Positions 1 through 64,000 of a stretch of DNA of 64,000 nucleotides are shown here, piece by piece. Each line of letters starts with the position of its first letter. The first letter of the stretch is position 1. The position numbers and the translations under genes are program-made. The stretch covers positions 340,263 through 404,262 of the forward strand of contig CAMYVW010000001.1 in NCBI GenBank assembly GCA_947302655.1. Reading direction: 5' to 3'. The DNA is from an uncultured Mycoplasmatota bacterium (lineage in GTDB: Bacteria > Bacillota_I > Bacilli_A > RF39 > UBA660). The notes under the pieces were generated by a model. That model was not told the origin of the DNA, ran no database searches, and worked only from the letters and a program-made list of their open reading frames with translations.

Positions 1-2
1 AT

Positions 3-464
3 TATGAAATACCACTATCAGAAATAGTTTATGATTTCTTTGATAAATTAAAATCATCTACAAAAGGTTACGCATCTTTTGATTATGAAATATGTGGATA
101 TTTAGAATCTGATTTAGTTAAAATGGATATTTTACTAAATGGTGAAAAAGTTGATGCTTTAAGTGTAATTGTACACAAGGATTTTGCCTATCCAAGAGGA
201 AAAGCTATTGTTGAAAAACTAAGAGAACTTATTCCAAGACAAATGTTTCAAGTTCCAATACAAGCAAGTATTGGTAGTAAAATAATTGCAAGAGAAAACA
301 TCTCAGCTATGAAGAAAAATGTATTAGCTAAATGTTATGGTGGAGATGTATCAAGAAAAAGAAAACTTCTTGAAAAACAAAAAGAAGGTAAAAAAAGGAT
401 GAAAATGGTTGGTAGTGTTGAAGTTCCACAAGAAGCCTTTTTAGCCGTTTTAAGTGGTGAGTAG
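3..464 (+). CDS. lepA: Elongation factor 4 (LepA), C-terminal part; 5' end lies outside the window
   Basis: Frame is open from base 3 ([29 protein letters not shown]) into [29 protein letters not shown], the LepA C-terminal signature. Confidence 0.97.
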
Positions 465-466
465 TT

Positions 467-1552
467 ATGGCAAGGTCAGTATATATACATATTCCTTTTT
501 GTAAATCAATTTGTTCCTATTGTGATTTTTGCAAAGTGTTTTATGTTAAAAGATGGGTATCTAAATATTTAGATGAACTTCAAAAGGAAATAATTGATAG
601 ATATGAAGGAGAATTAATTAAAACATTATATATTGGTGGAGGAAGTCCATCACAGCTTAAAGATTCAGAACTTGAAAAACTAGAAAAAATTATTTCTCAA
701 TTTAATTTTGCTGAAGACTATGAATTTACTTTTGAAGCGAACATAAATGATTTAAATGATATATATCTAACAAGGCTTAAAAACTTAGGAGTAAACCGTT
801 TAAGTATTGGTATTGAATCATTTGATAATGATAAATTAAAACTTATGGGTAGAGAAGCAAACTTTACTGATGCTAGTAAAATTATTAAAATTGCTAGAAG
901 CAAAGGTTTTAATAATATAAATATAGATTTTATTTATGGACTACCAAATGAAACAATAAGTGTTGTTAGAGATGATATAAAGAAAATATTAAAATTAAAA
1001 CCTGATCATATTAGTGCATATAGTTTAATCTTAGAACCTAATACAAGACTTTATATTCATTATAAAGAAGGTGTAAGCGAAGATGATGAATACGAAATGT
1101 ATTCATACATTAAAAGAACTTTAACAAAAGCAGGTTTTGAACATTACGAAATAAGTAATTATAAAACTCCAGGCAAAGAAGCTAAACATAATTTGGTTTA
1201 TTGGAATAATGATGAATATTATGGTTTTGGTTTAGGGGCTTGTGGTTATTTACATGAAGTTAGATATGAAAACACAAGGAGTTTAACTAAATATTTAAAT
1301 GGTGAATATATTTATAAAAGAGAACTTGTATCAATAGAAGATGAAAAGAAAAACAAACTTATGTTAGGTTTAAGACTTACTAAAGGAATCAATTTAAATG
1401 AATGGTTCTTAACATATGGAGAAAACTTAGAAGTAAATCCTAATATAAGTAAATTAATAAAGGATAAACTTTTAAAAGTGGAAAATAATTATTTATTTGT
1501 TAATCCTAAAAAATTATATATTATGAATGAAATATTAGTAAAAATAATATAA
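467..1552 (+). CDS. hemW: Radical SAM heme chaperone HemW (HemN-like)
   Basis: YIHIPFCKSICSYCDF CxxxCxxC motif, YIGGGSPS, HYEISNY, HNLVYW; follows lepA as in Bacillota. Confidence 0.92.
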   Translation: MARSVYIHIPFCKSICSYCDFCKVFYVKRWVSKYLDELQKEIIDRYEGELIKTLYIGGGSPSQLKDSELEKLEKIISQFNFAEDYEFTFEANINDLNDIYLTRLKNLGVNRLSIGIESFDNDKLKLMGREANFTDASKIIKIARSKGFNNINIDFIYGLPNETISVVRDDIKKILKLKPDHISAYSLILEPNTRLYIHYKEGVSEDDEYEMYSYIKRTLTKAGFEHYEISNYKTPGKEAKHNLVYWNNDEYYGFGLGACGYLHEVRYENTRSLTKYLNGEYIYKRELVSIEDEKKNKLMLGLRLTKGINLNEWFLTYGENLEVNPNISKLIKDKLLKVENNYLFVNPKKLYIMNEILVKII

Positions 1553-1554
1553 AG

Positions 1555-1582
1555 AAGGACTAAATTAATTTAGTCCTTTTTT
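1555..1582 (+). terminator. Intrinsic terminator after hemW
   Basis: Perfect palindrome AAGGACTAAATTAATTTAGTCCTT followed by a T-tract. Confidence 0.85.
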
Positions 1583-1649
1583 ATATAAATTAATTGATAA
1601 AAAAATAACATCTATGATATAATGCTAATGACAATAGGAGTTGAGTCTT

Positions 1650-3869
1650 ATGAATAGCAAAAAGCAAAATAATGTTGAGTCATTAGATGATACTATGGTA
1701 TTTGATGTTGAAAATAAAGATACCAAAGAAATTAACGTAATAAAGGAAAAAAGTTTAGTTGTTGATTTTACATCACCAGTAGATGTTTTATCTGATGAAG
1801 ATGATAAAAAAACTAAAAAATCAAAAAATAATAAAAAGAATAAGAAATTAAAATTTAAACCTCTAGCTAAATTGAAAGATTGGTGGAGTGGTTTATCAAA
1901 ATTAAAGAAAATTATTGTATGCACTATTACTGTCTTAGTTTTAGTTTTAATAGTTCTTTTAATAATTATATTTACTAAAAAAGACAATAACAACAACGAA
2001 AAATTACCTGATGTTGTTATTGAAAAAGAAAACTATACTTATAAAAATGGTACTTTAATTCTTATTGGTGAAGATAAAAAAGAAATTGGTAAATATAGCT
2101 GTACTAATAAAGATGAAAAGAAATGTTTTGTTGCATTTAAAAGTAATGAAGATGACTTTATTGGAGATATATATTTAAACGAAGATGGAAGTAAACTTGA
2201 AACTCGTTTACCTATTATTAATAATGATTATGTGTTTATAGTTGATAATAAAAAAGCTTCTAATGATGAAATCATTTTATATAACATAAAAACTAAAAAG
2301 AATTTAGGTGAATATAAACTTGCTAAAACTTCATCAATTAATAAAAATATAGTTGTTCTAAAAGATGAAGATAATAAATATGGTGTACTAGATTTATCTG
2401 AAAAAGAACCTAAAACATTAATTAATTTTGTATATGATTATGTTGGCCTTGCATCTACTGATATGGCTAGTAAATATGTTGTAGTTAGTAGAAATAATAA
2501 AAATTACATTGCTGATTTTACTGAAAATATATTAAGCAGTGGATTTAATGAAAAAATTGTTGATTATAATGATAATTTTGTAGTTACAAGATCATCAGAA
2601 AGTGTTTATAAAATTTATAACTATGAAGGAAGAGAATTAACTCCAAATAATTATTTATTTGTTAAAATATCTGGAAATTATTTTGCTGCTTTACAAGATA
2701 ATGGTATTGTTGTATATGATAAAGAGGGAAATAAATATAATGAAGTTCCTATAGGACTTACATCAACAAATTATAATCGTACTTATGTTTTTGATGCTAA
2801 CAAACAAATTATATCTAATGAAGTTGCTTTTGAAATGGAAGTAAATGAAGAATATATTTCTATTACGAGAGGAAAAGCAAATGATTTATTATCAATAAAA
2901 GATGGTATTGCAAATAAAGAAAGACCATTTGTTAATTACTTTAATGGTATATTATATTTTTATAGTGATACTAGAAAAGAATCTTTAATTGGTAAATATG
3001 TATGTAAAAATAAAAATACTGTAGAAATGCTTGATCACTGTACTATTGCATCTTCTTCAAATATTTCAAAAAATGATATTTCATATGATATTCAAACAGG
3101 AATTGTTGCTATTTTAAATAATAGATTTGTCTTTATAAATGATACTGTAACAACGCCAAATATTTATTTATATGACTTAAGTGTTAATAAAAAACTAGGT
3201 CCTTATCAAATGATTGAAACTGCTGGTTTAGTTAGTTCTAATTTTGATTCTAAAAATGGTGAAGGCTCATATGTTATTGCAAAAAACACTAAAGATATGT
3301 ATGGACTTTTAAGAATAAATGCTGATAGTGTTGATATTGTATTAAACTTTGAATATTCAGAAATTGAAAAAGCTGGAGATAACTTTATTGCTAGAAAATC
3401 AAATGGTAAATACTTTGTATTTAATAGATCAGCTGCAGAAATCGTAAAAGATGTTCCTGATAAAATTATGTCATTTAATGATAAATATGTTGCAGCTAAG
3501 AGTGCTCTTGGTTATAAAGTATATAATACTCAAGGAAAAGAAATTGATCCTAAAACTTATACTTATGTAAAATTGGATAAAAAATATTATGTTGCTATCG
3601 TTGATAATCGTCTTCTTGAAGTTCATGAATACGAAAAAGCTGAACCTATTAATTTTGGTAAACAAATTAATATTAAATCAAGTGATTCATGGAAGAGTGC
3701 TAACTATTATAAAATAGAAAATCTAGGTAATTTATATAAAGTAACTATTACTGATGGTGTTAATGATGCTGAATATACATCTGTAAATGAAACTATTAAT
3801 AATAGCTTAAATCAAAATAGTGTAGCTGTTGATCAAAGTGAGAATAAAACTGGGGAAGAAGGAATCTAA
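1650..3869 (+). CDS. Membrane-anchored extracellular protein with beta-rich WG-like repeats
   Basis: SD AGGAG 1636-1640 favours ATG 1650. Charged N-terminal tail, one TM (IIVCTITVLVLVLIVLLIIIF), then recurring KYGVLD..LINFVYD / MYGLLR..LNFEYS units. Confidence 0.7.
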   Translation: MNSKKQNNVESLDDTMVFDVENKDTKEINVIKEKSLVVDFTSPVDVLSDEDDKKTKKSKNNKKNKKLKFKPLAKLKDWWSGLSKLKKIIVCTITVLVLVLIVLLIIIFTKKDNNNNEKLPDVVIEKENYTYKNGTLILIGEDKKEIGKYSCTNKDEKKCFVAFKSNEDDFIGDIYLNEDGSKLETRLPIINNDYVFIVDNKKASNDEIILYNIKTKKNLGEYKLAKTSSINKNIVVLKDEDNKYGVLDLSEKEPKTLINFVYDYVGLASTDMASKYVVVSRNNKNYIADFTENILSSGFNEKIVDYNDNFVVTRSSESVYKIYNYEGRELTPNNYLFVKISGNYFAALQDNGIVVYDKEGNKYNEVPIGLTSTNYNRTYVFDANKQIISNEVAFEMEVNEEYISITRGKANDLLSIKDGIANKERPFVNYFNGILYFYSDTRKESLIGKYVCKNKNTVEMLDHCTIASSSNISKNDISYDIQTGIVAILNNRFVFINDTVTTPNIYLYDLSVNKKLGPYQMIETAGLVSSNFDSKNGEGSYVIAKNTKDMYGLLRINADSVDIVLNFEYSEIEKAGDNFIARKSNGKYFVFNRSAAEIVKDVPDKIMSFNDKYVAAKSALGYKVYNTQGKEIDPKTYTYVKLDKKYYVAIVDNRLLEVHEYEKAEPINFGKQINIKSSDSWKSANYYKIENLGNLYKVTITDGVNDAEYTSVNETINNSLNQNSVAVDQSENKTGEEGI

Positions 3870-4765
3870 TGAGAAAAGCACAATATTATACCGTAATAGG
3901 TTTAACATTTGTTGTTGTTTTAATGGCTATATTTGGAACTATGAACCGCTATAATACATTTTATGATGTAAGTTCTTATAAAAATAAAAGAGCTAATAGT
4001 GGTAATAATAATCCAACACCAAAGCCAACTCCAACGCCTACACCAACACCGACTCCAACACCTAGTCCAAATACTACTGATAAAGATGTAAATGGATATA
4101 AATGTGAAACTGATAGTTGTGATCTTGTAGAAAATACAGATGTTATTAATAACAAATATGAGTTTGTTAAAGATGGAGATAACAATGTCGTTTTATATAA
4201 TATTGAAGGAAATGAAAATGTTGAAAAGTATCAATCAGTAGAAGCTGCCGGAAATTCCTTTATTGTTAAATCAACTGAAGGATCTTATGGCATAATTAAA
4301 ATATTTGACACAGTTACATCCATTGTTAATGCAGAGTATAAAATGATTAAATATAACTCAAATGATCAAACATTTGTGTTATCAACTGATAAAACATCAT
4401 TTATTGCTGATAGTGAAGGTAAAAAGATATCAAGTGATTATACCGCTGACATTATTCAATATAATGAAAAATATATTGTTACAAAATCAAGTAATAATGA
4501 ATACCATGTCTTTAATTTTAATAATAGAGAGTATTTAACTGAATATTATAATGGTAAAAGATTATTTATTGAACTTGTTGGTGATTATGTAGGTGTTATA
4601 ACAAATACACATAAGTATCAGTTGTATGATTTCTCTTCATCAACAACTAAGCTTTTAGGTGAAGTAGAGCTTCCTAATGATAGCACTACAGCAAGAGCAA
4701 GAATTGTAGATAATAAAGTTGAAATATACGATGGAGAAACAGTTCTTAAAACTATTGATTTATAA
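3869..4765 (+). CDS. Secreted or membrane-anchored protein with Pro-Thr linker and WG-like repeat
   Basis: N-terminal hydrophobic segment, PTPKPTPTPTPTPTPTPSP linker, SYGIIK..IVNAEY unit; start overlaps the previous stop (TAATG). Confidence 0.7.
   Translation: MRKAQYYTVIGLTFVVVLMAIFGTMNRYNTFYDVSSYKNKRANSGNNNPTPKPTPTPTPTPTPTPSPNTTDKDVNGYKCETDSCDLVENTDVINNKYEFVKDGDNNVVLYNIEGNENVEKYQSVEAAGNSFIVKSTEGSYGIIKIFDTVTSIVNAEYKMIKYNSNDQTFVLSTDKTSFIADSEGKKISSDYTADIIQYNEKYIVTKSSNNEYHVFNFNNREYLTEYYNGKRLFIELVGDYVGVITNTHKYQLYDFSSSTTKLLGEVELPNDSTTARARIVDNKVEIYDGETVLKTIDL
4013..4069 (+). repeat. Degenerate 6-bp coding tandem repeat (Pro-Thr)n
   Basis: CCAACACCAAAGCCAACTCCAACGCCTACACCAACACCGACTCCAACACCTAGTCCA, synonymously diverged units. 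Confidence 0.85.
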
Positions 4766-4783
4766 ATAAATATTTAATATAAT
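4755..4783 (+). promoter_or_regulatory. Sigma-A promoter for the Val T-box leader
   Basis: TTGATT-17-TATAAT directly upstream of the T-box. Confidence 0.65.
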
Positions 4784-4789
4784 AACACG

Positions 4790-5022
4790 TGAAAAACGAG
4801 GAACAAGAGGAGTAAAGTAATAAATAAATTAGATAGAGAGTTAACGATTGGTGAAAGTTAATATTTATTATTACATGAAGGTAGCTTGGGAGTTATATAT
4901 CTGAAATATTAGTAAGATATATTGTTTAGTCGCATTAAGACTATTAAGGTAGTTTATATTAATAAACTATAAATTAAGGTGGTACCACGAAAAGATTCGT
5001 CCTTTAGGATGAATCTTTTTTT
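4790..5022 (+). ncRNA. T-box riboswitch, valine specifier (GUA)
   Basis: AGAGAG and GGTGAAA stem-I motifs, GAAG-GTA-GC specifier at 4881-4883, T-box AAGGTGGTACCACG at about 4976-4989, CGTCCT antiterminator strand, terminator AAAAGATTCGTCC-TTT-AGGATGAATCTTTT plus T-tract; valS lies downstream. Confidence 0.9.
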
Positions 5023-5043
5023 ATTTGAAGGGTTGATATAATT

Positions 5044-5484
5044 ATGAAAATAAATATAAAAAAACTTTATAATGATGTTATTATTCCAACTAGAGGTTCT
5101 AAAGAAGCTGCTGGATATGATTTATATGCATATTTAGAAGAAGAAAGTGTTTCTTTAAATCCTGGTGAGACATACATGATTAAAACTGGTTTATGCTTTG
5201 AAATACCTGATGGATATTTTGGAGGAGTATTTGCAAGAAGTGGACTTGCTAGTAAAAAGAATTTAAGACCAGCTAATTGTGTAGGCGTTATTGATAGTGA
5301 TTATAGAGGAGAAATTATGGTTCCTATATATAATGATTCAGATAAAGTTCAAGTTATTGAAAAAAATGATCGAGTCGCTCAAATTATTATAATGCCATAC
5401 TTAAATGTTGAATTTAATGAAGTGGATGAATTGGGTATAACTAGTAGAGATAAAGGTGGATTTGGTTCCACTGGTTCAAATTAA
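5044..5484 (+). CDS. dut: dUTP diphosphatase (trimeric dUTPase)
   Basis: AAGYDL, ARSGLA, GVIDSDYRGEI, RVAQ, GGFGSTG motifs I-V. Confidence 0.97.
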   Translation: MKINIKKLYNDVIIPTRGSKEAAGYDLYAYLEEESVSLNPGETYMIKTGLCFEIPDGYFGGVFARSGLASKKNLRPANCVGVIDSDYRGEIMVPIYNDSDKVQVIEKNDRVAQIIIMPYLNVEFNEVDELGITSRDKGGFGSTGSN

Positions 5485-5501
5485 GAAAGAAGGAAATTAG
5501 A

Positions 5502-8030
<2,529 letters not shown>

Positions 8031-8033
8031 TTT

Positions 8034-8058
8034 AAAAAGAGCCTATACGGTTCTTTTT
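8034..8058 (+). terminator. Intrinsic terminator after valS
   Basis: AAAAAGAGCC-TATAC-GGTTCTTTTT. Confidence 0.8.
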
Positions 8059-8060
8059 GC

Positions 8061-8089
8061 TTGACATTTGTTCGATTATTTGCTATTAT
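8061..8089 (+). promoter_or_regulatory. Sigma-A promoter carrying shared element ACATTTGTTCGAT (copy 1)
   Basis: TTGACA-TTTGTTCGATTATTTGC-TATTAT, 17-bp spacer, extended TG. Confidence 0.75.
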
Positions 8090-8117
8090 TAGCTTATTCA
8101 AAAGGGGGGACTATAAT

Positions 8118-8758
8118 ATGTATCGTAAAGGTATACATGAATATTTATATGAAAATATAGAAATGATAAAAAGACTTGAGAAATACTCAACTGTACCAAG
8201 AATTTGTTTAACTGCAAAGGATCAACAAACAATTATTAAAGATATTGATAATACAAAACCGCTAAATGAAATTAATATATCAGAACTTGTAATATATACA
8301 AATATAGGAGTTTTAAAAGAAATTTATCAAAATAATATTTTTACTTAGAACAACTTTTAAGTATAAATGAAATTGATTTTAATAATATATTTGGTAAATC
8401 TAAATATAAGAATCAAATTAAAGATTTAATTGAATTGATGAATTGTAAATTTAATTTCATATATAATAGTGGCAAACTAAAGCATAGTATTAGCTTTTAT
8501 AGATCTCATGGACATCCAGAAGTATTCTTTTTAAATATGTGTTTTAGTAGAGAGTTAGCTAGTGCATTAGTTGAGTATATCAGTAAATATAAACCATACT
8601 ATTTTGAGTTTGAATATGAGTATGCTACTGATATATTAAGGCTAGCACAAGATGTAGAGGAAAATAGATCTGACTTAATATTACCACCTCAACTTAAAAA
8701 TGAGTTTATTGTTAAATCAAGAATATTTACAAATTACTATAGATCAAGATCAAGATAA
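8118..8758 (+). pseudogene. Hypothetical gene split by a 1-nt frameshift in T5 (8338-8342); about 213 aa if fused
   Basis: SD GGGGGA before ATG 8118. ORF1 stops at 8348 while the -1 frame is open from 8336 to 8758; no SD precedes 8435/8438. Confidence 0.65.
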
Positions 8759-8773
8759 TAAAATATTACACTG

Positions 8774-8804
8774 AAAAAAGTTGCTAAAAAATAGCAACTT
8801 TTTT
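8774..8804 (+). terminator. Intrinsic terminator
   Basis: AAAAAAGTTGCTA-AAAAA-TAGCAACTTTTTT. Confidence 0.85.
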
Positions 8805-8869
8805 CTTGCACTAGTATAAAATATATAGTAAAATTAATATACTTTTGCGTTTTGGAGATGAACATAAAT

Positions 8870-9439
8870 ATGGAACTTAAAAATAAAACTTTATATCACT
8901 TTAGAGATGGAAGAAGAAAGAATCTAAATTGGATGGTAGGAAATGAGTTTATTGTAGATTCAAAATATAAGAATTATATATGTAGTGATGTTAAAAGAAT
9001 TGATACTGACTTATCTGACGTTGAAAAAAAGATTGCATACTATAAAATGTTAAGAGATAACGAAACACCGTTTAAAATAGCTGAAAGAATGTTAGAACTT
9101 TATCGAGAAGAACAATGCCCAGATACAATTGGTAGAATTAATTGCATGTTTTTTTGCGATGAAGCATCCCTTGGATATTGGTGTCATCGCTTTGGACCAT
9201 ACTCTGAGTTATATGAAGTTGAACTAACTGGAACAGCATTTAAAACATCTACATTATTATTTCCATTTGCGGGATCAAATTGTACATATGAAGATTTCTT
9301 AAAACTATGTGAAAACTACTGGAATCCTGATTTAACAGATGAAGATTTAAATGATTATGCTGAATATTTATTTCAAGGAAAAGTATTTGTAAGAGAAAAA
9401 CTAGATATAGAAAAGATAAGAAATAAGTATAATTCTTAA
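8870..9439 (+). CDS. DUF2441-like protein, probable ADP-ribosyltransferase-fold domain
   Basis: Own promoter TTGCAC-17-TAAAAT (8806-8834), SD GGAGATGA. Motif series LYH ... E-LYREEQCPDTIGRINCMFF ... YW ... LYEVEL ... YW ... EYLFQGKVFV recalled as DUF2441-like; not searched. Confidence 0.55.
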   Translation: MELKNKTLYHFRDGRRKNLNWMVGNEFIVDSKYKNYICSDVKRIDTDLSDVEKKIAYYKMLRDNETPFKIAERMLELYREEQCPDTIGRINCMFFCDEASLGYWCHRFGPYSELYEVELTGTAFKTSTLLFPFAGSNCTYEDFLKLCENYWNPDLTDEDLNDYAEYLFQGKVFVREKLDIEKIRNKYNS

Positions 9440-9507
9440 AAGAAAAGTATAAAATAATAATATAAATAAACTTATAATTTTAGGTTTATTTTTATTTTGT
9501 AAATTAT

Positions 9508-9535
9508 TTAGCACTCACATATTGACAAGTGCTAA
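9508..9535 (+). promoter_or_regulatory. CIRCE element 1 (HrcA operator) overlapping the -35 box
   Basis: TTAGCACTC-acatattgac-AAGTGCTAA (10-nt spacer); TTGACA at 9522-9527, TGaTAAAAT at 9541-9549. Confidence 0.8.
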
Positions 9536-9553
9536 AATTGTGATAAAATATTC

Positions 9554-9580
9554 TTAGCACTTAGAAATAAACAGTGCCAA
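9554..9580 (+). promoter_or_regulatory. CIRCE element 2
   Basis: TTAGCACTT-agaaataaa-CAGTGCCAA, canonical 9-nt spacer, just before hrcA. Confidence 0.85.
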
Positions 9581-9595
9581 ATGAGGTGATGTTTT

Positions 9596-10615
9596 TTGGA
9601 AGAACGTCAAAAACTTTTACTAAAAGAAATAGTTGAGTATTATATTAAAACAGCAAGACCTGTTGGTAGTAAAGCTCTATGTGAAAAACTAAATTGTTCA
9701 TCTGCAACAATTAGAAATGAAATGGCTCATTTAGAAGATTTAGGTTATATTGAAAAAAATCATATTTCATCAGGTAGAATACCAAGTGAAAAGGGTTATA
9801 AGTATTATGTTGAAAACTTAATGAAACCTAAGGAGTTAAGTGGAGAAGATATACTTAATTTACAAACCATATTTTCAAATAGAGATCTTGAGTTATCAGA
9901 TGCAATTAATAAATGTATGGATATGATTAGTGATATTACTAATTATACAAGTATTGTTCTTGGTAAAAATTCTAAAGAAAATTTACTTCAACAAGTAAGT
10001 ATTATTCCACTTGGAAATAATAAAGTAGTTGCTTTAGTATGTACTGATAAAGGTATTGTTGAAAGTAAACAATTTTCTGTTGATATAACTATTGATATTG
10101 CTGAAATAGTTAAAGTAAGCGAAATAATTAATAAAATGTTATTTGGAACTCCAATTGACGAAGTTAATGAAAGATTAGAGTTTGAAATAAAACCTATTAT
10201 TTCAAAACAAATCGATCAATATGAAAAAGTGTATAACATCTTTTATAATGCATTTGATGATTTTGTTAAAAATACATCAAATGTACATATTTCTGGTAAA
10301 TCGAAAATATTTAATCAGCCTGAATATCAGGATGCTAAAGATATAAAGAAATTAGTTAATAAATTTGATGATGAAAATCTAATTAAAAAAATAGATGAAT
10401 CTTCTGATTCAAATGAAATAAAGATATATATTGGTGATGAAAATGAATTTGATGATGACGTTACGATTATTAAATCTAAATATCACGTTAAAGGTGAGGA
10501 AGGAACAATTGCTATCGTAGGTCCTAAACGAATGGAATATGATAGAGTTGTTGGTCTTCTTGATTACATCAATAAATATATAGAGGACTTAGAAAGTGGT
10601 GAAGACAAAAAGTGA
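9596..10615 (+). CDS. hrcA: Heat-inducible transcription repressor HrcA
   Basis: ARPVGSK, SSATIRNEMAHLEDLGYI, HISSGRIPSEKGY, IVGPKRMEY; CIRCE upstream. Confidence 0.97.
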   Translation: MEERQKLLLKEIVEYYIKTARPVGSKALCEKLNCSSATIRNEMAHLEDLGYIEKNHISSGRIPSEKGYKYYVENLMKPKELSGEDILNLQTIFSNRDLELSDAINKCMDMISDITNYTSIVLGKNSKENLLQQVSIIPLGNNKVVALVCTDKGIVESKQFSVDITIDIAEIVKVSEIINKMLFGTPIDEVNERLEFEIKPIISKQIDQYEKVYNIFYNAFDDFVKNTSNVHISGKSKIFNQPEYQDAKDIKKLVNKFDDENLIKKIDESSDSNEIKIYIGDENEFDDDVTIIKSKYHVKGEEGTIAIVGPKRMEYDRVVGLLDYINKYIEDLESGEDKK

Positions 10616-11148
10616 CAGACGAAGTAAAAGAAAAAATTGAGGTTAATGAAGAAGTTAAAGATGAAAAAAAACATAAAAAGAAAGATAAAAAAAATGAAGA
10701 ACTTGAACTTCTAATTAATCAAAATGCGCTGCTTAACGAAAAACTTCTAAGAATAACAGCTGATTTTCAAAATATGAAAAGAAGAAGCGAAGAAGAAATA
10801 TCTAAACTGTACAAATATGATGGTGAAGAAGTTATTAAAGAACTCCTTAATATAGTAGATAATTTTGAAAGAGCTATTAAATTAGATGATACTAATTTAA
10901 CTGATGAGCTTTCAAAATTCTTAGAAGGGTTTAAAATGATTTATACTAATTTAGTAAACATTTTAAATAGTAGAAATGTTCATGAAATTATTTGTTTGAA
11001 TGAAGAATTTGATCCAAATAAGATGAACGCAGTATTAACTGAGAAAGTAGAAGGTGTAGAACCTGGTAAAGTAGTTGAAGTACTACAAAAAGGATACATC
11101 TATAATGATAAAGTTATAAGACCTGCCATGGTCAAAGTAAGTGAATAA
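10612..11148 (+). CDS. grpE: Nucleotide exchange factor GrpE
   Basis: LRITADFQNMKRR, VDNFERA, EEFDPN, VLQKGY..IRPAMVKV. Confidence 0.97.
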   Translation: MTDEVKEKIEVNEEVKDEKKHKKKDKKNEELELLINQNALLNEKLLRITADFQNMKRRSEEEISKLYKYDGEEVIKELLNIVDNFERAIKLDDTNLTDELSKFLEGFKMIYTNLVNILNSRNVHEIICLNEEFDPNKMNAVLTEKVEGVEPGKVVEVLQKGYIYNDKVIRPAMVKVSE

Positions 11149-11165
11149 TTGAAAGGAATGATTAA

Positions 11166-12992
<1,827 letters not shown>

Positions 12993-13010
12993 TATGATAT
13001 AATAAATTAT

Positions 13011-13032
13011 AGGTTCTAGTTAACTAGAACCT
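13011..13032. terminator. Stem-loop after dnaK, overlapping a possible pepF promoter
   Basis: Palindrome AGGTTCTAGTTAACTAGAACCT with a poor T-tract; TTAACT-17-TATAAT at 13020-13048. Confidence 0.55.
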
Positions 13033-13073
13033 TGATTTTAGTTATAATTAATCTGTTAAAGGAGAATATATAA

Positions 13074-14864
13074 ATGAAGAAGAGAAATGAAATTGAAGAA
13101 AAATATAAAATAGATACTACAGATTTATTTAAAGATAATAAAGAATTTGAAAAAGAATTATCATTAGTTGAAAAAGAGATAGGTAAAGTATCTGATTTTT
13201 CAGGTAAAATAATGGAAGGCGAAAATTTATATAAGTTATTATCATTCGATGAACAAATATCTAGAAGATTAATGAGACTTTATACATATGCTCATTTAAA
13301 TAATGATTTCGATTTATCCGATAATTTATATAATGAATATGTTTCTAAAGTTTTATTTATATATAATAAATATTCTTCTTTAGCTTCATTTATTGTTCCA
13401 GAATTACTAGAAAACAAATATGAAGAAATAGATAAAAAAATAAAAAGTGATAACAGATTAAAAGACTATGAATTATCATTAAAAAATATTTTTAGACTTA
13501 AAGAACACACATTAAATAAAAACGAGGAACTAATTATATCAAAACTTACAACACCATATGATAATTTTGAAAATGCTTATTCAAAATTAAAAAATGTTGA
13601 TTTAAAGTTTGGTAAAATTAAAGTTGATGGAAAAAGCGTTGAACTTAATCCAATTCTTTATGGTATTCTGCAAGAAAGTCCTGATAGAAATTTAAGAAAA
13701 ACTTCTTTTAAAAAACTTTATAAAGCATATAAATCAATTATTAATACCAATAGCGAATTAATAACTGGAAATGTTAAGAAAAACAACGCCATAGCTGAAG
13801 TAAGAAAGTTTAATTCTGCACTTGAAAGATCACTTATAAATAATGATGTTGATCCTAAAGTATATGATATGCTTTTAAAATCAATAGATAAAAATCTTGA
13901 TATTATTCATAAACAATGGGAAGTATATTTTAGTGCTTTAAATATAGAAAATCCACATATTTATGATACATCATGTCCAGTAATAGAAGGATATGATAAA
14001 AAGTATACTTTTGAAGAAGGTAAGAATCTTGTAATTAACGCCCTTAAAATAATGGGTGATGATTATTTAAGTATTATAAAAAAAGCTTTTGATGAAAGAT
14101 GGATAGATGTTTATCCAACAGAAAATAAAAGAACCGGTGGATACTGCACTAATTGCTATGAAACGCATCCTTATGTATTTCTTAACTTTGATGGAACTAT
14201 TCATGAAGTATCAACTATAATTCATGAACTTGGTCATGCAATGCAATATTATTACGCATCAAAATATAATAATTATTCTAATTATGATTATACAATTTTT
14301 GTTGCTGAAGTAGCATCACAAGTAAATGAAATATTACTTAATAAATATATAATTGATAATTCAAAAGATGAAAAAGAAGTTAAAACAATATATGCTAATT
14401 TAATAAAACAATTTAAAGGTTCAGTAGTAAGACAATCAATGTTTGCTGAATTTGAAAAGTTAATTTATGAAGCTGATCAAAATGGTGTACCTTTAAGTGT
14501 AGATTATTTAAATAATACATTTTATAAATTAAATAAAAAATACTATGGTAAGAATATAACTATAGATAAAGATATTAAATATGAATGGTCAAGAGTACCC
14601 CATTTTTACTATAATTTCTATGTTTATCAATATGCAACAGGATACATTGCAGCACTTAAAATAGCATCAGATATCTATAATAAAAAAGAAGGAGCCCTTG
14701 AAAATTACATTAAGTTCTTAAAATTAGGATCTACCCTTGATCCTGTAAGCTCATTAAAAGTTGCTGGTGTTGATTTAACTAAAGAAGAAACATTTGATTA
14801 TGCATTTGCTGAATTTGAAAAGCAACTAGAAGATTTTAAAAAAATAATAAAGAAGGAAGTATAG
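13074..14864 (+). CDS. pepF: Oligoendopeptidase F (M3B)
   Basis: [27 protein letters not shown] zinc motif, [27 protein letters not shown]. Confidence 0.95.
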
Positions 14865-14865
14865 C

Positions 14866-15978
14866 ATGAACAAAAAAGATTACTATGAAGTCCTTGGTGT
14901 TAAAAAAGATGCATCTGATGAAGAAATAAAAAGAGCATTTAGAAAACTAGCTAAACAATATCATCCAGATGTTAATAAAGAACCAGGTGCTGAAGAAAAA
15001 TTCAAAGAAATTGGTGAAGCATACGCTGTTTTATCAGATCCAAATAAACGAAGTCAATATGATCAATTTGGTCATGCTGCATTCCAAAACGGAGCAGGAG
15101 GTGCAGGTGGTGCCGGTGGCTTTGGAGGTTTTGACTTTAATGACTTTGATTTCGGCGATATTTTTGATGATTTATTTGGTGGTTTTGGTTTTGGAAGAAA
15201 ATCAAAGAATAAATCTCAAAAAGGTCCTGATACATTAGTTAGAGTTCAACTTGATTTTATGGAAGCTATAAAGGGATGTAAGAAAACTATTAAAATCGAC
15301 TTAAATGATACATGTGATAAATGTAATGGTAAAGGTGGATTTAAAGAAAAAACTTGTCCCACATGTGGTGGACGTGGAAGAGTAGTAGTTCAGCAAAACT
15401 CATTATTTGGTGTTTTCCAAACTGAAACAACATGTCGTGATTGTGGTGGAGCTGGTAAATCATATGAAGAAAAATGTAGTAAGTGTAATGGAAAAGGAAC
15501 TGTAAAACAAACTAAAGAAATTGAAGTAGATGTTCCATCTGGTGTAGATAATGGAAATAAACTTAGAATATCTGGAAAAGGTGAAGCTGGAAGAAACGGT
15601 GGACCTAACGGAGATATTTATATTGAGTTTATAGTAAAAGAACATCCATTATTTGAAAGAGATGGTAGTGATATTTATATCGAAGTACCTGTTACTGTTA
15701 CTGAAGCTATACTAGGATGTAAAAAAGAAATACCTACTTTAGATGGTAATGTATATCTTGAAATTAAACCAGGAACACAACCACTAACTAAATTAAAACT
15801 AAGAGGTAAAGGTGTTAAACCTGTTAATGAACGTTTTACTGGAGATTTATACGCTGTCATTAATGTTGTTATTCCAACTAAATTAAATAAATCTCAAAAA
15901 GAATTAATAAAGGATCTATCAGAAACTGACTTGGATTCTGAAAGTGAAATTAAAAAATTTAAAAAATATTTGGATTAA
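14866..15978 (+). CDS. dnaJ: Chaperone DnaJ
   Basis: J domain with HPD, G/F region, four CxxCxGxG repeats. Confidence 0.98.
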
Positions 15979-15995
15979 TTTCCAAATATTTTTTT
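15962..15995 (+). terminator. Intrinsic terminator overlapping the dnaJ end
   Basis: AAAAATATTTGGA-TTAATT-TCCAAATATTTTTTT. Confidence 0.75.
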
Positions 15996-16069
15996 AATTA
16001 TTCATTTCCTTTAAATTGACATTATAATAGTAAAAATTGTATAATGAATACTAGGAAGGTGTTGATAAA

Positions 16070-17299
16070 ATGAAGAAGAAATATTTTGTTATTGCTTCAA
16101 TTATATTAACACTTTTTTTAATTGTATTAATTGTTATTCTAACAAATCATAAAAGTGAAATAATACCTAAAATCGTAGTTAAAAATGGTTTATCTATAAA
16201 CTATCTTGATGGTGATGAACTTTATGCATCAAATAGAGAAAATAAATATACTTTTTCTGTTACTAATGATAGTGATTTAGATAAATATTATCAAATAGAC
16301 ATTGAAGATATTAATAAACCTGATGGTGTTAATATTTTAATTAAATGTAATGAAACTAACACTAATAAGAAAATCACTGATTTATCAATGGGTAGTTTAG
16401 TTGATTATGCAGTTATAACACCTGGTGAAACTCATACATATATTCTTACAGTAAGTCCAATTTTAACAAGTGTTAAAATTGGAAGTATAAATATAAATGA
16501 ATATACTTTTTCTAATGAATACTTTGCTCAAACTATAATATCAAATAGTACTATATATCAAAATCCTCAAACAACTGTTGGTGTAGAAACATCTATTAAT
16601 GATGAAGGTTTAATACAAGATATTGATGATTATGGATCAACATATTATTTTAGAGGTGCATCCACTAACAATTATTTTAAATTTGCAGATAATATGTGGA
16701 GAATAGTAAGAATAAATGGTAATAATACTGTTAAAGTAGTTCTTGATTCAGCAACTGAAAATTTATCTACATATTATGATGAAGTATCAAACAATTATTT
16801 CAAATATACTAATTCTAATATAAAAAAGAATTTGGAAAGTTGGTATGAAGAAAATCTTCGTCAATACGATAAATATATTGCAAGTTCAAAAGCTTGCGAC
16901 TATACCCTTTATACTGGAACAGATGAATATATTTTTGAATCTAGTCAAAGATTAGAGGTTAATCATGCCCCAACATTTAATTGTTTAGGTAATAAAGTTA
17001 ATGCAAAAATTATGCCTCTTACTGCTGATGAAGTAGAGTATGCTGGAGGATTAATAGGTGTTAGTAATACCAACTATTATTTATATAATGAAAATATAAC
17101 TAATCCATCATGGACAATTACTCCTGCTAGAGGTAATCAAAATGAGTATTATCCATATGTTATTGGAACAACAGGTCAGATAGAATCAACTTCTATTGGT
17201 AATCAAACAAGAGCTTTAAGACCTGTTATAAATATAAATAAAAAGGTAAGCGTTACCGGAAAAGGTACATATGATAACCCATATCAAATTTCTGAGTAG
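16070..17299 (+). CDS. Membrane-anchored surface protein (DUF6273-like C-terminal domain)
   Basis: N-terminal TM; YYFRGASTNNYFKFADNMWRIVRING and ALRPVININK..GKGTYDNPY segments; family assignment from memory. Confidence 0.55.
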   Translation: MKKKYFVIASIILTLFLIVLIVILTNHKSEIIPKIVVKNGLSINYLDGDELYASNRENKYTFSVTNDSDLDKYYQIDIEDINKPDGVNILIKCNETNTNKKITDLSMGSLVDYAVITPGETHTYILTVSPILTSVKIGSININEYTFSNEYFAQTIISNSTIYQNPQTTVGVETSINDEGLIQDIDDYGSTYYFRGASTNNYFKFADNMWRIVRINGNNTVKVVLDSATENLSTYYDEVSNNYFKYTNSNIKKNLESWYEENLRQYDKYIASSKACDYTLYTGTDEYIFESSQRLEVNHAPTFNCLGNKVNAKIMPLTADEVEYAGGLIGVSNTNYYLYNENITNPSWTITPARGNQNEYYPYVIGTTGQIESTSIGNQTRALRPVININKKVSVTGKGTYDNPYQISE

Positions 17300-17310
17300 G
17301 AGGATATAAG

Positions 17311-20300
17311 ATGAAAAAAAATCTTAAGAAAAATGGTTTTATTGCTATTTCTATGATTTATTCTGTTTTCATACTTTTTGTAACTATTTTAATTGCTATT
17401 ATGTTTTCCTACATTACAGATAGGAAAACATCTAATGCAATTAAACAAGATATTAAAAATAGATTTGCTTCTAAGTTACCAGAGATTACATATGTTAATT
17501 TAGATAGTACAACAACAGATCATCGTTTTGATGTAAAAATAAATGTAGGAATAGGAAGCTTTCCTGTAGGAAATATTACTTATATTTGGTCAAAAAATTC
17601 TAATGCAGTTCCAAATAAAATAATTAGTAACGGTGATGTTGTATCTCTTTCATATGACGAAGAACCAGGTGAGTGGTACCTAGTTTCTAAAGCATGTGAT
17701 GTTTTCGATAATTGTACAGTTACTATATCAAGAAAATATATTATTGATGAAAGTGCTACGTTAGTTTCAGGTTTAACTTTTAATACTAAACTTAAAGCTT
17801 TAGCAACTGCTGTTTTAGGTAATCAAGCTAAAATTTTAACATTTAGAAGAACTTATGAAATAGATGATTTAAATAAAACATCTAATAATGTTATATCTAC
17901 AGCATCATCATCTTCACCTATATATGCTTTTTGTGAAGCAAGAAACAGCACTTTTGTAGATTGCTATTATTATACTGATGCTATGAAAGTTAAACTTAAT
18001 AGTGATTCATCAGGAATGTTTAGAGATTTAGAAAAAATTCAAACTATTGATTTAGGTGATTTTGATAAATCATCAGTAAACCGAGTAAGTGACTTTTTTA
18101 CTGGATGTACAGATTTAAGAAATATCAAAACACCTCTTTCATCATTCTTTTCTCCACCAATTACACTTCCAGGAACATTTTATAATGATAATGGTCAATC
18201 ATTAACACAAATGCTTGGTACTACAACTGGAAAAATGTGGCTTACAAAAGATAATACGAACTACACTATTTCATATGATTTAAATGGTGGATCACTTCCT
18301 AAAGATAATAAACTTTCTTATAACAGAACCACGGAAACATTTACTTTAAATAATCCAACTAGGGAAGGTTATATATTTGCTGGTTGGTCTGGTGGTAAAA
18401 ACTTATTTAATTATGTTGAACCTATAGAAGGTGAAGGAGTTAAAATTCATTCTGATTGTGTTGAATTTGATCAAGGAAGTTTTCCTGGAAATATTGCAAG
18501 CAATATACAACTTCAAGTATCTCTTGACGATGCTGAAAACTCATACGCTACAAAAATAGTAGTTCCAAGTTCTAGTGATCTTGGTAAAAAAGAAGCAACA
18601 TTTTTAAAAGATAATACATTTAATAAGTATCGTTTAAAAATTAATACAAATCTAAGAGATTCTGCGTTAAATCTTTCTTATATGCAACTTATAGATGGAA
18701 AGTACTATTCAATATCATTTAATGTTGATGATTATCAACCAAATAGTGCTTATGTAAAACTTTCTCAAGTACAAATAGAAGAAGGAAACAGAGCTACTGA
18801 ATATGAAAGATATGTTGATAGAGATTTAAAAGTTACTATACCTAAGGGTTCGCAAGGAAATAGACATTATGTTGCTAATTGGATACCTGCCAACACTAAT
18901 ACATATACACTAACAATTAACCCAAACGGAGGTTCATGGTATGGTAGTACCACTCCGGTAACAAAAAAATTAAAATATGATGATGTATTTGATATACCTG
19001 CACCAACAAGAGAAGGTTATGTATTTGATGGATGGAAAGAATATCAAAGAGCTAAAATGGAAGATAACGTTATAAGTGGTTGGGGATTTAAAAAAGTTAA
19101 TGTATATAATAATGCTCAAAATGGAGTTGTAACACATACATATACTGCTAAATCAGCTGACAATCCACTTAGTTCAACCACTAGAGAATTAAAAATTTCA
19201 CACTCAGGAACTGCTGATTCATTACCTGGGTTAGGAGGTTTTTATCAATCTTTTAAAACTGCTTATAGTAGAAAATATATCCATGTTATTGTCGCTAAAG
19301 TACCTAATGAATATTATTTACACTATGCTTATAATGATGGAAGTTTGGGTACAGGAGGAAACGTTCAATGGTTAACATCTAATCGTGGTGACGGAACTTG
19401 GAAGACATATGCATATTTAGTCACAACCGGTTCAACAGGAACTGTTGGAAATACAATTGGTTTTGTTTACTTATCACAATTATCTACAAATACATGGAAT
19501 GGAACAACTGCAAATGCAGAAAATAGAAATATCTCAATGCAAATTGCATCAACAAATATATATGATGTAACTTATGATGATTCTGGTTTCGGAATGATTG
19601 ATGGATCAGCAAAATTAACTGCTAAGTGGACAACACCGGTTTCAGTTACAATTGATCCATATGGTAGTACTTATAAAGGAAAAACTGGAAATGTAGTTAT
19701 ATCTGGTAGACCAGGTGAAGAAATAGACCTTGCAAATAGTCTTGCAAAAAATGGATACGTCTTTAATGGTTGGACTTATTCTGGAAGTAGTATAATTAAT
19801 TATTTTGATGGTACAAATATATCTCATAAAGTTTATTCTCAAACTCAAGTTTTTGATTCATCCACTACAACCCCTGCAACAGCATATAACAATAACAATA
19901 ATGGTGCCGTTACAACAAGTATGGCATATGATTCTAAGGCAGGTGCTTATAGATTAAAAATTGTTACAAATGGAAATGCAGCCCCTGAAGCAGGAGGTAT
20001 ATATTTAGATTTATATCCTGTGGTTCCAGAAAGAATTAATGTTGTTGTAGTTGAAGCAAGAATACCAAAAGAATACTATATTAGTGCAAATGGTGGAGTT
20101 GGTAGATTTTATACTGGAATTGGTTCATACCCACAAGTTACTTTGGGAACAACAGAAGGTACAAATAATTATAAATTCTATTATTTACCTGTATATTTTG
20201 GTAAAACAGGTGGTTTTAAACCAACAGTATATTTAAAAGTCTATGGATCGGATAACACTTCAGTAACATGGTATGTTAGAAGTGTATCGGTATATAGTTA

Positions 20301-21414
20301 TGATAAAGGTGCGTTAATTTCCACATTTAAACTTCCAAGTGAATCTGAAACCTTAACAGCAAGATGGGGAGTTGGTGGTTCTAGAATTACTTTTGAACCA
20401 AATGGTGGAAATATTGATACTACTTCAGCTAATTCACCAGTAAAAAACTGGAAGAATGGTTATAACGTTGATGGTGGTATTATGAGATATTACTCATATA
20501 ATCAATCTTATGCTACTTATCCAGGTGATTCTGATTATGATTGGACTCCTGATAACAGAGTTACAAAAAAAGAAGGATATCACTTAGATGGTTGGTATAC
20601 AGATCCAACTAATGGTACTAAAATATTTAATGGCGATGGAACGCTTGTTCCAAGTGTTCCAGGATATTCTGATTCTTCAGGTAAATGGATAAAATATGAC
20701 GAAAACATTACTTTATATGCACACTGGGCGCCTAACACAATGACGATTAAATACTATGCTGGTGGTGCCACTCATAAATGCAAAAACAAGGACTCTAATA
20801 ATGTGTGTGGAAGTGTTGAAAAAATAAATAATCAGTTAATTGCAACCGAAAATTACACATACAATTATCTTGTCGGCCAAGGCTGGCCTGCTGATTATTT
20901 CTATCCATATTCACACCAATTAATTAAATATGGATATAAATCAGAATATAAATACCATATAGGAAGTGCAACGTCATCAAGTACAATAAATACAGATTTG
21001 GTACCTAGTGGTGGATGGTATGGTTCAAAACTTTCAGAGAGTTTAGGAAAAACTTCTGAATTTAAAACTGGTGATGTTACCGTAAATATCTATGGTGGAT
21101 GGTATTCAGCTTTTGTTGACAATGCAACAATTAGTTCAACAAACGGTGCATATGCAACTGGATCTCAATATAGTAACTATATGGCTACTCAAGATTATTT
21201 CCCAGTTCAAGGTGGAACAACATTAACATCAAATTATACATTGTGTGGTGTTTATTCTTATCGAGCAGATTATTCATTTATTAGAAGAGAAACCAATCGT
21301 ACGAAGACTCATACAATTTCTTCAGATGCTAAGTTTGTTAGATTTGAAATTGATAAAACACAAGAAGGTAGTCACGATGCTAATTGGTGGACTTCTCATA
21401 TAACTATTGAATAA
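17311..21414 (+). CDS. Large surface adhesin-like protein: pilin-like N-terminus, BspA/DUF285-type LRR, InlB B-repeats, inserted beta-sandwich modules
   Basis: KKNG-FIAISMIYSVFILF leader; GMFRDLEKIQTIDL..FFTGCTDL LRR; four to five Y/F..NGG..TREGY.F.GW units. Confidence 0.75.
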   Translation: MKKNLKKNGFIAISMIYSVFILFVTILIAIMFSYITDRKTSNAIKQDIKNRFASKLPEITYVNLDSTTTDHRFDVKINVGIGSFPVGNITYIWSKNSNAVPNKIISNGDVVSLSYDEEPGEWYLVSKACDVFDNCTVTISRKYIIDESATLVSGLTFNTKLKALATAVLGNQAKILTFRRTYEIDDLNKTSNNVISTASSSSPIYAFCEARNSTFVDCYYYTDAMKVKLNSDSSGMFRDLEKIQTIDLGDFDKSSVNRVSDFFTGCTDLRNIKTPLSSFFSPPITLPGTFYNDNGQSLTQMLGTTTGKMWLTKDNTNYTISYDLNGGSLPKDNKLSYNRTTETFTLNNPTREGYIFAGWSGGKNLFNYVEPIEGEGVKIHSDCVEFDQGSFPGNIASNIQLQVSLDDAENSYATKIVVPSSSDLGKKEATFLKDNTFNKYRLKINTNLRDSALNLSYMQLIDGKYYSISFNVDDYQPNSAYVKLSQVQIEEGNRATEYERYVDRDLKVTIPKGSQGNRHYVANWIPANTNTYTLTINPNGGSWYGSTTPVTKKLKYDDVFDIPAPTREGYVFDGWKEYQRAKMEDNVISGWGFKKVNVYNNAQNGVVTHTYTAKSADNPLSSTTRELKISHSGTADSLPGLGGFYQSFKTAYSRKYIHVIVAKVPNEYYLHYAYNDGSLGTGGNVQWLTSNRGDGTWKTYAYLVTTGSTGTVGNTIGFVYLSQLSTNTWNGTTANAENRNISMQIASTNIYDVTYDDSGFGMIDGSAKLTAKWTTPVSVTIDPYGSTYKGKTGNVVISGRPGEEIDLANSLAKNGYVFNGWTYSGSSIINYFDGTNISHKVYSQTQVFDSSTTTPATAYNNNNNGAVTTSMAYDSKAGAYRLKIVTNGNAAPEAGGIYLDLYPVVPERINVVVVEARIPKEYYISANGGVGRFYTGIGSYPQVTLGTTEGTNNYKFYYLPVYFGKTGGFKPTVYLKVYGSDNTSVTWYVRSVSVYSYDKGALISTFKLPSESETLTARWGVGGSRITFEPNGGNIDTTSANSPVKNWKNGYNVDGGIMRYYSYNQSYATYPGDSDYDWTPDNRVTKKEGYHLDGWYTDPTNGTKIFNGDGTLVPSVPGYSDSSGKWIKYDENITLYAHWAPNTMTIKYYAGGATHKCKNKDSNNVCGSVEKINNQLIATENYTYNYLVGQGWPADYFYPYSHQLIKYGYKSEYKYHIGSATSSSTINTDLVPSGGWYGSKLSESLGKTSEFKTGDVTVNIYGGWYSAFVDNATISSTNGAYATGSQYSNYMATQDYFPVQGGTTLTSNYTLCGVYSYRADYSFIRRETNRTKTHTISSDAKFVRFEIDKTQEGSHDANWWTSHITIE

Positions 21415-21417
21415 CAT

Positions 21418-21450
21418 AAACGTAAAGTATTGACAAAATACTTTACGTTT
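21418..21450 (+). terminator. 14-bp stem terminator containing TTGACA
   Basis: AAACGTAAAGTATT-GACAA-AATACTTTACGTTT. Confidence 0.8.
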
Positions 21451-21521
21451 TGTATTTTATTAATATAATTTATAATTAATTTTAAATTTATTATGATAAA
21501 ATAAATATGTGGTGAAAAGAT

Positions 21522-22247
21522 ATGTATATAGTAAGTCGTACATTAATTAATATCTTAAATATTCTTGATAGTATCAAAAACTTTTTGTCTAGTTTAACAA
21601 CTATTGATATTATCTTCTTTTTTGCTGTACTTCTTTTAATGATATTATTAGTTACACTTCTATATTTCATTAAAACAAATGCAGACTATGTAGAACCTGA
21701 TAATAATGTGTTAAAAGGTATTGAAGAAATAAAGTCAGATAATGTAACTAGTAATTATGTAGAACCAAAAAATATAGGTACGTATACTAGTTTAAATAAT
21801 ATAAGTCAAAGTATTAATGATGATTATAAGTATAGTGCATCTAATAATAACTTAGGTGATTATGATGATGAAGAGGGAGAATTATTTGATTTAGAAACAA
21901 TCACTAAAAAATTAGAAAGTAAAGAGCTTACTCCTATAGATTTAACAGATTATGAAGAGGAACAAGAAAAAGATGCAATTATTAGTTACGAAGAACTTCT
22001 TAATAGATCTAATAATCAGTCAAATCCATATGTTCCAAATATTGATATAAATAACAAAAATAATGATTATAATGTTGTTTCATATGATATACCATATAAA
22101 AAAGAAATTATGTTAGATGATTTACTTGTTAAAGAAGTCGATATAAAAGGCTTAGAAGAATCAACTAGTAGTGTTAAAACTATTAGTTATGGGGAAGAAG
22201 AAGCATTTTTAAGTGCTTTAAAACAATTACAAGAACAATTAAGATAA
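21522..22247 (+). CDS. Hypothetical membrane protein with acidic cytoplasmic region
   Basis: One TM (IIFFFAVLLLMILLVTLLYFI), acidic low-complexity tail; SD GGTGA. Confidence 0.7.
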   Translation: MYIVSRTLINILNILDSIKNFLSSLTTIDIIFFFAVLLLMILLVTLLYFIKTNADYVEPDNNVLKGIEEIKSDNVTSNYVEPKNIGTYTSLNNISQSINDDYKYSASNNNLGDYDDEEGELFDLETITKKLESKELTPIDLTDYEEEQEKDAIISYEELLNRSNNQSNPYVPNIDINNKNNDYNVVSYDIPYKKEIMLDDLLVKEVDIKGLEESTSSVKTISYGEEEAFLSALKQLQEQLR

Positions 22248-22264
22248 AAAAACAGGTGGTTTAA

Positions 22265-23554
22265 ATGAAATTCAAAGTAATTAATTTTGGTTGTAAAGTT
22301 AATACTTATGAAAGTACTTATCTTGAAGAAAAATTTATAGAAAATAAATTAACTGAAGCATCTTCTATCGAAGATGCTGATTTGATTGTTATAAACACAT
22401 GTTCTGTTACTAATGTAGCTGATCAAAAATGTAAAAAAATGATTAGAAGAGTTAGAAGAGAAAATCCCAGTGCTGTTCTAGTTGCAACTGGTTGTAGTGT
22501 TCAAAATAATTTTGATATCTACAAAGAATATGGTGTAAATATATTAGTTGATAATTTTCATAAAGGAGAAATATATTCCTTATTTAAAAAATATTTAGAA
22601 GATAAAGAAAATATCTATATTTATAATAATAATCGAAATCAAAAATTTGAAGATATGCTGTTAGATAAATATACAAAACATACAAGAGCATTTATTAAAA
22701 TTCAAGATGGTTGTGATAATTTCTGCTCATACTGTGTTATTCCCCTTGTTAGAGGAAGTATAAGAAGTAAAGAATTTAATAAAGTAATAGAAGAAGCAAA
22801 TATATTAGCAAATAATGGCCATAAAGAAATAGTATTAGTTGGTATTCATACTGGAAGTTATAATAGTAATGGTAAAGATTTAGTAGATTTAATTGACGAA
22901 CTTTCTAAAATCGATAAAATAAAAAGAATTAGAATATCATCAATTGAAATTACAGAACTTAACGATAAATTTATGAATCTTTTAAAAACCAATAATAAAA
23001 TAGCAAATCACTTACACATTCCTCTTCAAGCAGGATCAGATGAAATATTAAAAATTATGAATCGTAAATATGATTTGAAATATTTTGAAGAAAAAATAAA
23101 TTTAATTAGATCCATAAGACCTGATATTAATATAACAACAGATGTAATTGTAGGTCATCCTTATGAAACAGAAGAATTATTTAACAAAACTTTAGATTTT
23201 TGTAAAAAAATAGAGTTTGGCAAAATTCATGTTTTTCCTTATTCAATAAGAAAAAACACTAAAGCTGCAACTATGCCAAATCAAGTTAATGAAATAGAAA
23301 AGAAAAATAGAGCTGAAAAACTAATTAGACTTAGTGATATATTGATGGATAAATATGAATCAAAATTTATAGGTAAAACTATGGATATCATAACAGAAAA
23401 GAATCATAAAGATGAAATAGTTGGTTTTACAAGTAATTATATTAAAATATATGTAAATAATTCTGCCAATATATTAGTAAATTCTATAATTAGTGTTAAA
23501 CTTATAAGTAGAGATAGTAATTATGTTTATGCTGATGTTGTGGAGGATAAGTAA
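22265..23554 (+). CDS. mtaB: tRNA t6A37 methylthiotransferase MtaB
   Basis: FGCKVNTYES, INTCSVT, KIQDGCDNFCSYC radical SAM motif, HIPLQAG, C-terminal TRAM region. Confidence 0.93.
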   Translation: MKFKVINFGCKVNTYESTYLEEKFIENKLTEASSIEDADLIVINTCSVTNVADQKCKKMIRRVRRENPSAVLVATGCSVQNNFDIYKEYGVNILVDNFHKGEIYSLFKKYLEDKENIYIYNNNRNQKFEDMLLDKYTKHTRAFIKIQDGCDNFCSYCVIPLVRGSIRSKEFNKVIEEANILANNGHKEIVLVGIHTGSYNSNGKDLVDLIDELSKIDKIKRIRISSIEITELNDKFMNLLKTNNKIANHLHIPLQAGSDEILKIMNRKYDLKYFEEKINLIRSIRPDINITTDVIVGHPYETEELFNKTLDFCKKIEFGKIHVFPYSIRKNTKAATMPNQVNEIEKKNRAEKLIRLSDILMDKYESKFIGKTMDIITEKNHKDEIVGFTSNYIKIYVNNSANILVNSIISVKLISRDSNYVYADVVEDK

Positions 23555-23556
23555 TT

Positions 23557-23862
23557 ATGAATAGTGATGAAAAAAGAAATATGATGATTGCATCTATTAT
23601 AGATTCATACAATAAGGTAGATTTATTATATAGAGATTATGAAAGTAATCTTGAAGCTAGAAAAGAAAGAATGGGAGATTTTCTTCTTAGTTTAGAAAAA
23701 CCAAAACATGATCAGATTAAAACAATAAAAAATGAGCTAGATAAAGTTCATAATTTAAATAAAGAAAACGATTTCTTTGAGCTTGAAGAAGAAGTACGTT
23801 TGATTAAGAACTTTATTTCAGCAATAGGTTATAAAGAAGAGAAAAAAGTTTCTGAAAGATAA
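23557..23862 (+). CDS. Hypothetical protein
   Basis: 101-aa ORF coupled between mtaB and recD2; no motif recognised. Confidence 0.65.
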   Translation: MNSDEKRNMMIASIIDSYNKVDLLYRDYESNLEARKERMGDFLLSLEKPKHDQIKTIKNELDKVHNLNKENDFFELEEEVRLIKNFISAIGYKEEKKVSER

Positions 23863-23879
23863 TTTTAGGGGAAGTAAAA

Positions 23880-26066
23880 TTGATAAAGGTTACTGGAAAA
23901 ATAAGAAATAATATTTATGTTGGTGACAATGGTTACATTGTCACTTTATTTCGTGTAAAAAATATATCCAGTGATGAATATAAAGAGTTTTTAAATAAAA
24001 CAATTACTGTATGTGGAAGTATTATAAATCCTAATAATGAAGATTTATATACTTTAAATGGTGATTTTACCGAACATCCAAGATATGGTTTTCAATTTAA
24101 ATTTGATTCATATGAAAAAAGTGTTCCATCAGATAAAGATACTTTAATAGAGTTTTTATCAAGTTCATTAATTAAAGGATGCGGAGAAAAAACAGCAAAA
24201 CAAATTGTTGATCATTTTGGATTAGATGCCATTAACATTATTAAAAATAATCCCGAACGATTAAGTGAAATAAAGATGACTGAATCAAAGATAAATAAAA
24301 TATATTTATCTATTTGTAGTTATACAAATGCAGATGATTCCCTAGAATATTTAAAAAATCTTGGATTTAAACCAAACGAAGCATCGCTACTATTTTCAAA
24401 ATATGGTGATGGAATTAAAAATGTTATAAATGATTCATATTATTCACTTAATGATTTAATAAGTTTTAATCGTTTAGATGAAATTTATATTAAAAATTTT
24501 GATAAAAATAGTGATGTAAGAATTAATGCCTGCATTTTAGAATCTATTAAAAGTCTAGATATTTTAACAGGTGATACTTTTCATAGTTTAAAAGAAGTAT
24601 ATAGTTATTTTAATAAAAGATTTAATGTAAGTTTAAATGATGAATCATATAGTAAACATATAAAATATCTTGAAAAAAATAGTGATATTGTCTTAGAAAA
24701 TGATAATGTATATTTTATTGAAACTTATGAAGATGAGTTATTAATTACTAATGTAATAGGAAGTATATTAAAATATGGAAGGAAAGATAAACTAAGTTCA
24801 TCTTCAATTACCAGTTTACTTAAGTATGAAAACATAACATATAATAAAGAGCAAAAAGAAGCTATAATTACTGCAATAAATAATCCAATTACAATAATAA
24901 GTGGTGGACCTGGTGTAGGTAAAACAACTATTGTTAAAGCAATAGTAAATGCTTATATGGAAAAAAATCATATAACAAGTATGGATGCTTTACATAAAAT
25001 AACCCTTCTTGCTCCAACTGGTAGAGCAGCTAAAAAATTAGCATCATCAACCCTTCTTCCAGCTTCAACAATTCATAGATTCTTAAAATGGAATAAAGAA
25101 ACTGATAGTTTCCAAATAAATGAATATAATAAAGCTTATCATGAATTAATAATTGTTGATGAAGTTAGTATGCTTGATAATCATTTATTTGCATCTTTAC
25201 TTAGAGGTTTAACATCAAATATTAAACTTGTATTAGTTGGTGATGTTTTTCAACTTCCAAGTGTAGGTCCAGGGCAAGTTTTAAGAGATTTAATATCATC
25301 AGATAAAATACCTTATATTATGTTAAATCAGATTTATAGACAAAGTGAAAACTCATATATCCCATATCTTGCCAGAGATATAAAAGAGTTAAATATATCA
25401 GAAGATATATTTAAACGTAAAGATGATTATTCTTTTATTGATGTTAAAATAGATAATATTAAAAAAACAATTATGAAAATATGTGAGTTATCTAAAGAAA
25501 AAGGTATAAGTGAAAATGATATTCAAATTCTTGCACCAATGTATAAAGGTGAAAATGGAATTGATAATTTAAATCATGTAATGCAAGAATTTTTTAATCC
25601 TAAAGATAGTAGTAAAAATGAAATAACATACGGTTTTGTAACTTATAGAGAAAAAGATAAAGTATTACAGCAAATTAATAACCCTGATTGTAATGTTTTT
25701 AATGGTGATATAGGGTATATAACTGAAATAAAATATAAATCTAATAATAGAGAAAAAGATAAAATCACTATTAATTTTGATGGTAACTATGTTGAATATA
25801 CTAAAGAAGACTTATCAATGATTAAACATGCATATGCAATAACTATTCATAAATCTCAAGGTAGTGAATTTCCTCATGTTATTATGCCAATATGTCATAG
25901 TTATAATAAAATGCTTTATAATAAACTTATTTATACCGGAGTATCAAGAGCAAAAAAAAGTTTAGTAGTTCTAGGAGAAAAGGAAGCTTTCTTAAACGCA
26001 ATAAACAATAATTATAGTACTAATAGAAAAACTGGTTTACTTGATAAATTAATGAATAATTTATAA
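23880..26066 (+). CDS. recD2: ATP-dependent RecD-like DNA helicase RecD2
   Basis: HPRYGFQF, LIKGCGEKTA, GGPGVGKTT Walker A, IIVDEVSM, VGDVFQLPSV, YAITIHKSQGSEF. Confidence 0.95.
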   Translation: MIKVTGKIRNNIYVGDNGYIVTLFRVKNISSDEYKEFLNKTITVCGSIINPNNEDLYTLNGDFTEHPRYGFQFKFDSYEKSVPSDKDTLIEFLSSSLIKGCGEKTAKQIVDHFGLDAINIIKNNPERLSEIKMTESKINKIYLSICSYTNADDSLEYLKNLGFKPNEASLLFSKYGDGIKNVINDSYYSLNDLISFNRLDEIYIKNFDKNSDVRINACILESIKSLDILTGDTFHSLKEVYSYFNKRFNVSLNDESYSKHIKYLEKNSDIVLENDNVYFIETYEDELLITNVIGSILKYGRKDKLSSSSITSLLKYENITYNKEQKEAIITAINNPITIISGGPGVGKTTIVKAIVNAYMEKNHITSMDALHKITLLAPTGRAAKKLASSTLLPASTIHRFLKWNKETDSFQINEYNKAYHELIIVDEVSMLDNHLFASLLRGLTSNIKLVLVGDVFQLPSVGPGQVLRDLISSDKIPYIMLNQIYRQSENSYIPYLARDIKELNISEDIFKRKDDYSFIDVKIDNIKKTIMKICELSKEKGISENDIQILAPMYKGENGIDNLNHVMQEFFNPKDSSKNEITYGFVTYREKDKVLQQINNPDCNVFNGDIGYITEIKYKSNNREKDKITINFDGNYVEYTKEDLSMIKHAYAITIHKSQGSEFPHVIMPICHSYNKMLYNKLIYTGVSRAKKSLVVLGEKEAFLNAINNNYSTNRKTGLLDKLMNNL

Positions 26067-26101
26067 ATAAATTCACATATTATTACTAGGACGTGATAAA
26101 A

Positions 26102-26254
26102 GTGAATAAAATAGTAAAAACAATGATAGGTATGGCTGGTGTTGCTGGTGCTGGAATTATTGGTTATTCCATGATGAATAAAAAAATAAGAAAAAAAGCC
26201 GATGAACTTAAAAACACGATGATAGATGAAGCCAAAGATATTATAAAAAAGTAA
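26102..26254 (+). CDS. Small membrane protein (50 aa), YrzQ/DUF3918- or YtxH-like; missing from the ORF track
   Basis: GTG start after AGGACGTGA; MNKIVKTMIGMAGVAGAGIIGYSMMNKKIRKKADELKNTMIDEAKDIIKK. Confidence 0.7.
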   Translation: MNKIVKTMIGMAGVAGAGIIGYSMMNKKIRKKADELKNTMIDEAKDIIKK

Positions 26255-26301
26255 TTATTTTTATAATTATTAATAATATTAATTAGATAAGTAGGTGATT
26301 T

Positions 26302-26538
26302 ATGCATATTTTAATAGCTCTTTTAATTGGAGCTATAGCTGGATATTTAGCTAACTTTATTATGAATAATGATAGTGGTATATTATCTAATATCATAATT
26401 GGAGTTATTGGTGGTATAGTTGGAGATCTAATTTTTAGTATATTCGGAATATCCTTTGGTGGTTTAATAGGTAATATTGTAATATCTGTAGTAGGAGCTT
26501 GTTTACTATTATTTATTGTAAATAAACTCATAAAATAA
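26302..26538 (+). CDS. GlsB/YeaQ/YmgE family stress membrane protein
   Basis: LIGAIAGYLANFIM..GILSNIIIGVIGGIVG..SVVGACLLLFI pattern. Confidence 0.88.
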   Translation: MHILIALLIGAIAGYLANFIMNNDSGILSNIIIGVIGGIVGDLIFSIFGISFGGLIGNIVISVVGACLLLFIVNKLIK

Positions 26539-26609
26539 AATAATAATATTTTTTCAAATATTATTATTTTTTTATACTGTTATGTAGAAGTAAAAGAAAA
26601 AGGTGAAAA

Positions 26610-27734
26610 ATGGACCAAGGTAAAATAAAACTTGATAATAATAAATTAAATAAACTTATAAATCATGCTAATAATTTAGTAAAGTTATTATATTTTCTAT
26701 TTATAGCTGGAATTATTCTAGCAGGTATTATTGTTATTAAAGAACTTCACATAATATCATTTATATTTAAGATTTTAAGCGTTTTATCGCCTATATTTAT
26801 TGGTTTTATTATTGCATGGCTTTTTAATCCTTTAGTATTAAAAATTGAAGGAAAAGGTATACCTAAAATAGTTAGTATACTAATTGTTTTTTTATTAATA
26901 TCTTTATTTGTATTTATTTTTTTTAAAGTCTTTATACCTGTTCTTTATAATCAAATAAATGATTTAATAAGAGTATTTCCTAGTATTTTAAATTCTATTT
27001 CTAACTTTTGTGATAAAGTTGTTTTAAAATTTCAAAAAGAAGGAATAGATATAGGAAACTTCAAGGAAAATGTTTTAAATGGTATTAATAGTTATACTGA
27101 TAGTTTATCAAAAAATATTCCATCTCATATTCTTGGCATGACTAAAAGTTTTTTTAGTATTATTGGGACAGTTTTAATGGGAATTGTTGTAGCAATATAT
27201 ATTCTTTTAGATTATGAAAATCTTTATGATAAATGCTTAAAAATTATTCCTAGTAATAAATGCAAAGAAATAAAAGATTTAACCATTACTATAGGTGAAG
27301 AAGTAAGAAAAACAATTAACGGAACTTTACTTGTTGCTTTAATGGTTCTTGTAGGTGATACCATTGCATTTTCTTTAATAGGTTTAGATTCACCACTTTT
27401 ATTTGGTGTATTATGTGGTTTAACAGATCTAATACCATTTGTTGGTCCTTATATTGGTGGTGGTGCAGCCGTAATAGTTGCTTTTACCAAGTCAACTCCT
27501 GTTGGAATAGGTGTTTTAATTGCATGTATTATAGTTCAGTGTGTTGAAAACTATATTTTACAACCTGTTGTTATGAGTAAAGCTATAAAAATAAATCCTG
27601 TGTTAATAATTGCATCACTTCTTTTATTTGGTAAGTTCTTTGGAATTTTTGGTATGATTATTGCAACACCAGTTTTAGCCTTGATAAAAGTAATATTCGA
27701 ATACATCTGTAAGAGGAACAAATTGCCGATTTAA
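26610..27734 (+). CDS. AI-2E family transporter (YrrI-like)
   Basis: LSPIFIGFIIAWLFNPLV, GLTDLIPFVGP, QCVENYILQP, GKFFGIFGMIIATP. Confidence 0.93.
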   Translation: MDQGKIKLDNNKLNKLINHANNLVKLLYFLFIAGIILAGIIVIKELHIISFIFKILSVLSPIFIGFIIAWLFNPLVLKIEGKGIPKIVSILIVFLLISLFVFIFFKVFIPVLYNQINDLIRVFPSILNSISNFCDKVVLKFQKEGIDIGNFKENVLNGINSYTDSLSKNIPSHILGMTKSFFSIIGTVLMGIVVAIYILLDYENLYDKCLKIIPSNKCKEIKDLTITIGEEVRKTINGTLLVALMVLVGDTIAFSLIGLDSPLLFGVLCGLTDLIPFVGPYIGGGAAVIVAFTKSTPVGIGVLIACIIVQCVENYILQPVVMSKAIKINPVLIIASLLLFGKFFGIFGMIIATPVLALIKVIFEYICKRNKLPI

Positions 27735-27735
27735 C

Positions 27736-27764
27736 TTTACATTTGTTCGATAATAATGTAGAAT
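27736..27764 (+). promoter_or_regulatory. Sigma-A promoter carrying shared element ACATTTGTTCGAT (copy 2)
   Basis: TTTACA-TTTGTTCGATAATAATG-TAGAAT, 17-bp spacer. Confidence 0.7.
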
Positions 27765-27796
27765 ACATAACTACATTTAAAAAAGGAGTGATTTGT

Positions 27797-28747
27797 GTGA
27801 ATTATATAGCTATAAAATCAACTGGAAATCTATTGCTAGATAAAATAAAAGTTTTAAATGTTGTTTTTAAACCTCTTGGTTACACATTTATGAAAGATGA
27901 AGATACTGATAAGGTATTATTAATTGAAAATAATAAAAATAGAGTTTGTTTAGAAGAAAATGATTATAAATCTAATAATGGAATTAATAGATATATTCTT
28001 GATAACTCAAGAACATTAAGTGTTAATTTTGATAATTTAGATCGTCTTATAAATGCATTTATTACTGATGATGTAAAAGGATCTACACATATATTTGTTC
28101 AATTTGAAGATACTAAATATCTAAAAAAATTTAATTTAATTGATAAAGATGCCTGGTATAGTGATCCTACTCTTATAATTACAAACTTTCAAATAACTAT
28201 GAATGATTATAAATATACAATAGATTACTATCAATCAAATGGAATGCTTTCGTTTGGTAAATATAATGGTAATGATAATATTCATATTGGTATGTCTAGA
28301 AGTGATGGAAGTGATACATTACTTACTTTTAGTTCATACATTAATAATCAATCATCTGTTATAGCTTCGTCAGGAAATGAACTTTATCATAATCTTTCTT
28401 TAACGGATAATTTAGAGGATAAATCATTTAAAGTTCAATTACATTCTAACTATTCAACTGGTAAAAAAATGAATTTAGATTTATCTACTATTGATAAATA
28501 TAAACATTATAGTAATTCTAATCTTATTAATAATAAAAATGTTAGAGATATATTAGATGAAGTAGTAAATTGCTATAATGAAGTATTTCCATATAATAAT
28601 GGAGAAAATATCTTATTAGGTGGTTATTTATATAATGCATATACAAATGGCAAACCTAATGATGAAAAATTAGCTGATAATTTTTTAGAAGCTGCGAATA
28701 TTCCAATAAAAAGTTTGGAATCACAAAGAGTTAATAAGAAAAAATAA
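27797..28747 (+). CDS. Hypothetical orphan protein
   Basis: SD AAGGAGTGA favours GTG 27797; Asn-rich, basic C-terminus QRVNKKK. Confidence 0.7.
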   Translation: MNYIAIKSTGNLLLDKIKVLNVVFKPLGYTFMKDEDTDKVLLIENNKNRVCLEENDYKSNNGINRYILDNSRTLSVNFDNLDRLINAFITDDVKGSTHIFVQFEDTKYLKKFNLIDKDAWYSDPTLIITNFQITMNDYKYTIDYYQSNGMLSFGKYNGNDNIHIGMSRSDGSDTLLTFSSYINNQSSVIASSGNELYHNLSLTDNLEDKSFKVQLHSNYSTGKKMNLDLSTIDKYKHYSNSNLINNKNVRDILDEVVNCYNEVFPYNNGENILLGGYLYNAYTNGKPNDEKLADNFLEAANIPIKSLESQRVNKKK

Positions 28748-28755
28748 TAATTACA

Positions 28756-28789
28756 AATAATTGCCTTTTAGGCAATTTTTTGTTAGAAT
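28756..28789 (+). terminator. Terminator overlapping the T-box promoter
   Basis: AATTGCCT-TTT-AGGCAATTTTT; TTGCCT-17-TAGAAT with extended TG. Confidence 0.7.
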
Positions 28790-28795
28790 ATCAAT

Positions 28796-29005
28796 GTAAT
28801 CAATGATTTAAGATGTAATAAAAGTTATTTTATTAGAGAACTTACATTTTGGTGAAAGTAAGTAAATAGTTTTTATTATCTGCTACTTAAGGAGATTAAT
28901 CGGAGTTGTTCATTCCTTCGTTAAAAAAGAAAATTAAGTAAAAGTAAGGATGGTACCGCATTTATTGCTCCTTGATAGGTGTAATAAATGTGTTTTTTTA
29001 TTTTT
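28796..29005 (+). ncRNA. T-box riboswitch, alanine specifier (GCU)
   Basis: AGAGAA, GGTGAAAG, specifier GCT at 28882-28884, T-box-like AAGGATGGTACCGC at 28946-28959, GCTCCT, terminator CATTTATTGC..GTAATAAATG plus T-tract; alaS lies downstream. Confidence 0.82.
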
Positions 29006-29023
29006 AAGAAAGGAAAGTTTATT

Positions 29024-29563
29024 ATGAAAGTTTATGTAATGGCTGGAAAAGCTGGTTGTGGTAAAAACACTAGTGCAAGTTATATGAAAAAATATTATGA
29101 AAGTATTGGTAAATCTGTTGTAATTACAGAAATATCTAAGTATTTAAAACTATTTGCATATGAAATTAAAGATTGGGATGGAGAAAGAGACACTAAACCA
29201 AGAGCTTTTTTACAAGAAGTTGGTTCTTTAATTCGTCATGAATTATTTACGGATGATTTTTTTATTAAAAGATTTTTAGAAGATATGAAGGTCTATGAAA
29301 AATTTGTTGATGTTGTTATTGTAGCTGATGCAAGATTTCCAAAAGAAATTGAAATGATAAAAGAAGCTTGCAATTCCATTTCAATTGAAGTTATAAATGA
29401 ATTTAGTGAATATGAACTTAAAGGTAGTGAAACTAAACATGAAACTGAAACAGCACTTGATTCATACAGTAATTTTGATTATGTAGTTCATAATAAAACT
29501 TTTAAGCAACTAGAAGAAGATTTAATTAACATAGTAAAAGAGGTCGAAAAAAATGAAGAGTAA
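29024..29563 (+). CDS. P-loop nucleoside monophosphate kinase (dNMP kinase / phosphomevalonate-kinase-like)
   Basis: GKAGCGKNT Walker A, WDGERD.KPRAFLQEVG, VIVADARFPKE, HETETALD..FDYVV.N; SD AAGGAAAG favours ATG 29024. Confidence 0.75.
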   Translation: MKVYVMAGKAGCGKNTSASYMKKYYESIGKSVVITEISKYLKLFAYEIKDWDGERDTKPRAFLQEVGSLIRHELFTDDFFIKRFLEDMKVYEKFVDVVIVADARFPKEIEMIKEACNSISIEVINEFSEYELKGSETKHETETALDSYSNFDYVVHNKTFKQLEEDLINIVKEVEKNEE

Positions 29564-31301
29564 TTTAAAAGATTTATATATAGATTTTTTTGTAAGCAAA
29601 GGGCATAAACAAATTCCATCTGCACCTGTTGTTCCTGAAAATGATCCATCAGTATTATTTAATACTGCTGGAATGCAGCCTTTAATACCATATTTAATGG
29701 GTCAAAAGCATCCATATGGAACAAGACTTACAGATTATCAAAAATGTGTAAGAACTAATGATTTAGAAGCTATTGGTGATAGTTATCATCATACTTTTTT
29801 TGAAATGCTTGGTAACTGGAGTTTAGGTGATTATTTTAAAAAAGAAGCTATTACATGGAGTTTTGAATTCTTAACAACAGTTTTAAATATACCAGTTGAA
29901 AGACTTGCAGTAACTGTATTTGCAGGTAATGATTTAATTCCATTTGATGAAGAATCTTATAATATTTGGAGAAGTTTAGGTATTCCAGAAAAACGAATAG
30001 CTAGAACTGTAGAAGATAACTTCTGGATTGCTGGTGAAACAGGTCCATGTGGTTCGGATAGTGAAATGTTTTACTTTAGAAGTGATGATGAGATTCCTGA
30101 AAAATTTGATCCTGAAGATGATAGATGGGTTGAAATATGGAATGATGTTTTCATGGAATTTGAAAAACACGAAGATGGAAGTATAACAAGTCTTCCAAGT
30201 AAAAATGTTGATACTGGAATGGGCGTTGAAAGAACTACTGCAATACTAGAAGGTAAAAAAGATAACTATGCATCATCTATTTGGACTCCTGTTATATCAT
30301 TAATTGAAAAATTATCAAATTTACCATATGAAGGTAATGAAAAGTCAATGAGAATTATAGCAGATCATTTAAGAACTGCAGTATTTATTCTTGCTGATCC
30401 AGCTGGAATAAAACCATCTAATACAGATCAGGGATATATTTTAAGAAGATTAATTAGAAGATCAATTAGACATGCAAAAAAATTAAATATTGATATAAAT
30501 TCAACTTGGGAACAAGAAATAGCTTGTGTAATTTTAGATATGTATGAAAGCTATTATCAAGAATTAAAAGATAATAGAAATGTTGTTCTTGAAGGATTAT
30601 CTAATGAGAAAATTAAATTTAATCGCACCTTAGAAAAAGGTTTAAGAGAATTTGAGAAAGTAACTAAAGACAATGAAGATATTGATGGAGTAACTGCATT
30701 CCATTTATTTGATACCTATGGATTTCCTATTGAACTTACTTGTGAATTAGCAGAAGATAAAGGACTAAAAGTGGATGTTGAAGGATATAAAACTAAATTT
30801 AAAGAACATCAAGAATTATCAAGAACAGCATCTGCAGGAAAATTTAAAGGTGGACTTGCAGGAAATGGTGAAATAGAAACAAAATATCACACTGCAACAC
30901 ATTTATTAAATGCAGCATTAAAATTAGTTGTAGGTCCTGATGTTCATCAAAAAGGAAGTAATATTACATCAGAAAGACTTCGTTTTGACTTTTCTTGTGA
31001 TCACAAATTAACTGATGAAGAAAAACAAAAAACTGAAGAGATAGTTAATAAATGGATTGAAGAAGACTTACCAGTTGTTGTTAAAGAAATGAATAAAGAT
31101 GAAGCCATTAAATCTGGTGCTGAATGTATGTTTATTGAAAAATATCCTGATATAGTTACTGTATATTTTATTGGTGATGTATCTAAAGAACTTTGCGGTG
31201 GACCTCATGTTAAATCTACGAAAGAACTTGGTCACTTTAAAATAACTAAGGAAGAAGCATCTTCTCAAGGTGTAAGACGTATTAAAGCCATTCTTGAATA
31301 A
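29553..31301 (+). CDS. alaS: Alanine--tRNA ligase, short form without C-Ala domain
   Basis: LFNTAGMQP, HHTFFEMLGNWS, VDTGMGVER, editing HTATHLL and ELCGGPHV; ends at GVRRIKAILE. Confidence 0.97.
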   Translation: MKSNLKDLYIDFFVSKGHKQIPSAPVVPENDPSVLFNTAGMQPLIPYLMGQKHPYGTRLTDYQKCVRTNDLEAIGDSYHHTFFEMLGNWSLGDYFKKEAITWSFEFLTTVLNIPVERLAVTVFAGNDLIPFDEESYNIWRSLGIPEKRIARTVEDNFWIAGETGPCGSDSEMFYFRSDDEIPEKFDPEDDRWVEIWNDVFMEFEKHEDGSITSLPSKNVDTGMGVERTTAILEGKKDNYASSIWTPVISLIEKLSNLPYEGNEKSMRIIADHLRTAVFILADPAGIKPSNTDQGYILRRLIRRSIRHAKKLNIDINSTWEQEIACVILDMYESYYQELKDNRNVVLEGLSNEKIKFNRTLEKGLREFEKVTKDNEDIDGVTAFHLFDTYGFPIELTCELAEDKGLKVDVEGYKTKFKEHQELSRTASAGKFKGGLAGNGEIETKYHTATHLLNAALKLVVGPDVHQKGSNITSERLRFDFSCDHKLTDEEKQKTEEIVNKWIEEDLPVVVKEMNKDEAIKSGAECMFIEKYPDIVTVYFIGDVSKELCGGPHVKSTKELGHFKITKEEASSQGVRRIKAILE

Positions 31302-31350
31302 ATACTAAAAAAATGGTAAAATATCTTTGTAGTAGAGGTGAAATAAAACT

Positions 31351-31587
31351 ATGGATAAAACTAGTTTATATGATGTTTCTTTAATAAAAAAAGAAGCAAT
31401 AACAGCTACACTTAAAGAAGTATACGAAGCCCTAGAAGAAAGAGGATATAACCCAATTAATCAAATAGTAGGTTATTTAATTAGTGGTGATCCTGGATAT
31501 ATTTCTAGTTATAAAGATGCTCGTAGTAAAATGATAACTCTTGATAGAAGTGAAGTAGTAATGTTACTTCTAATGGAGTTTTTATAG
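31351..31587 (+). CDS. ireB: IreB family (UPF0297) protein
   Basis: [28 protein letters not shown]. Confidence 0.93.
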
Positions 31588-32015
31588 TGAGATATCTTGG
31601 CCTTGATCTAGGTACAAAAACTCTTGGTGTTGCTATAACAGATAAAAGTAATATATTAGCAAGTCCCCTTAAAACAATTCGTTTTAATTTTGAGGATTAC
31701 TTTGCACCTTTAAAGGAGCTTAAAGAGATAATTGATGCTAATAAAATTACTGAACTTATTTTAGGAAATCCCATAAATATGGATGGAACTAGAGGTTTTG
31801 CATCAGAAAGATCATTAAAATTTAAGGAAATTTTAGAAAAAGAATTTAATTTACCAGTTAACTTAATAGATGAAAGATTATCAAGTTTAGAAGCGCATAA
31901 TATATTAAGTTCTAATGGTAAAAAGGAAATAGATCATAAAAAAAATGTTGATGCAGTTGCAGCATCAATTATCCTTGAATCATTTTTAAAGAGAAAGGAA
32001 AATGATCATGACTAA
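31587..32015 (+). CDS. ruvX: YqgF/RuvX pre-16S rRNA nuclease
   Basis: LGLDLGTKTLGVA, LGNPINMDG, IDERLSS, VDAVAASIILE. Confidence 0.95.
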   Translation: MRYLGLDLGTKTLGVAITDKSNILASPLKTIRFNFEDYFAPLKELKEIIDANKITELILGNPINMDGTRGFASERSLKFKEILEKEFNLPVNLIDERLSSLEAHNILSSNGKKEIDHKKNVDAVAASIILESFLKRKENDHD

Positions 32016-32292
32016 GAAAAAAGATTTAAATTATTTTACTGTTACTGATAGTAAGGGTAAAGAAACAGAATATGAAATATTATTTACATTTGAATCTGAA
32101 GATACAAATAAAAAATATATCGTATACACAAATAACGAAAAAGATAAAGATGACATGATAAAAACTTATGCTTCTATTTATGAAGAAGATGGCGATGTTT
32201 TAAAGCTTTCTAAAATAGAAGACGAAAAAGAATGGAACGTAGTTGAAAAACTACTTAATCATGCAACAGAAGAAATGAAAAAGGAAGACTAA
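32002..32292 (+). CDS. DUF1292 (UPF0473) protein
   Basis: KETEYEILFTF..KKYIVY..IEDEKEWNVVE; conserved position after ruvX. Confidence 0.88.
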   Translation: MIMTKKKDLNYFTVTDSKGKETEYEILFTFESEDTNKKYIVYTNNEKDKDDMIKTYASIYEEDGDVLKLSKIEDEKEWNVVEKLLNHATEEMKKED

Positions 32293-32302
32293 GAGGGATA
32301 AA

Positions 32303-33385
32303 ATGAAAAAGATGTTATTAATAATAATTCCAATAACTCTTGTTCTTTTTTTTATTGCTGCTTTAACTTTTATTAAACTAGGAACTGGTGCAGTAAGTAA
32401 AAAAAATGATAAAGAAATAATCTTTGAAATTCACGCTGGTGATTCTAGAAATACAATTGTAAAAAATTTAAAAACTGCAGGTTTAGTTAAAAATAAATTA
32501 GCTGCGACAATATATATCAACCTACATCGAGGATATAATTTACAAGCTGCTAAATATTCTTTAAATAGAACAATGACATTAAAAGAAATACTTACAAAGT
32601 TTGATAAAGGTGAAAAATATGATGACAGAGTTGCTGTTAGTCTTAAATTTGTTCCTGGTAAAAGATTAGTTGACTATGCTCAAACAATTGCTGACTTTAA
32701 AAACAAATATCAAGATCCAGTAGTTAAAGTAACTAAAGAAGATATTATTAATGAAATTAATGATTCTGAATACATTAAAACATTAATTAATAAATATTGG
32801 TTCTTAACTGATGAAGTTTTAAATAGTGAAATTTACTATGCTTTAGAGGGATACTTACAACCAGAGACTTATCAATTTTATACAACTGCTACAACTAAAG
32901 ATATAATCGAAAGAATGTTAAATGCAACTGATAAAAAGTTAAAACCCTTAGAATCAGATATAAAAAACAGTGGACATTCTGTTCATGAAATTTTATCAGC
33001 AGCAGCTGTAATTGAAAAAGAAGCTAACTCTGATGAAGATAGGGCAAAAGTTGCTCAAGTTATATATAAAAGAATAAGTATTGGTATGAACTTAGGTATG
33101 GATGTTACAGCATATTATGCTGCTAAAGTTGAGCAAACTATAGATAATCCATATATGTATGCTTGGAACTTCTTACCAAGTAAATATAATACAAGAAATA
33201 AAGATAACTTAGGACTTCCAGTAGGTCCAATTTGTAATCCATCACTTTCTTCAATCAAAGCTGCACTTCATCCAAGTGATACAAATTATTTATATTTCTA
33301 TGCAGATATAAATACTGGAAAAGTATATTTTGCAGAAGACTATAATGGATTTATACAAATTCAAAAAAATTTAGGTGATAAATAA
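32303..33385 (+). CDS. mltG: Endolytic transglycosylase MltG
   Basis: N-terminal TM, LEGYLQPETY, AAVIEKE catalytic Glu, YNT..GLPVGPICNPS, YLYFY. Confidence 0.92.
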   Translation: MKKMLLIIIPITLVLFFIAALTFIKLGTGAVSKKNDKEIIFEIHAGDSRNTIVKNLKTAGLVKNKLAATIYINLHRGYNLQAAKYSLNRTMTLKEILTKFDKGEKYDDRVAVSLKFVPGKRLVDYAQTIADFKNKYQDPVVKVTKEDIINEINDSEYIKTLINKYWFLTDEVLNSEIYYALEGYLQPETYQFYTTATTKDIIERMLNATDKKLKPLESDIKNSGHSVHEILSAAAVIEKEANSDEDRAKVAQVIYKRISIGMNLGMDVTAYYAAKVEQTIDNPYMYAWNFLPSKYNTRNKDNLGLPVGPICNPSLSSIKAALHPSDTNYLYFYADINTGKVYFAEDYNGFIQIQKNLGDK

Positions 33386-33987
33386 TGAAACAATTTATAA
33401 TAGAAATGGAAAACTATGCTAATGAACATAATGTTCCTATAATTGAAAAAGATTCAATTGCTTTTATTATGAAATATATTAAAAATCATAATATTAAAAA
33501 TGTCCTAGAAATAGGTAGTGCAATTGGATATTCTGCTATTTTGATGGCTAGTAGTTCTCCTGATGTATATGTTACTACAATTGAAAGAGACGAAACTAGA
33601 TATATGGAATGTTTAAAAAATGTTAAAGCATGTGGTTTAGATAAAAAAATAAACGTTGTATATCAAGATGCACTTGAAGTAAATCTATCAAATGTTGAAT
33701 ATGATCTAATTTTTATTGATGCTGCTAAAGGTCAATACACAAAGTTTTTTGAAAAATTTAAATATTTTTTAGCTAAAGATGGAACTATTATTACTGATAA
33801 TCTTAAATTTCATGGACATGTTGGAAAATCAAGTAAAATAGAAAGTAGTAATTTAAGAAATCTAGTTAAAAAAATAGAAAGTTACATAGATTTTTTACAA
33901 GAAAATAAAGAATTTGATACAAAGTTTTATGATGTAGGTGATGGACTTTCTGTATCAGTTCGTCATAGTGATGATAAAGATGAATAA
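33385..33987 (+). CDS. trmR: SAM-dependent O-methyltransferase (YrrM/TrmR-like)
   Basis: VLEIGSAIGYSA, IFIDAAKGQY, IITDN, GDGLSVS; synteny with yrrM. Confidence 0.8.
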   Translation: MKQFIIEMENYANEHNVPIIEKDSIAFIMKYIKNHNIKNVLEIGSAIGYSAILMASSSPDVYVTTIERDETRYMECLKNVKACGLDKKINVVYQDALEVNLSNVEYDLIFIDAAKGQYTKFFEKFKYFLAKDGTIITDNLKFHGHVGKSSKIESSNLRNLVKKIESYIDFLQENKEFDTKFYDVGDGLSVSVRHSDDKDE

Positions 33988-34765
33988 GTTACTTATATTA
34001 GTTCAAAACAAATCATTAATTAATAAAGTAAAGAAAGTAGATAAAGCTACTTTTCTTTTTCCACTTGAAGGTTATTCCGTTGGTTATCCCAACACCTTTA
34101 AATTAGATGAAATAGATGAGTTTGGTGCATATATCTTAGTTAATCGTCTTTTAGATGAATCATCAATTAATTCTTTCAAAGAATTAATTGATAATTTTCC
34201 CAAAAATATTAAAGGAATCGTTTTTGAAGATTTAGGTTTAATTGATTTAATTAAAGATTTAGACATAACAAAAATATTATGGCAAAGTCATTTAAACGCT
34301 AGTTATTTATCAATTAATGGGTTTTTAAAATATGTTGATAGTGTTATGATGTCAACTGATATAACAATTGATGAGATAAAATTAATATTAAGTAAAGCTG
34401 ATAAACCTCTTGTTCTACCTGTTTTAGGTTATATACCAGTTATGTATTCAAGAAGATACCTATTAAGTAATTTTAATATTAATTATAATGAAAATGTTTC
34501 AAATCCAAATACTATTAAAGAAGAAGTATTAAAAGATGAATTCAAAATATTTGAAAATGAATATGGAACAGTTTTATATTCAAATACTTTATATAATGGA
34601 AAAGTACTAATGGATTATGATGCATTATATTATTTTATTAATTCGGTATTTTTAAGTGATGAAGATATTATAAACTTCATTACAAATAATGAATTAAATG
34701 ATGAATATAATGATGGTTTTTTAAACAAAAAAACCATATATAAATTAAAGGATGGTGATAAGTAA
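33980..34765 (+). CDS. U32-family protein, short partner (YrrN/TrhP1-like)
   Basis: Between trmR and the U32 gene; PVMYSRRYLLSNF and GFLNKKTIYK tail; ATG 33980 overlaps the trmR end. Confidence 0.65.
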   Translation: MNKLLILVQNKSLINKVKKVDKATFLFPLEGYSVGYPNTFKLDEIDEFGAYILVNRLLDESSINSFKELIDNFPKNIKGIVFEDLGLIDLIKDLDITKILWQSHLNASYLSINGFLKYVDSVMMSTDITIDEIKLILSKADKPLVLPVLGYIPVMYSRRYLLSNFNINYNENVSNPNTIKEEVLKDEFKIFENEYGTVLYSNTLYNGKVLMDYDALYYFINSVFLSDEDIINFITNNELNDEYNDGFLNKKTIYKLKDGDK

Positions 34766-35958
34766 TGGTTGAATTACTTGCTCCAGCTGGAGATTTAGAA
34801 AGACTAAAACTAGCATTTCATTATGGAGCTGATGCTTGTTATATAGGCGGAAAAGACTATAGTTTAAGAGCTAATGCTAAAAACTTTAGTTTAGAAGATA
34901 TAAAAGAAGCTGTTGATTATGCCCATAATCTAAATAAAAAAGTTTATGTTACAGTTAATATTATTTTTCATAACGAAGATCTAGATGGTCTTATAAGATA
35001 TTTAAATGAATTATCAAAAATTAATGTAGATGCTGTTATAGTAAGTGATATTGCAGTAATCAATATTATTAATGAAAATGATATTGATTTAGAGGTACAT
35101 TTATCAACTCAAGCAAGTACCCTTAATTCATATGCTGCATCATTTTGGAAAAAACTTAATATAAAAAGAATTGTTTTAGCAAGAGAAGCATCTAAAGAAG
35201 ATATTAAAGCTATTAAAGAAAAAACCGGGCTTGATTTAGAAGTATTTATTCACGGAGCTATGTGTACATCATTTAGTGGTAGATGTGTTTTATCAAACTA
35301 TGCTACAAATAGAGACTCTAACAGAGGTGGATGTGCACAAGTATGTAGATGGATGTTTGATATAAATGGATCAGACAATACCTTTATGATGATGCCAAAA
35401 GATTTAAACATGGCATATTATTTAAAAGATTTAATTGATCTTGGTGTTAACTCATTTAAAGTTGAAGGAAGAATGAGATCTATTTATTATGTTGCATCTA
35501 TAATTATGACTTATAGAGACTTAATTGATAAAATTAATTCTAATACTTTATCAAAAGAAGATTTAGAATATAGCATTGCTATATTGAATCGAACAGCAAA
35601 TAGAGAATCTGCTCCGCAATTCTTTAATGGACTTCCAACATATAAAGAACAATACTATAATGGAAGAGAAGAACAATCTAATCAAGATTTTTTAGGTATT
35701 GTTTTAGATTATGATGAAGAAAATCAAATGGTTGTTATAGAGCAGAGAAATTTTTTTCAAAAAGGAGATAAAGTAGAGTTTATTGGTCCAAACTTGGAAA
35801 CTTTTACATATGAAATTAATAATATATATGATATAGATAATAATCTAATAGATGTTGCAAGGCATCCTAAAATGATTGTTAAAATACCACTATCTATTAA
35901 ACTAAATAAAGACGATATTATGCGTATAAAAGTGTTTGACAAAAATGACTTTATATAG
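34765..35958 (+). CDS. U32-family tRNA hydroxylation protein (YrrO/TrhP2-like)
   Basis: ELLAPAG, GADACYIGG, HGAMCTSFSGRC, RGGCAQVCR, SFKVEGRMRS. Confidence 0.9.
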   Translation: MVELLAPAGDLERLKLAFHYGADACYIGGKDYSLRANAKNFSLEDIKEAVDYAHNLNKKVYVTVNIIFHNEDLDGLIRYLNELSKINVDAVIVSDIAVINIINENDIDLEVHLSTQASTLNSYAASFWKKLNIKRIVLAREASKEDIKAIKEKTGLDLEVFIHGAMCTSFSGRCVLSNYATNRDSNRGGCAQVCRWMFDINGSDNTFMMMPKDLNMAYYLKDLIDLGVNSFKVEGRMRSIYYVASIIMTYRDLIDKINSNTLSKEDLEYSIAILNRTANRESAPQFFNGLPTYKEQYYNGREEQSNQDFLGIVLDYDEENQMVVIEQRNFFQKGDKVEFIGPNLETFTYEINNIYDIDNNLIDVARHPKMIVKIPLSIKLNKDDIMRIKVFDKNDFI

Positions 35959-36004
35959 TATCCTTAAAAAGTATTTGATTTTTTAAAAAAGGAGTGTTGC
36001 TATT

Positions 36005-36472
36005 ATGGCAAGCGCAGAAAAAATTATGGTAACTGCTGAAGGTTACTTAGATTTAGAAAATGAATTAAATGAATTAAAAAATGAAAGAAGACCTCAAATT
36101 ATTCAAGCAATCAAAGAAGCTAGAGCATTAGGAGATTTATCTGAAAATGCTGATTATGATGCAGCAAGAGATGAACAAGCTCAAGTTGAATCTAGAATAA
36201 AAGAGTTAGAATATAAAATAGAACATTGTGAAATAATTGAAAACAAGAAGAAAAGTAATGTTTCTCTTGGTTCAAAAGTTGTTATTGCCTATGATGATGG
36301 TGAAGAAGAAGAATATATGATTGTTGGTTCGCTTGAAGCTGATCCATTCAATAATCGTATTTCAAATGAATCACCTATAGGTATTGCAGTAATGGGTAAA
36401 AAACAAGGTGAAACTGCTTCAGTTGAATCACCTAATGGTTCTTACACAATTACAATTAAAGAAATTAAATAA
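36005..36472 (+). CDS. greA: Transcription elongation factor GreA
   Basis: ARALGDLSENADYDAARDEQ, ISNESPIG. Confidence 0.97.
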   Translation: MASAEKIMVTAEGYLDLENELNELKNERRPQIIQAIKEARALGDLSENADYDAARDEQAQVESRIKELEYKIEHCEIIENKKKSNVSLGSKVVIAYDDGEEEEYMIVGSLEADPFNNRISNESPIGIAVMGKKQGETASVESPNGSYTITIKEIK

Positions 36473-36498
36473 TTATGTGCAGATGCACATAATTTTTT
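36471..36498 (+). terminator. Terminator after greA
   Basis: AATTATGTGCA-GA-TGCACATAATT plus T-tract. Confidence 0.8.
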
Positions 36499-36608
36499 AA
36501 TTTAATTATAATATAAGTCTTGTAAAGTATTATGAAACAAGGACAAATTAGTTGTTTTTATATTATAAATAGTATATAATACTTACGTATTTGAAAGGAA
36601 ATGTAATA

Positions 36609-37859
36609 ATGGCAAAAAATGTACATGAGATTGAAATAAAACTAGAAGGTAAAGATTGGGAAAAATATCTTGATAAAGCTTTCAAAAAGAAAAATAAAGA
36701 AGTAAAAATTGATGGATTTAGAAAAGGTACGGCTTCTAAAGAAATGTATATCAAAAAATTTGGTATTGAATCTCTTTATATGGATGCTGTAGATTCAGCT
36801 GTAGATGAAGCTTATAAAAAAGCTCTAGAAGAAAGTAAAGTAGTTCCAGTAGTAGAACCAAAACTTGATGTTAAATCAGTTGATAAAGATAAAGTAGAAT
36901 TTAAATTCACTATTATTTCTAAACCTGATGTTAAACTTGGTGAATATAAAAAATTAGGAGTTAAAAAAGCTACTGCTAAAGCAACAAAAAAAGAAATTGA
37001 TGAAGAAATAGATGCATTAAGAAGTCAAATGGCTGAAATTGTTGTTAAAGAAAAAGGAACAGTTGAAGAAAAAGATACTGCAGTAATTGACTTCAAAGGT
37101 TACGTTGACGGAAAAGAATTAGAAGGTGGAACTGGAGCTAACTTCCCACTTGAAATTGGAAGTCATTCATTTATTCCTGGTTTTGAAGAAGGATTAATCG
37201 GAATGAAATCTGGTGAAACCAAAACATTAGATTTAGAATTTCCTAAAGATTATGTTAAAGATCTTGCTGGTAAAAAAGTAAAATTTGATGTTACTGTTCA
37301 TGAAATCAAAACTCGTAAACTTCCTGAGATTAATGAAGATTTATATAAAGATCTTGGTTATGAAGATATGAAATCTGAAGAAGAGTTCAGAAAAGAAGTT
37401 GAAAAAGTTTTAATTGAAAGAAAACAAAAAGAATTAGATGATAAATTCTTAGATGAATGTTTAGAAAAAGCATCAAGTAACATGAAAGTTGATATCAATG
37501 ATGAAATCATTGATGATGAAATTCATAGAATGATTCATGATGTTGAACATAAACTTCAAATGCAAGGTTTAACAATTGAACAATATTACGAATTTACTGG
37601 CCTAACTCATGAAAAAATGCATGAACAAATGCATGATGAAGCAGTTAAAAGAGTTAAACTAAGATATTTAATTGAAGCTGTTGCAGATGCTGAAAAAGTA
37701 GATTTTACTAAAAAAGAAGTAGATGCTAAAGCAGAAGAAATGGCTAATAACTATGGAATTACAAAAGAAGAACTACTTAAAGCATATGGTTCTGATGAAG
37801 TAGTTAAATACGATATGAAAATGCATAGAGCATTAGAAATTATAAAAGAAAATAATTAA
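36609..37859 (+). CDS. tig: Trigger factor
   Basis: IDGFRKG, IDFKGYVDG..FIPGFEEGL FKBP domain; ATG 36609 after GAAAGGAAA. Confidence 0.97.
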   Translation: MAKNVHEIEIKLEGKDWEKYLDKAFKKKNKEVKIDGFRKGTASKEMYIKKFGIESLYMDAVDSAVDEAYKKALEESKVVPVVEPKLDVKSVDKDKVEFKFTIISKPDVKLGEYKKLGVKKATAKATKKEIDEEIDALRSQMAEIVVKEKGTVEEKDTAVIDFKGYVDGKELEGGTGANFPLEIGSHSFIPGFEEGLIGMKSGETKTLDLEFPKDYVKDLAGKKVKFDVTVHEIKTRKLPEINEDLYKDLGYEDMKSEEEFRKEVEKVLIERKQKELDDKFLDECLEKASSNMKVDINDEIIDDEIHRMIHDVEHKLQMQGLTIEQYYEFTGLTHEKMHEQMHDEAVKRVKLRYLIEAVADAEKVDFTKKEVDAKAEEMANNYGITKEELLKAYGSDEVVKYDMKMHRALEIIKENN

Positions 37860-37868
37860 TTTAAAAAG

Positions 37869-37891
37869 CTTCACATTATGTGAAGTTTTTT
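37869..37891 (+). terminator. Terminator after tig (repeat copy 1)
   Basis: CTTCAC-ATTAT-GTGAAG-TTTTTT. Confidence 0.8.
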
Positions 37892-37987
37892 ATTTACAAT
37901 CATAATTATATTTTTAATTTGCATTTTTATATAAGAATGTTATAATAAAACTATGAAAATAGTAAATAATAAGAAAGGTGTAAATAT

Positions 37988-38476
37988 ATGAAAAAAACAA
38001 ATAAAAAAGCAAAAAAATCTAATTTAGTTAAATACATAATTATTATTGTAGTAGCTGTTATATTAATTGTTGCTGGAGTACTATGTTATAAAAAATTCTC
38101 AAATAAAAAATATTTCGTTAAAAACACTTACTTTAAATGTATTCCTACAACTAATTTAGATGGTCCAATGCCATTTTATCTAAAGTATGATTCTAAGGGA
38201 AGATATGTAGAAATCTTATCTATGCCTATATTTGTTGATGCAGGTAAATATGAGAAAAAAGATGGCAAAATAGTTATGCATAACGAATACTATAAATCAC
38301 CATATAAAGACTATGCAACAAAATCTGAAAAAACATATGAATATGATTTTAAAGATGGTGTAATTGTATCTGATGGTTATAAGTGTTCTAAATCTAGTTC
38401 AAAAGATTTTAATGAATTAGCTAAAGACGCTGGAATTAAGTCATATGATGATATAAAAAAGATTGTTGAAAAATAA
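37988..38476 (+). CDS. Hypothetical membrane-anchored protein
   Basis: Basic N-terminus, one TM, Tyr/Lys-rich extracellular part; SD GAAAGGTG. Confidence 0.72.
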   Translation: MKKTNKKAKKSNLVKYIIIIVVAVILIVAGVLCYKKFSNKKYFVKNTYFKCIPTTNLDGPMPFYLKYDSKGRYVEILSMPIFVDAGKYEKKDGKIVMHNEYYKSPYKDYATKSEKTYEYDFKDGVIVSDGYKCSKSSSKDFNELAKDAGIKSYDDIKKIVEK

Positions 38477-38478
38477 GA

Positions 38479-38501
38479 CTTCACTATTAGTGAAGTTTTT
38501 T
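38479..38501 (+). terminator. Terminator (repeat copy 2)
   Basis: CTTCAC-TATTA-GTGAAG-TTTTTT; 19 of 23 nt identical to 37869-37891. Confidence 0.8.
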
Positions 38502-38580
38502 CAGTTGATAAGTATTTATTGACTAAATAAATGCTTTTAAGTATAATACAAACTTAATTGAAAGGGGATATATTTTAAAT

Positions 38581-38967
38581 ATGAACATTAGATATCATAG
38601 TGTATGGGATGAAAGTATTGAAAAATGTATTCTCGATACTAAAAATCTTCCATCAGACAAAGAGTTAAATCAATGTTTAGTAAGACACTATAATTTAGAT
38701 TATGATTTAAATAAATTACTAAATGCTAATGCTATTAGTAAAGAAAAATATGCAAAATATTTAAGACTTAATAATCAAATTCAACAGGCTGTGTGTGATG
38801 GTAAAATTGATGCTCCAGATGTATATCAAGAGTATTTGTTAAGATCATGGAATAAGATAATTAGTAACTCAACATATGAAGAGTTAAGAAACATATCAAA
38901 AAGAATTTTAACAACAATTAGTGAAGTAGATAATACTGAAGAAGAAAAGAAACAAAAAATATGTTAA
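38581..38967 (+). CDS. Hypothetical orphan protein
   Basis: Own promoter TTGACT-17-TATAAT (38519-38547), SD AAAGGGGA. Confidence 0.72.
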   Translation: MNIRYHSVWDESIEKCILDTKNLPSDKELNQCLVRHYNLDYDLNKLLNANAISKEKYAKYLRLNNQIQQAVCDGKIDAPDVYQEYLLRSWNKIISNSTYEELRNISKRILTTISEVDNTEEEKKQKIC

Positions 38968-39039
38968 CTAAAAAAAGTTGACATATTTTTTTGTTAGTGT
39001 TATATTTTAAACGAATCTGAATTGGAAAGGAGTGGAAAT

Positions 39040-39117
39040 ATGATTTTAGATTTAGTTAAAGTGGTTGAAAATAATAAAGTTGGAAAAGTTGTATTTCCAC
39101 TTAGTTTTCAAAAATAA
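39040..39117 (+). CDS. Putative 25-aa leader peptide MILDLVKVVENNKVGKVVFPLSFQK
   Basis: Promoter TTGACA-17-TATATT (38978-39006), strong SD GAAAGGAG, stop 42 nt before the ABC gene. Confidence 0.55.
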   Translation: MILDLVKVVENNKVGKVVFPLSFQK

Positions 39118-39159
39118 CTTTAAAAACACATTTTATATATAAATAAATATGGAGGAACT

Positions 39160-40893
39160 ATGAAGAGATTTAAAGAATTCATACCTCTGTGGAAGTTTAT
39201 TAAAGAAGATCGTAAAAGAATAATCTTTTTAATAAGTATTCTTTTTGCTGCGTCGTTATCACAATTATTTACGGGTTATTTAATTGGTTATGCTCTAGAA
39301 AGTATAACTAGGAAAAAATTAAATAAAGCAATTATAAGCTTGTTTTTATACTTTTTAAATAGTGCTTTGATAGATGACGGTCTTGGAGTATATACACGTA
39401 AAGAACTTGAAAAAGTTGAAAGTAAAATATCTAAAAAATTAAGTTATGAATCTTATAATAAAGTATTAAATCTTCCAGCAAATGCCTTTGAAGATATTAC
39501 ATCTGGTGAAATTATTAATAGAGTCTCACAAGATGCTAATTCTTTAACATTTGTTTTTGGAAGAGTTGTAAGAATTGTATCAGCAATAATTACAACATTT
39601 ATATTATTCTTTTACATTCTATATAATTCATATTTTATGGCAATAGAAATTATATTAATACTTGGTTTACTACTATTATTACTAAAAAAGTATAATCCAT
39701 TAATGAAAGAAGCACATAAAATAAGAAAAAGAAAACAAGATATTGAGACTTCTTTAGTAACTGAATCTGTAAGAGGTATTAGAGAAATTAAAACACTTGG
39801 TATTAAAAAATCCTTACTTAAAGAAGGAGATAAAAACACAAGTGAAATTGATAAAGGTAATATAAGAGAAATCAAATTAAATCGTGATTTTAATATTATA
39901 GGTGGTTTTTTAAGAACCTTAATGGAAGTAGGCGTTTTTTTAACTGGAGCTATTCAGTTATACTACGGGCAAATAAGTATAACATTTTTTATAGCTATGA
40001 CATACTACGTATATAGATATACATGGCTTATGGAAGAAATTAATAATTTTACTATAGAGTATCAAAAGTTAGTTGTTGCTTTATCAAGAGTAAATGATTT
40101 ACTTTTAAACCGTATATATAGTGATGTTTCTTATGGAAATAAAAATTTAAAAAATACCAAAGGAATCATAGAATTTAAAAATGTTGTATTTGGTTATCCA
40201 AATGAAAAAACGACCTTAAAAAACTTTAATTTAACTATTAGACCAAATAAAAAAATCGCTATTGTTGGTAAATCTGGTCAAGGAAAATCTACATTATTCA
40301 ATTTAATAACAAGAATTTTTGATGTAAATAAGGGTGAGATTTTACTTGATGGGATAAATATTAAAGATTTAAGTGAAAAAAGCTTAAATCAAAATATTTC
40401 AATAATAAGACAAGAACCTTTTATTTTTAATAGAACGATTAAAGAAAACTTTAAACTAATTGATGAAAATATCACAATTAATGAAATTAGAAAATATACA
40501 AAAATGGCATACCTAGATGATTATATAATGTCACTTCCTAAAAAATATAACACTATTTTAGGTGAAGGTGGGGTAAACTTATCTGGCGGCCAAAAACAAA
40601 GACTATCAATAGCAAGAACACTAGCTAAAAAAAGTAAAGTTGTTCTATTTGACGAAGCAACCTCAGCGCTTGATAATAACTCACAAGAATATATTAAAAA
40701 ATCAATAGATAATTTAGTTGTTGATCACACTGTTGTTATTGTTGCTCATCGTTTATCTACAATTATTGATGCAGATGAAATATATGTTGTAGATGATGGT
40801 AAGATTGTTGATAGTGGAACTCATGAAGAATTACTAAAAAAATCTAAAATATATAATGATTTATACTTATCTGAAGATTCAGATTCAAATTAA
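39160..40893 (+). CDS. ABC exporter, fused permease/ATPase (type IV, multidrug-like)
   Basis: TM domain, GKSGQGKST Walker A, LSGGQKQR, LFDEATSALD, IVAHRLST. Confidence 0.95.
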   Translation: MKRFKEFIPLWKFIKEDRKRIIFLISILFAASLSQLFTGYLIGYALESITRKKLNKAIISLFLYFLNSALIDDGLGVYTRKELEKVESKISKKLSYESYNKVLNLPANAFEDITSGEIINRVSQDANSLTFVFGRVVRIVSAIITTFILFFYILYNSYFMAIEIILILGLLLLLLKKYNPLMKEAHKIRKRKQDIETSLVTESVRGIREIKTLGIKKSLLKEGDKNTSEIDKGNIREIKLNRDFNIIGGFLRTLMEVGVFLTGAIQLYYGQISITFFIAMTYYVYRYTWLMEEINNFTIEYQKLVVALSRVNDLLLNRIYSDVSYGNKNLKNTKGIIEFKNVVFGYPNEKTTLKNFNLTIRPNKKIAIVGKSGQGKSTLFNLITRIFDVNKGEILLDGINIKDLSEKSLNQNISIIRQEPFIFNRTIKENFKLIDENITINEIRKYTKMAYLDDYIMSLPKKYNTILGEGGVNLSGGQKQRLSIARTLAKKSKVVLFDEATSALDNNSQEYIKKSIDNLVVDHTVVIVAHRLSTIIDADEIYVVDDGKIVDSGTHEELLKKSKIYNDLYLSEDSDSN

Positions 40894-40897
40894 TGCA

Positions 40898-40926
40898 ATA
40901 ACATTGACATAAAGTCAATATTATTG
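40898..40926. repeat. Inverted repeat containing TTGACA (terminator or operator)
   Basis: AATAACATTGAC-ATAAA-GTCAATATTATT, 11 of 12 arm positions match. Confidence 0.6.
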
Positions 40927-40941
40927 TATATAATTATTAAT

Positions 40942-40984
40942 GGGATGATCCCTGGCCTCTTGGCTGGGGGGCATCCTTTTTTTT
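40942..40984 (+). ncRNA. GC-rich hairpin plus U-tract; candidate small RNA or strong terminator
   Basis: GGATGATCCCTGGCC-TCTT-GGCTGGGGGGCATCC-T8; 14 of 15 positions pair including G-U; TATAAT 7 nt upstream. Confidence 0.45.
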
Positions 40985-41085
40985 AAATCATTAACATATA
41001 ATTTCGTAGCTAAAAAATCCATCTTATAATGTAAACATCCTTTGACGTAAATATTAATATATTGTATAATAAAACTGGTGATAAA

Positions 41086-42234
41086 ATGAATAATGACGTT
41101 CGTGAAAAAGTAAGAGAAGATGCTAAACGAATTAAAGAAGAAATTAACGGATTAACTGAGAAAAGTAAAATTCTTTGGCAAAAAATACAAGAAATTGAGG
41201 CTAGTATTGGGAAAGATAAACTTCAAGTAGATAATGTAAACGACTTTACTACTTATGATGTATTATCAAGTTATCCACAAGATGTACAATTAAAAATAAA
41301 TGAACTTAATGAGTTAAGTGAAAAAATCCACCTTATGTCGAGGAAAAGAATGGAGACTGATGATGATAATCTTGATTTGACTGAACAATATTACAAGATT
41401 GAAGATGAACTTCGTAAAAAAAGAGATATAATTAAAGAATCACTTAGAGGCGTTAAACTTTGGGCACTTGATAAGCCTCTTATTTATAAGATTTCACCTG
41501 ATTATCCACAAGAAGTACAGTTAAAAATTAAGGAATTCAACGAATTAATACAATTAAATTTTAAATTAGATAAAAATATATCACATTTGGAGGGATGCTT
41601 ATATCCATATAGTAGACTTTGTAAAATTGAGGATTTTGAAAAAAGGAAGGAACATCCATTAAGCGTAGATGAAATTTCATATGATAAACATCCATGGAAG
41701 TCTGGGTATGATGATGATGAATTAAAAGTTGCTACGGATCTATTTAATAAATATCCCATTATTTGCAATAGATACTCTGCTGTTAGCAGCGAACGAATTC
41801 CTCATATTGTCATTGCTTGCACTATTGATGATCCTGAACACACTAAAGGTGATAAATATGCAATTTTTGATGCTCAAACCGGGGAAGAAATATTCCCATT
41901 TACTGCAATTTCTGCCATTGATGGTCAAGCCGGGGTAGATATATTAAAAGATGGTTATGAGCATCTATTCAGACCTAGAACTGCTAAAGCCATTGGTGTT
42001 ACACCTAATCCATATCTTGAACAACAATATGATAAGGTTTTGTATGGTGCATATGCGGTTGTAATAAAGAATGGTAAATATGGATTATGTACAAAAGATA
42101 CTGGAGAAGTTGTTATTAAATGTGAATATGATCTTGTATCTTTGTTTAAAATTGCCGACGAAAAATATTATGAACTTAGAGATGAACTACGATATAGGAA
42201 TAAAAGCGATGAACCTGGTTCAAGACATTCATAG
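41086..42234 (+). CDS. Hypothetical protein with duplicated helical repeat and C-terminal WG-like repeat
   Basis: Promoter TTGACG-17-TATAAT from 41042; YPQDVQLKINELNEL / YPQEVQLKIKEFNEL repeat; KNGKYGLCTKDTGEVVIKCEYD. Confidence 0.72.
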   Translation: MNNDVREKVREDAKRIKEEINGLTEKSKILWQKIQEIEASIGKDKLQVDNVNDFTTYDVLSSYPQDVQLKINELNELSEKIHLMSRKRMETDDDNLDLTEQYYKIEDELRKKRDIIKESLRGVKLWALDKPLIYKISPDYPQEVQLKIKEFNELIQLNFKLDKNISHLEGCLYPYSRLCKIEDFEKRKEHPLSVDEISYDKHPWKSGYDDDELKVATDLFNKYPIICNRYSAVSSERIPHIVIACTIDDPEHTKGDKYAIFDAQTGEEIFPFTAISAIDGQAGVDILKDGYEHLFRPRTAKAIGVTPNPYLEQQYDKVLYGAYAVVIKNGKYGLCTKDTGEVVIKCEYDLVSLFKIADEKYYELRDELRYRNKSDEPGSRHS

Positions 42235-42254
42235 TAATCAATGATTATTAAAAG

Positions 42255-42290
42255 AAAAGTTGAAGATTTTTTCTTCAACTTTTTATTTTT
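42255..42290 (+). terminator. Intrinsic terminator
   Basis: AAAAGTTGAAGA-TTTTT-TCTTCAACTTTT plus T-tract. Confidence 0.8.
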
Positions 42291-42330
42291 TTTGTTATAA
42301 TAAATTATTAGAAGTTAAGAGGAAAGTAAT

Positions 42331-44877
42331 ATGAATAGAAGTGAAGTAGATTACGAAAAATTAAGTCCAATGATGAAACAATATATGGACATCAAAAAAG
42401 AATATGAAGAAGAACTTCTGTTTTTTCGTCTTGGTGATTTTTACGAACTTTTCTTTGAAGATGGCATCCTTGCATCAAGAGAGCTTGAACTTACATTAAC
42501 AGGAAAAAATGCAGGTTTAGAGGAAAGAATACCTATGTGTGGTGTTCCTTTTCACTCTGTATCACCATATATAGAAAAGCTAGTTAATAAAGGATATAAA
42601 GTTGCTATTTGTGAGCAGTTAGAAGATCCAAGAAATGTTAAAGGTATGGTTAAAAGAGGAGTAGTTCAAGTTATTAGTAAAGGTACTATTTTTGATTATG
42701 AACTACTTAATAAAAATGAATCAAATTATATTGCATCACTTCTTGATTTCAATCATTTATATATCTTAACCTATGCTGATATATCAACTGGTAAATTATG
42801 TTCTTTAACACTTGAACATAACTTAGACAGTGTTATTAATGAGGTTTTAAGTTTAAATGTTAGTGAACTTATTTTATCTGATTCATCAGACGTAAATTTA
42901 ATAAATTTACTTAAAAATCAGTATAATATTAGTTACACTATTTCAAGTGAATATTTAGAAAGTAAAGATTATGAAAAACTACTTGAACCTCTTAAAGATA
43001 TGCATGCTAAAACCGGAGTTAAGCATCTTTTATATTATCTAATTGTTAAAGAATTAAAAGATTGTTCTCATTTTAATGAAGTAAAAATAATTAATAAAAA
43101 AGATGTTTTAAAAATGGATATTCATACGATTAGAAATCTAGAACTTACTGAAACTTTAAGATTAAAAGAAAGAACAAATTCTTTATTGTGGCTTTTAGAT
43201 AAAACTAAAACTGCAATGGGTTCAAGACTTCTAAGAGAATGGATTATATCACCAATATTAAATAAAGAAGAAATTTCAAAAAGATATGATGAGATAGAAA
43301 AATTTAATACAGAGTTTATTATTAAAGATGAACTAAGAGAAAAATTATCTTTAGTTTATGATATTGAGAGGTTATCAGGTAAAGTAGTAGGTGGACAATT
43401 AAATGCAAGAGATCTATTACAACTTAAAAACTCTTTAAGCGTTCTTCCTGAAATTAAAAACCTATTAATAAATCTAAATCTTGATTATGATATTGATGCT
43501 CATGAAGATATATATTTACTACTTGATAAAGCAATATATGAAAATCCACCTGTTGGCATAAAAGAAGGTTATCTAATTAAAGAAGGATATAATGAAGAAT
43601 TAGATGAACTTAAAAAAATAAGATCTGGTGGAAAAGATTTTGTTTCTGAATTTGAAAAAACAGTTAAAGAAGAAACTGGAATTAAAAACTTAAAAGTCGG
43701 TTATAACAAAGTATTTGGTTACTATATTGAAGTATCAAAGGGACAAGTAAATCTTGTTAAAGATGAATATAAATGGGATAGAAAACAAACTTTAACAAAT
43801 TGTGAAAGATTTATATCCCCACTTTTAAAAGAAAAAGAAGCATTAATACTTAATGCTGAAGATAGAATTATTGATTTAGAATATAACTTATTTAACGAAA
43901 TAAGAGAAGTAATTAAAAAAGAAGTTTTAGGTCTACTTAAAACTGCATCAACACTTGCAAGACTAGATGTTATGCTTTCTCTAAGTGTATGTGCTGATGA
44001 ATATCATCTTATTAAACCTGAAATATCAAGTGAAAACATTATTAAAATCATTGGAGGTAAACATCCAGTTATTGAAAAAGTATCAAAAGGTAATTATGTT
44101 CCTAATGATTGTATAATGGATGAAAACATTAATACCTTATTGATTACTGGACCTAACATGTCAGGTAAATCAACATACATGAGACAACTTGCAATAATAA
44201 TCATTATGGCTCAAATAGGTTCATATGTGCCAGCTGATGAAGCCATCTTACCAATAATAGATCAAATATTTACAAGAATAGGTGCAAGTGATGATTTAGT
44301 TTCAGGTGAATCAACTTTTATGGTTGAAATGAAAGAAGCTCGAAACGCTATATGTAATGCAACTAAAAATAGTTTAATTTTATTTGATGAATTAGGTAGA
44401 GGAACCGCAACATTTGATGGTATGAGTCTTGCTAAAGCAATACTTGAATATATAACAACTGAAATAGGTTGTAAAACACTATTTTCTACTCACTATCATG
44501 AATTAACCGAAATAGAAAGTTATTATCCTAGTATAAAAAATGTTCATGTAGCTGTTAAAGAGGAAGGTGAAGAAGTAACCTTCTTACATAAAATAAAAAA
44601 TGGACCAGTTGATAAGTCATATGGTATTCATGTTGCTAAACTTGCCAATATGCCTAAAAAGGTAATTGATAGAGCATCAGTTATATTAAAAGACTATGAA
44701 AAAGGTGTAAAAATTGATTCAAGTAGTAAAGTTCAACTTAGTATGTCTTTTGATGAACCTCAAACTATTACTAGAAGTTTAATTGAAGAAAGATTAAAAG
44801 AACTAGATATATTAAATACAACACCTATGGATGCTTTAAATGAATTATATGAATTAAAAGAAATGTTAGATAAATAA
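42331..44877 (+). CDS. mutS: DNA mismatch repair protein MutS
   Basis: SPMMKQY, FFRLGDFYELF, GPNMSGKSTYMRQ, FTRIGASDDL, DELGRGT, FSTHYHEL, SYGIHVAKLA. Confidence 0.98.
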   Translation: MNRSEVDYEKLSPMMKQYMDIKKEYEEELLFFRLGDFYELFFEDGILASRELELTLTGKNAGLEERIPMCGVPFHSVSPYIEKLVNKGYKVAICEQLEDPRNVKGMVKRGVVQVISKGTIFDYELLNKNESNYIASLLDFNHLYILTYADISTGKLCSLTLEHNLDSVINEVLSLNVSELILSDSSDVNLINLLKNQYNISYTISSEYLESKDYEKLLEPLKDMHAKTGVKHLLYYLIVKELKDCSHFNEVKIINKKDVLKMDIHTIRNLELTETLRLKERTNSLLWLLDKTKTAMGSRLLREWIISPILNKEEISKRYDEIEKFNTEFIIKDELREKLSLVYDIERLSGKVVGGQLNARDLLQLKNSLSVLPEIKNLLINLNLDYDIDAHEDIYLLLDKAIYENPPVGIKEGYLIKEGYNEELDELKKIRSGGKDFVSEFEKTVKEETGIKNLKVGYNKVFGYYIEVSKGQVNLVKDEYKWDRKQTLTNCERFISPLLKEKEALILNAEDRIIDLEYNLFNEIREVIKKEVLGLLKTASTLARLDVMLSLSVCADEYHLIKPEISSENIIKIIGGKHPVIEKVSKGNYVPNDCIMDENINTLLITGPNMSGKSTYMRQLAIIIIMAQIGSYVPADEAILPIIDQIFTRIGASDDLVSGESTFMVEMKEARNAICNATKNSLILFDELGRGTATFDGMSLAKAILEYITTEIGCKTLFSTHYHELTEIESYYPSIKNVHVAVKEEGEEVTFLHKIKNGPVDKSYGIHVAKLANMPKKVIDRASVILKDYEKGVKIDSSSKVQLSMSFDEPQTITRSLIEERLKELDILNTTPMDALNELYELKEMLDK

Positions 44878-44878
44878 T

Positions 44879-44907
44879 TTGACATTTGTTCGATATTTTG
44901 TTATAAT
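44879..44907 (+). promoter_or_regulatory. Sigma-A promoter carrying shared element ACATTTGTTCGAT (copy 3)
   Basis: TTGACA-TTTGTTCGATATTTTGT-TATAAT, 17-bp spacer, extended TG. Confidence 0.78.
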
Positions 44908-44934
44908 CAATCTCAATTGTTGGGGGTTATGAAT

Positions 44935-46233
44935 ATGAGTAGATACGTAGGTAACCAAGAATTTGATGAAAGATTTTTTAACAATTATATAAAAACAATA
45001 TTTGGTGAAGCGTTTTCACATTCAAGTTTATCAACTGAGAAACTCTTTTTAGAGTGTAATAAATATGCCCTTCAACTACGAGCTTTTACTTCAAGAGCAA
45101 ATAGACAGTATTATGACATGATTTTAAATTATGGCAGAAACGATGATATAAAAATTCTCTATGAAAGAAAAGAAGACTTTAAAAACTACTTAAAATATAT
45201 GAAAGGTATAAGTACAGAAAAATTCTACGATGAAGACAATGAACCGTTACCTTGTTTAGCAGACTTCGACAAGTATTTTCCATATGTCTATAGACCTTTT
45301 AGATCAAAATCAGATCTTGATAAAGCAATAGAGAATAACGAAGAACTTTATATGCCATATGAAAAAGAAACAATGGTATCACAAATAGAAGAACTTTATC
45401 AAATAATATATAATAAATTACAAGCTGATAAAGTTGCTCATAATCATAAAAGAGATAACCATAAAGCTTTTCTTTACGCATTAGAACAAGAAAAATTAGC
45501 TATTCCTGAAATTATAAAAATAAATGAAATAGTTAATGATTCTGATGATATTCATGTTGGTTTTAAAAGCGTTGAAAACACTATTTTAAAGCAAAATGAA
45601 TTAGGTTTTGAAACATGCCCTAAATCACTAGTTCCTGTTCGAATGCAAGAATTAATTTATATGTATAATAATGATTGGAATGAAGAAATACCTAAATTTA
45701 ATTATTTAGAAGAATTAAAAAAATTTAATGATATGATAAATAAAAATGCATATAGTGCAAATGAAATAGCTAAAGAATCTGAAATATTAGAAAAGAAAAG
45801 AGAAGAACATGATAATGCTATTTTATTAAGAGAAGCTAAATTTCATATCGAATTTGAAAGAATCCATCCATTTGAAGATGGTAATGGTAGAACTGGTAGA
45901 ATAATATTAAATAAAAATTTAATTGATAATGGTTTTGCTCCAATAATTATACCTAAGGAAATAAGAGAACAGTACGTATCTTGTATTAATGATCCTGTAA
46001 ACGGACCAACAAGATTTGCTGAAATAATCAAAATATTATCTAGTTCACAAAAATCTATGATGGTATCATCATACCGTGACTTACAAGGTTTTGAACCTTA
46101 TGAACTAAGTCAAAGTGAACTTGGTAATAAAGATAATAAAAATCTTGAGACAGGTGAATCTAGCGTTATAGAAGATGACACAAGAATATATCCTGGTCCA
46201 AATGTAAGAAAAAAAGAAGACACTATCTACTAG
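44935..46233 (+). CDS. Fic-domain protein (AMPylase-type motif) with long unknown N-terminus
   Basis: IHPFEDGNGRTGR complete Fic motif; SD GGGGG favours ATG 44935. Confidence 0.9.
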   Translation: MSRYVGNQEFDERFFNNYIKTIFGEAFSHSSLSTEKLFLECNKYALQLRAFTSRANRQYYDMILNYGRNDDIKILYERKEDFKNYLKYMKGISTEKFYDEDNEPLPCLADFDKYFPYVYRPFRSKSDLDKAIENNEELYMPYEKETMVSQIEELYQIIYNKLQADKVAHNHKRDNHKAFLYALEQEKLAIPEIIKINEIVNDSDDIHVGFKSVENTILKQNELGFETCPKSLVPVRMQELIYMYNNDWNEEIPKFNYLEELKKFNDMINKNAYSANEIAKESEILEKKREEHDNAILLREAKFHIEFERIHPFEDGNGRTGRIILNKNLIDNGFAPIIIPKEIREQYVSCINDPVNGPTRFAEIIKILSSSQKSMMVSSYRDLQGFEPYELSQSELGNKDNKNLETGESSVIEDDTRIYPGPNVRKKEDTIY

Positions 46234-46300
46234 TGTCTTTATTTTATATTTGTAATAAATTATACCTGTGATATAATTACTATACAGGGAGGTAATTTAA

Positions 46301-47266
46301 ATGGCAAAGAAAATAAAAGATACAGAAGAGTCATTTAATATTAAGGACTATAGAAGCGAAATAGATAAATATGTTAAAGAAAAAGTGGCTGAAGAAGCTA
46401 AGAAAGTAGTTAATCTAAAAGATTATAAGGATCAAATTGATAAATATACTAAAGAACGTGTTGAAATTGAATCAGCATCACAAAGTGTAAAATTATTAAA
46501 AAAGCAACTACATAATAAAAAGATTAGTAGTGGTATTAAAAGCTTTATTATTTTATGTTTACTAGCTTGTATGGGTTATGGAATATATTATTTATATCAA
46601 GATGGATATTTCGATGAAAATAAAGGAGTCAAATGTCCTGTAAATAATTGTGATGTTAGTAAAATTATAATGGATGATCCATCATCAAAAACTGATAAAG
46701 GTAAATCGAAAGAAGTATCTCTAGACGAACTTAAAGTTAAATATTCTTATTTACTTGACTCAGTAATATTTGATGCGAATAGTAATTATACAAGGGATTA
46801 TTATCAAGGTAATTTAACCAATGAAATTAAACTATATTTATCATATAAATTATTAGGTAGTGATGAAATAATTACAAGTGATGATTCAAGTTATTTTGAT
46901 TCAATGTCACTTGAATCATCATATAAAAAATTATTTAGTGATAAAATTAATTTAACTTCATTTAAATATAATAATGCATCATATATATATATTCCTGGTA
47001 AGGAAATTTATATGACAAATAACAAACCTAATGAAGTAAAAAATATTACTCGTGAAATTACTGATATTACTTTAGATGACGAAAATAATATAATTATTAC
47101 ATGCGTTGAAGGTTACATTAATGAATCTGGAAAGTTATATAATATTTTAACTAATAAAGAAATACCAGGTTATAAGCAAAGTTATAGTTTATCTAAATAT
47201 AAAGATAAATTAAATACTATTACATACGTATTTAATGACAATTATCTTATTAACTTATATAAATAA
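46301..47266 (+). CDS. Hypothetical membrane protein
   Basis: Repeat NIKDYRSEIDKYVKEKV / NLKDYKDQIDKYTKERV, one TM, extracellular domain. Confidence 0.7.
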   Translation: MAKKIKDTEESFNIKDYRSEIDKYVKEKVAEEAKKVVNLKDYKDQIDKYTKERVEIESASQSVKLLKKQLHNKKISSGIKSFIILCLLACMGYGIYYLYQDGYFDENKGVKCPVNNCDVSKIIMDDPSSKTDKGKSKEVSLDELKVKYSYLLDSVIFDANSNYTRDYYQGNLTNEIKLYLSYKLLGSDEIITSDDSSYFDSMSLESSYKKLFSDKINLTSFKYNNASYIYIPGKEIYMTNNKPNEVKNITREITDITLDDENNIIITCVEGYINESGKLYNILTNKEIPGYKQSYSLSKYKDKLNTITYVFNDNYLINLYK

Positions 47267-47354
47267 TGAAGATAAATCAAAAGATTTGTCTTTTTTATTT
47301 AAATAACTTTATATATTTATAATAAACGTGTTATAATTGTAGAAGGTGATATTT

Positions 47355-47756
47355 ATGGCATTAACTAGAAGTGAACTTCGCGAAAAATGTATGGTTATTC
47401 TTTATCAAAATGATGTTTTATATAAAAATAAAAATGACGGTGATATTGATGCTATTATTAAAGAAAATTTAGAAATTGATAATGATTTTGTTAAAGAAAT
47501 AGTTTATGGCGTAGTAACTCATTTTAACGAACTTGATCAAATCTGTAATAAATACATGAAAAATTGGAGTATTGATAGAATTGATAAAACAGGTGCTGCA
47601 ATCTTACGTATTGCAACATATGAACTAAAATATACTGATACACCTCCAGTTGTTGTTGTAAATGAAGCCATAGAGCTTGCAAAAAAATATTCTGACGATG
47701 ACGTAAGAAAAATGATTAATGCTGTGCTAGATAAAATTATTAATGAAAATGAATAA
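47355..47756 (+). CDS. nusB: Transcription antitermination factor NusB
   Basis: TRSELRE, NWSIDRIDK..ILRIATYEL, VVNEAIELAKKY, INAVL. Confidence 0.95.
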   Translation: MALTRSELREKCMVILYQNDVLYKNKNDGDIDAIIKENLEIDNDFVKEIVYGVVTHFNELDQICNKYMKNWSIDRIDKTGAAILRIATYELKYTDTPPVVVVNEAIELAKKYSDDDVRKMINAVLDKIINENE

Positions 47757-47779
47757 TAAATAATGAAAGGAAAGCTGCT

Positions 47780-48973
47780 ATGAATAATAAGTATTTAACT
47801 ATTTCACAAATTAACGAATATGTTAAGATGCGTATTGATAGTGACGCTAACCTTAAAAAAATATTTCTTAAAGGTGAAATCTCAAATTTTAAAAATCATA
47901 CGAGAGGTCACCTTTATTTTACATTAAAAGATGATAATTCAAGACTTTCTGCAGTTATGTTTTCATCTTCGGCAGTAAACTTAAAATTCACACCTGAAGA
48001 TGGAATGAATGTTTTAGTTGAAGGAAGATTATCTTGTTATCCAGCTCAGGGAACTTATCAAATATATGTTGATAAAATGGAAATGGATGGACTTGGTAAT
48101 TTATATTTAGAATATGAAAAACTAAAAAAGAAGTTAAGTGAAGAAGGTTTGTTTGATGAATTAAGAAAAAAACCTATTCCAAAATATCCATCAAAAATAG
48201 GAATTGTAACTGCATCAACTGGTGCTGCTATAAAAGATATTTTATCAACCATAAAAAGAAGATATCCTATATGTGAAACAATATTATTTCCATCACTAGT
48301 TCAAGGAGCAGGAGCTGCACCTGATATTGTTAAACAAATTAATAAAGCACAAGAATATGATTTAGACATTTTAATTGTAGGTCGTGGTGGTGGATCTATT
48401 GAAGACTTATGGGCATTTAATGAGGAAATTGTTGCAAGAGCAATATTTGAATCAAAAATTCCTGTAATTAGTGCCGTTGGTCATGAAGTTGATTTTACTA
48501 TTGCTGATTATGTTGCAGATTTAAGAGCACCAACACCAACAGGTGCTGCTGAAATGGCTGTTCCTGTATTATCAGAAGTTATTACAAGTATTGAAAATTT
48601 AAAAATAAGATTAAGAGAAAATATATTAAAGACATTAAAACAAAGTGAACTTAGATTTAATAAAGTAAAAGATTCATTTATCTTATCTAATCCACTTGCA
48701 ATGTATGAAGTCAAAGAAGAGAAATTAAATAATTATATAAATGTACTTAATAAATATATAAATGATATATTAGTTGAAAAAAGACATAAATTGAATATTG
48801 ATTTAAATTCACTTAAACTTTTAAATCCGGTTAATATTATGGAAAAAGGATATTCACTTGTAAAAGTAAAAGACAAAATAATAAGTAAAGCTGAAGATTT
48901 AAATGTCGGAGAAAAAATAGATATTAAATTACATAAAGGTGAAGTTATAGCCGAAGTAAAGGAGATCAAATAA
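47780..48973 (+). CDS. xseA: Exodeoxyribonuclease VII large subunit
   Basis: GEISNF, GHLYFTLKD, IVGRGGGSIEDLWAFNEE, SAVGHEVD, DLRAPTPTGAAE. Confidence 0.97.
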   Translation: MNNKYLTISQINEYVKMRIDSDANLKKIFLKGEISNFKNHTRGHLYFTLKDDNSRLSAVMFSSSAVNLKFTPEDGMNVLVEGRLSCYPAQGTYQIYVDKMEMDGLGNLYLEYEKLKKKLSEEGLFDELRKKPIPKYPSKIGIVTASTGAAIKDILSTIKRRYPICETILFPSLVQGAGAAPDIVKQINKAQEYDLDILIVGRGGGSIEDLWAFNEEIVARAIFESKIPVISAVGHEVDFTIADYVADLRAPTPTGAAEMAVPVLSEVITSIENLKIRLRENILKTLKQSELRFNKVKDSFILSNPLAMYEVKEEKLNNYINVLNKYINDILVEKRHKLNIDLNSLKLLNPVNIMEKGYSLVKVKDKIISKAEDLNVGEKIDIKLHKGEVIAEVKEIK

Positions 48974-49194
48974 TGGAAAAAGAAAAAACATTTGAAGAAG
49001 CTTTAGAAGAGCTTGAAACTATTGTTAAAGAGCTTGAAATGGGTAACGCCCCACTTGATGAAGCTATAAAAAAATATACTTTAGCTATGAACTTAGCCAA
49101 AGTATGTAATGAAAAACTAGAAAACGCTACAAAAAGTGTTAATAAAATCTTAGAAGAAAATGGAAAATTAGAAGATTTTAATATTGAAGAATAA
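48973..49194 (+). CDS. xseB: Exodeoxyribonuclease VII small subunit
   Basis: FEEALEELETIVKELEMG..PLDEAI. Confidence 0.95.
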   Translation: MEKEKTFEEALEELETIVKELEMGNAPLDEAIKKYTLAMNLAKVCNEKLENATKSVNKILEENGKLEDFNIEE

Positions 49195-49230
49195 AATCCG
49201 ACAATATTCTAATTATTCATAAAATATAAT

Positions 49231-49254
49231 AAACCTCCATACAAGGAGGTTTTT
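49231..49254 (+). terminator. Hairpin after xseB whose 3' arm is the dinD Shine-Dalgarno
   Basis: AAACCTCC-ATACAA-GGAGGTTTTT; ATG at 49258. Confidence 0.7.
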
Positions 49255-49257
49255 ATT

Positions 49258-49764
49258 ATGGAAACAAATATTGTAGGTGCTAGTTTATTTGATAATATTA
49301 AACATATAGACGATGAAGGAAATGAATATTGGTACGCAAGGGAATTACAAAAGATATTAGATTATTCTCAGTGGAGAAGATTTGAAGATGTAATTAATAA
49401 AGCTATTACTTCTTGCAGAAATAATGAAAAAGATCCAAACTACTATTTTGCCATAGTTGGCAAAATAGTGAAAACAGGGGTTTCAACGATACAAATTAAA
49501 GATTTTAAACTATCTAGATATGCATGTTATTTGATTGCTCAAAATGGTGATCCAAGAAAGAAAATCATTTCTTTAGCTCAAAATTATTTTGTTACTAAAA
49601 CAAGAGAACAAGAACTTGAAGAATTAGTATATAAAGAAATGAGTGAAGATGATAAAAGAATATATCATCGAAATATAACTAAGAAAAAGAATTATTTATT
49701 AGATTAAACAGCACTTAAATCTGGAGTGAAGAACGAAGTAAAAAATAAAGAATTAAAACCTTAA
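49258..49764 (+). pseudogene. dinD: Truncated DinD-like (DNA-damage-inducible, Bro-like N-domain) gene
   Basis: FDNIKH..EYWYARELQKILDYSQWRRF, LSRYACYLIAQNGDPRK, AQNYF. TAA at 49705 is followed in frame by TALKSGVKN, then an early end; full-length members are about twice as long (from memory). Confidence 0.75.
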
Positions 49765-49817
49765 TTCTTTTATTTATCAAGAAAATATATTATAATGATA
49801 ATTAGTTGGTGATATAT

Positions 49818-51239
49818 ATGAAAAATGAAAGTATTACATCAAGAGATGTTGATTTTGCAAAATGGTATACAGATGTAGTAAGGGCGGCTAAGCTTGCTGA
49901 TTATACTTCTGTAAAAGGATGTATTGCAATAGAACCTAATGGATATGCTATTTGGGAAAAAATACAATCAATTATGGATAAGAAATTTAAAGAATTAGGT
50001 CATGTTAATGTTCAAATGCCACTTCTTATTCCAGAACACTTATTTAATCAAGAGAAAGAATTAATTGAAGGTTTTGCTCCAGAACTTGTATGGGCAACTG
50101 AAGCTGGAGATAAAAAACTAGAAGAAAGACATGCAATTAGATCAACTTCTGAAACTGTATTTTGCGATTATTATAAAAAACATTTAACATCATATAAAGA
50201 CTTACCGCTTCTTTATAATCAGTGGTGTAATGTTTTTAGATATGAAAAAGAAACTAGACCATTTCTTCGAAGTAGAGAATTTTTATGGCAAGAAGGTCAT
50301 ACTGTTCATGCAACTGCAGAAGATGCTGAAGCAGAAACAAAAAGAATGATGGATGTATACATGTGGTTCAATAATGAAATCCTTGCTATACCATCAATTT
50401 CAGGTAAGAAAACAGAAAAAGAAAAATTTGCTGGAGCAGAATATACACTTACTTGTGAAGACTTAATGTATAACGGTGTATGTTTACAAGATGGAACTAG
50501 TCATTATTTCGGTCAAAAGTTTAGTAAAGCATATGATGTTAAATTTACAAATAAAGATAATAAAGATGAGTATGCTTACTATACAACTTGGGGTAAAACA
50601 ACAAGAATGATAGCAGCTATAATTATGGTACATGCAGATGACTATGGTTTAGTACTTCCTCCAAGAATAGCGCCAAAACAAGTATGCATTATTCCAATTG
50701 GTAAAAGTGAAGAAGTAGATAATTTATGTAAAATATATCAAGAAGAATTATCAAAAAATGATATTGTTGCATATATAGATAACTCAGATAAATCTCCAGG
50801 ATTTAAATTTGCTGAAGCAGAAGTTAACGGTATTCCAGTTCGAATTGAAGTAGGAGCTCGTGACTTAGAAAAAGGTGTTATCACTTTTGCAAGACGTGAT
50901 ACAAGAGAAAAAATAGAAGTAAGTAAAGATGTTGATATAGCTTCATACACAAAAGATCTTCTTGAAACTATTCAAAAAGATATGTATGAAAAAGCTAAAG
51001 AGAGAAGAGATAAATTAACATTTACTGCTAAAACATATGAAGAAATGAGAGATATTTTAAATACACAACCAGGATTCATTCATGCTGATTGGTGTGGAGA
51101 TGAAGAATGTGAACTTAAAGTTAAGGAACTTAAAGGTTGTAAATCAAGATGTATCTCTGAAGAACCTTTAATTACAGGTAAATGCGTATGCTGTGGAAAA
51201 GAAGCTAAGCATCACGTTATTTGGGGAATTCAATATTAA
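49818..51239 (+). CDS. proS: Proline--tRNA ligase, archaeal/eukaryote-type (no editing insert, C-terminal Zn domain)
   Basis: FAKWYTDVV, FAPEL, RYEKETRPFLRSREFLWQEGHT, LQDGTSHYFGQ, CVCCGK tail. Confidence 0.96.
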   Translation: MKNESITSRDVDFAKWYTDVVRAAKLADYTSVKGCIAIEPNGYAIWEKIQSIMDKKFKELGHVNVQMPLLIPEHLFNQEKELIEGFAPELVWATEAGDKKLEERHAIRSTSETVFCDYYKKHLTSYKDLPLLYNQWCNVFRYEKETRPFLRSREFLWQEGHTVHATAEDAEAETKRMMDVYMWFNNEILAIPSISGKKTEKEKFAGAEYTLTCEDLMYNGVCLQDGTSHYFGQKFSKAYDVKFTNKDNKDEYAYYTTWGKTTRMIAAIIMVHADDYGLVLPPRIAPKQVCIIPIGKSEEVDNLCKIYQEELSKNDIVAYIDNSDKSPGFKFAEAEVNGIPVRIEVGARDLEKGVITFARRDTREKIEVSKDVDIASYTKDLLETIQKDMYEKAKERRDKLTFTAKTYEEMRDILNTQPGFIHADWCGDEECELKVKELKGCKSRCISEEPLITGKCVCCGKEAKHHVIWGIQY

Positions 51240-51274
51240 AAAAGAATGTAATTTAAAATTACATTCTTTTTTTT
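51240..51274. terminator. Bidirectional terminator between convergent genes
   Basis: AAAAGAATGTAATT-TAA-AATTACATTCTTTT. Confidence 0.82.
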
Positions 51275-51275
51275 A

Positions 51276-52010
51276 TTATTTTAATAAATCTCTTGATGCT
51301 ATATAAGATGTAAGTGGTATAACAAGTATGGATGCGATAAATGATAAAAGTAGTTTAGATATTTCAACTACAAATGATTTATAGTTAATAATATAACCAA
51401 AACCAGATCCATAGTGCCACATAAAAAACCCAATAAATTCTGCAACTAAAGCAAAGTATAAGGTATTAATAGTTGTTGCTATTATATCTTTACCTATATT
51501 CATACCAGAATTATATAATTCTTTTTTATCTAAATGAGGATTATTAATATGGACCTCATTTAATGCTGATGATATTGATATAGAAGTATCAATAATTGTT
51601 CCAATAGTAGTTATTAAAAACATTCCTATAAGTACATTAGTCATATCATAATTTATGTCAAATGAATAACCACCAATTGCTTCAAGTGATTCAGCTGAAA
51701 AACCTTGTATATTAGCTCTTTTACCTATAAAAAATGTTAGTAAAAATATAATAACTAATATAATCATAATTGCTTTAAATGATGATTTAGTTTTAACATT
51801 TACTTCATTTAAACCAAATAAAGTAGTAGCTGTTACTACAATACATATAATTATTGCATGAATTATTGCATTTAGTCCTATACTTATTATAAATAAATAT
51901 ACTAATATTAAAAATAGATTTAAATAAAATATTCCAAATGTTTTAAGACCTCTTGATTTACCAACTAAAATGAGTAGGGTAAAAAGAATAATTGATAAAA
52001 TAGTAATCAT
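51276..52010 (-). CDS. YibE/F family membrane protein
   Basis: IGTIIDTSISISSALNE, GMNIGKDIIATTINTLYFA, ILVIPLTS. Confidence 0.88.
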   Translation of the reverse strand: MITILSIILFTLLILVGKSRGLKTFGIFYLNLFLILVYLFIISIGLNAIIHAIIICIVVTATTLFGLNEVNVKTKSSFKAIMIILVIIFLLTFFIGKRANIQGFSAESLEAIGGYSFDINYDMTNVLIGMFLITTIGTIIDTSISISSALNEVHINNPHLDKKELYNSGMNIGKDIIATTINTLYFALVAEFIGFFMWHYGSGFGYIINYKSFVVEISKLLLSFIASILVIPLTSYIASRDLLK

Positions 52011-53098
52011 ATACTCTCCTTCCTTTTTTTACTTGGATGAAGCATAAATGCGGATACATATAAAGATATTGGAATAGCAAGAACAATGTTTATACAACTA
52101 GTTAAAATAACTATTATTTCAACTTGACTATACATCTTTATAGCATCACCTAAAACTATGTTATTTTTCATAAGTAAAAATGTCATTGGAATAACTGATG
52201 TAAAACAAGTAAATAACATAACATTATTCATAGTTCCAAGTATATCCTTACATATTTCTTTACCTGATTTAAGTAAGTTTTTATATTTTATTGTTGGATC
52301 TTTAAGTATAAGTTCATGAAGTGATGAACTTATAGTTATTGCTATATCCATAATAGCTCCAAGACCACTAAGAAGTATTGTTACGTAGAAGAAATTTTCA
52401 TAATCATGTACTGCTTCAATATATTCAAGAGTCCAATATGGTATTGGTTTTTTATATAGTTTAATAATAATAAAAGCTAAAGAAAATGAAACTATAAATG
52501 AAATAATTGATGAAACTATTGCAGAGAATGTTTTCTTACTTTTTTTATTTGTTATTAGAAGTGATGTTGTAACAAATATAATTGATACAAATAGATAAAG
52601 TATGAGCATATTCCAAGTTCTTGCATGTTTTTGAAATAACAATATTGCCAATAAAGATATAATAATATTTGCAATTAAACTTACAATTGTTTTAATACCT
52701 TTTCTTCCTGCAACAAAAACGATTGAATTAATAAATATAATAATTAATATTACAACATACTTATCTCTTTTAACACCGTTTATACCTATTGCAGTTAAAT
52801 CACTTTTAACTTCAACAAATACCTCACTATGTTTATGAAGCTGTTCATCATACACTCCTGAAGTAGTAGTATGATTAATAACTTTAACTTCTTTACCTTT
52901 ATACTTACCATTTTTAATGGTTCCTGAAATTGTTTGTGTAATGTTTTTTTCTTTAGTTGTCCCATTATTTTCTATTTTTTCCTTTATATCGTTTATTTTT
53001 AATATTGGTTTTTTATATAAAAAGTAATCATTATAAACAAACAATATAGTTAAAAAACTTAAAATAAAAGAAATTATAATTTTTTTCTTTATATTCAT
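52007..53098 (-). CDS. YibE/F family membrane protein (long paralog)
   Basis: GLGAIMDIAITISSSLHE, KDILGTMNNVMLF, IVLAIPIS. Confidence 0.88.
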   Translation of the reverse strand: MNIKKKIIISFILSFLTILFVYNDYFLYKKPILKINDIKEKIENNGTTKEKNITQTISGTIKNGKYKGKEVKVINHTTTSGVYDEQLHKHSEVFVEVKSDLTAIGINGVKRDKYVVILIIIFINSIVFVAGRKGIKTIVSLIANIIISLLAILLFQKHARTWNMLILYLFVSIIFVTTSLLITNKKSKKTFSAIVSSIISFIVSFSLAFIIIKLYKKPIPYWTLEYIEAVHDYENFFYVTILLSGLGAIMDIAITISSSLHELILKDPTIKYKNLLKSGKEICKDILGTMNNVMLFTCFTSVIPMTFLLMKNNIVLGDAIKMYSQVEIIVILTSCINIVLAIPISLYVSAFMLHPSKKRKESI

Positions 53099-53190
53099 TT
53101 TTATCTCTTCATTCTTATAAAAATATATAATAAATTATAACATAATAATAATAAAAAATGGTATATGCTCTTTGCATATACCATATTAAA

Positions 53191-53403
53191 TTATTTTCTT
53201 ACTTTACTATTATCCATAATTAGATGCTCTGCACATTCTCTTATGTATTTATTATCTCCAATTTGTTCTTTTTTAGAATAATACATATATATTATATATA
53301 TATCTTCTTGTGATAAACTCCTTAGATATTCAGGTAAACGATATTCTTTAAGAGCTTGTTTAACTCCTAAAATAACTTCAAGTTCAAATTCATTATTTTC
53401 CAT
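53191..53403 (-). CDS. Hypothetical small orphan protein (70 aa)
   Basis: SD GGAGG favours ATG 53403; terminator hairpin 53158-53184 downstream. Confidence 0.65.
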   Translation of the reverse strand: MENNEFELEVILGVKQALKEYRLPEYLRSLSQEDIYIIYMYYSKKEQIGDNKYIRECAEHLIMDNSKVRK

Positions 53404-53517
53404 TATTAAAACCTCCATACAGTTTCTTATAATAACATAGGCAAAAATAATTAATCAATAAAAACTTTATTTAATCATTAAATTAATATATAATTAATAA
53501 CATAGGATGGTGTTAAT

Positions 53518-54525
53518 ATGAGAATACTTGTTACAGGAGCAACAGGTTATATTGGTTCACATACTTGTGTTGAACTACTTAATAATGGTTATGAAGTTGT
53601 AGGACTTGATAATTTTTCTAATAGTAAAAAGGAAGTATTAGATAAAATATTTTTAATAACTAATAAAGAAATTACTTTCTATGAAGGTGACATGCTTAAT
53701 AAAGAGATATTACGAAGAATCTTTAGTGAAAATAAAATTGATGCTGTTATTGATTTTGCGGCCTTTAAAGCTGTTGGTGAAAGTGTTGCAAAACCAGTTG
53801 AGTATTACACTAATAACATTTCAAGTGTATTAAATCTTTTAAGCGTTATGAAAGAATATAATGTTAAAAAACTTGTTTTTAGTAGTAGTGCAACAGTTTA
53901 TGGCGATCCTGAAGTTATTCCAATAACTGAAGAATGTAAAACCGGTGGAACAACAAATCCTTATGGAACAAGTAAATTAATGGTAGAACAAATATTAAAA
54001 GATCTATATAAGTCTGATGATACTAATGGAATATGCATTTTAAGATATTTTAATCCAATTGGAGCTCATGAAAGCGGACTTATTGGTGAAGAACCTAGTG
54101 GAATACCGGCAAACTTACTTCCTTATATATCTAAAGTTGCAACAGGAAAGTTAGAATGTTTAAGTATTTTTGGTGATGATTATGATACACCTGATGGAAC
54201 TGGAGTAAGAGATTATATTCACGTAGTAGATTTAGCTAAAGGCCATGTTAAAGCAATTGAAAAATTGCTTAAAGATGAAAAAGGTTTATTTATTTATAAT
54301 CTTGGAACAGGAAAAGGATATAGCGTTCTTGACATGATTAAAGCTTTTGAAAAAGAAAATGGTGTCAAGATTAATTATAAAATTTGCCCAAGAAGACCTG
54401 GAGATATTGCTACATGTTATAGTGATCCAAGTAAAGCAAAAAAAGAACTTGGATTTGAATGTACTAAGACTTTAGAAGATATGGTTAGAGATAGCTATAA
54501 TTATGAAAAGAAAAATATTGCTTAA
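53518..54525 (+). CDS. galE: UDP-glucose 4-epimerase
   Basis: TGATGYIGSH, FSSSATVYG, YGTSK, LRYFNPIGAH, GTGVRDYIHVVDLA. Confidence 0.97.
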   Translation: MRILVTGATGYIGSHTCVELLNNGYEVVGLDNFSNSKKEVLDKIFLITNKEITFYEGDMLNKEILRRIFSENKIDAVIDFAAFKAVGESVAKPVEYYTNNISSVLNLLSVMKEYNVKKLVFSSSATVYGDPEVIPITEECKTGGTTNPYGTSKLMVEQILKDLYKSDDTNGICILRYFNPIGAHESGLIGEEPSGIPANLLPYISKVATGKLECLSIFGDDYDTPDGTGVRDYIHVVDLAKGHVKAIEKLLKDEKGLFIYNLGTGKGYSVLDMIKAFEKENGVKINYKICPRRPGDIATCYSDPSKAKKELGFECTKTLEDMVRDSYNYEKKNIA

Positions 54526-54604
54526 TTAAGCAATATTTTTTTATATAAAAAAAGGAAATTCACTTTTTTTCGGAAATGTATATTAGTGAAAGGAAGTGAA
54601 AATT

Positions 54605-55540
54605 ATGAATAATGAAATAATCCTATTTGAGGATCAGGATGTTAAACTTGAAGTCAGTTTAAAGGACGAAACAGTTTGGTTAAATCAAAACTCAATAGCA
54701 AAATTATTTGGCGTAGCAAGAAGCACAATAACGGATCATATTAATAATATTTTGATTTCAGGTGAGTTAGAAGAAAAAACTTCTGTCGGAATTTCCGACG
54801 AAAGTTCAGGAGGAAGAAAGCCAAAACTATATAATCTTGATATGATTATTGCTGTTGGATATAGAGTTAATTCTAAAAAGGCTACAATATTCAGAAGATG
54901 GGCAACAAATATTTTGAAAGAATATCTAATAAAAGGTTATTCAATTAATATGAAAAGACTGAAATACTTAGAAAAAACTGTACAATTAATTGATGTTGCA
55001 TCAAGAATAGAAAATGATATTGACGTTAGTGATGCCAAAGAAGTAATTCATGTTATTAATTCTTATTCAAAAGCATTTGATTTACTTGATAAGTATGATC
55101 ATAAACAAATCATAAAACCCAAAGGTAAATTAGATCTAGCAAGAATTACGTATGATGATTGTAAGAGTATTATCGAAACACTTGAATTTAACAAAACAAG
55201 TAACATTTTTGGGCTTGAAAGAGATAAAGGTTTAGAGTCAATAATCAATAATATTTACCAGTCATTTGATAATAAAGACTTATATGAATCAGTTGAAGAA
55301 AAAGCAGCAAATCTTTTATATTTAATAATAAAAAATCATCCGTTTATTGATGGTAATAAGAGAATAGCAGCTACTATATTTGTCTATTTTTTAAGTTTCT
55401 ATAAAATATTATATGATAATGATGTATTGAATATTAATGGTAAAACTTTAGTAGCCTTAACGCTTCTTATTGCTGAATCTAATCCTAAAGAAAAAGAAAT
55501 AATGGTAGATTTAGTTATGAATCTTTTAATTAATAATTAA
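54605..55540 (+). CDS. RhuM-family DNA-binding domain fused to Fic/Doc domain
   Basis: ETVWLNQ..IAKLFG, YNLDMIIAVGYRVNS..ATIFRRWA, then AANLLYLIIKNHPFIDGNKRIAA. Confidence 0.9.
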   Translation: MNNEIILFEDQDVKLEVSLKDETVWLNQNSIAKLFGVARSTITDHINNILISGELEEKTSVGISDESSGGRKPKLYNLDMIIAVGYRVNSKKATIFRRWATNILKEYLIKGYSINMKRLKYLEKTVQLIDVASRIENDIDVSDAKEVIHVINSYSKAFDLLDKYDHKQIIKPKGKLDLARITYDDCKSIIETLEFNKTSNIFGLERDKGLESIINNIYQSFDNKDLYESVEEKAANLLYLIIKNHPFIDGNKRIAATIFVYFLSFYKILYDNDVLNINGKTLVALTLLIAESNPKEKEIMVDLVMNLLINN

Positions 55541-55577
55541 CAATTACTGGAAATATTATTCCAGTAATTGTTTTTTT
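55539..55577 (+). terminator. Terminator after rhuM-fic
   Basis: AACAATTACTGGAA-ATATTA-TTCCAGTAATTGTT plus T-tract. Confidence 0.85.
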
Positions 55578-55618
55578 ATAATACCTATATTTATCCATAA
55601 TAAGTATAGGTGATATAT

Positions 55619-56611
55619 ATGAAAAAGAAACTATTTATATTATTAATATCATTTTTATTTCCTCTTTCTGTATGTGCTTATTCAGATAAAATAATACCTG
55701 GAGGGGGTACAATAGGTATAAAAGTAAATTCTAAAGGCATTATGATAGTTGGTTTTTACAAAGTTGATGGAAAATATAATAAAGGTAATCCCGAATTAAA
55801 AGAAGGGGATTATATAATCAAAGTAAATGATGAGAAAATTAATAGTGTTGATGATTTAATTAATGCAGTAAGTAAATATCAAAATGATGAATTAGTTAAT
55901 ATAACTTATTTAAGAAATAAAATAGAAAACAATACAAACTTAAGATTAGTAAAAATTGATGGGGTTTATAAAACGGGATTATATGTTAAAGATTCTATAA
56001 CAGGTATAGGAACTTTATCTTATATTGATCCAGAAAATAATATCTATGGAGCTCTTGGTCATGAAATAGTTGAGTCAAATAGTAAAGTAATGATAGATAT
56101 AAAGGATGGAACAATATTTAAAAATATTGTAACTAGTATAGAGCGTAGTGTAGACGGAAGTCCCGGAAGTAAGAATGCTAAGTTTTATAATAATAAAGAA
56201 TATGGTAATGTTTTAAAAAATACGAAGTATGGTATATATGGTATTCCTAATCAAAATATATTAACTGGGGAACCAGTTAATATAAAAAAATTAAGTGAAG
56301 TGAATTTAGGAAAAGCATATATAAGAACAGTAATAAACAAAGAAGATGTAAAAGACTATGAAATAAATATTCTTGAAATAAATAAAAACAGTAAACTTAA
56401 GAGTATAACTTTTGAAATAACAGATGAAGAACTTTTAAATAAAACAGGTGGAATAGTTCAGGGAATGAGCGGAAGTCCAATAATTCAAGACGGATATTTA
56501 ATAGGAGCTGTAACACACGTATTAGTTGATGATGTTAAAAAAGGATATGGAATAAGTATTATAACAATGTTAGATGAAGGAGATAGAATATTAAATAAAA
56601 TTAATGATTAA
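55619..56611 (+). CDS. SpoIVB-type PDZ serine peptidase (S55)
   Basis: IIPGGGTIG, PDZ (EGDYIIKVND), GIGTLSYID, ALGHEI, GGIVQGMSGSPIIQDG, GAVTHV. Confidence 0.9.
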   Translation: MKKKLFILLISFLFPLSVCAYSDKIIPGGGTIGIKVNSKGIMIVGFYKVDGKYNKGNPELKEGDYIIKVNDEKINSVDDLINAVSKYQNDELVNITYLRNKIENNTNLRLVKIDGVYKTGLYVKDSITGIGTLSYIDPENNIYGALGHEIVESNSKVMIDIKDGTIFKNIVTSIERSVDGSPGSKNAKFYNNKEYGNVLKNTKYGIYGIPNQNILTGEPVNIKKLSEVNLGKAYIRTVINKEDVKDYEINILEINKNSKLKSITFEITDEELLNKTGGIVQGMSGSPIIQDGYLIGAVTHVLVDDVKKGYGISIITMLDEGDRILNKIND

Positions 56612-56708
56612 AAAATCATTAATTTTTTTAATTAACAATTGCTTTTAAAAAATATTGATTATATAATTAGTAAGGATAGTATAGTCCGATGTGGGAGGTA
56701 GTTGAGTT

Positions 56709-57014
56709 ATGAGTAATAATGGGGAGAATTTATTTGTAGAAGCTGAAAGAACTTATAGAAATGCTTTAATTGAATATATTAAGGCATCAGGTATTAAATT
56801 TGAAAACTTTGATAAAATTAGTCTATCTGAGTTAAGACAATTTGCACTTAATTTATATAGTTTAGAAAGTGAATATCAACAAACCACTAATATGGTGAGT
56901 GAATTTGGTGAAGAAGTTAATTTATTAACTGTTTTAGATAAAGATGAACAAGTTACAGTTCATACAAGAGTACCAAATAAGGGTAAGATTGGAAAAGTGT
57001 TTAGAGGCAAATAA
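56709..57014 (+). CDS. Hypothetical orphan protein
   Basis: SD GGGAGGT, own terminator at about 57005-57029; basic tail KGKIGKVFRGK. Confidence 0.68.
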   Translation: MSNNGENLFVEAERTYRNALIEYIKASGIKFENFDKISLSELRQFALNLYSLESEYQQTTNMVSEFGEEVNLLTVLDKDEQVTVHTRVPNKGKIGKVFRGK

Positions 57015-57096
57015 TTATTTGCCTTTTTTAATTTATAGAGCTTGATAAGAGTACTTAATTTTTGTTATAATACTTTAATGAGAGGATTTGAAATAA

Positions 57097-57909
57097 ATGA
57101 CAGCTATTAAAAATATTTTAGGAAATTTCAAACGATATTCTTTTTTAATGAAACAGTTAATCGTAAGAGATTTTAAAGTAAAATATAAAAGAAGTGTTTT
57201 GGGAGTTTTATGGTCAATTCTTCAACCAATATTGATGATGACTGTAATGGCAATAGTGTTTTCACAAATGTTTAAATTTAAAGTTGAAGGAACTAACTTT
57301 TTAGTATATTTGATGACCGGTATTATTATGTTTAACTACTTTAGTGAGGCATCAAATTTAGCTATGAGTTCTGTAGTAGTTAACTTTAGTTTAATAAATA
57401 AAGTTTATATACCAAAATATATATTCCCATTTGCTAAATGTTTATTTGTTGGAATTAACTTCTTACTTACATTAATACCTTGGTTAGGAATTATTGTTTT
57501 ATCATACTTTGGTTTAGGACAATATACATGTCATATTAATATTTGGTATTTGTTATTACCATATGTATTTATTTGCTTATTTTTATTTACACTTGGTATA
57601 GGACTTATTACAGCATGTATTTCTGTGTTCTTAAGAGATATGTTTTATATATATGGAATAATCCTTATAATATGGAACTATATGACACCAGTATTTTATA
57701 GTATAGAAATTCTTCCAGAAAGCTTACAAACTATATTTAAATTAAATCCACTTTATTTGTATTTAACTGGTGCAAGAAGTATTGTACTTGCTTCTGCTAG
57801 ACCATCATTTACACAAATGGGTATGATGCTAGCTTACGGAGTAGGTACCTTAATAATTGGTTTATTATTGTTTAAGAAAAAACAAGATAAATTCATTTAT
57901 TATGTTTAA
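57097..57909 (+). CDS. ABC-2 polysaccharide export permease (Wzm/TagG-like)
   Basis: RDFKVKYKRSVLGVLWSILQP, FLRDM, YMTPVFY, LNPLY. Confidence 0.93.
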   Translation: MTAIKNILGNFKRYSFLMKQLIVRDFKVKYKRSVLGVLWSILQPILMMTVMAIVFSQMFKFKVEGTNFLVYLMTGIIMFNYFSEASNLAMSSVVVNFSLINKVYIPKYIFPFAKCLFVGINFLLTLIPWLGIIVLSYFGLGQYTCHINIWYLLLPYVFICLFLFTLGIGLITACISVFLRDMFYIYGIILIIWNYMTPVFYSIEILPESLQTIFKLNPLYLYLTGARSIVLASARPSFTQMGMMLAYGVGTLIIGLLLFKKKQDKFIYYV

Positions 57910-57926
57910 TTGGAGGTTTATATAAA

Positions 57927-58664
57927 ATGATTAAAGTTGATAATGTTTCTATGAAATTTAATCTAGGAATGGAAGCTGGATCTTTTAAAGAAACTTTCAT
58001 TGCTTTATTTGATAAAAAAAGAAGAGTAAGCAAACAAAAAAATGAGTTTTGGGCTTTAAAAAATGTATCGTTCGAAGTAAAAAAAGGTGAAGTAATCGGT
58101 ATTATTGGTTCTAATGGTGCTGGTAAATCAACATTACTAAAGGTTATAAGTGGTGTTATGAAGCCAACGAAAGGAACTGTTCAAACTCATGGTGTTATTT
58201 CACCAATGATTGAGTTAGGTGCTGGTTTTGATCCTGAATTAACTGCTCGCGAAAATATATATTTAAATGGGGCAATTTTAGGGTACTCAAAAAAATTTCT
58301 TGATGAAAAATTTGATGAAATTGTTGAGTTTTCAGAACTAATCGATTTCTTAGATGTTCCTATAAAGAATTTTTCTTCGGGTATGATTGCAAAACTTGCA
58401 TTCTCAATAGCAACAGTTGTAAATCCTGAGATATTAATAGTAGATGAAATTTTATCAGTTGGTGATATTAAGTTCCAGGATAAAAGTAAAAACAAAATGA
58501 TGAGCATGATAAATGGTGGTACAACAGTTTTATATGTTTCACATTCATTAAGTACAGTTAAAGAATTATGTAATCGTGTTATATGGATAGAACATGGTGA
58601 AGTCGTTAAGATTGGTAAAGCAAAAACTGTATGTGATGAGTATTATAAAAAACAATTAGGATAG
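57927..58664 (+). CDS. Polysaccharide ABC exporter ATPase (Wzt/TagH-like, no C-terminal CBM)
   Basis: FWALKNVSF, GSNGAGKST, ELTARENIYL, FSSGM, IVDEILSVGD..F; only 245 aa. Confidence 0.94.
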   Translation: MIKVDNVSMKFNLGMEAGSFKETFIALFDKKRRVSKQKNEFWALKNVSFEVKKGEVIGIIGSNGAGKSTLLKVISGVMKPTKGTVQTHGVISPMIELGAGFDPELTARENIYLNGAILGYSKKFLDEKFDEIVEFSELIDFLDVPIKNFSSGMIAKLAFSIATVVNPEILIVDEILSVGDIKFQDKSKNKMMSMINGGTTVLYVSHSLSTVKELCNRVIWIEHGEVVKIGKAKTVCDEYYKKQLG

Positions 58665-58675
58665 GGAGTTTATTT

Positions 58676-61249
58676 ATGGAGTTAATTAAAAAATATTGGA
58701 AAATATATAAAAACAAAAAAGCAAAAATAAAAAAAGAAAATGGTAAAATCATTATTACTAATGATACTGACAAAAATGCCATGCTTTATTGTGTGAAATT
58801 ATTTAAAAAGAAAAATGATGACATTCAAGTTACCTTTAAAGGAAAAATCATAAAAGGTGAAGCAGCAGTATTTGAATTTATTAATCGAAATAGGGAAATA
58901 CTTGCAGAAACAACTATTAATTCAAAAATGTTTTTTACTAGAAAAGATGTAAAATATTTCTTTGCTGTAATAAAAGTATTTCCGCATACAACATTAGAAG
59001 TTGATACTATAGATTTTGAATCTAAAGATACAACAAGTGAAGATATGTATGAGGATTTTACAAATGATACATTAGTTATTACACCAAGTTATCCTAGTGA
59101 AGAACATAAGTATCTATCTGGATTTGTTCATTCGCGTATTATGGGATATAAAAGTCAAGGAATAAATGTTGACGTTGCTGTTGTATATGATTATCTAAAT
59201 ATGAGTAAGTATACATTTGAAGGTATAAACGTTACTCGTATGTCATATTTAGAATTAAGGAATTTACTATGTCTAAAAAAATACAAAAGAATCTTAATTC
59301 ATTTTATGGATGAAAAATATTTCAGTGTAATTAGTGGAGCAGATTTAATAGACACTGAATTATTTGTTTGGGTACATGGTCCAGAAACACTTTACTGGGA
59401 TTTTCCAAAATTTGTAACAAGATATTTTGAACAACCATATAAACTAACAGAAACTGATATTAGTATATTTAAAAATAAAGATAAGATTATAAAATCTTTA
59501 AATGAAATGCCAAATGTTAAATTCATATTTGTTTCTAATTGGATTAAAAAAAGAAGCGAAGAATTAATAAAAATAGAATTTAATAACTATGAAGTTATTC
59601 CTAACATAATTGATATTGATTTATTTGATTTTAAAAAGAAAACTAAAGATAAAATGAAAAAAATCTTTATGCTTAGAAGATATGATGATATTGATAAATA
59701 TGCAGTTGATGTTAGTGTTAGAACAATTCTTGAATTAAGTAAAAGACCAGGTTTTGATGAATATGAATTTAATATTTATGGAAATGGATGTGTATGGGAT
59801 AAACTATTTAAACCATTACTTAACTTTAAAAATGTTCACTTCTATAGAAGTTTCTACACTCATGAGCAAATATCACAAATTCATAAAGAAAATGGTATAG
59901 CACTTTTCCCAACTAGATATGATGCACAAGGTGTATCAATGTGCGAGGCAGGAAGTTCAGGACTTTTAGTAGTATCATCAGATAATGATGCAATTAAAGA
60001 ATTTATACCATCTAAAGACGGTAATATAATTGATACTGAGGAATACGTTAAATATGCTGACTTTATTGAAAAGGTATCTAACGATCCAAAATTATTCCAA
60101 AAAATATGTGATGATACTAGAAAGAAAATCGAAGAAAAATGTTCTTATGATGCAACTATAAAGAAAGAAATAAATTTACTTAAGAAAAAAGCAAGTTCTA
60201 GCTTATATAATTTTGAAATTCCTAATTTGGCAAAAAATCCGGTTTTATCAATTGTAATTCCATCATACAACGTTGAAAAATATGTTTTAAGAACTATTGA
60301 ATCATTAATTATAGGTAATAAAAATGCTAATAAGGTAGAAATTATTGTTGTTAATGATGGTTCAAAGGATAACACTGCGAATATAGTAAGAGACTTTATT
60401 AATAAGTACGGAAAAAATGCGAAGAATCCAAGTGTTATATTAGTTGACAAAGAAAATGGTGGTCATGGTTCAACAATTAACGTTGGTATTGCTAAAGCAA
60501 CTGGAAAGTACTTTAGAATAATTGATGGAGATGACTGGGTAGATACGAAAGACTTTGAAAAGCTAATTAGTATATTGGAAAAAGAAGATTCTGATATTGT
60601 GTGTACAAATTATTCTGAAGACTTATACTATGGTAAAACATGTGTTTTATTAAAGAAATATTTATATAGTAATTTAAGAGAAGGTTTCAAATATAACTTT
60701 GATGATTTATGTCATCAAAACTATGGATTTAATTCATGGGGACCTATTCTTGCTACAGCAAACATCAAACTTGATTTATTAAGAGAAGCTAATTTTAAAT
60801 TATCTGAAAAAACATTCTATGTTGATATGGAATATAATACATATTATCTGCCATATGTAAATACATTTACCTACTATGATTTAGATGTTTATCGTTATTT
60901 TATTGGTAGATCAGATCAATCAATATCTAATGCTTCATTTATTAGAAATATTGATCAACATCAAAAAGTAATAAATAATATTCTTGTATATACAGAAAGT
61001 AAAGTTGATAATCCAAATAAAAAAGATTATTTATATCGTAATATCATTAATCCAATGGTTATTGCACATTACAACTTAGTTATAAATACAATTAAAAAGA
61101 GAAAGAAATTTGTTTCATTTGATAAAATGATTCAAAAAAACATTAATAAAGATTATGATAATTACGGATCACGTGTTCGTATATTAAGAAAAACACGAGG
61201 ACATTTTATAAAGATTCTATCAATTATTTTTGAAAAAAGAGGTCACTAA
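58676..61249 (+). CDS. Multidomain glycosyltransferase (N-terminal unknown + GT4-like + GT2)
   Basis: GT-B part (FVHSRI, PNIID, FPTRYDAQGVSMCEA) and GT-A part (LSIVIPSYNVEKY, VNDGSKD, NGGHGSTIN, DGDDW). Confidence 0.88.
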   Translation: MELIKKYWKIYKNKKAKIKKENGKIIITNDTDKNAMLYCVKLFKKKNDDIQVTFKGKIIKGEAAVFEFINRNREILAETTINSKMFFTRKDVKYFFAVIKVFPHTTLEVDTIDFESKDTTSEDMYEDFTNDTLVITPSYPSEEHKYLSGFVHSRIMGYKSQGINVDVAVVYDYLNMSKYTFEGINVTRMSYLELRNLLCLKKYKRILIHFMDEKYFSVISGADLIDTELFVWVHGPETLYWDFPKFVTRYFEQPYKLTETDISIFKNKDKIIKSLNEMPNVKFIFVSNWIKKRSEELIKIEFNNYEVIPNIIDIDLFDFKKKTKDKMKKIFMLRRYDDIDKYAVDVSVRTILELSKRPGFDEYEFNIYGNGCVWDKLFKPLLNFKNVHFYRSFYTHEQISQIHKENGIALFPTRYDAQGVSMCEAGSSGLLVVSSDNDAIKEFIPSKDGNIIDTEEYVKYADFIEKVSNDPKLFQKICDDTRKKIEEKCSYDATIKKEINLLKKKASSSLYNFEIPNLAKNPVLSIVIPSYNVEKYVLRTIESLIIGNKNANKVEIIVVNDGSKDNTANIVRDFINKYGKNAKNPSVILVDKENGGHGSTINVGIAKATGKYFRIIDGDDWVDTKDFEKLISILEKEDSDIVCTNYSEDLYYGKTCVLLKKYLYSNLREGFKYNFDDLCHQNYGFNSWGPILATANIKLDLLREANFKLSEKTFYVDMEYNTYYLPYVNTFTYYDLDVYRYFIGRSDQSISNASFIRNIDQHQKVINNILVYTESKVDNPNKKDYLYRNIINPMVIAHYNLVINTIKKRKKFVSFDKMIQKNINKDYDNYGSRVRILRKTRGHFIKILSIIFEKRGH

Positions 61250-62361
61250 TGAGTAAGATTAAAGTAATGAGTATTTTTGGTACAAGACCAGAAGCAATTA
61301 AAATGGCTCCACTTGTAAAAGAATTTGAAAAAAGAGAAGATATTGAAAGTATTGTTTGTGTAACTGCTCAACATAGAGAAATGCTTGATCAAGTTTTAGA
61401 TACATTTAATATTAAACCTGATTATGATTTAAATATTATGAAACCAGGACAAACATTAACACAAATAACATCAAGAGTACTAGAGGGTCTTGAAAATGTT
61501 ATAAGTGAAGCTAAACCTGATATTGTATTAGTTCATGGTGATACTACGACATCATTTGCTGGCGCATTAGCGGCCTTTTATAACCAAGTATCTATTGGAC
61601 ATGTAGAAGCTGGTTTAAGAACATATGACAAGTATTCACCATATCCTGAAGAAATGAACAGACAAATGGTTGATTGCATGACTGATATGTTTTTTGCTCC
61701 AACAAATTTAAGTAAAGAAAATCTACTTAAAGAAAACAAAGACGAAGAAAAAATATATGTAACTGGTAATACAGTAATTGATGCGATGAGCACAACTATT
61801 TCCGATGATTACAAGCATCCTGAACTTGAATGGATTAAACCTAATGAAAGAATGATTCTATTAACTGCTCATAGAAGAGAAAATTTAGGTGAACCTATGA
61901 GACACATCTTTAAAGCTATAAGGAGATTAGTGGATGAATTTGATGATATAAAGGTAATTTATCCAATTCACAAAAATCCTAAAGTAAGAGAAGTAGCAAA
62001 TGAAATTTTTGAAGGATGTGACAAAGTAAGATTAATTGAACCTTTAGAAGTGTTTGATTTCCATAATTTTCAAAACAAAAGTTATATTATTATGACAGAT
62101 AGTGGTGGAATTCAAGAAGAAGCACCATCTCTTGGTAAACCTGTATTAGTTTTAAGAGATACAACTGAAAGACCAGAAGGAATCGAAGCTGGAACATTAA
62201 AACTTGTTGGTACTAATGAAGAAGTAATCTATGAAGAAGCTAAGAAACTTCTAAGTGATTTAGATGAATATGAAAAAATGAGTAAATCATCTAACCCTTA
62301 TGGTGATGGTCATGCTTCAGAAAGAATTGCAGATGCAATTATTAGAAAATTTAAAAAATAG
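61249..62361 (+). CDS. wecB: UDP-N-acetylglucosamine 2-epimerase (non-hydrolysing)
   Basis: FGTRPEAIKMAP, VHGDTTT, HVEAGLRT, HRREN, TDSGGIQEEAPSLGKP. Confidence 0.97.
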   Translation: MSKIKVMSIFGTRPEAIKMAPLVKEFEKREDIESIVCVTAQHREMLDQVLDTFNIKPDYDLNIMKPGQTLTQITSRVLEGLENVISEAKPDIVLVHGDTTTSFAGALAAFYNQVSIGHVEAGLRTYDKYSPYPEEMNRQMVDCMTDMFFAPTNLSKENLLKENKDEEKIYVTGNTVIDAMSTTISDDYKHPELEWIKPNERMILLTAHRRENLGEPMRHIFKAIRRLVDEFDDIKVIYPIHKNPKVREVANEIFEGCDKVRLIEPLEVFDFHNFQNKSYIIMTDSGGIQEEAPSLGKPVLVLRDTTERPEGIEAGTLKLVGTNEEVIYEEAKKLLSDLDEYEKMSKSSNPYGDGHASERIADAIIRKFKK

Positions 62362-62376
62362 AAGATATTTAATCTT

Positions 62377-63144
62377 CTATTTTTCTTTGTAATGTTTTAA
62401 ATCTTTTGGAACATATTTATAATTGAATTTATTTTTAGAATTTAGTTTTACTAGTTCCATGCCATTACTATCATATAAATAATCATATCCAATAGGTTGA
62501 ACTTCTAAGTTCGGATCAAGTTCAATATATAAATTAGCTCTTTTAACTCTATCTTTATATTTAATCATTTTTAAATGATACAAATTATAATCGGTTAACA
62601 ACATATTGTTCTCAATTTCTTTATAATGCCAGTAAACATGTCTTTTGAATTTGTATGTTGAAAAATCCATATCTTTTTGAATAGGAAACAAAATATATTT
62701 AGTTTTATTATTCCATATACCATCACTACGGTAATGTTTTATATCATTATGCATTTCTCTAAAATGAAGTCCATAAAGAGTTTTATTTATAGAACCATCA
62801 ATACACAATTGTCTCATATTTTTAAGGAACTTAGTTTCAAATCTTTCATCTGGATCACAGCAAAGCACCCAAACGTTATCAGAATCTTTGGTTAGTTTAT
62901 AAGTTTCGTTTAGAATCTTTTTTCTATTTCCAGCTTCATCATAATCTATGGTATCTACCACTTTATTTTTAATAATTTTTAGAACTTTATCATCATTTTC
63001 TAATATTTTAATTGTATTATCTGTTGAACCATCATCTAAAAAAACAAATCCATCTACATATTTTCTTAAATGCTTAAGAAATGTTGGCAAATAGTATTCT
63101 TCATTTTTAACAACTGATACAGCTATTATTTTCATCTTTATCAC
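62377..63144 (-). CDS. Glycosyltransferase family 2-like protein
   Basis: VVKNEE, LDDGSTD, WVLCCDPDE; on the opposite strand inside the glycan locus. Confidence 0.82.
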   Translation of the reverse strand: MIKMKIIAVSVVKNEEYYLPTFLKHLRKYVDGFVFLDDGSTDNTIKILENDDKVLKIIKNKVVDTIDYDEAGNRKKILNETYKLTKDSDNVWVLCCDPDERFETKFLKNMRQLCIDGSINKTLYGLHFREMHNDIKHYRSDGIWNNKTKYILFPIQKDMDFSTYKFKRHVYWHYKEIENNMLLTDYNLYHLKMIKYKDRVKRANLYIELDPNLEVQPIGYDYLYDSNGMELVKLNSKNKFNYKYVPKDLKHYKEK

Positions 63145-63250
63145 ATCCTAATTAAATTATAATATATATTTTATTAAATCACTATAATAAATCTATAAAA
63201 ATGAAGCAATTTATTGTATAATTATTTTGAGATTATTTTAAGGAGATTAT

Positions 63251-64000
63251 ATGAATATATTAGTAATTTCAGAAAACTTTAATATAGGTGGACTAGAAAC
63301 TCATATAAATACATATTATAAAGGGTTAAGAAATAAAGTTAACTTCATTTTTGCATTTCCAAAATATAAAGAAAATGGATATTTAGAAAATGCTAAAATA
63401 TATACAGGTTTTAATTTTGGATATAACTCATCAATTAAAGAATTTTGCAGTGATGTTCATAAACTTGTTGATATCATAAAGGAAGAAAAAATTGATGTTG
63501 TTCATGTACATCCTTTTTATTCAGTTTATCCAGCAATTTTTGCTGCAAATTTAACTAACACTAAATTAGTGTATACGTATCATGGTTATGGATCAATAAG
63601 TTTTCCTGCCGGAATAAATGATATGCTTTTATTTATGTTTGCATTAGAATCAAGGTTTAATAAAGTATTCTGCGTATCTTCTAATGTAATTGAATATTTT
63701 GATTCAATACATAATCATAATGCAATGTTTTTACCTAATTTTATATACGAAGATGATTTTCAAGTACATAAGGTCAGTAAAAACAAAAAATGGGCTATTA
63801 TTTCAAGGATTGATTCAGACAAATATCCATCTATAATCAAATTTTTAGATATAGTTAATAATCTAGATATAGATATGATTGATATTTATGGCTCTGGAAA
63901 CATGGAAGATGAATTAAAAAAATATATATCTAAACATAAATTAACAAAAAAAGTTTTCTTAAAGGGATTTATAAATAATTTAAATAAAAGTTTAGATGAT
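63251..64000 (+). CDS. Glycosyltransferase family 4, 3'-truncated by the window edge; missing from the ORF track
   Basis: SD AAGGAG; MNILVISENFNIGGLETHI, KIDVVHVH, VYTYHG; frame runs off the end. Confidence 0.85.
   Translation, partial: MNILVISENFNIGGLETHINTYYKGLRNKVNFIFAFPKYKENGYLENAKIYTGFNFGYNSSIKEFCSDVHKLVDIIKEEKIDVVHVHPFYSVYPAIFAANLTNTKLVYTYHGYGSISFPAGINDMLLFMFALESRFNKVFCVSSNVIEYFDSIHNHNAMFLPNFIYEDDFQVHKVSKNKKWAIISRIDSDKYPSIIKFLDIVNNLDIDMIDIYGSGNMEDELKKYISKHKLTKKVFLKGFINNLNKSLDD

Follow-up and report, generated by a model that had tools for sequence, protein, structure and literature searches.

What does it mean that three genes with no apparent relationship, spread over one stretch of AT-rich DNA from an uncultured cattle-rumen bacterium, sit behind promoters that share the same 13 bases? 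We addressed this question in a window of 64,000 nucleotides (the whole stretch of DNA analysed; G+C content 26.6%). An exact search of the window places ACATTTGTTCGAT at 8064–8076, 27739–27751 and 44882–44894, all on the + strand, with no fourth exact copy. Each copy is fused to the −35 hexamer of a promoter (TTGACA at 8061, TTTACA at 27736 and TTGACA at 44879), followed in all three cases by a 17-nt spacer and a −10 hexamer reading TATTAT, TAGAAT and TATAAT at sites 1, 2 and 3, with an extended −10 TG at sites 1 and 3. All three rank first or second among the promoter-like matches of their own region. The sequence search thus confirms the arrangement that the initial annotation had reported, and its impression that the element is missing from other promoters here is borne out as well. 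The 8-mer TTGTTCGA is confined to the three promoters and does not occur in the window in the opposite orientation, and none of the window's further strong intergenic promoters (9522, 16016, 38519, 38978, 41042 and 57042) has a spacer related to the shared block. The downstream proteins are indeed mutually unlike, as had been claimed, with no similarity among the three by BLASTP (best E = 1).

Statistical support from the window on its own is only moderate. Thirty-three distinct 13-mers are seen three times in it, nearly all of them pure A/T, so the repeat count per se is not rare, and ACATTTGTTCGAT with up to two mismatches occurs 7 times against 3.45 expected, which is not significant. Both observations would suit an accident, a 13-mer common to three strong promoters simply because the DNA is AT-rich. 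Against such an accident, the promoter register is identical at three of three copies, and thrice-seen 13-mers with at least four G/C number 2 of the 33, compared with 0.13 expected. Because the window statistics are moderate, the case against chance is carried by the fixed promoter register and by conservation in relatives. There, 25 further instances and invariance at orthologous sites, both described below, refute chance, and on these comparative data we regard it as excluded.

Site 1 heads a unit behind valS. Its promoter module (8061–8089, + strand) consists of TTGACA, the spacer TTTGTTCGATTATTTGC and TATTAT, with the conserved block TTTGTTCGAT at 8067–8076, and the stretch 8061–8089 is unchanged in the strains of metagenome runs X1–X3. 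A Shine-Dalgarno run of six G (8104–8109, +) lies 8 nt upstream of the ATG at 8118, which opens an orphan gene of ~213 aa (8118–8758, +) that has no Pfam or PHROG match. A 1-nt frameshift within the T5 run at 8340–8344 breaks the gene into 8118–8348 and a second frame whose end is at 8758. The initial annotation had called it a frameshifted orphan; the frameshift is present in this assembly, but the gene is not a decayed one. Same-organism contigs of three other metagenomes carry one extra T in the 8340–8344 run, and intact products on record measure 213 aa (97% identity) and 212 aa (76% identity). Given the extra T elsewhere and the intact 213-aa product, the frameshift is a strain-specific lesion or an assembly error rather than gene decay. 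The unit closes with a terminator (8774–8805, +), a hairpin GTTGCT...AGCAAC followed by T6, and the DUF2441-like gene downstream of it (8870–9439) has its own, different promoter. Further upstream, a T-box leader at 4790–5007 (Rfam RF00230, 120.7 bits) precedes dut-valS, so the first gene behind this T-box encodes a dUTPase.

At site 2, the module (27736–27764, +; TTTACA, spacer TTTGTTCGATAATAATG, TAGAAT) begins 1 nt past the stop codon of an AI-2E transporter gene. Base 27738 is T in the window and G in the strains of runs X1, X3 and X5 (three other metagenomes), with the 13-mer the same; the −35 box of site 2 therefore reads TTGACA in those strains. This T-to-G difference is the sole change inside the three modules among same-organism contigs from other cattle metagenomes. 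The downstream orphan gene (316 aa; 27797–28747, +) has a GTG start and a GGAG ribosome-binding site at 27785–27788, and its homologues on record form only two clusters (97% and 30% identity). A terminator with an 8-bp stem and a T-run follows at 28759–28783 (+). An AACAAAT..TTGCC repeat around the unit was considered and rejected, being the terminator stem itself, and a proposed Ala T-box near 28796 falls below the Rfam gathering score.

Site 3 matches the promoter hexamers at 12 of 12 positions and adds the TG (44879–44907, +; TTGACA, spacer TTTGTTCGATATTTTGT, TATAAT). It begins 1 nt past the mutS stop codon, and a Shine-Dalgarno run of five G (44922–44926, +) lies 8 nt upstream of the ATG at 44935. 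The gene (44935–46233, +) encodes a Fic-domain protein of 432 aa with a HPFEDGNGRTGR motif and a Pfam PF02661 match (E = 2e-12), which agrees with the Fic enzyme named in the initial annotation. A terminator hairpin marks the end of fic (46216–46240, +), and the next gene (46301–47266) has its own promoter at 46250. We considered whether Fic might be its own DNA-binding regulator and rejected the idea, since structure matches cover the Fic core alone (residues ~277–370); even the alignments to 3eqx and 3cuc, chains with a DNA-binding domain, are limited to that core. The local gene order is mutS, fic, a 320-aa membrane protein gene and nusB-xseA-xseB in place of mutL (42331–47756), and no mutL was found within the window. 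The mutS-fic order is kept in at least five lineages (the window and L150, L153, L160 and L163 among the loci collected from relatives). A distant Fic (41% identical) at another locus lacks the block; the fic promoter of the L157 lineage carries none. By eye, from the translations, we also named another Fic-type protein, whose N-terminal part resembles RhuM (54596–55540), and a short DinD-like ORF of 149 aa (49258–49707); neither the 13-mer (exact or with up to two mismatches) nor the TTGTTCGA 8-mer occurs upstream of these two genes.

Comparison with relatives suggests that what shows up here as a 13-mer belongs to a larger module, standard in a clade of uncultured Bacilli of low GC content from rumen and gut. 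In full it reads TTGACA-TTTGTTCGAT-ATTTTGn-TATAAT, then 15–25 nt, a G4–G6 ribosome-binding site and the start codon, and we gathered 28 non-redundant copies of it from such Bacilli. A reference-genome scan with the 16-mer returned mostly chance matches from all phyla; three with the full module stood among the at least 119 matches listed, and these three genomes are rumen MAGs of low GC content, classed as 'Bacilli bacterium'. Metagenome contigs scanned with the 16-mer plus N7-TANNAT gave 28 loci, 18 of them low-GC (22–29%) rumen contigs with near-identical modules. The set of 28 instances also includes copies reached later via protein homology. Positions 1–16 (TTGACATTTGTTCGAT) are practically invariant over the 28 instances, an invariance that is partly ascertainment because 18 of the 28 came from a pattern demanding the exact 16-mer and about eight are unbiased. 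Positions 17–23 are A/T-rich and end in the extended −10 TG, after which come TATAAT-like hexamers. In every one of the 28 instances the invariant part runs from the −35 hexamer through the tenth base of the spacer, while the flanks, 5′ of the −35 and 3′ of the −10, are unrelated between instances.

The motif is also present where no motif search had been used, namely in L150, L153, L162, L163 and L165 and in second copies of L135, L141 and L146. Within positions 7–16, these independently found copies show only two changes: L146 has TATG instead of TTTG (position 8), and L150 has C instead of T at position 16 (GAC for GAT). Allowing up to one mismatch, the 12-mer is confined to these promoters in the window, L150, L153 and L157. 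The check in relatives places the same block, in the same promoter register, before at least 28 different genes. A scan of viral contigs gave two identical matches on phage contigs of 49% GC, which we judged unrelated. A perfect palindrome, ATCGAACAAAT-N5-ATTTGTTCGAT, in Clostridium sulfidigenes (L003) was rejected as an operator because it is the eno terminator hairpin.

The translation signal belongs to the module as well. A ribosome-binding site of four or more G lies 15–25 nt downstream in 27 of the 28 motif genes (at least five G in 23), compared with GGGG in 3 of ~51 other window genes and GGGGG in none (Fisher p ~1e-16 against the motif genes). Since the G-run accompanies nearly every motif gene and is rare elsewhere, the unit is promoter, block and G-run Shine-Dalgarno together. 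Among the other window genes, ribosome-binding sites of the GGAGG and GGTG types dominate.

The genes behind the module are diverse. They encode three different Fic proteins, DUF2441 and DUF218 proteins, a membrane protein with a LysM-like segment below the Pfam cut-off, and many products without any family. At L127, L135, L141 and L146 the module precedes genes for hydrophobic peptides of 25–26 residues, each followed by a second orphan gene. At these peptide loci (L135 4489–5385, L141 2287–3117, L146 4426–5665, and L127; an example peptide is MIVLKLAVFCALARTFVKKVDKEDIF) a short hairpin presents the ribosome-binding site of the peptide gene in its loop, an arrangement known from type I toxin mRNAs, and the orphan that closely follows is variable. 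Motif units lie between housekeeping genes: relA|hisS, glyQS|sepF, ABC transporter|gpsA, valS|hrcA, perM|alaS and mutS|nusB.

Orthologous junctions offer a closer view of what is conserved. In the five lineages that share the mutS|fic junction (the window, L145, L150, L153 and L163), TTGACATTTGTTCGA is invariant. The remaining spacer varies (TATTTTG, TATTTTG, CTTTTTG, TAAAATG and TAATTTG), the leader shows substitutions and indels between lineages, and the distance from the mutS stop codon to the promoter is 0, 1 or 5 nt depending on the lineage. Homologues of fic occupy the same slot (mutS, fic, 320-aa membrane protein, nusB) in four other lineages, where MutS, trigger factor and NusB are 89–93% identical. 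Fic identity between lineages is 51–75% compared with 90–93% for MutS, marking Fic as fast-evolving. At the valS|orphan junction, the window and L162 (orphan 76% identical) are identical over TTGACATTTGTTCGAT and differ in both flanks. The relatives compared are close, as the MutS identity of 90–93% indicates, so the footprint is built on a limited number of independent substitutions. The block is frozen while adjacent non-coding bases drift, which we read as the signature of selection acting on the block itself, beyond the needs of sigma-A; this is the main argument for a bound factor. The footprint is phylogenetic, the product of neither chance nor recent copying. The hidden regulon proposed by the initial annotation thereby gains the support of comparison, with the block before at least 28 genes and invariant at orthologous junctions.

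Not every pairing of module and gene is stable. The 423–437-aa orphan family has the motif promoter in L165 (2958–4284) and other promoters in L150 and L153. In L165 the 423-aa member lies between recD2 and the transporter gene and carries the motif promoter and GGGGG; in L150 (5916–7313) and L153 (5107–6504) the family occupies a different chromosomal position. In the 316/341-aa family, the slot that the site-2 gene occupies in the window is filled in L165 by a gene whose product is 30% identical to the site-2 protein and whose promoter is not the motif promoter. DUF2441 carries the module in L125 and lacks it in the window and L162. With three families found both with and without the module, promoter–gene pairings are reassigned over short evolutionary distances. 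The whole of unit 2 (promoter, 316-aa gene and terminator, ~27735–28790) is missing from the relative L160, with the left border at the module; there the transporter gene is directly followed by an Ala leader, a dNMP-kinase-like gene and alaS. In the comparisons made, we saw no replaced segment that has the module at each of its two borders. The fic and valS-orphan units are stably syntenic.

This mobility invites an explanation in which nothing binds the block. The module would serve the clade as its preferred signal for strong expression. New or fast-evolving genes would receive it through duplication, gene conversion or recombination at short homologies, and its spacer would be the same by descent or homogenisation. 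The families that occur with and without the module fit this account, as do the site-2 unit as an indel relative to L160, the near-identity of the full 29-mer, beyond the core, in many accessory instances, and the joint movement of the promoter with its unusual G-run ribosome-binding site. Promoter reuse and shuffling mediated by promoter-early stem-loop (PeSL) cassettes are documented (PMC3575422, PMC2839356). Against it, the inherited junctions keep ten spacer bases while the next seven and the leader drift, for which descent alone is insufficient. The identity also ends precisely where the −35 begins and where the −10 stops, and the leader that separates the −10 from the ribosome-binding site shows no conservation, which argues that no contiguous cassette is being copied. 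Moreover, we know of no property of sigma-A promoters that demands GTTCGAT in the spacer. We therefore consider a reused signal with no regulator behind it improbable.

A second way to account for the mobility is recombination at the block itself, which would then serve small mobile units as their left end or attachment site, the units being inserted at the 3′ ends of housekeeping genes. Two of the window promoters begin 1 nt past the upstream stop codon, many motif units lie between housekeeping genes, and relatives differ in whether they have the site-2 unit. Yet we found no direct or inverted repeats flanking the three units, no unit whose right end carries the block again and no recombinase among the neighbouring ORFs, read by eye at the listed loci. 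The offset from stop codon to promoter is not constant either, and the fic and valS-orphan units are syntenic. With flanking repeats, right-end copies and a recombinase all missing at the loci inspected, an attachment site is very unlikely. The initial annotation had offered a shared end of inserted units as one possibility. What stands of this is the absence of unit 2 from L160 and the reshuffled pairings; the stable synteny of fic and the valS orphan, the lack of flanking repeats and the stop-to-−35 distances of 0, 1 and 5 nt speak against the rest.

We favour the reading that the block is a putative repressor operator inside the spacer of a strong sigma-A promoter, marking a clade-specific regulon, and we place its probability at roughly 55%. 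The predicted sigma-A promoter is near consensus (TTGACA, a 17-nt spacer and TGnTATAAT), and TTTGTTCGAT supplies the first ten bases of its spacer. A sequence-specific protein seated between the −35 and the −10 would keep RNA polymerase off these otherwise very strong promoters. With a promoter so close to consensus from the outset, a repressor is likelier than an activator. A signal that removed the repressor would then turn on the entire gene set at once. The Fic AMPylases, hydrophobic peptides and fast-evolving orphans in the set point to a stress, DNA-damage or phage-triggered response. Two properties expected of a regulon are seen here: the same site in the same register lies upstream of several non-homologous genes, and it is conserved at orthologous junctions beside diverging non-coding bases (five lineages for mutS|fic, two for valS|orphan). 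Other features weigh against an operator. For the site of a bacterial repressor, the block is unusual in having neither a dyad nor a clear direct repeat, and its 16 near-invariant positions over 28 promoters are tighter than most operators. No recognisable cognate DNA-binding regulator was found as a recurrent neighbour or among the 28 downstream genes, where it could have controlled its own expression.

LexA is the sole candidate for the binding protein that we can name, and a tentative one. Read on the opposite strand, the block is CGAACAAATGT(C/A)AA, which would be a Firmicutes-type box whose second half-site has merged with the −35; LexA would repress, and damage to the DNA would bring about expression of Fic, the small membrane peptides and the orphans. 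The initial annotation had counted 11 of 14 positions in agreement with CGAACRNRYGTTCG, and this count is correct. Like the Firmicutes LexA operator (the Cheo/DinR box, CGAAC-N4-GTTCG), the block has a perfect CGAAC, an A/T-rich 4-nt centre and then GT. The footprint-invariant TTGACATTTGTTCGA corresponds almost exactly to the 14-bp box plus one base, and the L146 variant ACATATGTTCG alters only the central N4, towards the consensus ATAT. The block overlaps the core promoter in 28 of 28 instances; LexA boxes commonly overlap promoters, and SOS regulons elsewhere hold small membrane toxins and division inhibitors (TisB, DinQ, SidA and YneA), comparable to the toxin-like and small membrane proteins found downstream here. 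Clostridial LexA operators accept a degenerate second half, for example GTTT, CTTT or ATTT (PMC4234289).

Several features of the block nonetheless depart from a LexA operator. Its second half is the −35 hexamer and it forms no palindrome: the half opposite the perfect CGAAC reads GTCA or GTAA, matching two of the four core bases of GTTC. A15 and T16, which lie outside the box, are equally invariant, and the boxes here are identical at every gene whereas normal LexA boxes vary by gene. The canonical GAAC-N4-GTTC was not seen in intergenic DNA when 438 kb from the clade were inspected. At three sites in 64 kb, the regulon would by extrapolation far exceed the usual SOS size. A tblastn search of the 440 kb of collected clade DNA, with approximate sequences of E. 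coli RecA and of E. coli and B. subtilis LexA as queries, found neither recA nor lexA. On balance, an SOS identity for the block is possible and rather doubtful.

Other Firmicutes repressors provide a likeness in architecture. As with CtsR repeats and CIRCE/HrcA, an operator would lie over a consensus sigma-A promoter and define a regulon; unlike in those regulons, the genes here are lineage-specific orphans, not chaperones or proteases. The window itself holds a CIRCE element over the hrcA promoter (9508–9573). To our knowledge, compared by eye, the block resembles none of the consensus sequences of CtsR, CIRCE, HAIR, the Spo0A 0A box, PurR/PurBox, CodY, cre/CcpA, PhoP, WalR, SinR, TnrA, Zur/Fur/PerR, the ComX cin-box, the ComR box or PadR, nor parS, dif or integron core sites. 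The module is real and conserved, and we did not find it described; a text search of about 8.4 million papers and preprints gave no occurrence of the 12-mer.

The closest parallel in organisation comes from phages. PeSL regulatory cassettes of T4-type phages (PMC2839356, PMC4122927) place near-identical promoters before many unrelated, mostly orphan genes. In these cassettes and in promoter reuse in prokaryotes (PMC3575422), as here, the gene content behind the modules differs in close relatives, and the module often stands directly after a terminator. The differences are of three kinds. PeSL cassettes occupy hyperplastic regions, whereas the units described here are scattered among the housekeeping genes of a bacterial chromosome; the conserved part here is a promoter with a spacer block, not a terminator–promoter composite; and the orthologous footprints suggest selection on the block itself. 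More speculatively, the operator and the reshuffling could be two sides of one system. A plug-in module, made up of a consensus promoter with its operator and a G-run ribosome-binding site, would wire new or acquired conflict genes (Fic, type-I-toxin-like peptides and orphans) into one tightly repressed regulon that is induced as a whole, perhaps triggered by DNA damage or phage, with the module reassigned between genes over short times. This would make it a chromosomal counterpart of PeSL with a repressor that recognises a non-palindromic site, a proposal that we advance with little confidence.

If the block is an operator, it would provide a handle on otherwise unreadable orphans, small peptides and fast-evolving Fic proteins in uncultured rumen bacteria, and each gene behind it would be a member of one response. 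The lineage would keep rapidly changing genes under uniform, tight control, and the reshuffling of promoter–gene pairings among close relatives bears on how new genes gain expression. Established concepts would be unchanged, as regulons with promoter-embedded operators are ordinary biology.

Two observations stand beside these results. A SpoIVB-type (S55) peptidase-like protein, judged by eye, is encoded at 55610–56611 with neither spo0A nor recN adjoining; the gene order differs from that of Bacillus subtilis, where spo0A and recN adjoin the SpoIVB gene. Lastly, TTTTTACATTTGTTCGATTTACAT forms the invariant centre of a conserved intergenic element in four other uncultured Bacilli MAGs (L034 5790–6030, L049 4825–5065, L098 6117–6345 and L117 2060–2300 on the − strand). 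On both sides of it stand TTTACA repeats with a spacing of 10 nt, and the element precedes a SpoVB/MurJ-like gene by ~115 nt; it has the 16-mer in common with site 2 but lies outside any promoter spacer.

Follow-up and report, generated by a model that had tools for sequence, protein, structure and literature searches.

The window analysed here, a stretch of 64,000 nucleotides with 26.5% G+C from an uncultured Mycoplasmatota bacterium, carries a dinD-like open reading frame (ORF; Table 1) whose product is a member of the Bro-N domain family. Residues 13-104 match Pfam PF02498 at 1.6e-10, and the 41.9 bits of this match lie above the Pfam gathering score of 25.6. The curated profile for DNA damage-inducible protein D (NF008573) scores 172.7 bits and is covered over positions 11-150 of 288 only, which is below the cut-off of 242 bits for a full-length DinD. 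PADLOC relates the DinD-like protein to the candidate defence families PDC-S13 and PDC-S05. In two genomes of the same genus, the corresponding position between xseA/xseB and proS is occupied by intact genes of 270-290 aa; relative to these syntenic orthologs, the window's copy has acquired a TAA at codon 150 and has lost about 313 nt of its 3' part. By this comparison it is a truncated ortholog, which is probably decaying. The same 1.04-Mb genome contains a second, intact DinD paralog of 275 aa, which reaches 338 bits with NF008573 and shares 50% identity with the copy in the window.

The ribosome-binding site of the dinD-like ORF, AGGAGG, sits within a terminator-like hairpin that separates the gene from xseB. 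This position, together with the conservation of the hairpin in the same-genus loci, suggests a possible translational masking of the ORF. The hairpin was also the sole report of a terminator scan of the locus; the promoter-like and terminator-like sites upstream of the ORF are consensus matches only.

Table 1. Features discussed in the text. Positions refer to the window, except where a contig or a homologous locus is named.
Feature	Position	Strand	Remarks
Perfect inverted repeat (12-15 bp) in ORF of secreted protein	16456-16483		
Perfect inverted repeat (12-15 bp) in ORF of U32-like protein	34162-34192		
Terminator-like hairpin AAACCTCC..GGAGGTTT	49231..49252	+	3' of xseB; kept in two same-genus orthologous loci
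dinD-like ORF	49258..49707	+	149 aa; Bro-N domain and beginning of helical region
In-frame dyad	49442..49469	.	12 perfect pairs in this copy; encodes Y63-V71 (YFAIVGKIV)
Left arm, central dinucleotide, right arm in family frame	49442-49454, 49455-49456, 49457-49469		13-bp arms; dinucleotide free
Codons 64-73, beta-hairpin	49447..49476	+	AlphaFold2 model, mean pLDDT 85.3
Read-through remnant TALKSGVKN	49708..49735	+	9 residues after the TAA, still homologous to intact orthologs; ~313-nt deletion beyond
RhuM-N/Fic-Doc fusion gene	54596-55540		PADLOC PDC-S23; HPFIDGNKR motif
RhuM-N/Fic dyad AACTTCTGTCGGAA-T-TTCCGACGAAAGTT	54778..54806	.	12/14 pairs; in frame; same codons as RhuM dyads
Perfect inverted repeat (12-15 bp) in ORF of SpoIVB-like peptidase	56257-56284		
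Second DinD paralog	C1:498254-499072		Own, different dyad
Free non-coding dyad, 5' of start codon	L029:2439-2466		
Free non-coding dyad, 5' of start codon	L112:1431-1458		
Free non-coding dyad, 5' of start codon	L220:496-523		
Free non-coding dyad, past stop codon	L090:2316-2343		
Free non-coding dyad, past stop codon	L239:1536-1563		

Inside the dinD-like ORF we found the inverted repeat ACTATTTTGCCA-TAGT-TGGCAAAATAGT, which is in frame and has perfect 12-bp arms around a 4-nt centre, just as the first-pass annotation of this DNA had reported. Its axis coincides with the codon boundary ATA|GTT, and codons pair across this axis as TAT with ATA, TTT with AAA and GCC with GGC, corresponding to the residue pairs Y-I, F-K and A-G. 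Folded as single-stranded DNA, the repeat reaches -11.7 kcal/mol (z = -5.7 against shuffles). It does not have the form of an intrinsic terminator, a G+C-rich stem with a T run behind it, being followed by GAAAACAGGG, and an Rfam search gave no relevant match around it. On the AlphaFold2 model, the encoded peptide, whose structural mapping had been proposed in the first-pass annotation, forms a beta-hairpin with a strand at residues 64-66, a turn at 67-68 and a second strand at 69-73, the dyad axis lying one residue ahead of the turn. The dyad is thus predicted to code for a wing-like beta-hairpin that follows the helical core. No solved structure matched by sequence or, with Foldseek, by fold, and the second beta-hairpin of the same domain is devoid of a palindrome.

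For comparison, the site was codon-aligned in a set of 240 loci, which comprised 80 loci from genomes of many phyla, 80 from viral contigs and 80 from metagenome contigs. Five loci (L013, L043, L045, L061 and L069) have in-frame stops within well-aligned dinD matches; with L061 labelled Mycoplasma, some of these stops may be TGA codons read as Trp (code 4) and others may mark pseudogenes. The set bears out a statement of the first-pass annotation, namely that DinD homologs vary in this peptide while the DNA remains palindromic. Over 202 distinct 36-mers, scored with 13-bp arms and a free central dinucleotide, the mean Watson-Crick pairing was 11.39 of 13, as compared to 8.15 (SD of the mean 0.08) when synonymous codons were resampled from each gene's own codon usage and 8.56 when right arms were permuted among sequences. 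The observed pairing exceeds these controls by more than 30 standard deviations, a clear excess over codon-shuffled sequences, the lack of which the first-pass annotation had named as grounds for dismissing its proposal. At least 11 of 13 pairs are formed at 79% of the 202 sites; only 19% are perfect, and the mean is 1.6 mismatches. In 150 sequences, 90.3% of cells were paired versus 73.9% after shuffling, with none of 500 shuffles reaching the observed value, while slid registers left 30-52% of cells paired. Two-sided changes, the compensatory pattern that the first-pass annotation had suggested looking for, occurred in 12 of the 13 pairs (329 cells).

The symmetry is confined to this site. 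No other centre within the first 420 nt of dinD homologs shows comparable pairing, and the dyad has a sharp outer edge: pairs 1-4, which lie outside it, and the central pair 18 are complementary no more often than by chance, though one synonymous change would lengthen the stem. The outer arms are conserved (CATTTT/AAAATG) and coincide with conserved H-F and K-M codons, whereas each arm is free to vary over its inner 5 bp, with complementarity kept. Among three same-genus dinD orthologs, for which codons 50-80 are the least conserved stretch of the gene, arms differ at 7 of 9 positions (TATTTTGCC versus CGACTTACT), and each dyad is 12/13 paired. The intact paralog of the window's genome likewise possesses a dyad of its own, ATCATTTTGCGTTGTACCGCAAAATGAT, with GCG/CGC replacing GCC/GGC; a search of this genome for further copies of the dinD-type dyad returned the two dinD paralogs only.

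These exchanges follow a reverse-complement code that is visible at the protein level. Residues at paired positions swap as H/M, Q/L, Y/I, A/G, V/D, P/R and W/P, and in an alignment of 120 homologous proteins the couplings H..M, Y..I, Q..L, N..I, A..G, V..D, V..N, P..G and A..R all correspond to reverse-complement codons. Examples of paired changes are runs of three codons, such as CAT TTT GTC..GAC AAA ATG, CAA CTT GTT..AAC AAG TTG and TGG GTT GTT..AAC AAG CCA, and single codon pairs (TCC..GGA, CCT..AGG, GGT..ACC, GAT..ATC, GCG..CGC, TGT..ACA). The choice of third positions follows the first base of the partner codon, with GAC opposite GTx and GAT opposite ATA, and with GCC/GGC, GCG/CGC and GCT/AGC as matching sets. 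The 28-bp dyad is a family-wide, DNA-level and sequence-independent element that overrides amino-acid identity in the wing hairpin. Of the interpretation given in the first-pass annotation, the part that places the symmetry at the nucleic-acid level while the residues change holds, but the functions it listed (an operator, a recombination or hairpin site, a diversification device) are not established.

The type of pairing distinguishes DNA from RNA. For synonymous third positions in the stem, we compared observed codons with the expectation from codon usage, given the partner base. Watson-Crick-making codons were observed twice as often as expected, both over the 202 sites (1324/666 observed/expected, 2.0) and over 49 clusters at 70% identity (316/158, 2.0). 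Codons making G·T were strongly depleted in the two sets (57/334, 0.17, and 12/80, 0.15, respectively), as were those making A·C (40/177, 0.23; 12/44, 0.28) or other mismatches (97/341, 0.28; 26/84, 0.31), with ratios of 0.7-1.35 for control pairs outside the stem. Phylogenetic non-independence inflates the dyad counts, and the 49 clusters give the same ratios. G·T wobble is shunned in the stem as strongly as any other mismatch. Moreover, pair 17, which adjoins the 2-nt centre, is A-T in 155, T-A in 14 and G-C in 11 cases versus 9 G-T and 9 A-C, with covariation at Fisher p = 1e-7 and 8e-19 (kinship ignored); a hairpin cannot close on a 2-nt loop. Wobble avoidance and the retention of pairing up to the 2-nt centre argue for a constraint on the strict Watson-Crick two-fold symmetry of the DNA and not on RNA-type pairing. 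Such strict symmetry could mean that both strands fold, that a symmetric reader recognizes the site or that one arm is copied from the other.

Perfect inverted repeats are not restricted to the dinD-like gene. With arms of at least 12 bp and loops of up to 10 nt, the window contains 15 of them, as opposed to about 0.25 in Markov shuffles. The majority lie between genes, but ORFs contain three besides the dinD dyad (Table 1), so that the first-pass annotation erred in seeing nothing comparable in the housekeeping coding sequences. The excess of coding inverted repeats may indicate that quasi-palindromes are actively being perfected in this AT-rich, 1-Mb genome. Two of the three, those in the genes of the U32-like protein and the SpoIVB-like peptidase, are unconserved: in 25-30 relatives, including members of the same genus, 2-9 of the 12-15 pairs are formed. 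Their absence from same-genus relatives indicates that these two palindromes are young. In this lineage, perfection alone does not keep a coding palindrome in place.

Comparable dyads recur in related families. All 22 sampled RhuM genes (PF13310) have their own covarying in-frame dyad, with 13-bp arms, a 1-3-nt centre and a location about 200 nt into the ORF, and a RhuM-N/Fic-Doc fusion gene in the window has one as well (Table 1). Among nine canonical Bro-N genes, five possess a covarying dyad with 9-10 of 12 pairs, encoding the equivalent hairpin in a different codon phase, and four have none. The dyad of Escherichia coli dinD is degenerate, with only 10 of 13 pairs. In E. coli O6:H16 M9682-C1 (L361, 4011211-4013201), two dinD genes lie in tandem, both with this same 10/13 dyad.

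Family-type dyads also occur outside the reading frame. The flanks of the 240 loci contain extra copies, some of which lie within adjacent paralogs or gene fragments (L015, L026, L039, L062), and about 9 of the 240 loci have a free-standing dyad without flanking dinD homology. Five of these free copies are located 35-80 nt 5' of the start codon (L003, L029, L112/L194 and L220), at a distance of 234-280 bp from the internal copy, and four directly past the stop codon (L090, L147, L238, L239). The free non-coding dyads are 11-13/13 paired, and their inner 12 nt are unlike those of the gene's own copy. L220 is the sole gene of the set that is almost wholly without an internal dyad (2/13), and it has a copy with 12/13 pairs 262 nt upstream.

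Accessory genes of the DinD/Bro-N type sit in defence islands, type I restriction-modification (R-M) operons and prophages. Neighbours of dinD include hsdM (3 of 10 upstream ORFs), hsdS, DUF1016/YhcG, reverse transcriptase, T5orf172, an AbiEii-like ATPase and integrases, besides housekeeping genes; tyrosine integrases adjoin dinD in 2 of 20 sampled loci. Milman et al. 2023 (PMC9881135) place RhuM, DUF1016 and dinD inside type I R-M loci, and the passages of that paper dealing with these three leave palindromes unmentioned. The first 142 positions of the PADLOC profile PDLC03083 (Specificity_I, 717 positions) match the DinD N-domain at 5e-34; hence, fusions of this domain with HsdS appear to exist. 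Between phyla, dinD genes share 86-92% nucleotide identity, which ends at the gene borders, about 200 nt before and 620 to 760 nt after the dyad. The dinD genes of Acholeplasmataceae, Peptoniphilus, Veillonella and Sphaerochaeta (L046, L056, L057, L058 and related loci) show 86-90% DNA identity, spanning about 200 nt before to about 660-730 nt after the dyad, with sharp borders and no obvious vehicle. Since cross-phylum identity stops at the gene borders, dinD moves between phyla as a single gene, and the transfers of the L046/L056/L057/L058 type are recent. An all-against-all blastn comparison of the 240 loci at 85% identity or more found no homology end at the dyad. At this identity level, the dyad was dropped as a candidate point of segment swapping.

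Several explanations for the dyad have little probability in our view. To chance, or to a by-product of beta-hairpin protein constraints, we assign practically none: the genome is AT-rich, and alternating polar and hydrophobic residues have complementary second codon positions by the genetic code, but synonymous resampling that preserves every residue stays far below the observed pairing, and third-position choice tracks the partner's first base. The resampling rules out an explanation by the beta-hairpin protein alone. It is improbable that the dyad is an intragenic operator bound by a dimeric, sequence-specific regulator (DinD or some other repressor) and working as a roadblock or by looping to a partner site at the promoter. 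The dyad symmetry, the conserved outer half-sites ACCATTTT/AAAATGGT, the free copies ahead of a few start codons and the DNA-binding domain encoded by the gene would all suit an operator. Yet a fixed protein specificity neither requires nor explains inner arms that vary and still stay complementary, promoter-side copies exist in only about 5 of 240 loci (~2%), and the outer arms coincide with the H-F and K-M codons, which confounds their conservation. Slightly less probable still is an mRNA hairpin that lies within the coding sequence and regulates translation of the dinD transcript, its stability or its processing. A covarying 12-13-bp stem is the classical signature of RNA structure, the predicted stem is stable, and every member has the dyad some 190 nt into its ORF. 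However, G·U-making synonymous codons fare no better than those making A·C or transversion mismatches, and neither the G·U tolerance nor the unpaired loop of at least 3 nt expected of a cis-regulatory RNA hairpin is found; complementarity runs as far as the centre, whose 2 nt in DinD and 1 nt in RhuM are too few for a hairpin to use, and symmetry is retained where non-coding copies lie ahead of promoters or past stop codons. A recombination site, be it an attC-like or hix-like crossover or cassette boundary or a hot spot for swapping allele segments, is very improbable. Its 13+2+13 geometry resembles the crossover sites of serine recombinases, and hix-like sites have 13-bp arms around a 2-bp core; dinD travels between phyla as a single gene, some dinD genes are adjoined by fragments or tandem copies and some by integrases, and the dyad region is the least conserved among same-genus orthologs. 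Against this, homology ends cluster at gene borders with none at the dyad, there is neither a conserved recombinase half-site sequence nor a recombinase gene among the ORFs listed beside the window's dinD-like gene, and the stems, being perfect, lack the extrahelical bases found in attC.

A weightier contender, which we nevertheless regard as doubtful, is a functionless quasi-palindrome that perpetuates itself, in that template switching copies one arm onto the other and mutations are either reverted or spread to both arms. Such a repeat would survive where the protein tolerates change, as in the wing hairpin, whose amphipathic pattern makes second codon positions complementary. The dyad displays the hallmarks of template switching: its near-perfect arms flank a short spacer, are strictly complementary without favouring wobble and are conserved more than chance predicts. 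The equal avoidance of all mismatch types, G·T included, fits copying and not thermodynamic selection, and stability of a structure would by itself be insufficient, as a real hairpin or cruciform would leave the centre-adjoining pairs open. Pairing that reaches into the centre, inner arms without sequence preference, the persistence of the dyad in the truncated gene, in gene fragments and in non-coding copies, the surplus of perfect coding inverted repeats in the window and published precedent (PMC5941160, PMC8794818, PMC6649704) all point the same way. A generic process of this kind would, however, be expected to preserve similar inverted repeats too, and the two coding palindromes of the window that we followed are not common to the genus. 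E. coli, the best-documented host of template switching, leaves the 10/13 version uncorrected in both tandem copies, and near-identical dinD pairs that differ at the dyad, few as they are, show single uncompensated changes. The same domain's second beta-hairpin has no palindrome, and copying leaves unexplained the recurrence in defence-linked families, the position of free copies by start and stop codons, and L220.

We prefer the reading that the dyad is selected as a cis-acting DNA feature that is read by its structure or two-fold symmetry and not by its base sequence, with a function that is putative; we put its probability at roughly 45%. Selection is favoured by the failure of the window's two other coding palindromes to be retained in relatives, by the sharp edges, by the recurrence of dyads in RhuM and canonical Bro-N genes, by free copies at gene starts and ends that stay paired, by the L220 gene with its upstream copy in place of an internal one, and by same-genus orthologs that have replaced most of their arm bases and kept the symmetry. 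Counted against it are the low share of perfect dyads, the degenerate E. coli version and the canonical Bro-N genes without a dyad. The selected feature might take the form of a cruciform, of a hairpin on either single strand or of a symmetric site, and its most plausible reader would be a structure-specific binder, possibly the Bro-N domain itself. Template switching, as templated copying from arm to arm, would probably still be the source of many of the paired changes, and selection and copying may act together. In the window's gene, which has lost its 3' half, the dyad would then either be maintained without the full protein or reflect a recent truncation. A bolder version, which we consider unlikely, holds that DinD/Bro-N and RhuM genes carry a selected, structure- or symmetry-read DNA site in their own wing-hairpin codons, with the encoded domain as putative binder or with a role in sensing single-stranded DNA or stalled forks. 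If so, a protein and its cis-target would be inherited as one unbreakable unit, and a DNA requirement would dictate part of the protein.

At six to eight positions of a domain that is widespread in bacteria and phages, nucleic-acid symmetry, and not protein function, decides which residues are used, and the reverse-complement code can be read directly from protein alignments, pairing H with M, Q with L, A with G, V with D or N and P with R. If the dyad is selected, it would be an undescribed cis-element common to genes of type I R-M operons, defence islands and prophages, and would open a way into the poorly understood roles of the DinD, RhuM and Bro-N proteins. Should the dyad be purely self-correcting, it would show with unusual clarity how template switching has moulded protein evolution in nature over deep time. 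Either way, the dyad calls for caution in covariation-based discovery of RNA structures and in coevolution-based prediction of protein contacts, where such couplings would be misread. Our literature searches found no published description of a dyad in dinD, RhuM or Bro-N genes, and the two tests that speak for DNA over RNA, on wobble and on the centre pair, are new here.

Known systems share single traits with the dyad. Structured cis-elements in coding RNA, such as the picornavirus cre and the cis-regulatory hairpins of Rfam, likewise have a covarying stem inside an ORF, whereas the dinD dyad is intolerant of wobble, is paired to its centre, has copies that look non-transcribed and is without an Rfam match. 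The intragenic operators and cis sites lac O2, gal OI and parS within parB/spo0J are also dyad-symmetric sites embedded in coding sequence, and some dinD loci have a second copy near the promoter. These sites are conserved in sequence because a protein reads their bases, while in the dinD dyad the inner arms are free and only complementarity is conserved. The cruciform-forming inverted repeat of ColE1 has 13-bp arms and is thus of similar arm length; palindromes of this type need exact two-fold symmetry on both strands, a demand that would account for G·T and A·C being tolerated equally poorly in the dyad. Unlike the ColE1 repeat, the dinD dyad is coding, is conserved by covariation across a gene family and is a candidate for extrusion only.

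The closest parallels are found among repeats shaped by copying. Coding palindromes in Nematomorpha, for which template switching has been proposed (2019, PMC6649704), are also perfect inverted repeats within functional coding sequences, in which codon degeneracy keeps the pairing and a conversion mechanism is suspected. They are up to 284 bp long, scattered, and gained or lost between species, whereas the dinD dyad is short, belongs to accessory genes and is fixed in position and length across bacterial phyla. In bacteria, template switching corrects and conserves short inverted repeats (Lavi et al. 2018, PMC5941160), it is able to create and maintain stems (Monttinen and Loytynoja 2022, PMC8794818), and quasi-palindrome mutagenesis has been described as well (PMC7202029). 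With such template-switched bacterial repeats, the dinD dyad shares perfect or near-perfect arms, a short spacer, conservation among orthologs above chance, paired changes and the lack of a wobble preference. Unlike them, it is fixed at the same codons throughout its family and across phyla, where it forces amino-acid changes upon the encoded protein.

Follow-up and report, generated by a model that had tools for sequence, protein, structure and literature searches.

In phage lambda, the iterons of ori-lambda are located inside gene O, which encodes the O initiator, and the origin of pT181 is located inside repC. Both systems resemble the RhuM genes described here in that a dyad site lies within the coding sequence of its binding protein (in RhuM, a candidate binding protein), and in that the site and the specificity region differ together and travel as one module. 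They differ from RhuM in having several iterons and an unwinding region and in being replicon origins, whereas RhuM has one site in a chromosomal gene of toxin or defence type. No sign of origin features was found at the RhuM palindrome, which is present in a single copy at a stable position between galE and spoIVB. A palindromic site for a gene's own HTH protein is also known from parS, which lies inside spo0J/parB. Like the RhuM palindrome, parS is embedded in coding sequence and kept against codon preference; however, parS has a single conserved sequence that is present several times on a chromosome, whereas the RhuM palindrome is present once and is hypervariable between relatives. The Rickettsia palindromic elements and the inverted repeats of Nematomorpha mitochondria (PMC6649704) are translated in frame, as is the RhuM palindrome, but they are repeated, mobile or genome-wide and occur in many unrelated genes. 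The RhuM palindrome, unlike them, is unique in its genome and tied to one structural position of one protein family, where its sequence varies.

RhuM, DinD, DUF1016 and Fic genes have been reported as passengers of type I restriction-modification loci, among them a RhuM-Doc fusion, and RhuM has been proposed as a toxin-like defence component (PMC3710099, PMC9881135). Coding palindromes are absent from both papers, as is any suggestion that the RhuM N-terminus binds DNA, and full-text searches on RhuM, on Bro-N/KilA-N, and on coding or intragenic palindromes revealed no description of the element. The gene analysed here belongs to the same domain families as the RhuM/Doc passengers of type I restriction-modification loci and defence islands but, unlike them, it is solitary between galE and spoIVB and lies outside any restriction-modification locus; the same position was found in the related loci L102 and L205.

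Within the window, that is, the whole 64,000-nucleotide stretch of DNA that was analysed, the RhuM-Doc gene occupies positions 54605-55540 on the plus strand. Pfam and AF2 analyses of its 311-amino acid product revealed an N-terminal winged-HTH-like RhuM module, a long helix and a C-terminal Doc-type Fic domain. Residues 69-160 matched Pfam PF13310 (RhuM) with 77.5 bits (cut-off 33.7, E 1.3e-21), and the match to PF02661 (Fic/DOC) reached 48.8 bits (cut-off 24, E 1.3e-12). The Doc motif is HxFx(D/N)(A/G)NKR and the Fic motif HxFx(D/E)GNGR, and the catalytic motif read from the translation, HPFIDGNKR (aa 245-253; 55337-55363, plus strand), is by its sequence of the Doc type and not of the Fic type. 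Residues H245, F247, D249, G250, K252, and R253 were invariant in 64 relatives. A Foldseek search with the whole protein was dominated by weak Fic/Doc matches, and the C-terminal part resembled P1 Doc (3k33_A) with a probability of 0.98 and a TM score of 0.60. The gene is followed on the plus strand by a terminator hairpin at 55539-55572, with a 14-bp stem, a 6-nt loop, and a T-run.

The best inverted repeat of the gene, identified by sequence reading and homologue comparison, is the 29-bp in-frame palindrome AACTTCTGTCGGAA-T-TTCCGACGAAAGTT at 54778-54806, for which, being symmetric, no strand is given. The element was reproduced as the original prediction had described it, with Watson-Crick pairs at 12 of the 14 arm positions (T.G being one of the two exceptions), a perfect 7-bp core, and a location just after the predicted HTH. 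The dyad is centred on position 54792, the second base of the ATT codon for Ile63. The perfect core GTCGGAA-T-TTCCGAC (54785-54799, likewise strandless) falls in codon register as GTC GGA ATT TCC GAC (V61 G62 I63 S64 D65), so that GTC (V61) pairs with GAC (D65) and GGA (G62) with TCC (S64). The whole palindrome extends from the last base of K58 through T-S-V-G-I-S-D-E-S to the first base of S68, with the helix VARSTITDHINNI before it and YNLDMIIAVGYRV after it. Three of its codons are rare in the window, GTC accounting for 2.7% of Val, TCC for 1.8% of Ser, and GAC for 10.6% of Asp codons, and an equally good palindrome had a probability of 2e-5 when the peptide and the window codon usage were held fixed. 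A palindrome of equal raw score nevertheless appeared somewhere in the gene in 60% of synonymous resamplings, because the DNA is only 26.6% G+C, a rate that speaks for a palindrome lacking function, either a chance product of AT-rich DNA or a by-product of template switching that perfects quasi-palindromes. The single window sequence is not decisive on this point, whereas the comparison with relatives is, and the window copy is among the weaker palindromes of the family, having a 7-bp perfect core and two further mismatches that stem from a K66E change. Across the 1.04-Mb genome, the core is unique even with up to one mismatch allowed, which ruled out a dispersed palindromic repeat of the RPE, REP or MITE-like kind. 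An intrinsic terminator at this place was also rejected, since the sense strand has no T-run and the scan flagged the antisense strand only (54799-54785).

The family of RhuM-Doc fusions comprises more than 8000 matches, of which 80 loci were drawn from the genomes of uncultured Clostridia and Bacilli of the gut, with 20 more from relatives of the window genome. Comparison of 95 RhuM and RhuM-Doc loci revealed that the segment between 'GEL.E' and 'YNLD' exists as discrete cassette types, and that nearly every cassette type carries its own palindrome, at the same place but with a different sequence. Examples are AAATTCGGAAATTCCGAATTT, which encodes KFGNSEF, GGTATGTGCAAAATTTGCACATACC, which encodes EVCAKFAHT, CAGTATGCTCA-TTTTT-TGAGCATACTG, which encodes SVCSFFEHTA, and TGCAGTTGTTGCAAAATTTGCAACAACTGCA, whose arms of 15 nt are the longest observed. 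In 76 of the 95 ORFs, no inverted repeat anywhere in the reading frame was stronger than the one whose centre lies 25-80 nt ahead of the YNLD Tyr codon, where about 6% would be expected by position, and the mean best palindrome score at this place was 8.45, against approximately 4.5 in every other 30-nt bin. A lack of structural conservation across homologues would have spoken against the element, and the opposite was found. At the same time, the palindrome was weak or absent at the family position in approximately 10% of homologues (for example, loci L004, L009, and L074). The site is kept across many genera and also in a second family (Bro-N). It had further been proposed that the encoded peptide is the hypervariable part of RhuM proteins, again written by differing palindromes; this held across the 95 loci as a difference between cassette types but not within the gene's own subfamily, where the peptide TS[VIT]GIS[DG][KE]S is conserved.

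Between cassette types, the paired triplets of the two arms change jointly, as GTC/GAC, ATC/GAT, ACC/GGT, and TTC/GAA. A scan of metagenome contigs with the pattern ACTTCT NNN GGAATTTCC NNN AAAAGT, in which both triplets were free, returned 71 matches, 68 of which were RhuM genes or pieces of them. The triplets were exactly complementary in 66 of these 68 (ATC/GAT in 38, GTC/GAC in 21, and ACC/GGT in 7), while the two exceptions were a truncated gene (L134) and a sequence with one T.G pair (L149). Copies of the type-A palindrome in phages were also considered and rejected, as five matches of a looser pattern on viral contigs proved to be unrelated random matches. The triplet changes alter the protein (V..D, I..D, T..G) and swap the Asp codon between GAC and GAT; to judge from these sequences, constraint at the protein level would not require such joint changes, the GAC/GAT switch included. 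In a protein-registered alignment of 27 distinct type-A and type-B sequences, 90% of the cells were paired, compared to 75.9 +/- 1.5 in shuffled alignments, and none of 500 shuffles reached 90%. When the partner column was slid by one to three columns, at most 56% of cells paired, and both sides changed at six of the 13 pairs. The complementary-triplet and pairing counts do not represent independent events, and by our estimate they reflect a handful of ancestral double changes.

Synonymous sites in the palindrome were also found to be frozen. In 16 type-A genes collected without reference to the palindrome, its codons were ACT (16/16), TCT (16/16), GTC (9/9), GGA (14/16), ATT (14/14), TCC (16/16), and AGT (16/16), while flanking Ser, Gly, Leu, and Thr codons (4- to 6-fold degenerate) were each represented by three or four codons, with an entropy of 1.2-1.9 bits. 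In relatives with 91 and 86% protein identity, the core was unchanged while many synonymous sites round it differed, and an outer-arm change from GAA to AAA in locus L206 improved pairing. The comparisons show selection for strict Watson-Crick symmetry round an A/T-rich centre, which prevails over codon preference and sometimes over the amino acid. Chance in AT-rich DNA is excluded by the positional profile and by the frozen synonymous sites, not by any single sequence. Template switching during replication can alter both arms in one step, and this quasi-palindrome correction could turn GTC/GAC into ATC/GAT at once, as seen in the arms here. Template switching is, however, a mutational process, and it leaves unexplained the fixed position, the frozen synonymous sites, and the link with the recognition helix described below. 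A functionless palindrome is also at odds with a core made of rare, G+C-rich codons, with synonymous sites that stayed frozen in relatives diverged elsewhere, and with a site kept across genera and families; this reading is disfavoured, and we consider it highly improbable.

The form of the palindromes bears on whether the element acts as DNA or as RNA. A hairpin in the mRNA of a toxic protein, with a tuning effect on its translation, on ribosome pausing or on the stability of the transcript, was considered, and the window transcript can indeed form a fold of 12 pairs with -12.6 kcal/mol, in which one of the two mismatches is U.G; 10 G.U cells occur in the alignment. The fold reached, however, a z of only -1.8, with 14 of 200 shuffles folding as well, and the sense strand lacks the T-run. 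An RNA hairpin needs a loop, and the innermost pairs are then unusable, yet in 44 of 66 distinct palindromes the pairing reaches a 1-nt centre, and the central ATT was kept in all type-A genes scored for it. The central base may be either A or T, while the A..T pair flanking it is kept by way of ATT or AAT, which encode very different amino acids. Mismatches across the palindromes were G.T in 11 cases, A.C in 28, and other combinations in 80, so mismatches of the G.U type were not enriched. For contrast, the terminator hairpin upstream of the window gene keeps its stem and loses its centre in locus L102.

Bare copies of the palindrome also persist in untranslated intergenic DNA, as observed in loci L126 and L155. 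In L126, six RhuM-type palindromes lie in a 440-nt intergenic region upstream of a RhuM-Doc gene, with similarity to RhuM confined to 11-23 residues round each palindrome; one of the six, approximately 70 nt upstream of the start codon of that gene, is a near-copy of its own internal palindrome. Because of the 1-nt centres, the absence of G·U enrichment, and the intergenic bare copies, we concluded that the element acts as DNA and not as an mRNA hairpin, which we regard as improbable. The selected object is accordingly the symmetry of double-stranded DNA, and the palindrome is very probably a selected DNA element of some function.

A second palindrome with the same behaviour was found in the window in an unrelated gene. 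The Bro-N/DinD-like gene at 49258-49707 contains the perfect palindrome ACTATTTTGCCA-TAGT-TGGCAAAATAGT (49442-49469, strandless), with 12-bp arms, which encodes YYFAIVGKIV. The best palindrome was centred at residue 66 in 23 of approximately 26 near-full-length Bro-N homologues, including a second copy of the gene in the window genome, and the arms differ between homologues and co-vary, as in ACCATTTTGCCAACGTTGGCAAAATGGT, ATTGGCTTGTTGAGGTCAACAAGCCAAT, and ACCATTTTGGAGTTAACTCCAAAATGGT. The proposal that two unrelated genes of the window share the trait was borne out by these homologues, whose palindromes occupy one residue position with differing sequences, and profiles of inverted-repeat strength along RhuM and DinD-like homologues peaked at a fixed position in both families. 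The wider idea of a general trait was upheld for the two families of RhuM and Bro-N/DinD-like genes. The architecture of the Bro-N palindrome differs from that of the RhuM palindrome.

Structure prediction placed the RhuM palindrome within a likely DNA-binding domain. Two AF2 models were made, one of the whole protein (pLDDT 71.5) and one of residues 1-111 (pLDDT 86, pTM 0.78). The predicted elements were, in order, strands 5-10 and 13-18, helices 28-35 and 39-52, a short helix at 57-60, strand 61-63, which a loop joins to strand 74-76 (74-77 in the wing as delimited below), and helices 78-87 and 91-110. In these models, a helix-turn-helix is formed by helix 28-35 and the recognition helix 39-52 (RSTITDHINNILIS; together 54686-54760, plus strand), and it is followed by a wing, a beta-hairpin of residues 61-77 (54785-54835, plus strand), with a first strand at 61-63, a tip at 64-73, and a second strand at 74-77 (KLYN). 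The tip was predicted with lower confidence (pLDDT 67-74 for the block 61-70). According to the models, the palindrome encodes the first strand and the tip of the wing of a predicted winged helix-turn-helix. Foldseek searches with the N-terminal domain alone gave winged-HTH DNA binders as best matches, led by the N-terminal domain of DdrC (probability 1.0, E 5e-3); other matches were to the MarR family, including complexes with DNA, and to the APSES proteins PCG2 and Mbp1, none of them with E <= 0.001. No sequence relatives of the N-terminal module were found in the PDB.

Residues of the recognition helix were found to vary together with the palindrome. The coupling was analysed in 103 type-A proteins, on a tree for which only their C-terminal part was used. 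Among these proteins, H39 or R39 always occurred with GTC/GAC, Q39 with ATC/GAT, and x-N-T-I-N/S with ACC/GGT; the window gene has R39 with GTC/GAC, and its R39, S40, and T43 are the residues at positions that track the state of the palindrome. The association, expressed as the share of state entropy, was highest at position 39 (0.85), followed by 38 (0.61), 43 (0.51), 37 (0.42), and 40 (0.39). Columns 47-58, although closer to the palindrome, reached only 0.16-0.37, and columns 66-75 reached 0.08-0.34. Recognition helices usually contact bases through their positions 1, 2, and 5, and Arg or His usually pair with G and Gln with A, the 434 repressor being the textbook case. The pattern is as would be expected if the helix reads palindrome positions +/-6/7, although this evidence is correlative, and the statistic ignores kinship among sequences that derive from few ancestral states spread by recombination. 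Given these few states and a helix situated only 45-60 nt from the palindrome, linkage as the source of the association is lessened but not removed. The match is also not a strict code, as R39 occurs with TTC in locus L046.

The same data bear on the possibility that the site, or a structure formed by it, is read by another factor, such as a host nucleoid or repair protein, a phage protein, or the sensing of supercoiling through a cruciform, with the link to the helix arising by hitch-hiking. The evidence for symmetry at the DNA level fits such a reader equally well, and the Bro-N trait, with its different architecture, is compatible with a common external reader that recognizes structure and not sequence. 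However, the sequences differ by cassette type while position and symmetry are kept, so that an external factor reading the sequence would require a separate specificity for each type, and helix positions 39, 38, 43, and 40 associate with the palindrome more strongly than the nearer columns do. A reader of this kind seems unlikely to us.

The helix and the palindrome appear to be transmitted together. The state of the palindrome changed at least 13 times on the C-terminal tree, and because so many changes are needed, the N-terminal module must move between backbones. Locus L205 is an instance from the lineage of the window itself: at the same chromosomal place, with the same backbone and near-identical flanks, amino acids ~28-105 are replaced and a different palindrome, TGTCGCAAAATTTGCGACA, stands at the same position. 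At the level of sequence, these comparisons show a DNA dyad that selection keeps at one structural position and that appears to be passed on and swapped along with the helix-turn-helix as a single module. The palindrome might itself promote this exchange, as a hairpin or cruciform (perhaps cut by an SbcCD-like activity) that favours recombination or gene conversion of the specificity module, the short palindrome-bearing pieces found upstream of some genes being donors or leftovers. Besides the repeated changes of state on the backbone tree and the clean swap in L205, such a role would account for locus L097, where remnants of RhuM N-terminal modules are stacked upstream of an intact gene, for the six mini-pieces in L126, which are RhuM-like over only 11-23 amino acids round the palindrome, and for the truncation or deletion breakpoints at palindrome edges in L172 and L134. 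Yet the exchange boundaries in L205 lie approximately 30-40 codons to either side of the palindrome and not at it, the mini-pieces lack the flanking homology needed for conversion, and donor-like arrays are rare, none being present in approximately 75 upstream regions. Moreover, the remnants were found by a palindrome search, so that nearby breakpoints are partly an effect of ascertainment, and neither the strict symmetry up to the centre nor the link with the recognition helix is explained. Both a recombination role for the palindrome and the donor or leftover status of the upstream pieces are considered unlikely.

The best explanation for these observations is that the palindrome is a candidate binding site, encoded by the gene itself, for the protein's own DNA-binding domain, to which we give an even chance on the strength of the sequence comparisons. 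RhuM-family genes carry this dyad-symmetric DNA site in their own coding sequence, directly after the recognition helix, and a dimer of the protein's own winged HTH would bind the palindrome as its cognate site. The recognition helix and the site would form one specificity module of approximately 80 codons, transmitted and swapped as a whole. On a speculative note, binding in cis within the gene could act as a transcriptional roadblock and result in tight, self-limited expression; an equally speculative alternative is that cis binding tethers the Doc-type toxin domain to the chromosome until a trigger releases it.

Against binding of the protein to its own gene stand the single intragenic site, which has no obvious promoter-proximal role, and the absence of upstream RhuM-type palindromes in approximately 75 loci checked. 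The near-copy ahead of the start codon in L126 speaks for such binding. In the promoter region of the window gene, the motifs GGAAATTC (54554-54561) and TCGGAAA (54570-54576), both on the plus strand and together spanning 54554-54576, resemble the palindrome centre and one half-site, respectively. The sequence TCGGAA/TTCCGA occurs seven times in the 64 kb, and GGAAATTC twice. As operators these candidates were rejected, since neither TCGGAA (54570) nor GGAAATTC (54554) is retained beyond the near-identical loci L102 and L103; other type-A relatives have promoters unrelated to that of the window gene. For TCCGAC at 49197, upstream of the Bro-N gene, wider similarity was looked for and none was found, and the original caution that such upstream half-sites may be chance was therefore justified. 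No LexA (SOS) box GAAC-N4-GTTC was found near the RhuM-Doc gene; such a box follows the -10 box in 8 of 13 type-A relatives.

The RhuM module is not known to have any activity. A joint reading of the two palindromes, which we put forward tentatively, is that RhuM and Bro-N/DinD-like proteins share a portable 'self-address' that makes them dock in cis on their own gene only, setting the dose of the protein and keeping its effector domain, in the window gene a toxin of the Doc kinase type, on the chromosome until infection or DNA damage sets it free. In this joint reading, the 'self-address' may consist of a DNA-reading helix and a private palindrome in the adjacent wing codons, which together would make up one exchangeable module; this part is equally tentative.

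Of the unexplained passenger genes in restriction-modification loci, prophages, and defence islands, those for RhuM, Doc/Fic, and Bro-N/DinD-like proteins rank with the commonest. The conserved, co-varying site within the gene offers a cheap and concrete hypothesis, namely that the RhuM module is a sequence-specific DNA binder whose target may be read from its own gene, with predicted specificity swaps in which R39 or H39 goes with G and Q39 with A. The palindrome also presents a clear case in which selection on DNA symmetry outweighs both codon choice and protein sequence, and symmetric sites of this kind would be misread by gene-finding, codon-usage, and dN/dS analyses.

RhuM-type palindromes and pieces of RhuM genes were also detected outside intact RhuM-Doc genes. 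At L126, a homologous locus, six such palindromes spaced 50-190 nt apart occupy positions 1381-1822, between an RseP-like gene and a RhuM-Doc gene of type C. Five of the six have the centre GCAAAAA(A/T)TGC and one is of type A; the fifth in order matches the internal palindrome of the adjoining RhuM-Doc gene, while the sixth shares sequence with its ribosome-binding site and start codon. The first also resembles a terminator of the upstream gene.

At a second RhuM-Doc locus, L097, stacked remnants of RhuM genes (1400-2200) lie immediately 5' of the intact gene. The first is a fragment from the C-terminal side of the N-terminal module, and the next is an N-terminal module of a different cassette type, fused in frame to 'KGYVVNQKRL...'; this stack looks like the residue of module replacement. 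In two metagenome contigs the breakpoints fall at or near the palindrome: in L134 a deletion has fused its 3' edge with the Doc domain's C-terminal end, and in L172 similarity to RhuM begins no more than 6 nt from its 5' edge. These junctions may reflect fragile palindrome edges or, alternatively, retention of those remnants that keep the palindrome.

The galE terminator of the window is a perfect palindrome with 14-bp arms (54511-54540, AAAATATTGCTTAATTAAGCAATATTTT). In L102, a relative with 91% protein identity, its stem is retained while the centre is non-palindromic, which indicates that, in contrast to the coding palindrome, it acts as a conventional hairpin. On the antisense strand (minus, 54799-54785), the core of the coding palindrome is followed by AGAAGTTTTTT, an arrangement that was terminator-like by consensus scan and that could stop antisense transcripts. 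In the homologue P0062, considered at the protein level, the variant wing peptide TSTVFSGES, with a changed centre, occurs together with the helix RNTIS.

The Bro-N/DinD-like gene of the window (49258-49707) contains a perfect in-frame palindrome with 12-bp arms (49442-49469). Among some 26 homologues of nearly full length, 23 have the palindrome centred at this same residue, 66; they include a second Bro-N gene of the source genome (L194, TTATCATTTTGCGGTACAACGCAAAATGATAA), and the arms differ between homologues.

Upstream analysis of type-A relatives revealed a LexA-box-like sequence, GAACAATAGTTC, exact or with one mismatch, in 8 of 13 (L024, L025, L023, L027, L028, L030, L034, and L038), located approximately 60-90 nt 5' of the RhuM-Doc start and immediately 3' of a TTGACA-N17-TATAAA promoter. 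The RhuM-Doc copies bearing this box are probably SOS-induced. The promoter of the window's gene is unlike that of these eight and has no LexA-like box. Despite the Doc-like C-terminal domain, no small antitoxin-like ORF adjoins the RhuM-Doc gene in the window (54605-55540) or at L205, which has the same locus and backbone with a swapped N-terminal module; control of the toxin domain may reside inside the RhuM-Doc fusion protein itself.
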